From IMG/VR virus record IMGVR_UViG_3300030376_002826, positions 1-25,151 of that record: a DNA stretch of 25,151 bases. One strand, written 5' to 3'. A program made the translations under genes and the position numbers. Below the pieces are notes generated by a model. That model saw only the letters and a program-made list of their open reading frames with translations. It had not been told where the DNA came from and ran no database searches. The DNA comes from a virus (lineage: Duplodnaviria > Caudoviricetes). This document shows positions 1-25,151 of the stretch, one piece after another. Position 1 is the first letter of the stretch. Every line of letters begins with the position of its first letter.

Positions 1-2
1 CC

Positions 3-1307
3 ACACACATCGAAATACCCTATACACCAAGACCACTACAAGCCAAGCTTCACAAAGAACTACCAAAGCATAGATGGGCGGTACTAGTGATGCACAGAAG
101 GTTTGGCAAGACTGTGATGATTATAAATCATCTATTGAGAGAAGCAATTTTAAACAATAGGCCTAATCCTAGGTATGCGTATTTAGCACCTACTTATAGA
201 CAGGCTAAGAGTGTTGCGTTTGACTACTTAAAAGATTTTTCTAGGAAGATACCTAATGTAAAGTTTCATGAAACAGAACTTAGGATAGATTTACCTAACG
301 GAGCAAGAATAAGTTTACTCGGAGCAGAAAATTATAATAATCTTAGGGGCCTTTACCTTGACGGCTGCTGCATCGATGAAACGGCAGACATCCCAGAAGC
401 GGTATTCCCTGAAGTAATAAGACCTGCTTTATCGGATAGAAACACAAAAGAAAAACCTACATTCTGTTATTTTATAGGAACACCAAGAGGACACAATGCG
501 TTCTTTGACCTGTATGAACAAGCTACACAGAACAAAGATTGGTATAGTATAGTTTATAAAGCATCAGAGACAGGTATAGTAGACCAAGAAGAACTAGAAG
601 CTGCACAAGCCATGATGACAGAAGATCAGTACAATCAGGAATTTGAATGTAGCTGGGTGGCAAATGTACCCGGCTCAATATATGGCAAGTACCTAGAGGA
701 AGCCATGGAAGAGGGGCGTATTACGAAAGTACCTTATAACCCTTCCTTAAAAGTAGATACCTATTGGGATTTAGGAATTGGTGATAGCACAGCTATATGG
801 TTTGCTCAGAATGATGGGCGTGCCATTAATGTAATTGATTTTTATGAAAATAGAAATGAGGGGCTACCCCATTATGTAGATGTACTTCAAAGAAAGAAGT
901 ATTTATATGGAGACCATGTAGCACCACACGATATAGAAGTACGAGAGCTTGGTTCAGGAAAAAGCAGAAGAGAGATTGCTTATGATCTAGGTTTGAATTT
1001 TCGAGTGGCACCAAAGCTACCATTAGAAGATGGAATACACGCAGCTCAAATGTTAATACCGAGATGTTGGTTTGACAATGAGCGATGTAAGATAGGGCTA
1101 GATGCACTAAGGCATTACCATAGAGCTTATAACGAAAGAACTCGTAGCTTTCGTAACAGCCCTGTCCACGATTTTTCAAGTCATGCAGCCGATGCGTTTA
1201 GATATATGGCTGTAGGATTAAAAGAAAAGAATAATTGGAGCCAACCTATGCAAAGGATGGCATCAAATAGTTATAACCCATTTACACACACAGGAGAAGC
1301 AGGATGA
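3..1307 (+). CDS. terL: Terminase large subunit, 5'-truncated (frame is open from base 3; true start probably just upstream of the window)
   Basis: Upstream in-frame translation THIEIPYTPRPLQ..WAVLVMHRRFGKT gives the Q motif and Walker A. Also Walker B GCCIDE, coupling motif IGTPRG, and RNase H-like nuclease motifs WDLG..DSTAIW and SHAADAFRY. Confidence 0.95.
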   Translation, partial: THIEIPYTPRPLQAKLHKELPKHRWAVLVMHRRFGKTVMIINHLLREAILNNRPNPRYAYLAPTYRQAKSVAFDYLKDFSRKIPNVKFHETELRIDLPNGARISLLGAENYNNLRGLYLDGCCIDETADIPEAVFPEVIRPALSDRNTKEKPTFCYFIGTPRGHNAFFDLYEQATQNKDWYSIVYKASETGIVDQEELEAAQAMMTEDQYNQEFECSWVANVPGSIYGKYLEEAMEEGRITKVPYNPSLKVDTYWDLGIGDSTAIWFAQNDGRAINVIDFYENRNEGLPHYVDVLQRKKYLYGDHVAPHDIEVRELGSGKSRREIAYDLGLNFRVAPKLPLEDGIHAAQMLIPRCWFDNERCKIGLDALRHYHRAYNERTRSFRNSPVHDFSSHAADAFRYMAVGLKEKNNWSQPMQRMASNSYNPFTHTGEAG

Positions 1308-1519
1308 GTTTTTTAAGCCCCAAGATACCTACACCGCCACCACCTCCTCCAGCACCCCCTCCACCAGCAATTAAACCGGTAGAGCGTGGAGAGATAGACA
1401 AGGAAGAGGATAGATTAAAAAGAAGAAGAGGTGTGCGTGCTACAATGCTAACTGGGCCATCAGGCTTGACAGCAGAAGCAGACACAAGTATAACTCCTAC
1501 ATTATTAGGAGGATATTAA
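1304..1519 (+). CDS. Small Pro-rich pre-portal protein, probable virion assembly protein (T7 gp7.3-like position)
   Basis: ATGA overlap with terL stop, SD GGAG upstream; poly-Pro, RRRG, C-terminal TLLGG; lies between terminase and portal. Confidence 0.7.
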   Translation: MSFLSPKIPTPPPPPPAPPPPAIKPVERGEIDKEEDRLKRRRGVRATMLTGPSGLTAEADTSITPTLLGGY

Positions 1520-1520
1520 G

Positions 1521-1742
1521 ATGGGTGGATTTTTTGGAGGTGGTCAAAAAGCAGCCGCACAAGTAAGAGCAGAACCAAGACCTCCTGTGCAACCAGCACC
1601 GGCTATACGAGCAGAAGATGATAGTCCTAAATATAGGAAGAGAAGAAGGGTGTCAGGAGAGCGTACTACGATATTAACAGGAACCCAAGGGTTGACAGCA
1701 AGCGGAGATAGCACTTCTGTAAAAACCTTGTTAGGAGGATAG
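1521..1742 (+). CDS. Second small pre-portal protein, paralog of 1304..1519
   Basis: SD AGGAGG; shares basic patch, T(M/I)LTG..GLTA and TLLGG with the preceding ORF. Confidence 0.7.
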   Translation: MGGFFGGGQKAAAQVRAEPRPPVQPAPAIRAEDDSPKYRKRRRVSGERTTILTGTQGLTASGDSTSVKTLLGG

Positions 1743-3344
1743 ATGGCTGAAGATAAAAAAGCAGTTGCCATAATGCACCAGTTCAAAACTTTGGTCGATC
1801 AAAGAAGCAACTGGGAAAGTCATTGGCAACAGTTAGCAGACTTTATAAGTCCTAGAAAAGCAGACATCACCAAGAAGCGTACCTCTGGTGATAAGCGTAC
1901 AGAGTTAGTCTTTGATGGTACAGCTATTCATGCAGCAGAAATGCTTGCAGCAAGCTTACATGGTATGTTGACTAATCCATCTACACCTTGGTTTAGCTTG
2001 CGTTTTAAAGATAGAGAGCTTGATGGAAACGATGAAGCAAAGGAATGGTTAGAAGGTGTTACCGATGTCATGTATGCTGCAATCAATCGCTCTAACTTTG
2101 CAGAAGCAGTCCATGAATTATATTCAGACTTAGTGGTGTTTGGCACCGGGGTAATGAGTATAGAGAAGGATAAAGAAAGCGATTTGCGTTTTAGCACAAG
2201 GCACATAGCCGAATGTTACCTAGCCGAAGATGCAGAAGGTAGAGTAGATACAGTATACAGAAAATTTAAGATGACCTGTATTGCTATGAGAACGATGTTT
2301 GGTAATGACAACCTACCTCCAAGATTACAGAATATGGCAAGAATGGAACCATACAAAGAAGTGGAATTATTGCACGCTGTGTTTCCAAGAGAAGCCTACG
2401 ATGTAACACAGCTAGATACATTAAATAAACCATTTGCTAGTGTGTATATAGATCCACACGATAAAAAAACTATATCCGAAGGCGGATATGATGAACTACC
2501 TTATGTGTGTCCAAGATTCCTCAAAGCTTCTTTTGAGCGTGGTTATGGCCGATCTCCAGCTATGACCGCATTAGCAGACACAAAAATGCTTAACAAGATG
2601 GCTGAGGTAACAATCCGCTCTGCACAAAAGCAAGTAGATCCTCCTCTGATGCTCCCTGATGATGGGTTTATGATGCCAATAAGAACTGTGCCGGGTGGAT
2701 TGAATTACTATCGTTCTGGCACTAGAGATAGGATTGAGCCTTTAAATATAGGAGCAAACAATTCTCTAGGTTTGAATATGGAAGAGCAAAGAAGGAATGC
2801 TATACGTTCTGCATTTTATGTAGACCAGTTAATTCTGTCGCAAGGCCCACAGATGACAGCTACCGAAGTAATACAAAGAACAGAAGAGAAAATGCGATTA
2901 CTTGGCCCGGTCTTAGGTAGATTACAAGCAGAGATGCTACAGCCTATGATTGAGCGTTGTTACAATGTATTAGTGCGTGAAAAGAAATTTGCGACTGCCC
3001 CTGAGTTTTTACAAAACAATGCTGTAGAAATAGAATACATTTCACCATTAGCAAAAGCTCAAAGATTTGGCGATGTACAATCTGCAATGCGATTGTTTGA
3101 GATGCTTGCTCCATTATCACAAGTTAATCCTGCGGTATTTGATTATGTAGATATGGATGGATTGGCAAAGTATATTATTAGAATATTAGGAGTGCCTGCA
3201 TCAACCATTAAAAGTGATGAGCAAGTTGTGGAAGAAAGACAAGCAAGACAACAGCAACAACAACAAATGGCGGAGCAACAAGAGGCTCTACAAACAGCAG
3301 AAGCCGCAGGTAAAGCTGCACCAGCGTTAAAGGCATTACAATGA
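1743..3344 (+). CDS. Portal protein (head-to-tail connector, T7 gp8/BPP-1-like family)
   Basis: 533 aa; motifs LAASLHGMLT..WF, DLVVFGTG, YGRSPAM.AL, MTATEV.QR.EE..RLLGP, EIEYISPLAKAQ; Gln-rich C-terminus. Confidence 0.93.
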   Translation: MAEDKKAVAIMHQFKTLVDQRSNWESHWQQLADFISPRKADITKKRTSGDKRTELVFDGTAIHAAEMLAASLHGMLTNPSTPWFSLRFKDRELDGNDEAKEWLEGVTDVMYAAINRSNFAEAVHELYSDLVVFGTGVMSIEKDKESDLRFSTRHIAECYLAEDAEGRVDTVYRKFKMTCIAMRTMFGNDNLPPRLQNMARMEPYKEVELLHAVFPREAYDVTQLDTLNKPFASVYIDPHDKKTISEGGYDELPYVCPRFLKASFERGYGRSPAMTALADTKMLNKMAEVTIRSAQKQVDPPLMLPDDGFMMPIRTVPGGLNYYRSGTRDRIEPLNIGANNSLGLNMEEQRRNAIRSAFYVDQLILSQGPQMTATEVIQRTEEKMRLLGPVLGRLQAEMLQPMIERCYNVLVREKKFATAPEFLQNNAVEIEYISPLAKAQRFGDVQSAMRLFEMLAPLSQVNPAVFDYVDMDGLAKYIIRILGVPASTIKSDEQVVEERQARQQQQQQMAEQQEALQTAEAAGKAAPALKALQ

Positions 3345-3556
3345 TGACAAATGATGATTACAGATTAGTGTTTACTTCTAAAGAAGGAGAGAGAGTATTA
3401 CAGGACTTACGAGAGCGTTTCTATGATAGAGATACGTTTGTACGAGGGGAACCGGACACGACTGCATACAATCAGGGAGCAAGAAGTGTCTTGTTTTTTA
3501 TATTTAGACAATTAAATGACTTTCAACCATTAGATGAAAAAGCAAAAGAAAAATGA
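3341..3556 (+). CDS. Conserved small post-portal protein (Bbp19-like)
   Basis: Y..VF.S.EG.RVL.DL...AYNQGARSV pattern typical of the small gene following portals in BPP-1-like podoviruses; overlapping stop/start. Confidence 0.65.
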   Translation: MMTNDDYRLVFTSKEGERVLQDLRERFYDRDTFVRGEPDTTAYNQGARSVLFFIFRQLNDFQPLDEKAKEK

Positions 3557-3981
3557 AAAAAGTTACAAAAAAGATAATGGAAAAAATTGCAGAAGAAATG
3601 GCTGCGGGAAAAAGTCTTGTTAAAATATGTAAAGAGTTTCCTGATCTTCCTTCATACAGAACCATTACCCGTTCTGTTCAAAAGGATGAAGAATTATGGG
3701 AGATATACAGAAGAGGAAGAATATTGCAAGCAGAATGGTATGGAGATCATTTGGCGGAACTAGCAACTAGTCCACTACCTGATGGAATGGATGCAAGGTT
3801 TATGAATGCAGAAGTACAGCGTAGAAGATTAGAAGTAGATACCTTAAAATGGACACTAGCAAGAATACAACCTTACGGCATTAGAGATAAAAAAGAAGAT
3901 GCCGGTAATCAAGGAGCTATTACTTTGTCATGGGCAAATGGCAACGTAGAAATATCTGATAACATTAACAAAGGAGAATAA
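3553..3981 (+). CDS. Terminase small subunit-like protein (Sf6 gp1 type)
   Basis: N-terminal HTH-like GKSLVKIC...LPS.RT, then Y..GR..QAE, and RRRLEVDTLKW.LAR..P.....DK matching the Sf6-type RLRIDTRKW..SK..P..YGDK signature. Confidence 0.75.
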   Translation: MKKVTKKIMEKIAEEMAAGKSLVKICKEFPDLPSYRTITRSVQKDEELWEIYRRGRILQAEWYGDHLAELATSPLPDGMDARFMNAEVQRRRLEVDTLKWTLARIQPYGIRDKKEDAGNQGAITLSWANGNVEISDNINKGE

Positions 3982-3984
3982 CAC

Positions 3985-4827
3985 ATGGCTGAAGAACAAC
4001 AGGTAGCGGAAGCTCCGGTGGAAACTGGGCAGGCTCCGTCTGAAGATTGGAAAGCAAGTTTACCAGAAGATATAAGAGACAATCAATTAATACACAATGC
4101 AAACAGTATTGAGTCTTTGGCAAAGACTGCGATCCATGCACAAAGCATGATAGGAGCAGATAAAGTGCCAGTTCCGGGAAAGTGGGCGAATGATACGGAC
4201 TGGGACAATGTTTACACTAAACTAGGTAAACCAGAAAATGCTGAAGCATATAAATTAGAAGTAAAGGAAGGAACTTCTGTTGATAAAGATATTGAAGGAT
4301 GGTATCGAGGATTAGCACACAAAGCTGGTCTTAACGATAGACAGGCCAACACTATTTTTCAGGAATACCTTGCTAAAGAAGCAGAGATAGCTTCTGCGAA
4401 TGCTCCACCAAGTGAAGAGCAATTAGAAATAAAAAGAGGAGAAGCAGAACTCGCTCTTAAAAAAGAGTGGGGTAAGGCGTATGATAATAAAATGAAGGAA
4501 GCAAAAAACGTCTTAGAAGAATTTGCTCCCAAAGAATTTGATCAATTAACTACGCAGGAAGGATTGCCATTAGGGAATGATCCTGCATTTATAAAAACAC
4601 TAGCCAATATAGGAAACTATATCAACTCCAAACTAGGAGAGGATAAAATGATTGGTGGAAAAGAAGCACAGCAGTATACTCCTGCTGATGCAGAAAAAGA
4701 GATTGCAGCCTTGCGAGGAGATCCTCGTGATGGCGGCCCCTACTGGGATAAGAAGCATCCAGATCATATAAGAACTGTACAACAAGTGCAAGAGCTTATG
4801 GAGTATATGCACCCAGAAGAGGAATAG
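3985..4827 (+). CDS. Capsid scaffolding (assembly) protein
   Basis: Acidic helical protein directly upstream of the capsid gene; W..SLPED, LG.PE..E.Y, LKKEWGKAYD, PYWDKKHPDH motifs; SD AAGGAG. Confidence 0.8.
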   Translation: MAEEQQVAEAPVETGQAPSEDWKASLPEDIRDNQLIHNANSIESLAKTAIHAQSMIGADKVPVPGKWANDTDWDNVYTKLGKPENAEAYKLEVKEGTSVDKDIEGWYRGLAHKAGLNDRQANTIFQEYLAKEAEIASANAPPSEEQLEIKRGEAELALKKEWGKAYDNKMKEAKNVLEEFAPKEFDQLTTQEGLPLGNDPAFIKTLANIGNYINSKLGEDKMIGGKEAQQYTPADAEKEIAALRGDPRDGGPYWDKKHPDHIRTVQQVQELMEYMHPEEE

Positions 4828-4847
4828 AATTTACAGAAGAGCGTAAA

Positions 4848-4936
4848 GTAAGATAAGCGAAAGCCCTTACCGGTGGCACCGACAGCCAAAGGTGATTAAC
4901 CTTAAATATAGAAGTGTCCTGCGTAAGCAGGGTAGC
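4848..4936 (+). promoter_or_regulatory. Structured 5' leader of the major capsid gene (four stem-loops, two with GNRA tetraloops)
   Basis: GTAAG-ATAA-GC-GAAA-GC-C-CTTAC (4848-4870); CGGT-GGC-ACCG (4871-4881); AAGGT-GATTA-ACCTT (4889-4903); CCTGC-GTAA-GCAGG (4918-4931). GC-rich within an AT-rich genome. Confidence 0.55.
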
Positions 4937-4981
4937 AATTTGTTTTCTTAATATTATTAACTTTTTTACAAGGAGAGCGTT

Positions 4982-5842
4982 ATGAGTACGCAAATTACTA
5001 CAGCTTTTGTAAACCAGTTTAGCAGTAATATAACCATGTTAAGTCAACAAATGGGTTCTCTACTAAGAGAAGCAGTTGATGTGGAAACTGTTACTGGTGA
5101 GAAAGCTTTTTTCGATCAGGTAGGTTCTGCTGTAGCACAGGTAAGAACTTCCCGTCATGGTGATACTCCATTGATGGAAACACCACACGCAAGAAGAATG
5201 GTTACAATGTCAACCTATGAGTATGCAGATTTAATTGACGATCCAGATAAAATCAGATTACTTGTAGATCCTACGAGTTCCTATGCTAGAGCAGCAGCGA
5301 TGGCGATGGGGAGGTCTATGGATGACGTAATCATTTCAGCAGCTTTAGGTTCTGCCAGCACAGGCAAAGCAGGAAGCACATCCACAGCATTACCATCTGG
5401 GCAAAAGATCGTTCATGGAAGTGCAGGATTAACTCAGGCTAAACTAGTGTCTGCTAAAAAGATACTAGATCAAAATAGCGTAGACCCTTCAATTCAGAGA
5501 TACATCATTGTATCACCTGAGCAGATTGAAGATTTATTAAACATCACCGAAGTTACTTCAGCAGACTTTAATACAGTCAGAGCTTTGGTACAAGGTGAAG
5601 TAGATACATTTGTTGGTTTCAAGTTTATCGTAAGTAACAGACTAAACACAGACAGCAATGGTAACAGACAAGTTATCGCTTTTGCCGGAGATGGCATTAA
5701 GCTAGCTGTAGGTAAAGATGTTACTGGTCGTATAGATGAGAGATCAGACAAGTCGTATTCCACACAAATCTATTACTGTATGGACATCGGGGCAACTCGT
5801 ATGGAAGAAGAAAAAGTAGTAGAGATAGCCTGCACAGAATAG
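4982..5842 (+). CDS. Major capsid protein (HK97 fold, BPP-1 Bbp17-like family)
   Basis: MSTQITTAFV.QF...LSQQ.GS.L, AMGRSMDD.II, S.DFN.VRALV.GEV.TF.GF.F, GATRMEEEKVVEI; SD AAGGAG; follows scaffold. Confidence 0.92.
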   Translation: MSTQITTAFVNQFSSNITMLSQQMGSLLREAVDVETVTGEKAFFDQVGSAVAQVRTSRHGDTPLMETPHARRMVTMSTYEYADLIDDPDKIRLLVDPTSSYARAAAMAMGRSMDDVIISAALGSASTGKAGSTSTALPSGQKIVHGSAGLTQAKLVSAKKILDQNSVDPSIQRYIIVSPEQIEDLLNITEVTSADFNTVRALVQGEVDTFVGFKFIVSNRLNTDSNGNRQVIAFAGDGIKLAVGKDVTGRIDERSDKSYSTQIYYCMDIGATRMEEEKVVEIACTE

Positions 5843-5852
5843 GAGGTAAATT

Positions 5853-6359
5853 ATGGCTAATGTAAATCAAACACTAGTTTCTAACTTTGAAGCTAGTCCT
5901 ATTGTTAAAAGCCCTTCCTCTCAACTAGGCGGGGTTCAAAGAATTGCTCAAGGTACTATTGCTTTGGCAGCAGGGGATTTAAGTGCAACTGATACAGTTA
6001 TGCTTGCACCTATTCCTACTAATGCTTCCGTTGTTAGTATCAAGCTTTTCAATGACGATCTTGATTCAGGATCAACGAATACTTGTGATGTAGGTTTGTA
6101 TAATGCAGACTCAAGCACAGTTACGGCTGTCGATGATGATGCGTATGCTTCAGCGATTACCGATCTAAGAGCTGCTGTTACCACAGGTACAGAGGTTGCT
6201 TTTGAAGCAAGAAACATTAACACTATGGGCCAAAAGGTATGGGAAGATGCTGGCCAGTCATCAGATCCGGGCGGATATTATTATGTCGGTCTAAAGTTTG
6301 ATGCTGCTGGAGATACAGCAGGAGACCTATCTTTTGTCATCACATACGTTGTTGATTAA
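5853..6359 (+). CDS. Putative capsid decoration/cement protein
   Basis: Beta-rich 168 aa directly after the capsid gene, strong SD AGGAGGT, followed by a strong hairpin. Confidence 0.55.
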   Translation: MANVNQTLVSNFEASPIVKSPSSQLGGVQRIAQGTIALAAGDLSATDTVMLAPIPTNASVVSIKLFNDDLDSGSTNTCDVGLYNADSSTVTAVDDDAYASAITDLRAAVTTGTEVAFEARNINTMGQKVWEDAGQSSDPGGYYYVGLKFDAAGDTAGDLSFVITYVVD

Positions 6360-6369
6360 TAGGTAACAT

Positions 6370-6400
6370 GAAAGGGGGGTTGCGTTTGCACTTCCCTTTC
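6370..6400 (+). terminator. Strong stem-loop after the head genes (terminator/attenuator or mRNA-stabilising hairpin)
   Basis: GAAAGGGGGG-T-TGC-GTTT-GCA-CTTCCCTTTC. No clear U-tract, so probably leaky or a processing element. Confidence 0.55.
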
Positions 6401-6417
6401 CTTACAAGGAATTTATT

Positions 6418-7002
6418 ATGGCATCAGAAGTAGATATAGCAAACTCAGCACTTAACATGATAGGTGCATCAAACATTAACTCTTTGACAGAAGATAGTGT
6501 TGCTGCAAGAATAGTAAATCAGCGATATACTTTTGTTAGAGATGCGGTGTTTCGTTCGCACCCTTGGAACTGTTTAGTTCGTAGAGCATCGTTAGCAAGA
6601 AATACTACAGCTCCTACATGGGGATATGAGTATGCGTATAACTTACCTACCGATCCATTTTGTTTACGAGTATTGCGTTTAGAAAAATTAGACATTGATT
6701 ACAAGGTAGAAGGAAGAACAATCGTTAGCGATGAAACTACAATGAAAATTAAATTTGTAGGAAGAGTAACCGATCCTAATGAATATGATACTTTGTTAAT
6801 GGAAACAATCTCTGCAAGATTAGCAGCCGATACTTGTTACAGTATTACAAACAGCAACAGTTTAGTTGCAAGTATGTATAGTTTATATGAAGCAAAATTA
6901 AAAGAAGCACGTTTTGTAGATGCAACAGAAGGTATGCCCGGAGTAGAAGGAGCAGATCTTGGAGTTGTACAAGCAGATACATTTATTAATTCGAGATACT
7001 AA
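6418..7002 (+). CDS. Tail tubular protein A / head-tail adaptor (T7 gp11-like)
   Basis: MASEVDIANSAL..IG...I.SL.E, R..V.RSHPWN, Y.LP.D..LRV; canonical position. Confidence 0.85.
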   Translation: MASEVDIANSALNMIGASNINSLTEDSVAARIVNQRYTFVRDAVFRSHPWNCLVRRASLARNTTAPTWGYEYAYNLPTDPFCLRVLRLEKLDIDYKVEGRTIVSDETTMKIKFVGRVTDPNEYDTLLMETISARLAADTCYSITNSNSLVASMYSLYEAKLKEARFVDATEGMPGVEGADLGVVQADTFINSRY

Positions 7003-9531
7003 ATGACTTATACCAGTCCTAGATATACTAACTGGACAGCAGGAGAGTTGAGCGACAGGCTTGATGGTAGAACTGATTTAACCAGATACTTTAATGGAGC
7101 TAAATCCTTAGAGAACTTTCTTGTATATCCTGCTGGCGGTGCGGCTAGGAGACCGGGTACAAAATTTATTCATGAGGTAAAAGTAAGTGCGAATGCAGCA
7201 CGACTAATACCTTTTGAATTTAACACCACAACTGCCAATACGTATGTATTAGAGTTTGGGAATAACTATTTTAGAGTATATCAAGATGGTGGTATTGTAA
7301 CAGAAACAGGGAAAACTATTTCTGGAGCAACAAAAGCTAATCCTGTTGTGATTACAGCAACTTCACATGGATTTAGTGATGGCGATCATGTGATTATTGG
7401 CAGCGTTGCAGGTATGGTAGAACTCAATGGAGTTACAGGAATAGTTGCTAACAAAACAACAAACACTTTTGAACTCACAGATGTTGATGGTACAAACATT
7501 AACAGTTCTGCATTTACAACGTATACCTCTGGAGGTACAGCTAGCAAAATAGTAGAAGTAACAACAACCTATACAACAGCACAACTACCAGAACTTAAAT
7601 TTACACAGTCTGCGGATGTAATGTACATAACCCATAGTTCTCATCCTGTTAGAAAAATATCAAGGACAAGTAACACAGATTGGACAATTACAGATGTTAC
7701 GTTTATTAATGGGCCGTACTTAGATGAGAATGCTACCACTACCACCCTCACTCCTAACGGAAGAAGTGGTAGTATTACTCTTACTGCATCAAGCAGCACT
7801 TTTGTTTCTACAGATGTAGGAAGATTGGTAAAAATATATAATGGTTACGCAAAGATAACAGCGTTTACTTCTGCAACTGTGGTTGCTGCAACTGTGCAAA
7901 CAGATGAGCTTGGAGTAGCAGAGATACTACCAACGTATGCAAGTAACACGATTAGTTTTGTAGAAGGCGATCCTAGCGGTACAGGGTCATCACACAATGA
8001 TTTTATACGAGATAGTAATAAACAATTTGTAGAAGAAGGTTTTACAGAAGGAATGATTATTACTGCAAGTGGTGCATCAAACAGCGGCAATAATAAAGAT
8101 TATGAAATTGTAAAAGTAACAAGCGATGAAATAACCTTAGTGCCAGTTGATGATGTAGTTGCAGAAAGTGCAAGTAACACCATTACACTTGTTGGAAAGT
8201 TAAATGCTACCGATGAGTTTTCTTTAGGAGCCTTCTCAGAGACTACAGGGTTTCCAAGAGCCTGTGCTTTCTATGAACAGCGTTTAGTGTTTGCTGGTAC
8301 AACAAATCAACCACAAGCATTGTTCTTTAGTGTTGCAGGTGATTTTGAAAACATGACTGAAAGCGATACCGATAGTTCTGCTATGAACTATACCATCGGA
8401 AGTAATCAGGTAAACAGAATATTGTATCTTGCTTCTGCAAGAAGTATGGTTGTAGGAACAACTGGTGGTGAGTTTGTGGTGCGAGCATCAGGAACAGACG
8501 AGCCTATTACTCCTACCAATATACAGATCAAACAGCAAGCAACGTATGGAAGTGCAGATGTACAACCAGTACAAGCAGGTTCCTATACTTTGTTTGTGCA
8601 GCGAGCAAAAAGAAAATTACGAGAGTTAGGTTATGTGTATGATACAGATGCGTACCAAGCTGTTGACCTAACTATTCTTGCAGATCACGTTACAGAAAAT
8701 GGTTTAGTAGAACTTGCATATCAACAAGAACCTTTTTCTTTAGTATGGGCAACTACAGGAGATGGTAGATTAATTGGTATGACGTATAGAAGAGAAGAAC
8801 AAGTTGTTGCATGGCATCAACATAAATTAGGAGGTTCTTTTACAACAGGTGGCGTTACAACAAATCATGGTGTCGTAGAAAACATTGCTGTGATACCGGG
8901 GGAACTTAATCAAGATAATTTATACATGGTTGTAAAAAGAACTATTAATGGTGCAACCAGAAGATACGTAGAGATATTGTCCGATATTGATTTTGGAACA
9001 GATATACAGGATGCTATTTTTGTTGATAGCAGTTTAACATATTCAGGATCTAGCACATCCAGTTTATCAGGGCTAGATCATTTAGAGGGACAAACTGTTT
9101 CTATTTTAGAAGAGGGAGCAGCTCATCCAGACAAAACAGTTTCAAGCGGAAGTATAGCAACCGATAGAGCAACCACGAAAGCTCAAGTAGGGCTAGGATA
9201 TACTTCTACGTTAAGAACTGTAAGGTTAGAATCAGGGAGTGCAAGTGGTACAGCTCAAGGCAAAATTAAAAAAATTCATAGTGTTATTGTTCGTTTTTTT
9301 CGCACTGTGGGGGCTTCTGTGGGAACTAGTACAGAAAATACAGACACCATCCCCTTCCGAGACAGTTCCGATCCAACAGACACAGCAGTACCATTATTTA
9401 CAGGAGACAAAACGATAGAAGCACAACCCTCTTGGGACACAGAAGGAAGTATTGTTGTAAAACAAACACAGCCATTACCCATGACAATTGTAGGTATTTA
9501 TCCAAGGGTAGTTGTACAAGATTTTGACTAA
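7003..9531 (+). CDS. Tail tubular protein B / nozzle (T7 gp12-like) with inserted beta domains
   Basis: NWTAGELS..L.GR.D, GGA.RRPGT, QSADV, GFPRACAFYEQRLVFAG, EEQVVAWHQH, GLDHLEGQTV, QTQPLPMTI motifs. Confidence 0.88.
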   Translation: MTYTSPRYTNWTAGELSDRLDGRTDLTRYFNGAKSLENFLVYPAGGAARRPGTKFIHEVKVSANAARLIPFEFNTTTANTYVLEFGNNYFRVYQDGGIVTETGKTISGATKANPVVITATSHGFSDGDHVIIGSVAGMVELNGVTGIVANKTTNTFELTDVDGTNINSSAFTTYTSGGTASKIVEVTTTYTTAQLPELKFTQSADVMYITHSSHPVRKISRTSNTDWTITDVTFINGPYLDENATTTTLTPNGRSGSITLTASSSTFVSTDVGRLVKIYNGYAKITAFTSATVVAATVQTDELGVAEILPTYASNTISFVEGDPSGTGSSHNDFIRDSNKQFVEEGFTEGMIITASGASNSGNNKDYEIVKVTSDEITLVPVDDVVAESASNTITLVGKLNATDEFSLGAFSETTGFPRACAFYEQRLVFAGTTNQPQALFFSVAGDFENMTESDTDSSAMNYTIGSNQVNRILYLASARSMVVGTTGGEFVVRASGTDEPITPTNIQIKQQATYGSADVQPVQAGSYTLFVQRAKRKLRELGYVYDTDAYQAVDLTILADHVTENGLVELAYQQEPFSLVWATTGDGRLIGMTYRREEQVVAWHQHKLGGSFTTGGVTTNHGVVENIAVIPGELNQDNLYMVVKRTINGATRRYVEILSDIDFGTDIQDAIFVDSSLTYSGSSTSSLSGLDHLEGQTVSILEEGAAHPDKTVSSGSIATDRATTKAQVGLGYTSTLRTVRLESGSASGTAQGKIKKIHSVIVRFFRTVGASVGTSTENTDTIPFRDSSDPTDTAVPLFTGDKTIEAQPSWDTEGSIVVKQTQPLPMTIVGIYPRVVVQDFD

Positions 9532-9962
9532 TGCGATTGATTAAGTTTATACCTGATCACGCAAGAGAGTTAGTGTTTGAAGATAAGTTATCAGTAGGCA
9601 CAATGAAGCCAGAACACGACTGGGAACAACACATGGAGCGTGCAGCACAGCACGATGCTTTTACAGGGGTAGAGAATGGACATATTATTGGTGCAGCAGG
9701 TTTTATTCCTATGTGGGATGGTGTTGCAGAATGTTGGTTTATAGGAAGCGATAGAATACAAACAAGATTAAAAACTGTTATAAAAACAACAAAAGATATT
9801 ATAGGTAAAATGCCTTACACCAGAATGCACGCTAATGTAAAAGCAGACTGGGCTGAAGCAATACGCTTTGCACAGTTTTTAGGTTTTAAAAAAGAAGGTT
9901 TAATGAAAAAGTTTGGGCCAGAAGGTGCAGACTATTTTGTAATGGGAAGGATTAAGAAATGA
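9531..9962 (+). CDS. GNAT-fold protein at the T7 gp13 (internal virion protein A) position
   Basis: IIGAAGFIPMWDGVAECW and AIRFAQFLGFKKEGLMKKFG resemble GNAT motif B; TAATG coupling to the nozzle gene. Confidence 0.65.
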   Translation: MRLIKFIPDHARELVFEDKLSVGTMKPEHDWEQHMERAAQHDAFTGVENGHIIGAAGFIPMWDGVAECWFIGSDRIQTRLKTVIKTTKDIIGKMPYTRMHANVKADWAEAIRFAQFLGFKKEGLMKKFGPEGADYFVMGRIKK

Positions 9963-10447
9963 CAATAGCTCAAGGTTTGATGGTTGCTGGAACAGCCATA
10001 ACAGTACAAGGACAACTAGCAGCAGGTAAAGCTGCAAAAGCTACAGCAGATTACAATGCTTCTTTGCAGGATAGAAATGCAAAAGCACAAGAAAGAAAAG
10101 CAGAACAGATACAACGTATCTTTGCTTTCAAAGCTCAAGAACAAGAAGAAGATTTTAAAAAGTTAAATGATCGAACACAAATGGCTTATAGAGGTTCTGG
10201 GTGGCTAGCAACTACAGGAACTCCCTTGAAAAGAGCATTAACTAATTATATAAAGTTTAAACAAGATTTAAATAATCAAGAGTACAATACAAATGTTGCT
10301 GCCTTAGAGAGAAGAGAAGCTGCTACCAATGCTAGACTTCGAGGAGAGTTAATGCGTATGGAAGGTAGAGCAAGACAAAAAGCATCTCGTTATCAAGCAG
10401 TAGGAACATTACTTAGTGGTACTGCACAAACTGCAATGATGAAATAA
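9959..10447 (+). CDS. Internal virion/ejection protein (gp14-like)
   Basis: Hydrophobic Gly/Ala N-terminus, A.YNA helical region, SG....GTPL motif; position. Confidence 0.65.
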   Translation: MTIAQGLMVAGTAITVQGQLAAGKAAKATADYNASLQDRNAKAQERKAEQIQRIFAFKAQEQEEDFKKLNDRTQMAYRGSGWLATTGTPLKRALTNYIKFKQDLNNQEYNTNVAALERREAATNARLRGELMRMEGRARQKASRYQAVGTLLSGTAQTAMMK

Positions 10448-10448
10448 C

Positions 10449-12236
10449 ATGAAAGTACCTGTATATAAAAGACAAGTAGATATGACTATGGAAACTGGAA
10501 GTCGTGATCTCACAGCAAGTTTAAACCCTAATGCTATGGCTGCACCTGCTATAGCACTAGCAGGAGTTGGCAAGCAGATCATGAGTATAGCTGGACAGAA
10601 GTATCAGTATGACCAAGCAGAGAAGAAAGTAAAAAATGAAAACGATGTAAACAATGCTTTATTGACTGGCATAGAACAAACAAAAAAGTATGAACTGCAA
10701 GCTATTGAGGAAGTTAAATCAGACCCGGTGAAAGCAGAAGAAAATTTTAGAACTAATTTACAAAAGATACTTCCTCCATTGTTATTAAAAATAAAAGATA
10801 AAAATGCTCAAGACAAGTTACGTTTTAAACTAGGAAAGTTTTTATTAGATACACAATTTGGCTTTGAAGGAAAAAACGTACAAATTAAAACTGATTTCGT
10901 AGTAAATAGAAATGAGCAACTAAATAAAAGTTTTACTACAGGAATAATGAACAAAAATCTAGATTATGATATTAGATATAATTCTTTAAAAGAAGTAGTA
11001 GATAACTATAAAAAACTTACAGCAGATGGTTTTCAAACATTAGCAGAAGAACAGCAAAGAATAAATACTTTTAAACAGAATACTATGTTAGAAATGTCAG
11101 TTGAGTTATCTAGAAGTTATAAAAATCCACAACTTATGCTTACACAACTTCTCAATCAACAAGGTAGAGATGATGTTGTTTTTGAAACAGAAGATGGGGA
11201 GCAAGATGAGTTTTTAAATGAAATGATAGATTCTTTAGATCCGGGTGAAGAAAGAAGCCTTTTTTTATCTGCACTAAATAAAAAACTTAAAGACATCATA
11301 AATATTCGAGATGATGAAAATAAAAGACAAGAAGATGATTTAAAGAAAAAAAGATTTCAATTAGAAGATGTAGTTTTTAACGATAGTTTACCTAAAGAAG
11401 AAAGGTTATCTGCACTTAGAACTTTAGAAGAAGGGTACAGCGGTTTTAGTCCTACAGATATAAGTAATACAGAATTTGAAGTTATGTACAAAGAATTAGG
11501 AATAGGAGAACAAGGAGAGGTTAGTTTTGCAGAACAAGATGATGATAGTATTAGAAAAGAATTAGATGAAAAAGCTTCAGCAGGACTGCTTGGTACTGCT
11601 GAACTCTATAGTAAAAAAAGATTTTTAACAGAAAGTTCTTTTGAAAAATTACGAACTTTAACTTTAGAAAGTTTTGAAAAAACAGATAAAGCTCTACTTG
11701 GTCTTGCAAAAGACACAATAGGTTTTGTTGCAGGAAGTGCTGCTGATGGAGATGTAATATTTGAAGCACAAAAGAATACATTTACAAATGTAGCAGAAAA
11801 ATATAAAAGATTTTTGTTAAATTGGCCTAATGATACACATGATAGTACAATAAGAATTAGAAATCCTAATAAAGATATTACTATTTCTAAATCTGATAAA
11901 CTAAGAGTTATTAATGATTTAATAAATGAAGAATATAAAGCTTTAAATGTAATATACAAGGATGAAATATATAATCAAGTAACTAATAAATTACCATTAC
12001 TAAATAAAAGTTCACCATTAATACTTCAATATATAACATCTACTTATCCTATTAATCAAATTAATAAAGATAATGCTTTCGATACCATAAAAAAAATTAG
12101 AGAGGATTTTCAAAACTTTCTTACTATACCAGACTTAACAAAAGCAAGTGAAAGTAGAACAACTTTTCAAGCAGCTAGAAGGTTTGTAGATGCTTTATTT
12201 TTGCAAGTAAGTAATATTGATAGAAAAATAAGGTAG
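10449..12236 (+). CDS. Putative internal virion/ejection protein (gp15-like position)
   Basis: 595-aa helical protein starting MKVPVY; assigned mostly by synteny. Confidence 0.5.
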   Translation: MKVPVYKRQVDMTMETGSRDLTASLNPNAMAAPAIALAGVGKQIMSIAGQKYQYDQAEKKVKNENDVNNALLTGIEQTKKYELQAIEEVKSDPVKAEENFRTNLQKILPPLLLKIKDKNAQDKLRFKLGKFLLDTQFGFEGKNVQIKTDFVVNRNEQLNKSFTTGIMNKNLDYDIRYNSLKEVVDNYKKLTADGFQTLAEEQQRINTFKQNTMLEMSVELSRSYKNPQLMLTQLLNQQGRDDVVFETEDGEQDEFLNEMIDSLDPGEERSLFLSALNKKLKDIINIRDDENKRQEDDLKKKRFQLEDVVFNDSLPKEERLSALRTLEEGYSGFSPTDISNTEFEVMYKELGIGEQGEVSFAEQDDDSIRKELDEKASAGLLGTAELYSKKRFLTESSFEKLRTLTLESFEKTDKALLGLAKDTIGFVAGSAADGDVIFEAQKNTFTNVAEKYKRFLLNWPNDTHDSTIRIRNPNKDITISKSDKLRVINDLINEEYKALNVIYKDEIYNQVTNKLPLLNKSSPLILQYITSTYPINQINKDNAFDTIKKIREDFQNFLTIPDLTKASESRTTFQAARRFVDALFLQVSNIDRKIR

Positions 12237-12240
12237 ATTT

Positions 12241-13173
12241 ATGTATAAAGATATTAATTCAGTAGATAGTTTTTTTGATAAAGAGGATGATGCTAATTTT
12301 TTTAAAGGTCTACCAAGAAAGCCAGAAAACTTTGAAAAGGTAGAAAGTTTTACAGATCGTTTCGGACAAACATATCAAGCTGGCATAATAGATAATATCG
12401 CATTTAAACTTGATGATGAGTTTCAAAAAGAAGTTGTTGAACAAGCAGAGTCAGTAGATCAAGAGACAGAAAGAACAAAAACTAGAAAAGCAGTAGACCT
12501 TGTGAAAGATACTGGGCAAGGTATAGCAACAGGCATTGAGAAAGGTGTAAGACAAATGAACCAAGCTGCTTTGAGTGTAGCTGGACTACCTGCGGATTTT
12601 GCTAATTTCACTATTAAAACTTTAACAGGAGATAAAGATTTTAAAGGGCCAATACCTAATACAGAAGATTTGAAACAAAGTTTTGAGAAAATTACAAACT
12701 GGGCTTCTAAATATTTACCAGATGTCTCTACAGATAATATAAAAAGAAACTATAGAAATGAAACCTATGGTAACATTATAGAAGGTATATCTCAGTTTAC
12801 TGCTGGAGCTGTACCTGCTGCTAAAGCAGTAGGAGTAACTAAAACTTTGTATGGTACTTTTGCTCCTTCACCTATTTTAAGAGCTATGGCATGGGGAGCT
12901 ATTGCAGATGCTACAACTTTGATGCCCCAAGATTCATTACAAAATATTATAGCTGAGTCTTTGAAATCTATACCAAAAGAAGAGAGAGGTAATGTTTCAA
13001 ATATAGTTGTTTCAGCTTTGCAAGTAAATCCTAAAAATGCTGAATTAGTAGAAAGAATACGGGGTTCTACTTCAGGAGCCTTGGTTGGTGCAGCTATAGA
13101 TAAATTTATAATACCACTTGCAAAATCAATTATTAAGGTAGCAAAAGAAGCACCTTGGGAAGAGTTAGATTAA
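12241..13173 (+). CDS. Putative internal virion protein (N-terminal-like part of a gp16-type ejection protein)
   Basis: 310 aa with Gly/Ala-rich amphipathic segments (EGISQFTAGAVP, AWGAIADA, SGALVGAA); synteny. Confidence 0.45.
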   Translation: MYKDINSVDSFFDKEDDANFFKGLPRKPENFEKVESFTDRFGQTYQAGIIDNIAFKLDDEFQKEVVEQAESVDQETERTKTRKAVDLVKDTGQGIATGIEKGVRQMNQAALSVAGLPADFANFTIKTLTGDKDFKGPIPNTEDLKQSFEKITNWASKYLPDVSTDNIKRNYRNETYGNIIEGISQFTAGAVPAAKAVGVTKTLYGTFAPSPILRAMAWGAIADATTLMPQDSLQNIIAESLKSIPKEERGNVSNIVVSALQVNPKNAELVERIRGSTSGALVGAAIDKFIIPLAKSIIKVAKEAPWEELD

Positions 13174-16100
13174 TGGCAATACGACAAACAGAAATGTTCG
13201 ATAATGTACAAGATCAAGTAGAAGCAGCATCTAGAACAGGTGGAGTTACGCAGGTAGCAAAAGACCCTACCAAAGAAAGAATACAAATTGCAGGTTTAGA
13301 TGCTCTTATAAAACCATTTTTAAGAAGCTACGCAAAAACTATAAAAAGTAGTGTGAAGGAAACACCTGAAGGTGCAGATAAAGAAGTCGCAGGTAATGTT
13401 CCTACTCCAAGACAAGAGAGAATACTAGAGGTTGAACAAGAACAACAGGTAATAAAAGCTAACGAAGAAGCAGCTAAAAAAGGAGAGCCAGTAGATTTAG
13501 AACAAGTTGATAGAAAAGATTATCAAAAGACACAAAAGTTTTTTGCAGAAAAGTTAGTTGAGAAAGGTTTACTATCTCAAGAAAGATTTGACATACTTGA
13601 GAACAATAATTTTAAAATAGAAACCAAACAACAAAAAGCAGAAAAGTTTGAAGCAAAGCAAAAAGAAGAAAAAATTTTTACAGAAGCAAGAAAAGCTGTA
13701 AAGGATGATATGGAAGGATATGATCCTGAAAAACCATACAAGCCATCCATAGATACTTTGCAAAAAGCTTCTTCTTTAGAAAAAGAATTTAGTATTCAAG
13801 AAGCTTTAAATGTTGATAAAGATGGCATACAAGTAAACTTTGATTTTGTTCAAGGTGCAGACGATGTTTTTAAAGTCAAAAATGCTTTAACAAAAATATA
13901 TGCAGATGAAATAGATAAAGTCAAAAGAGGAGTGCAGTCAGAAAAAGATACGATATATAATGCTCATAAATTATTAGGCAAAGGAAAATCAGAAGCAGAC
14001 CAACTACAAGCTGAGTTAGGTATGCAAAAAGAAATGTTTGATAAAAAGTTTTCTGATTTAAAAGATTATGAGATGGTTGCTTTGCGTATGGTATTAGAGA
14101 GAAGTACAAAGAGATTGTATGATACTCTACAAGAAATAAAAACATACAGAACAAATAATGATGGGCCAATACCACCAGAGTTAGCAATCAAGTTTCATAA
14201 GCAATTTATTATTACCGGTGCATTACAAGTAAAAAAGTTAGCTGAAGCAGCAGAAGCAGGAAGAAAACTCAGGTCTTTTAGAATACCAGTAGGAGCTAGT
14301 AACAATCCTGATTTTATGAAGAAGGTGTTAAGAGATGCTAAAGAATCTGCTGGAGATGATAAGTACACTATAAAGCTTATGAACAAACTTGATGAAGCAG
14401 CTCAGTCCGGTGGTAATGCTGCAATCAATAAGTTGACAAGATTAGGACAAGGTTATAAAAGTTGGATAAATAGAATATATGTAAACGGGTTGTTATCAGG
14501 CCCAAAAACTTTAGCAAAAAACGTACTGGGTACTCCTGTGTATGCTTTGTATCAACTACCTAGAGACCTCATAGCAGCAGGTATTTTTTCTCCTTTAGAA
14601 AGAGGAGTAAGAAATGTAGCTGGTAGACAATCATCAGAATATGGAGTTTCTTTCAACGAGATTTCTACTAGTATTTATGGAATGGTAATGGGTATTAGGA
14701 ATGCACTTGCCGCAGGTGGTGCTGCTAGAAAATCAGGAGTAGGATATGGGCCGCAAAGAGTAGACGGAGATGCTTATGGTTCTTCGCCAGTAGGAGATGA
14801 TACCTTATCTAGATTTTACGGAGCAATAGGAAAGTTTATTGATTTGCCATCTACAGGATTATTAATTACTGATGAGTTCATGAAAGCAGCAACAGAAAAT
14901 TCTGCCTTGTATAAAAGGTCTATGGAAGCATACAATGATGCTTTACATCAAGGTAAATCAGAAAAAGATGCAATCGCTGATGCTATGGAAATACATCTTG
15001 ATCCAAGAGCTTCAGCAGATTACACAGAAGAAATAGCTAATACTTACACTTTAACTACTGATCCGGGTTTTATAGGGCAAGTAACAAACAAATTCCAAAG
15101 CACTATCGCAGGTAGATTTTTAGTTCCTTTTGCAAGAGTTCCTACTAATAGTGTTTTTAGGACTTTGGAGAATACTCCTATTGGAATAGCAAGTCAAAAA
15201 ACAAGAGACGCTTTATTTAGAAGAGGCCCAAGAGAAAGACAAAGAGCTTTGGCTTCTATTACTTACGGATCTGCTGTTATGATGGGTATAGGTTCTTTAG
15301 CATTAGAGGGAAGGATTACAGGAGGTTATCCTAGTAGTAGTGTAGAAAGAAGAAAACTGCCTAATAATTGGCAACCCTACAGTATGGTATTTAGAGGAGA
15401 GGGGTTTCCTGTTGATGCAGATGGAGATGAGCTTCCTATGTACGATGAAAATGGTTTGCCAAACGGGCCATTAAATTATATTAGTTATGCTGGATTAGAG
15501 CCTGTAGGAGCGGTAATAGGAATAGCTGCACAATATATAGAGTTAGGTCGTAGAAACAATGACCCTGAGTTTCAAGGCGTATGGAATAAGTTTGCTAGTA
15601 AAACTGTATTATCTGTTGCTGATTATTTTATGGAACTTCCTATGTTACAAGGCATACAACAAGTTTTTAAATCTTTTGAATATGAAGATATCAGTTATTT
15701 AACAGATGGTATTTTAAAAAATATGATACCTTACAGTTCTTTGATACGAGCAGGAAGTACAGCTATAGACCCTGAAAGTGAAAGATACAGTCCAGAAGTT
15801 AGGGTATACACTTTGCAAGATCCAGAAGCTCAACAAAACACTAAACTAGTAGGTACTCCAAAAGGTAGTAATTTTTTTATTGATATAATGAACAGATATG
15901 AAGATTTAGCTTTTCAAAATACTAAAAAATTAGGTAAAGCTGCTTATGAAAAAACAGGTTTATCGTTACCTGATGATGGAGAAGTTTCACCTATGGAAGA
16001 AAATTTTGCACCTATATACAATGTTTATGGTGAGAAAAAATCAAGAGGTGTGCCTTTTGGTGTAAATCCTCTTGAAGCTGCAAGAAATGTATCTTTACCT

Positions 16101-16523
16101 TTTGAAATAAAAAGAGGAAGGGCATTGAAAGATTATGAAAAGGAAGCAATTAATTTAGATATGCCTTTAACTGAGGGAAGAAGAAAATATAAAACAATTT
16201 CTTTATCTAAAAGTTTGCAAGCACATTGGACAAACGTATCTAAAAATATTGCAGTAGGTTTACCAGATGAATTCAAAGGTATATCAGGTTATAGATTTCA
16301 AAGCTTTACATTTAGAGAAGCATTAGCAGAAGTAATTAAGTTACCTGCTTATCAGTTTGGTAATAACACAACTAAGAGAAATATATTTAAAGAAATAGAA
16401 AATTTTTATTATGAAGAAGGTATGGCAATCATTAGAACAAATGTAGAAGGATTTGAAAAGCCTGAAGAATTAAGATTACTAAATGAAGCTATCCTTAATA
16501 AACAAATGTTAAATACAGACTAG
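13173..16523 (+). CDS. Large internal virion/ejection protein (gp16-like)
   Basis: Start more likely the ATG at 13173 (TAATG overlap) than TTG 13155; motifs YVNGLLSGPKT, DEFMKA, FLVPFARVP.N, GRITGGYP, WQPYS, YISYAGLEP.G; lies before the tail fibre. Confidence 0.65.
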   Translation: MAIRQTEMFDNVQDQVEAASRTGGVTQVAKDPTKERIQIAGLDALIKPFLRSYAKTIKSSVKETPEGADKEVAGNVPTPRQERILEVEQEQQVIKANEEAAKKGEPVDLEQVDRKDYQKTQKFFAEKLVEKGLLSQERFDILENNNFKIETKQQKAEKFEAKQKEEKIFTEARKAVKDDMEGYDPEKPYKPSIDTLQKASSLEKEFSIQEALNVDKDGIQVNFDFVQGADDVFKVKNALTKIYADEIDKVKRGVQSEKDTIYNAHKLLGKGKSEADQLQAELGMQKEMFDKKFSDLKDYEMVALRMVLERSTKRLYDTLQEIKTYRTNNDGPIPPELAIKFHKQFIITGALQVKKLAEAAEAGRKLRSFRIPVGASNNPDFMKKVLRDAKESAGDDKYTIKLMNKLDEAAQSGGNAAINKLTRLGQGYKSWINRIYVNGLLSGPKTLAKNVLGTPVYALYQLPRDLIAAGIFSPLERGVRNVAGRQSSEYGVSFNEISTSIYGMVMGIRNALAAGGAARKSGVGYGPQRVDGDAYGSSPVGDDTLSRFYGAIGKFIDLPSTGLLITDEFMKAATENSALYKRSMEAYNDALHQGKSEKDAIADAMEIHLDPRASADYTEEIANTYTLTTDPGFIGQVTNKFQSTIAGRFLVPFARVPTNSVFRTLENTPIGIASQKTRDALFRRGPRERQRALASITYGSAVMMGIGSLALEGRITGGYPSSSVERRKLPNNWQPYSMVFRGEGFPVDADGDELPMYDENGLPNGPLNYISYAGLEPVGAVIGIAAQYIELGRRNNDPEFQGVWNKFASKTVLSVADYFMELPMLQGIQQVFKSFEYEDISYLTDGILKNMIPYSSLIRAGSTAIDPESERYSPEVRVYTLQDPEAQQNTKLVGTPKGSNFFIDIMNRYEDLAFQNTKKLGKAAYEKTGLSLPDDGEVSPMEENFAPIYNVYGEKKSRGVPFGVNPLEAARNVSLPFEIKRGRALKDYEKEAINLDMPLTEGRRKYKTISLSKSLQAHWTNVSKNIAVGLPDEFKGISGYRFQSFTFREALAEVIKLPAYQFGNNTTKRNIFKEIENFYYEEGMAIIRTNVEGFEKPEELRLLNEAILNKQMLNTD

Positions 16524-16532
16524 GAGTAACAC

Positions 16533-19154
16533 ATGACAGTATCATCAACTACAACTAAAGTAAGCTATTCAGGTAATGGCAGCACTACTGCCTTCGCATA
16601 CACATTCAAGATATTTGCAGCAGCAGAGATAACTGTAATTATCAGAAGCTCTACAGGAACAGAAACAGTTAAGAGTTTGACCACCGATTATAGTCTGTCA
16701 AACATAGGCGTAGATGGTGGTGGAAATGTAACTTTTGGATCTGCTCCTGCTAGTGGTGAAACAGTTGTGCTTATTAGAAATACTCCGAACACACAGACAC
16801 TAGACTTAGTAGAAAACGATCCGTTTCTCTCAAGCTCCTTTGAAGATACATTAGATAAGATTACACATCAGCTTATAGAACAACAAGAAGAGATAGACAG
16901 ATCCTTTAAAGTTTCTCGTACCAATAGTATTACCACTTCAGAGTTTTCTGATGATGCTACAAGCAGAGCAAGTAAAACACTAGGCTTTGACAGCGATGGT
17001 AACTTAACAACAGTAGCAGACTTTCTACCAGCAGGAGGAGACTCTGCACAATTTACTTATAGCACTACTACTACTGATAGTGATCCCGGTGCAGGTGTTG
17101 TACGATTTAACAATACTAATTTAGCTTCTGCAACAGAAGCGTATATAGATGACTTAGAAGCTAATGGTACAGATGTATCTGCGTGGGTACAAAGCTTCGA
17201 TGATGTTGCAGGCAACGATACTAACAGAGGTAGAATACGAATAAGTAAAGCAAACAGTCTAGTAGTATGGGCTGTGTATAAAGTAACTGGAGCAGTTACG
17301 GATGCTTCTGGTTATACAAAAGTAAGTTTGAGTTATATAGATAGTGCAGGCACATTAACAAACAATGATAAAGTATTTATAAGCTTTGTAGCTTCTGGTG
17401 AAGATGGTGCAATACCGGGGTACTATTACAAGTTTGATTCAGGTACATCGGATGCAGATCCCGGAGCTGGTGAGATAGCATTTAACAATGGAACATACGC
17501 AAGTGTTACTGCTATTTATATAGATGACGCAGATGCAAATGGTGTTACAACTTCTACAGATGTTTTAACTTGGGATGACAGTACAAGTTCTATAAAAGGT
17601 AGCCTGATGATTTACGATATTAATGACAGGTCAACCTATGCAAGATTTAATATTACAGGAAGTTCTACTGATGCTTCTGGATATAATAAACTAGCAGTTA
17701 CTCATGTAGCTTCTAATAATACGTTTAGTGCAGCAGATGAATTGTCTGTACACTTTTCTAGATCTGGTAATGCTGGTGATACTGGTAGTACAGGTTCGCA
17801 AGGAACAAAAGGCGTAAACGGACTAGAGTTAACATTTAGTAACTCTACATCAGATGCAGATCCGGGTGCAGGAAAGATAGCTTTTAATAATGGTACTGTA
17901 AGTTCTGTATCAATTTTATTTATAGATGATGCGGATGATAATGGTGTAGACATAACAAGCTTTGTGCAATCATTTGATGATATTGTAAACTCTACAGCTA
18001 GAGGTATTATTACAATTAGAAAAGAGTCTACTCCTACTACCTTTGCAACATTTAAGGTATCAGGAACAATTACAGATGCTAGTGGTTATACAAAAGTTCC
18101 TGTTACACATATTGTATCTAGTGGATCTTTTTCTAATACTGATGGAGTAGGTTTAGAATTTGTATATTCTGGTACAGATGGTAGCGGTATAACAGATGTG
18201 GTATCAGATACTTCTCCAGAATTAGGAGGAGATTTAGATGTTTTAGCAAAGGACATTGTATCATCTTCTAATAGAGATATAGATTTAGCTCCACATGGAA
18301 CAGGTAAAGTAGTAGTAAAAGGAAACAGTAACCCGGGAACTGTAGTTTTTAATTGTGAAAGTAATTCACATGGACAAACAGTAAAGTCTCAACCGCATTC
18401 CGCTTCAGTAACTAATGTTCTAACACTACCTCCGGGAAGTGATCAAGAAATAGTGGGAACAAGTGCTACACAAACTTTAACAAACAAAACTATAAATGCT
18501 TCACAACTATCAGGAACAGTTGCTCTTGCAAGATTATCTGATGCAAGCACAAGTGCAAAGGGTATAGCTTCTTTTAGCTCTGATAATTTTGATGTAAGTT
18601 CTGGTGCTGTTACAATAAAAGACCAAGGCGTAGCTTTAGCTGAAATTGTTAATGTAACTGCTACGGATAAAATACTAGGTCGTAGTTCTAGTGGTGCAGG
18701 TACGATAGAGGAAATATCTTGTACTTCAGCAGGTCGAGCATTGTTAGATGATGCTAATGCTTCAGCACAAAGAACGACATTAGGATTAGCTATAGGATCT
18801 GATGTACAAGCTTTTGATAGTGATACAGCAAAGACCGATGTAACACAGAGTTTTACAGCACCGCAAAGAAATGCTTTGACTGTAGATAACGATGGATCGT
18901 TTGACTTAAACGCAGCAAATAATTTTAAGTGTACACCTAGTGGAAACTTTACTTTAACTTTTACGAATATACCAGATGGTCAATCAGGTTTTATATTATT
19001 AATAAATAGTGGTGGGCATACTGTATCATTACACGCAAACAGTAAAGGATCTGCAACAATAGCAGCAACTTTATCAGCAGCAGGAACTTATCTAGTATCG
19101 TACTTATCCGATGGCACAAATGTTTATCTAACTAACTCTGTGGTATACGCATAA
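16533..19154 (+). CDS. Tail fibre protein with T7 gp17-like N-terminal anchor and three internal repeats
   Basis: MTVSSTT...YSGNGSTTAFAYTFKIF..., E..LDK.T...Q anchor; three D.DPGAG...FNN repeats; DTSPELGGDLD, TQTLTNKTI, GRALLDDA.ASAQRTTLGL fibre motifs. Confidence 0.88.
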   Translation: MTVSSTTTKVSYSGNGSTTAFAYTFKIFAAAEITVIIRSSTGTETVKSLTTDYSLSNIGVDGGGNVTFGSAPASGETVVLIRNTPNTQTLDLVENDPFLSSSFEDTLDKITHQLIEQQEEIDRSFKVSRTNSITTSEFSDDATSRASKTLGFDSDGNLTTVADFLPAGGDSAQFTYSTTTTDSDPGAGVVRFNNTNLASATEAYIDDLEANGTDVSAWVQSFDDVAGNDTNRGRIRISKANSLVVWAVYKVTGAVTDASGYTKVSLSYIDSAGTLTNNDKVFISFVASGEDGAIPGYYYKFDSGTSDADPGAGEIAFNNGTYASVTAIYIDDADANGVTTSTDVLTWDDSTSSIKGSLMIYDINDRSTYARFNITGSSTDASGYNKLAVTHVASNNTFSAADELSVHFSRSGNAGDTGSTGSQGTKGVNGLELTFSNSTSDADPGAGKIAFNNGTVSSVSILFIDDADDNGVDITSFVQSFDDIVNSTARGIITIRKESTPTTFATFKVSGTITDASGYTKVPVTHIVSSGSFSNTDGVGLEFVYSGTDGSGITDVVSDTSPELGGDLDVLAKDIVSSSNRDIDLAPHGTGKVVVKGNSNPGTVVFNCESNSHGQTVKSQPHSASVTNVLTLPPGSDQEIVGTSATQTLTNKTINASQLSGTVALARLSDASTSAKGIASFSSDNFDVSSGAVTIKDQGVALAEIVNVTATDKILGRSSSGAGTIEEISCTSAGRALLDDANASAQRTTLGLAIGSDVQAFDSDTAKTDVTQSFTAPQRNALTVDNDGSFDLNAANNFKCTPSGNFTLTFTNIPDGQSGFILLINSGGHTVSLHANSKGSATIAATLSAAGTYLVSYLSDGTNVYLTNSVVYA
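17047..18183 (+). repeat. Three tandem ~120-130 aa domain repeats within the tail fibre (boundaries approximate)
   Basis: Units start near 17047, 17421 and 17824: F/Y..T.D.DPGAG...FNN...YIDD..ANG......FDD...RG......TDASGY.K......F..SG..G. Confidence 0.85.
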
Positions 19155-19912
19155 TGGGTATTTTACAAAACAGTAATGCAATACCTAGTGCGGCTGCTGT
19201 TGCTGATTTTTATGACCATCAGATAGAACAGTCAGCTAGATTTGATAGAGCAACACCAAGTAGTATGAACTTTACACCAGGTAGTGCAGGTAACAGACAA
19301 GTATGGACTTGGAGTGCATGGGTTAAAAAAACAATTAATCCTGGTAATGCAGATGTTATGCTATTAAATGCAGGTACTAGTGGACATCAAAGTTCAAGAT
19401 TTAGAGCATATTTTTATGAAGATAAATTTAGAAGTTCATCTGCTGAAATTAATTATAATGTTAGTAGTGGTGTATATCGTGATACTTCTGGTTGGATGCA
19501 CTTAGTATGGAAATTAACTGGTGGAACTTCTTATCAATATGTAAATGGAATAGAAGTATCTACATCAAGTGTTTCAGGAGATGTTGCTATTAATAATAAT
19601 GTAAAACATACATTAGGAGCTAGAAACAGTCCTAGTACATCAAGTTCTTTTGATGGCTATATGGCAGAAGTAGTTTTTATAGATGGTACAGCATATAATC
19701 CTACAACCTTTGCTGAAAGTAAAAATGGTGTTTGGATACCAAAAGACTTTTCAAGTTCTGTTACATTTGGTAGTCAAGGGTGGCATCTTAAATTTGAAAA
19801 TTCAAGTGACCTTGGTAATGATTCAAGTGGAAACAATAACGATTGGAATGTTGTGAACATGGGTGCAGACCATCAAGTTATTGATACCCCAACCACAGGA
19901 GCAGGGAGTTAA
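19154..19912 (+). CDS. LamG/concanavalin A-like tail-associated protein
   Basis: WTWSAWVK, RDTSGWMHLV, YVNG, FDGYMAEVVFIDG, G.WIPK, LGNDSSGNNNDW; TAATG coupling. Confidence 0.8.
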   Translation: MGILQNSNAIPSAAAVADFYDHQIEQSARFDRATPSSMNFTPGSAGNRQVWTWSAWVKKTINPGNADVMLLNAGTSGHQSSRFRAYFYEDKFRSSSAEINYNVSSGVYRDTSGWMHLVWKLTGGTSYQYVNGIEVSTSSVSGDVAINNNVKHTLGARNSPSTSSSFDGYMAEVVFIDGTAYNPTTFAESKNGVWIPKDFSSSVTFGSQGWHLKFENSSDLGNDSSGNNNDWNVVNMGADHQVIDTPTTGAGS

Positions 19913-19914
19913 GT

Positions 19915-21645
19915 ATGTCAAGTAATACAAATTTTGCAACATGGAATCCTTTAACAAAAGGTTCTTATACTGGTTTATTTAATGGTAACACTACTGCAAG
20001 AAGCATAAGTAATGCTGATTTAGGAGGAGTGACTGCTACTATAGGAATAACAACTGGTAAATGGTATTGGGAAACTTATGTTAATTTTAGTGGTACTGGA
20101 TATGTATATGCAGGATTAAGTTCTGGTTATGAAGGTGGTGGATTTTATTCAGGAGGTAGTGCTACAAATGGTATGACTCCCGGTGCTATAAGAATAAGAG
20201 ATACTGGTGCTTTATTTGATTCTTCAAGTAGTGATGACCCTGATAGATGGGGAACTATTACTCTTGATAGTACAGGTACAGCTTCTTTTACTACTGGAGA
20301 TATAATTAGTTTTGCATTAGATTATGATAATAAAAAATTATGGATTAGTAAAAATGGAACATTTTTTAATTCTGGTAATCCTGCAGGAGGTAGTAATCAA
20401 CAAGCAAGTTGGACTGGAGATGTTCCTATAATATATCCTTGTGCTGAACCCTATCATACTAATAATGATTTTACAATTAATGCAGGACAAGATAGTTCTT
20501 TTGCAGGACAAAAAACAAGTGGTTCTGCAGCAGCTACAGATGGTAATGGTTATGGTGATTTTTATTATACACCACCTACTAATTTTCTTTCGTTAAATTC
20601 AGCTAATGCACCTATATCAGATGACATAGACCCTGCACAGACTGATGATGATATTCCCCAGAAGCAATTTAATTCAATTCTTTATACAGGTACAGGTTCT
20701 AGTAATGCTATATCTGGATTAGGATTTCAACCAGATTTAGTATGGTTAAAACAAAGAGGTTCTGGTGGTAGTAATATGTTATTAGATACTAATAGAGGAA
20801 CTAATTCTAGACTATCATCAAATAATACAAATGACGAAAGAACAGCTTCTTCTTATTTTACAAGTTTTGATAGTGATGGATTTACTGTTACTGGAAATGA
20901 TGCTATTAGTAATGCAAGTAGTGGTACTTTTGTTGGATGGTGTTGGAAGTGTGCAGGAGGTACAACTAGCACGAATAATGAAGGTAATCATACCTGCACT
21001 TTACAAGCAAATGCAAAAGCAGGATTTAGTATAATGACATTAGCTAACTATACAAGTGCTAGTGGAGTAACTATAGGACATGGACTTGGTAAAGCACCCT
21101 CTATGTATATTCACAAATCTCGTGCATCTTCTGGCAACTGGCATATCTATCACAAATCTTTAGGTGCAACTAAAGCTATGTTTTTTACAAATGCAGCTGC
21201 AGCAACAGCAATAGGATATTGGGCTAATACAGAACCAACTGCTGATGTATTAAGTCTAGGAAATACATTTGCAGGAACATTTAATGGAGTAGTATATGCG
21301 TGGGCAGAAATTGAAGGATATAGTAAGTTTGGAACTTATGAAGGAAATCAAAATGCTGATGGACCTTTTATCTATACAGGATTTAGACCCAAAATGGTAT
21401 TTGTGAAAAATGCAGATACTGGTAGTACTGAATGGTCTATTAATGATACTGCTAGAAATACCTTTAACCCTACAGAAAAACAATTAAATTGGGATAATTC
21501 AAATGCTGAATTAACTGGTAAAGATATAGATTTTTTATCAAACGGATTCAAAATTAGAAAATATACTGGTGGTATGAATGATAGTGGTACTCATATCTAT
21601 GGTGCTTGGGGTGATGTGCCATTTAAATATAACAATACTTTTTAG
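19915..21645 (+). CDS. SPRY/B30.2-like and beta-rich tail-associated (receptor-binding) protein
   Basis: NFATWNPL, GKWYWE, GDIISFALDYDN.KLWISKNG, GLGFQPDLVWLK.R, GHGLG.AP, EIEGYSKFG.Y.GN..ADGPFIYTGFRP, DFLSNGFKIR; SD AGGGAG. Confidence 0.8.
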   Translation: MSSNTNFATWNPLTKGSYTGLFNGNTTARSISNADLGGVTATIGITTGKWYWETYVNFSGTGYVYAGLSSGYEGGGFYSGGSATNGMTPGAIRIRDTGALFDSSSSDDPDRWGTITLDSTGTASFTTGDIISFALDYDNKKLWISKNGTFFNSGNPAGGSNQQASWTGDVPIIYPCAEPYHTNNDFTINAGQDSSFAGQKTSGSAAATDGNGYGDFYYTPPTNFLSLNSANAPISDDIDPAQTDDDIPQKQFNSILYTGTGSSNAISGLGFQPDLVWLKQRGSGGSNMLLDTNRGTNSRLSSNNTNDERTASSYFTSFDSDGFTVTGNDAISNASSGTFVGWCWKCAGGTTSTNNEGNHTCTLQANAKAGFSIMTLANYTSASGVTIGHGLGKAPSMYIHKSRASSGNWHIYHKSLGATKAMFFTNAAAATAIGYWANTEPTADVLSLGNTFAGTFNGVVYAWAEIEGYSKFGTYEGNQNADGPFIYTGFRPKMVFVKNADTGSTEWSINDTARNTFNPTEKQLNWDNSNAELTGKDIDFLSNGFKIRKYTGGMNDSGTHIYGAWGDVPFKYNNTF

Positions 21646-21658
21646 GAGGTGAAATAAT

Positions 21659-22294
21659 ATGTGGGCTTATGTAAAAGATAACAAGATACAGGAACTTATA
21701 AAGTTTCCTAAACCAATGGTGATAGATGGAGTAAAGCATCCAAGACAAATCTTTACTGCATGGACTGCTGCTGAAAAAAAAGCTGTAGGAATACTGCCAG
21801 TTACTCCGGGAACTAAACTTGATAATAGGTATTACATATCTAACAATGAAACCTATGCGATTGCAAGTGATGGTAACTCTGTAGTTGGTACAATTACAAA
21901 AGCAAAAAACAAATCTCTTACTGATACGAATGAAGTCAATGAAGATGGATCTAAAATGCTTGATGAAAAAGGCAATCAAATTGTAACTCCGGGGCTGCGA
22001 ACTCTAGCGAAAAAAAAAGCAGATACAACAGCTTATAGTATGCTAAGTAGATTTAGTTGGTTAGTAGAGAGAAAGATTACAGCAGATGTTGCAATACCTT
22101 CGGAAGTAACAACCTTCATGACTAGTGTTAGAACTTCGCACAAATCAATATGCGATGCAATAGATGCGTGCAATTCAATGACCAAGTTTATTGCAATCCA
22201 TACTGATGAGTATAACGAAGATGGCACATTAAAAACTATTGCTAAGGTAAACGATTGGCCGGATGACTATGATATTAAGAGTTATTACAGATGA
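21659..22294 (+). CDS. Conserved hypothetical protein, possibly tail-fibre associated/assembly
   Basis: SD GGAGGTG; P.QIF..W...EK.A.GI, W.VERK, C-terminal DWP motif as in fibre-associated proteins; follows the receptor-binding genes. Confidence 0.55.
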   Translation: MWAYVKDNKIQELIKFPKPMVIDGVKHPRQIFTAWTAAEKKAVGILPVTPGTKLDNRYYISNNETYAIASDGNSVVGTITKAKNKSLTDTNEVNEDGSKMLDEKGNQIVTPGLRTLAKKKADTTAYSMLSRFSWLVERKITADVAIPSEVTTFMTSVRTSHKSICDAIDACNSMTKFIAIHTDEYNEDGTLKTIAKVNDWPDDYDIKSYYR

Positions 22295-22542
22295 CAGTTG
22301 AGCCGATATTTATATGGAGTGGATTATTGTCAGTTATTATAGGGATGCTCTCTTATATGTTCACTACTCTGGTACGAAAAGTACAAGAATTGCAAGAGAG
22401 ATTAGTAAACACAAGAGAAAGTTACGCAACCAAAATAGAGATGAAGGACATGAAGCAAGACTTTCATCAAGACATAAAGCAAATACTAGATCAGTTAAAA
22501 ACATTGAACGAAAAGATAGATAACCTTAAAATTAAAAATTAA
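22291..22542 (+). CDS. Small membrane protein (one N-terminal TM helix plus coiled coil), lysis-region
   Basis: IFIWSGLLSVIIGMLSYMF TM followed by heptads and RESYATK.E; ATGA overlap. Confidence 0.6.
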   Translation: MTVEPIFIWSGLLSVIIGMLSYMFTTLVRKVQELQERLVNTRESYATKIEMKDMKQDFHQDIKQILDQLKTLNEKIDNLKIKN

Positions 22543-22545
22543 AAA

Positions 22546-22594
22546 GGGGGTACTAAACTACCTCGAGATTCATCCTGAGCCATTTAAACGGCTC
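22546..22594. promoter_or_regulatory. Intergenic double inverted-repeat element
   Basis: GGGGTA-CTAAAC-TACCTC (22547-22564) and near-palindrome GAGCCATTTAAACGGCTC (22577-22594). Confidence 0.4.
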
Positions 22595-22620
22595 GTAATT
22601 TTACACATTATAGGCATAAA

Positions 22621-23247
22621 ATGATAGATCCAATATCAGCATTGGGCATTGCCACTGCTGCATTTAATACAATTAAAAAAGGCTTTGAAGTTGGTAGAGA
22701 TCTAGATTCTATGTATGGAGATATGGGTAAATGGATGGGTGCTGTTTCCGATATAAACCAAGCAGAGAAGCAAGCTAAGAATCCACCTATCTTTAAAAAG
22801 ATATTTGTAGGAGCAAGTGTAGAGGAAGAAGCATTAAATGCTTTTGCTGCAAAGAAGAAAGCTGCTGCTATGGAAAAAGAGCTAAGGGAGTATATTGGGT
22901 TTACTCATGGCCCTAATGCGTGGCAAGAGTTATTGCAGATGCAGGCAAAGATACGAAAAGAAAGACAAGAGATGATATATAAGCAGCAAGAAAAAAGAAG
23001 AAAGCTTATGGAATACTCTTTTATAGGTGTCTTTGGTCTTATAGCTATATATATTTTTTATTTATTTGTTGCTTATTTATTAACTATTAAAAGTGTAAGG
23101 TCGCATGACTGCACAATCTTTCATCCAGATTTAGCAACACACTATTATTTCTTGTGCGTTAATGAAGGGCCGGGGGTAGCTGAAAATAAAAGAGAGCAAG
23201 ATAAAAAACACATTGATGACACAACTATAATTGTAGAGGAGGAATAA
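22621..23247 (+). CDS. Conserved hypothetical membrane protein in the lysis region
   Basis: MIDPISALGIATAAF amphipathic N-terminus, helical body, TM helix YSFIGVFGLIAIYIFYLFVAYLL, short tail with two Cys. Confidence 0.65.
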   Translation: MIDPISALGIATAAFNTIKKGFEVGRDLDSMYGDMGKWMGAVSDINQAEKQAKNPPIFKKIFVGASVEEEALNAFAAKKKAAAMEKELREYIGFTHGPNAWQELLQMQAKIRKERQEMIYKQQEKRRKLMEYSFIGVFGLIAIYIFYLFVAYLLTIKSVRSHDCTIFHPDLATHYYFLCVNEGPGVAENKREQDKKHIDDTTIIVEEE

Positions 23248-23621
23248 TGTTACAAGCATTACTAGGGCCAATAGGAAATATTGCCACAACATTTTTAAAG
23301 AACAGAGCAGAGAAAGCAAAAGCAAAACAAAAACTTGCAGTTGCAAAGATAGAAGCTGCAACAAAAAAAGTTCAACAAGATGGAGACTGGGAAGCTGCTG
23401 CAATGGATGCTAGTAAGGATAGTATTAAAGATGAGTTGTGGACAGTTACATTTATATTATTAATAGTTGCTTGTTTTATACCAGCAGCTCAACCTTACAT
23501 AGAGAATGGATTTAAATTTTTAAGAGAGGATTGCCCTGATTGGTTATCTTGGGGTATACTAGCAAGTATAGGAGCTAGTTTTGGACTGAAGTCTATGACA
23601 AAGTTCATTGGTAAAAAATAA
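23247..23621 (+). CDS. Holin-like protein (GTA-type 3TM holin-like)
   Basis: MLQALLGPI, DWE......S.KDELWT, hydrophobic segments, ASFGLK; directly upstream of lysozyme. Confidence 0.65.
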   Translation: MLQALLGPIGNIATTFLKNRAEKAKAKQKLAVAKIEAATKKVQQDGDWEAAAMDASKDSIKDELWTVTFILLIVACFIPAAQPYIENGFKFLREDCPDWLSWGILASIGASFGLKSMTKFIGKK

Positions 23622-23631
23622 AGGAGCAATC

Positions 23632-24078
23632 ATGAATAAAGAATTGTTAGAAGTTATTAAGATAGAAGAGGGTACGAAAAAAAAAGATGGTAAACATATT
23701 CCCTATAAATGTAGTGAAGGTAAGCTTACAATCGGATATGGATTACTTATAGATCCAGAAGTTCCCGGAGGTGGCTTGACAGATGTGCAGGCAGAGATGT
23801 TGTTAAGAACAACTGTCGATACAATGCTTGTAGAATTATACAACAGAATACCTTGGTACAAGGATCAACCAGAATCAATTAAGATAGCATTAGCAAACAT
23901 GGCGTACCAGTTAGGAGTTCCTAAACTGTTACAGTTTAAAAAGACACTAGATCATATTGAGCATGGAAGGTATGGTATGGCAGCAGCAGAGTGTCTTAAT
24001 TCAAAGTGGAATCAGCAAACTCCAAATAGAGCCAAGAGAGTTGCTGATGTTTTTCAATCTTATGCAAAAGGAGAATAA
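23632..24078 (+). CDS. Endolysin, T4-type lysozyme (GH24)
   Basis: ATG at 23632 with SD AAGGAG; EEG...YKCSEGKLTIGYG, NMAYQLG, and AAAECLNSKWNQQTPNRAKRV closely matching T4 lysozyme SRWYNQTPNRAKRV. Confidence 0.92.
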   Translation: MNKELLEVIKIEEGTKKKDGKHIPYKCSEGKLTIGYGLLIDPEVPGGGLTDVQAEMLLRTTVDTMLVELYNRIPWYKDQPESIKIALANMAYQLGVPKLLQFKKTLDHIEHGRYGMAAAECLNSKWNQQTPNRAKRVADVFQSYAKGE

Positions 24079-24080
24079 AT

Positions 24081-24200
24081 ATGCCGGGTTACATGAAGAA
24101 AAAAACAGGAATGAAAAAAAATAAAAAAACTGCTATGAAAAAAGCAGGAACAAAAAAGATGAAAATGAAAGCAGGTAAAAATAAAAGGTCTATGTATTAA
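24081..24200 (+). CDS. 39-aa Lys/Met-rich basic mini-protein (not in ORF track)
   Basis: MPGYMKKKTGMKKNKKTAMKKAGTKKMKMKAGKNKRSMY; SD AAGGAG; stop overlaps next start (TAATG). Confidence 0.7.
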   Translation: MPGYMKKKTGMKKNKKTAMKKAGTKKMKMKAGKNKRSMY

Positions 24201-24355
24201 TGAAGAAACAACTTACAGATAGACAGAAAACCACACTCAAAAAACATAGCAAACATCATACTGCAAAACACATGACAGAGATGCGTAAGCTGATGCGAGG
24301 TGGTAAAACTTTTACTCAATCACATAAAATTGCAATGAAGAAAGTGGGGAAATAA
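24200..24355 (+). CDS. 51-aa basic His-rich mini-protein (not in ORF track)
   Basis: MKKQLTDRQKTTLKKHSKHHTAKHMTEMRKLMRGGKTFTQSHKIAMKKVGK; TAATG coupling at both ends. Confidence 0.75.
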   Translation: MKKQLTDRQKTTLKKHSKHHTAKHMTEMRKLMRGGKTFTQSHKIAMKKVGK

Positions 24356-24492
24356 TGCCATTTACCAAATACAGTTCTAAACAAAAAAAGTTAGCAAGAG
24401 TTGCTAGTCCTAGAAATAAAATTACAGGTGCAGACTTTGCAAAACTTAAAAGAAAAAAAGGAATGAAAAATGGCGGTAAGAAAAAAGTCTAA
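24355..24492 (+). CDS. 45-aa basic mini-protein (not in ORF track)
   Basis: MPFTKYSSKQKKLARVASPRNKITGADFAKLKRKKGMKNGGKKKV; TAATG start; 23-nt overlap with next ORF. Confidence 0.7.
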   Translation: MPFTKYSSKQKKLARVASPRNKITGADFAKLKRKKGMKNGGKKKV

Positions 24493-24661
24493 ATCAAAAG
24501 TTAATGCTGCTGGTAATTATACCAAACCTACTATGAGAAAAAGATTGTTTAATCAAATCAAAGCAAGTAATTCTTATGGAACAAAAGCTGGACAATGGAG
24601 TGCTCGTAAAGCTCAAGCTTTAGCACGTCTTTATAAAAAGAAAGGCGGAGGGTATAAGTAA
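24470..24661 (+). CDS. 63-aa basic protein, N-terminal half of a DUF5872-like family
   Basis: NYTKP.MR.R....IKA...G.K.GQWSARKAQ.LA..YKK.GGGY motif; no acidic residues. Confidence 0.75.
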   Translation: MAVRKKSKSKVNAAGNYTKPTMRKRLFNQIKASNSYGTKAGQWSARKAQALARLYKKKGGGYK

Positions 24662-24906
24662 TGGCATTAGCAAAATCACAGAGAAGTCTTAAAGCTTGGG
24701 GTAAGCAAAAGTGGCGTACTAAATCAGGTAAGAAGTCATCTGTAACTGGTGAAAGATATTTACCATCCGCTGCAATCAAAGCCCTTTCCCCAGCAGAGTA
24801 TGCTGCAACCACTAGGGCAAAACGTAAAGCAAAGAAAGCAGGCAAGCAAGTTAGTAAGCAACCTAAACGTATTGCTAAAAAGACAGCTAAATACAGGAGA
24901 GTATAA
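24661..24906 (+). CDS. 81-aa basic protein, C-terminal half of a DUF5872-like family
   Basis: SQRSLK.W.KQKW.TKSG...ERYLP..A...LS..E...T.R.KR...GKQ; TAATG coupling. Confidence 0.75.
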   Translation: MALAKSQRSLKAWGKQKWRTKSGKKSSVTGERYLPSAAIKALSPAEYAATTRAKRKAKKAGKQVSKQPKRIAKKTAKYRRV

Positions 24907-25151
24907 TGGCTGATAAGCAACCACCCAAAACTAAAAAGTATTTTCGATCTACTAAGTCTGGTGCAGGTATGACCAAAGCAGGTGTAGCTAGATACAGAAG
25001 AGAGAACCCCGGATCTAAACTTAAGACTGCTGTTACTGGCAAAGTAAAAAAAGGTAGTGCAGCAGCTAAAAGAAGAAAGTCATATTGTGCTAGAAGTGCA
25101 GGACAGATGAAGAAGTTTCCGAAGGCAGCAAAGAACCCTAACTCTAGATTG
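24906..25151 (+). CDS. Basic protein, DUF6321-like, 3'-truncated (not in ORF track)
   Basis: MADKQPPKTKKYFRSTKSGAGMTKAGVARYRRENPGSKLKTAVTGKVKKGSAAAKRRKSYCARSAGQMKKFPKAAKNPNSRL; open to window end; TAATG start. Confidence 0.75.
   Translation, partial: MADKQPPKTKKYFRSTKSGAGMTKAGVARYRRENPGSKLKTAVTGKVKKGSAAAKRRKSYCARSAGQMKKFPKAAKNPNSRL

Follow-up and report, generated by a model that had tools for sequence, protein, structure and literature searches.

Six coupled genes for basic proteins in a phage late module

The DNA analysed here, which we call the window, is a whole viral contig of 25,151 bases, estimated to represent 72% of its genome. Its gene content is that of a podophage late module, with terminase, portal, capsid, tail proteins, internal virion proteins, fibres, a probable holin and a lysozyme. 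The capsid protein shares 63-70% identity with its counterparts in HTVC010P and other pelagiphages (best 15 records), and by sequence the contig is assigned to the HTVC010P-type marine podophages; phages of this type and related marine phages are very abundant. Tandem phrog_831 paralogues of 71 and 73 aa occupy the terminase-portal interval (1304-1742, + strand), the first with a long proline run, and an ORF at 3985-4827 matches phrog_458, labelled 'protease', but has no Pfam match.

A probable holin with three transmembrane segments (23247..23621, + strand; phrog_2524, and GTA_holin_3TM at E 7e-4, under the cut-off) is followed by an endolysin of the phage lysozyme family (23632..24078, +; PF00959, E 3e-8), and immediately 3' of the latter begins a run of six + strand ORFs, A to F. 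ORF A (24081..24200) encodes a Lys/Met low-complexity peptide of 39 aa with a net charge of +16; it has its own AGGAG ribosome-binding site and no match in Pfam or PHROG. ORF B (24200..24355) encodes a His/Lys-rich protein of 51 aa (phrog_31838), and ORF C (24355..24492) a 45-aa member of a small, basic and conserved family that has no library name. ORFs D (24470..24661; 63 aa, phrog_17747) and E (24661..24906; 81 aa, phrog_14910, with a predicted helical fold) supply the N- and C-terminal halves of a split DUF5872-like domain. ORF F (24906..25151) belongs to DUF6321 (PF19846), its 82 aa being open at the window end. TAATG joints begin at 24198, 24353, 24659 and 24904, and C and D overlap by 23 nt, all as the first-pass annotation had described. 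The absence of four of the six from the automatic ORF track, also remarked there, is consistent with A, B and C falling below a 60-aa cut-off and F leaving the window.

A recount of the charged residues gives exactly the totals first estimated by hand, 117 Lys+Arg (89 Lys, 28 Arg) against 7 Asp+Glu in 361 aa. The six products have pI values of 10.9-11.7 and net charges per residue of +0.27 to +0.41, whereas the 24 further ORFs of the window that were examined lie between -0.08 and +0.08. When the region was shuffled 1000 times with dinucleotides preserved, we found at most two such ORFs, covering at most 29% of it, where the observed six cover 100%.

A second contig, L261, matches the window at 99.4% identity over 3151 bases and continues past its end. 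There F is complete at 91 aa and is followed, just beyond the window end, by a seventh basic ORF, G (L261:3470-3604), of 44 aa, with two Cys and a more hydrophobic N-terminal helix. The earlier count of at least six ORFs thus stands for the window and rises to seven in L261. A tyrosine integrase comes after ORF G in L261, which suggests a temperate phage.

Conservation and selection

ORF A is intact in close relatives; against relative L259 it differs by four synonymous and four non-synonymous codon changes, in a comparison whose start motif missed three of the eight close loci. ORF B was confirmed in 493 of 512 candidate IMG/VR stretches, with four synonymous and no non-synonymous changes against L259, and pN 0.32 and pS 0.69 against phage Hodr. 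After removal of saturated or near-identical pairs, median pairwise dN/dS was 0.39 for C (9 of 10 pairs kept), 0.17 for D (1362 of 2485), 0.12 for E (1276 of 3003) and 0.19 for F (75 of 105), and no pair among those kept exceeded 1. These codon comparisons indicate purifying selection on C, D, E and F. A chance or artefactual origin of the ORFs is ruled out by the shuffles together with this selection, and the view that these are real, conserved genes of a late module is upheld.

An estimated 6500 or so stored IMG/VR stretches carry ORF E (598 of 599 scanned were confirmed), as do 17 records of cultured phages infecting Pelagibacter, Roseobacter, Puniceispirillum and Methylophilales, and seven different pelagiphage records share it at 79-85% identity. 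Contigs of relatives span the region in one metatranscriptome (word share 0.06), an occurrence without weight as evidence of transcription.

A cassette without fixed membership

The first-pass annotation had proposed a stoichiometric set, and a fixed set does not survive comparison with relatives. Of 88 E-anchored loci, 79 also hold D and 42-43 hold F, but only 7 have C, a single one B and 0-2 have A; C occurs in 28 of 80 B-anchored loci. The number of small basic ORFs per E-anchored locus has a median of 5 and a maximum of 9, drawn from about twenty families. The cassette is variable and gene-swapping, without fixed membership or order. It lies in the late module in the window and in the cultured relatives viewed, and in other phages it is found upstream of, or separate from, the lysis genes.

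The clearest exchange involves D and E. Four relatives (L259, L263, L264 and L265) follow the window as far as the first codon of D and resume the match where F begins, and the three of them that were mapped carry another coupled basic pair in place of D+E, one member of which is DUF5824. Relatives with this clean replacement are about 83-87% identical to the window upstream, and all genes observed to be swapped into the cassette are strongly basic. The replacing pair in L264 (L264:2771-3183) consists of 66 and 70 aa, and its 70-aa ORF aligns only to positions 70-124 of DUF5824; judging from this alignment, DUF5824 may be split in the same way as DUF5872. We saw no co-occurrence of D+E, the second DUF5872 subtype and DUF5824, but after dereplication the exclusion is not significant (p 0.6-0.9).

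Two ORFs upstream of the holin gene deserve mention in their own right. The first (22291-22542, +; 83 aa) has a hydrophobic N-terminal segment and a coiled-coil-like tail, and is possibly an inner-membrane spanin-like or second holin-like protein. The second (22621-23247, +) encodes a phrog_32327 protein of 208 aa that has a hydrophobic segment in its interior; ORFs resembling it lie immediately 5' of E in both HMO-2011 and CRP-1, and L259 has a divergent version in the slot.

D and E as halves of a DUF5872-like domain

The six proteins had been described as unrelated in sequence. D and E indeed show no similarity to each other, but they are two parts of one domain family. D lies upstream of E in all 78 viral loci that hold both as separate genes, and the two are fused, D before E, in phage Hodr and in long polyproteins of other viruses. 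Pfam scans of window D, window E and the Hodr fusion gave no DUF5872 match at E<=1; a family search of the contig also gave none, but its control matched nowhere either. Eight long D-E fusions all span most of the 116 model positions of DUF5872, two scoring above the 27.5-bit cut-off (30.7 and 29.7 bits) and six at 22.5-25.3 bits, and the Atlas gave a DUF5872 cluster at 0.90. By these sequence comparisons D and E together make up one DUF5872-like domain that has been split in two, and since neither window ORF alone matches the model, the form found here is a divergent one.

The same unit occurs on bacterial chromosomes. Among 80 GTDB loci we found a permuted E-D fusion in 30 and a D-E fusion in 6. 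All 30 permuted genes are from Pelagibacteraceae (SAR11), 29 of them 138-142 aa long (for example L129:3998-4414, L145:3989-4417 and L158:3998-4414, with 27 more GTDB loci). Housekeeping genes surround the seven that were mapped, a short-chain dehydrogenase lies immediately 5' in 20 of 28, and the median dN/dS of the permuted genes is 0.15. A quick tree, rooted at the midpoint, places the SAR11 genes in a single group among the viral rows (SH-aLRT 99). A full-length fusion was found in only 9 of 251 genomes of the family, three of the nine being search seeds. In L129 the gene sits between TspO and a DUF1365/CMAS/DUF3833 cluster, a light or oxidative-stress cluster in other alphaproteobacteria. 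Separately, phage late genes ending in D-E (L090:342-4246) lie among host genes on a 399-kb SAR11 single-cell contig and are likely a prophage. The SAR11 copy suggests that the D+E activity can be of use where there is no capsid. This agrees with nucleic-acid binding and, equally, with an intracellular role.

ORF F and an exclusive slot

ORF F scores 43.6 bits against DUF6321 when truncated by the window and 47.2 bits at full length (cut-off 28.5). A DUF6321 query matched 550 phage records, mostly of cyanophages; in P-SCSP1q the gene lies immediately 3' of the capsid gene. In the cassette, F appears to occupy a slot that is exclusive with phrog_7595. After 90% dereplication the two occurred together in none of 93 clusters (49 and 29 alone; 15.3 expected; p 2e-13), and after 80% dereplication in none of 56 (p 2e-9), the counts being drawn from partial genomes and mutually related loci; control families in the same test showed no exclusion. 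DUF6321 and phrog_7595 may be remote homologues. A link of phrog_7595 or F to DUF5754/Tlr6F (E 0.051; Atlas 0.77; HHalign of F against F6 42%) is a lead from profile comparison, the equivalence of the two names coming from the accessible part of PMC12220804.

Part of phrog_220, 'minor head protein and DNA pilot', is matched by phrog_7595, and a protein of this type occurs at 55-57% identity in spindle-shaped viruses of Nitrosopumilaceae (BK067786, BK067787). This distribution points to a capsid-independent ligand such as DNA. Cassette families occur in viruses of cyanobacteria, archaea and algae, and the algal virus CpV-BQ1 has both DUF5872 and DUF5754 annotated. For Tlr6F, the accessible part of one report on PgVV particles gives sub-threshold peptides only (bioRxiv 2022.07.28.501842).

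Cyanophage polyproteins and their presence in virions

In large cyanophages the homologous modules are parts of long polyproteins. T4-GC119 of S-SM1 (SSM1_115), P-SSM2 (PSSM2_123) and S-CREM2 (ORF137) all contain DUF6321, which in P-SSM2 and S-SM1 forms the end of a protein encoded next to gp15/gp16; F is 44% identical to SSM1_115 over 68 aa. The links of D and E to these proteins are, by profile comparison, transitive only. SSM1_115 modules match D through an intermediate family (HHalign 92.5% and 92.9%), an SSM1_115 module matches the C-terminal half of DUF5872 (97.6%), and a second split DUF5872 subtype ties D to module M3 and the C-terminal half to M1. Direct HHalign comparison gave 3% for E against M1 and 6% for E against the intermediate family, and a direct homology of D and E to P-SSM2 modules suspected by eye was rejected when 82 and 178 of 200 shuffles scored equally high. 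For B and C no match to the cyanophage polyproteins was found.

The T4 prohead protease gp21 cuts after Glu, and Glu recurs at the borders of the modules. Across 74 polyproteins the modules are basic (K+R 26%, D+E 8.5%) and the remainder neutral (17%/17%). Of 42 distinct contexts, 38 have a Glu two residues before the anchor of DUF6321, and all 42 have one within four residues (background 34%); a Glu also lies within three residues before M1 in 28 of 28 and within eight before the Cys-Trp (CW) module in 52 of 55, though within eight before M3 in only 30 of 43 (background 54%); the contexts share descent and the counts lack independence. The tails of longer E proteins were taken from 120 proteins, with 50 duplicate tails, 12 C-terminal cases and 4 without an anchor set aside; Gly-Gly occurs within 11 residues in 39 of 54 distinct tails (background 9%), and 7 start with Ala-Glu. 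In the window the Gly-Gly motif is present in B and C only and is kept in 15 of 46 and 1 of 26 relatives; A-F have no acidic leader, and the candidate Gly-Gly packaging signal, found in two of six, is poorly conserved. Several large proteins of unidentified viruses (P0084, P0014, P0019, P0028 and similar ones) consist of Ala-Glu-bounded modules, including fused D-E and a Cys-Trp module, and one Ala-Glu-modular protein also holds a pterin dehydratase domain.

Homologue-bearing polyproteins appear in two of the four cyanophage virion proteomes considered. With the columns of Table S8 of PMC3037559 assigned from the main text and gene sizes, T4-GC119 was detected in purified virions of S-SM1, where it gave 13 counts and the capsid protein 119, and the accessible part of the same paper gives its Syn9 orthologue as not detected. 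S-CREM2 ORF137 was detected with 4 unique peptides and 4.1% coverage (PMC10665884, Table 3). The 30 virion proteins listed in PMC9146016 do not include S-SZBM1_192, which looks DUF6321-like on inspection. The two detections are at the level of the whole polyprotein, with peptides not placed on modules, and sticky basic proteins can co-purify with virions. A further protein, S-SCSM1 A0A6M2ZIM9, is labelled 'Virion protein'; the accessible text of PMC9602691 did not confirm its detection, and it is left uncounted. In the accessible list for S-SZBM1, a hypothetical 87-aa protein encoded beside the terminase small subunit, S-SZBM1_195 (L255:5378-5641), ranks third by abundance index in the virion; it is not a member of the basic cassette.

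Predicted folds and little hydrophobic face

The description of the whole set as protamine- or H1-like fails on the character of the chains. Only A is of low complexity. E is predicted to fold with AF2 pLDDT 89 and pTM 0.71, and F with pLDDT 79, while D, E and F have invariant Trp/Tyr/Gly columns and aromatic cores. The E model had no Foldseek match in the PDB at E<=0.001, a best VIA Z of 3.0 and nothing meaningful in the sequence profile; the best VIA Z for F was 4.1, with no informative solved match, and BFVD gave good scores for apparent homologues only. A predicted D+E complex scored 0.00, which carries no weight either way.

Large hydrophobic residues make up 12-22% of A-F and the maximum 19-residue hydropathy is at most 0.35; we found no membrane segment and no lipobox in any of the six. 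Their best helices contain 2-5 hydrophobic residues per 18, compared with 8 in G, which by composition is the cassette's best candidate for a membrane-active peptide. In hydrophobic moment E alone exceeds its shuffles (2 of 500 as high), in a segment with two hydrophobic residues, while 70 of 500 shuffles match G.

What the cassette products may do

We favour, at a probability of about one half, the reading that A-F are DNA-associated internal head proteins working like the internal proteins of T4. We do so because of their charge, their position in the late module, the polyprotein architecture, the two virion detections and the T4 precedent. The first-pass annotation had assumed that tailed phages mostly do without basic core proteins, a premise that is incomplete, as the T4 head holds some 1000 internal proteins with lysines that touch the phosphates of the DNA (accessible part of PMC3012670). 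In large T4-like phages, the prohead protease would free the basic modules from a polyprotein; in the window phage, stop-start coupling would supply the proteins already separate. The products would then ride in the head touching the DNA, neutralise part of its charge, and shield or chaperone the genome both inside the capsid and once it has been ejected. The slots of such a cassette would be DUF6321 or phrog_7595, probably a two-gene DUF5872 or DUF5824 unit, and low-complexity Lys-rich fillers such as A.

It is possible, if doubtful, that the proteins act in the cell without being packaged, by late binding of the host nucleoid, RNA or ribosomes or by protecting replicating phage DNA. The permuted SAR11 gene is under selection where there is no capsid, the 79-85% identity of E in seven pelagiphage records is what a conserved target would produce, and two virion proteomes (Syn9 and S-SZBM1, in the accessible parts) lack the homologue. 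The other two (S-SM1 and S-CREM2) contain it, however, the Glu-delimited polyproteins beside gp15/gp16 suggest head maturation, and a fusion in 9 of 251 family genomes looks like patchy capture and not a core host function.

Alternatively, the proteins might be packaged and then injected as counter-defence or takeover effectors, one host factor per slot, as T4 IPI* acts against a restriction enzyme. Rapid cassette turnover, including the clean D+E replacement, and the mutual exclusion of DUF6321 and phrog_7595 would suit such a role, and T-even internal proteins are described as a diverse defence set in the accessible part of PMC3012670. We nevertheless think it unlikely: every observed swapped-in gene is strongly basic, the core families are under strong purifying selection with no pair above 1, unlike an arms race, and the same families recur in viruses of cyanobacteria, archaea and algae.

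The original proposal, a stoichiometric protamine- or H1-like set condensing the whole genome into a nucleoprotein core, now seems very unlikely. A net charge of +115 per six-protein set (F complete), translational coupling and a Lys-rich low-complexity peptide in A speak for it. Full neutralisation of an assumed 35-kb genome would, however, take about 610 sets, or some 30,000 nm3 of protein with about 37,000 nm3 of DNA in an assumed head of 87,000 nm3; the composition of the set varies and is Lys- and not Arg-rich, and the virion counts in Table S8 are low, though trypsin undercounts such proteins. As full neutralisation is implausible by volume, partial neutralisation, protection or chaperoning is likelier than a protamine core. 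A role as virion nucleoproteins does have indirect support, from the polyproteins with homologous modules in two of the four cyanophage proteomes.

Last, as had also been proposed, cationic peptides might disrupt the outer membrane in place of spanins, in the manner of the amphipathic lysis peptides typified by phiKT gp28; this is the least credible reading. In its favour, the holin and endolysin genes precede the cassette, the stretch beyond 21600 (in a contig 72% complete) showed no lipoprotein spanin, and the helix of G is the most hydrophobic. Against it, A-F have little hydrophobic face and no membrane segment, neither the moment of E nor that of G is persuasive, and in other phages the cassette lies away from the lysis genes.

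Returning to the internal-head reading, it is tempting to speculate further that DUF5872, DUF6321, DUF5824 and Tlr6F-like domains make up a so far overlooked set of folded core nucleoproteins common to tailed phages, spindle viruses of archaea and giant viruses of algae. Large phages would make them as protease-cut polyproteins and small podophages as pre-cut coupled genes, with exclusive slots, and the member captured by SAR11 would be a cellular DNA-protecting protein. This wider scheme is tentative, and we would not expect all of it to hold.

If the products do prove to be core proteins associated with DNA, functions could be assigned to several widespread DUF families, and basic internal proteins would no longer be a peculiarity of T4 but general among marine tailed phages. 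Cassette genes are annotated merely as hypothetical, or overlooked because they are small. Cultured carriers (HTVC033P, HTVC034P, HTVC035P, Lederberg and HMO-2011), a naturally fused two-gene unit, an exclusive slot and a host copy make the proposal directly testable.

Relation to known systems

Basic internal proteins are already known from T4, and the families are catalogued DUFs; new at this locus are a DUF5872 unit that is split and cleanly exchanged, a slot in which DUF6321 is exclusive, and the permuted gene of SAR11. In the literature searched, outside which most subscription journals lay, we found no account of the function of DUF6321, DUF5872, DUF5824, DUF5754 or the cassette, DUF5872 surfacing as a table entry. 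In Pfam terms F is DUF6321 (PF19846), fused D+E homologues reach DUF5872 (PF19197), the pair replacing D+E includes DUF5824 (PF19141) and the tie to DUF5754/Tlr6F (PF19058) is weak; all are uncharacterised.

Adenovirus protein VII, baculovirus P6.9, protamines and histone H1 are small, highly basic, Arg-rich or of low complexity, and abundant. The cassette products resemble them in size, basicity and proposed neutralisation of DNA charge, but Lys dominates in A-F, E and F are predicted to be folded, and only A is like an H1 tail. T4 IPI-III are closer: small proteins, with lysines touching the packaged DNA, from a locus that is variable among related phages, proteolysed in T4 to their mature form (accessible part of PMC3012670). 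A-F differ in showing no sequence similarity to them in Pfam and PHROG scans and no identified capsid-targeting sequence, in lying in a podophage late module, in belonging to families common to unrelated viruses, and in being only predicted to be packaged. T4-GC119 shares DUF6321 with F, and its S-SM1 and P-SSM2 modules are transitively linked to D and to the C-terminal half of DUF5872. There the modules are joined in one polyprotein by acidic, Glu-ending linkers, whereas in the window they are separate, coupled genes.
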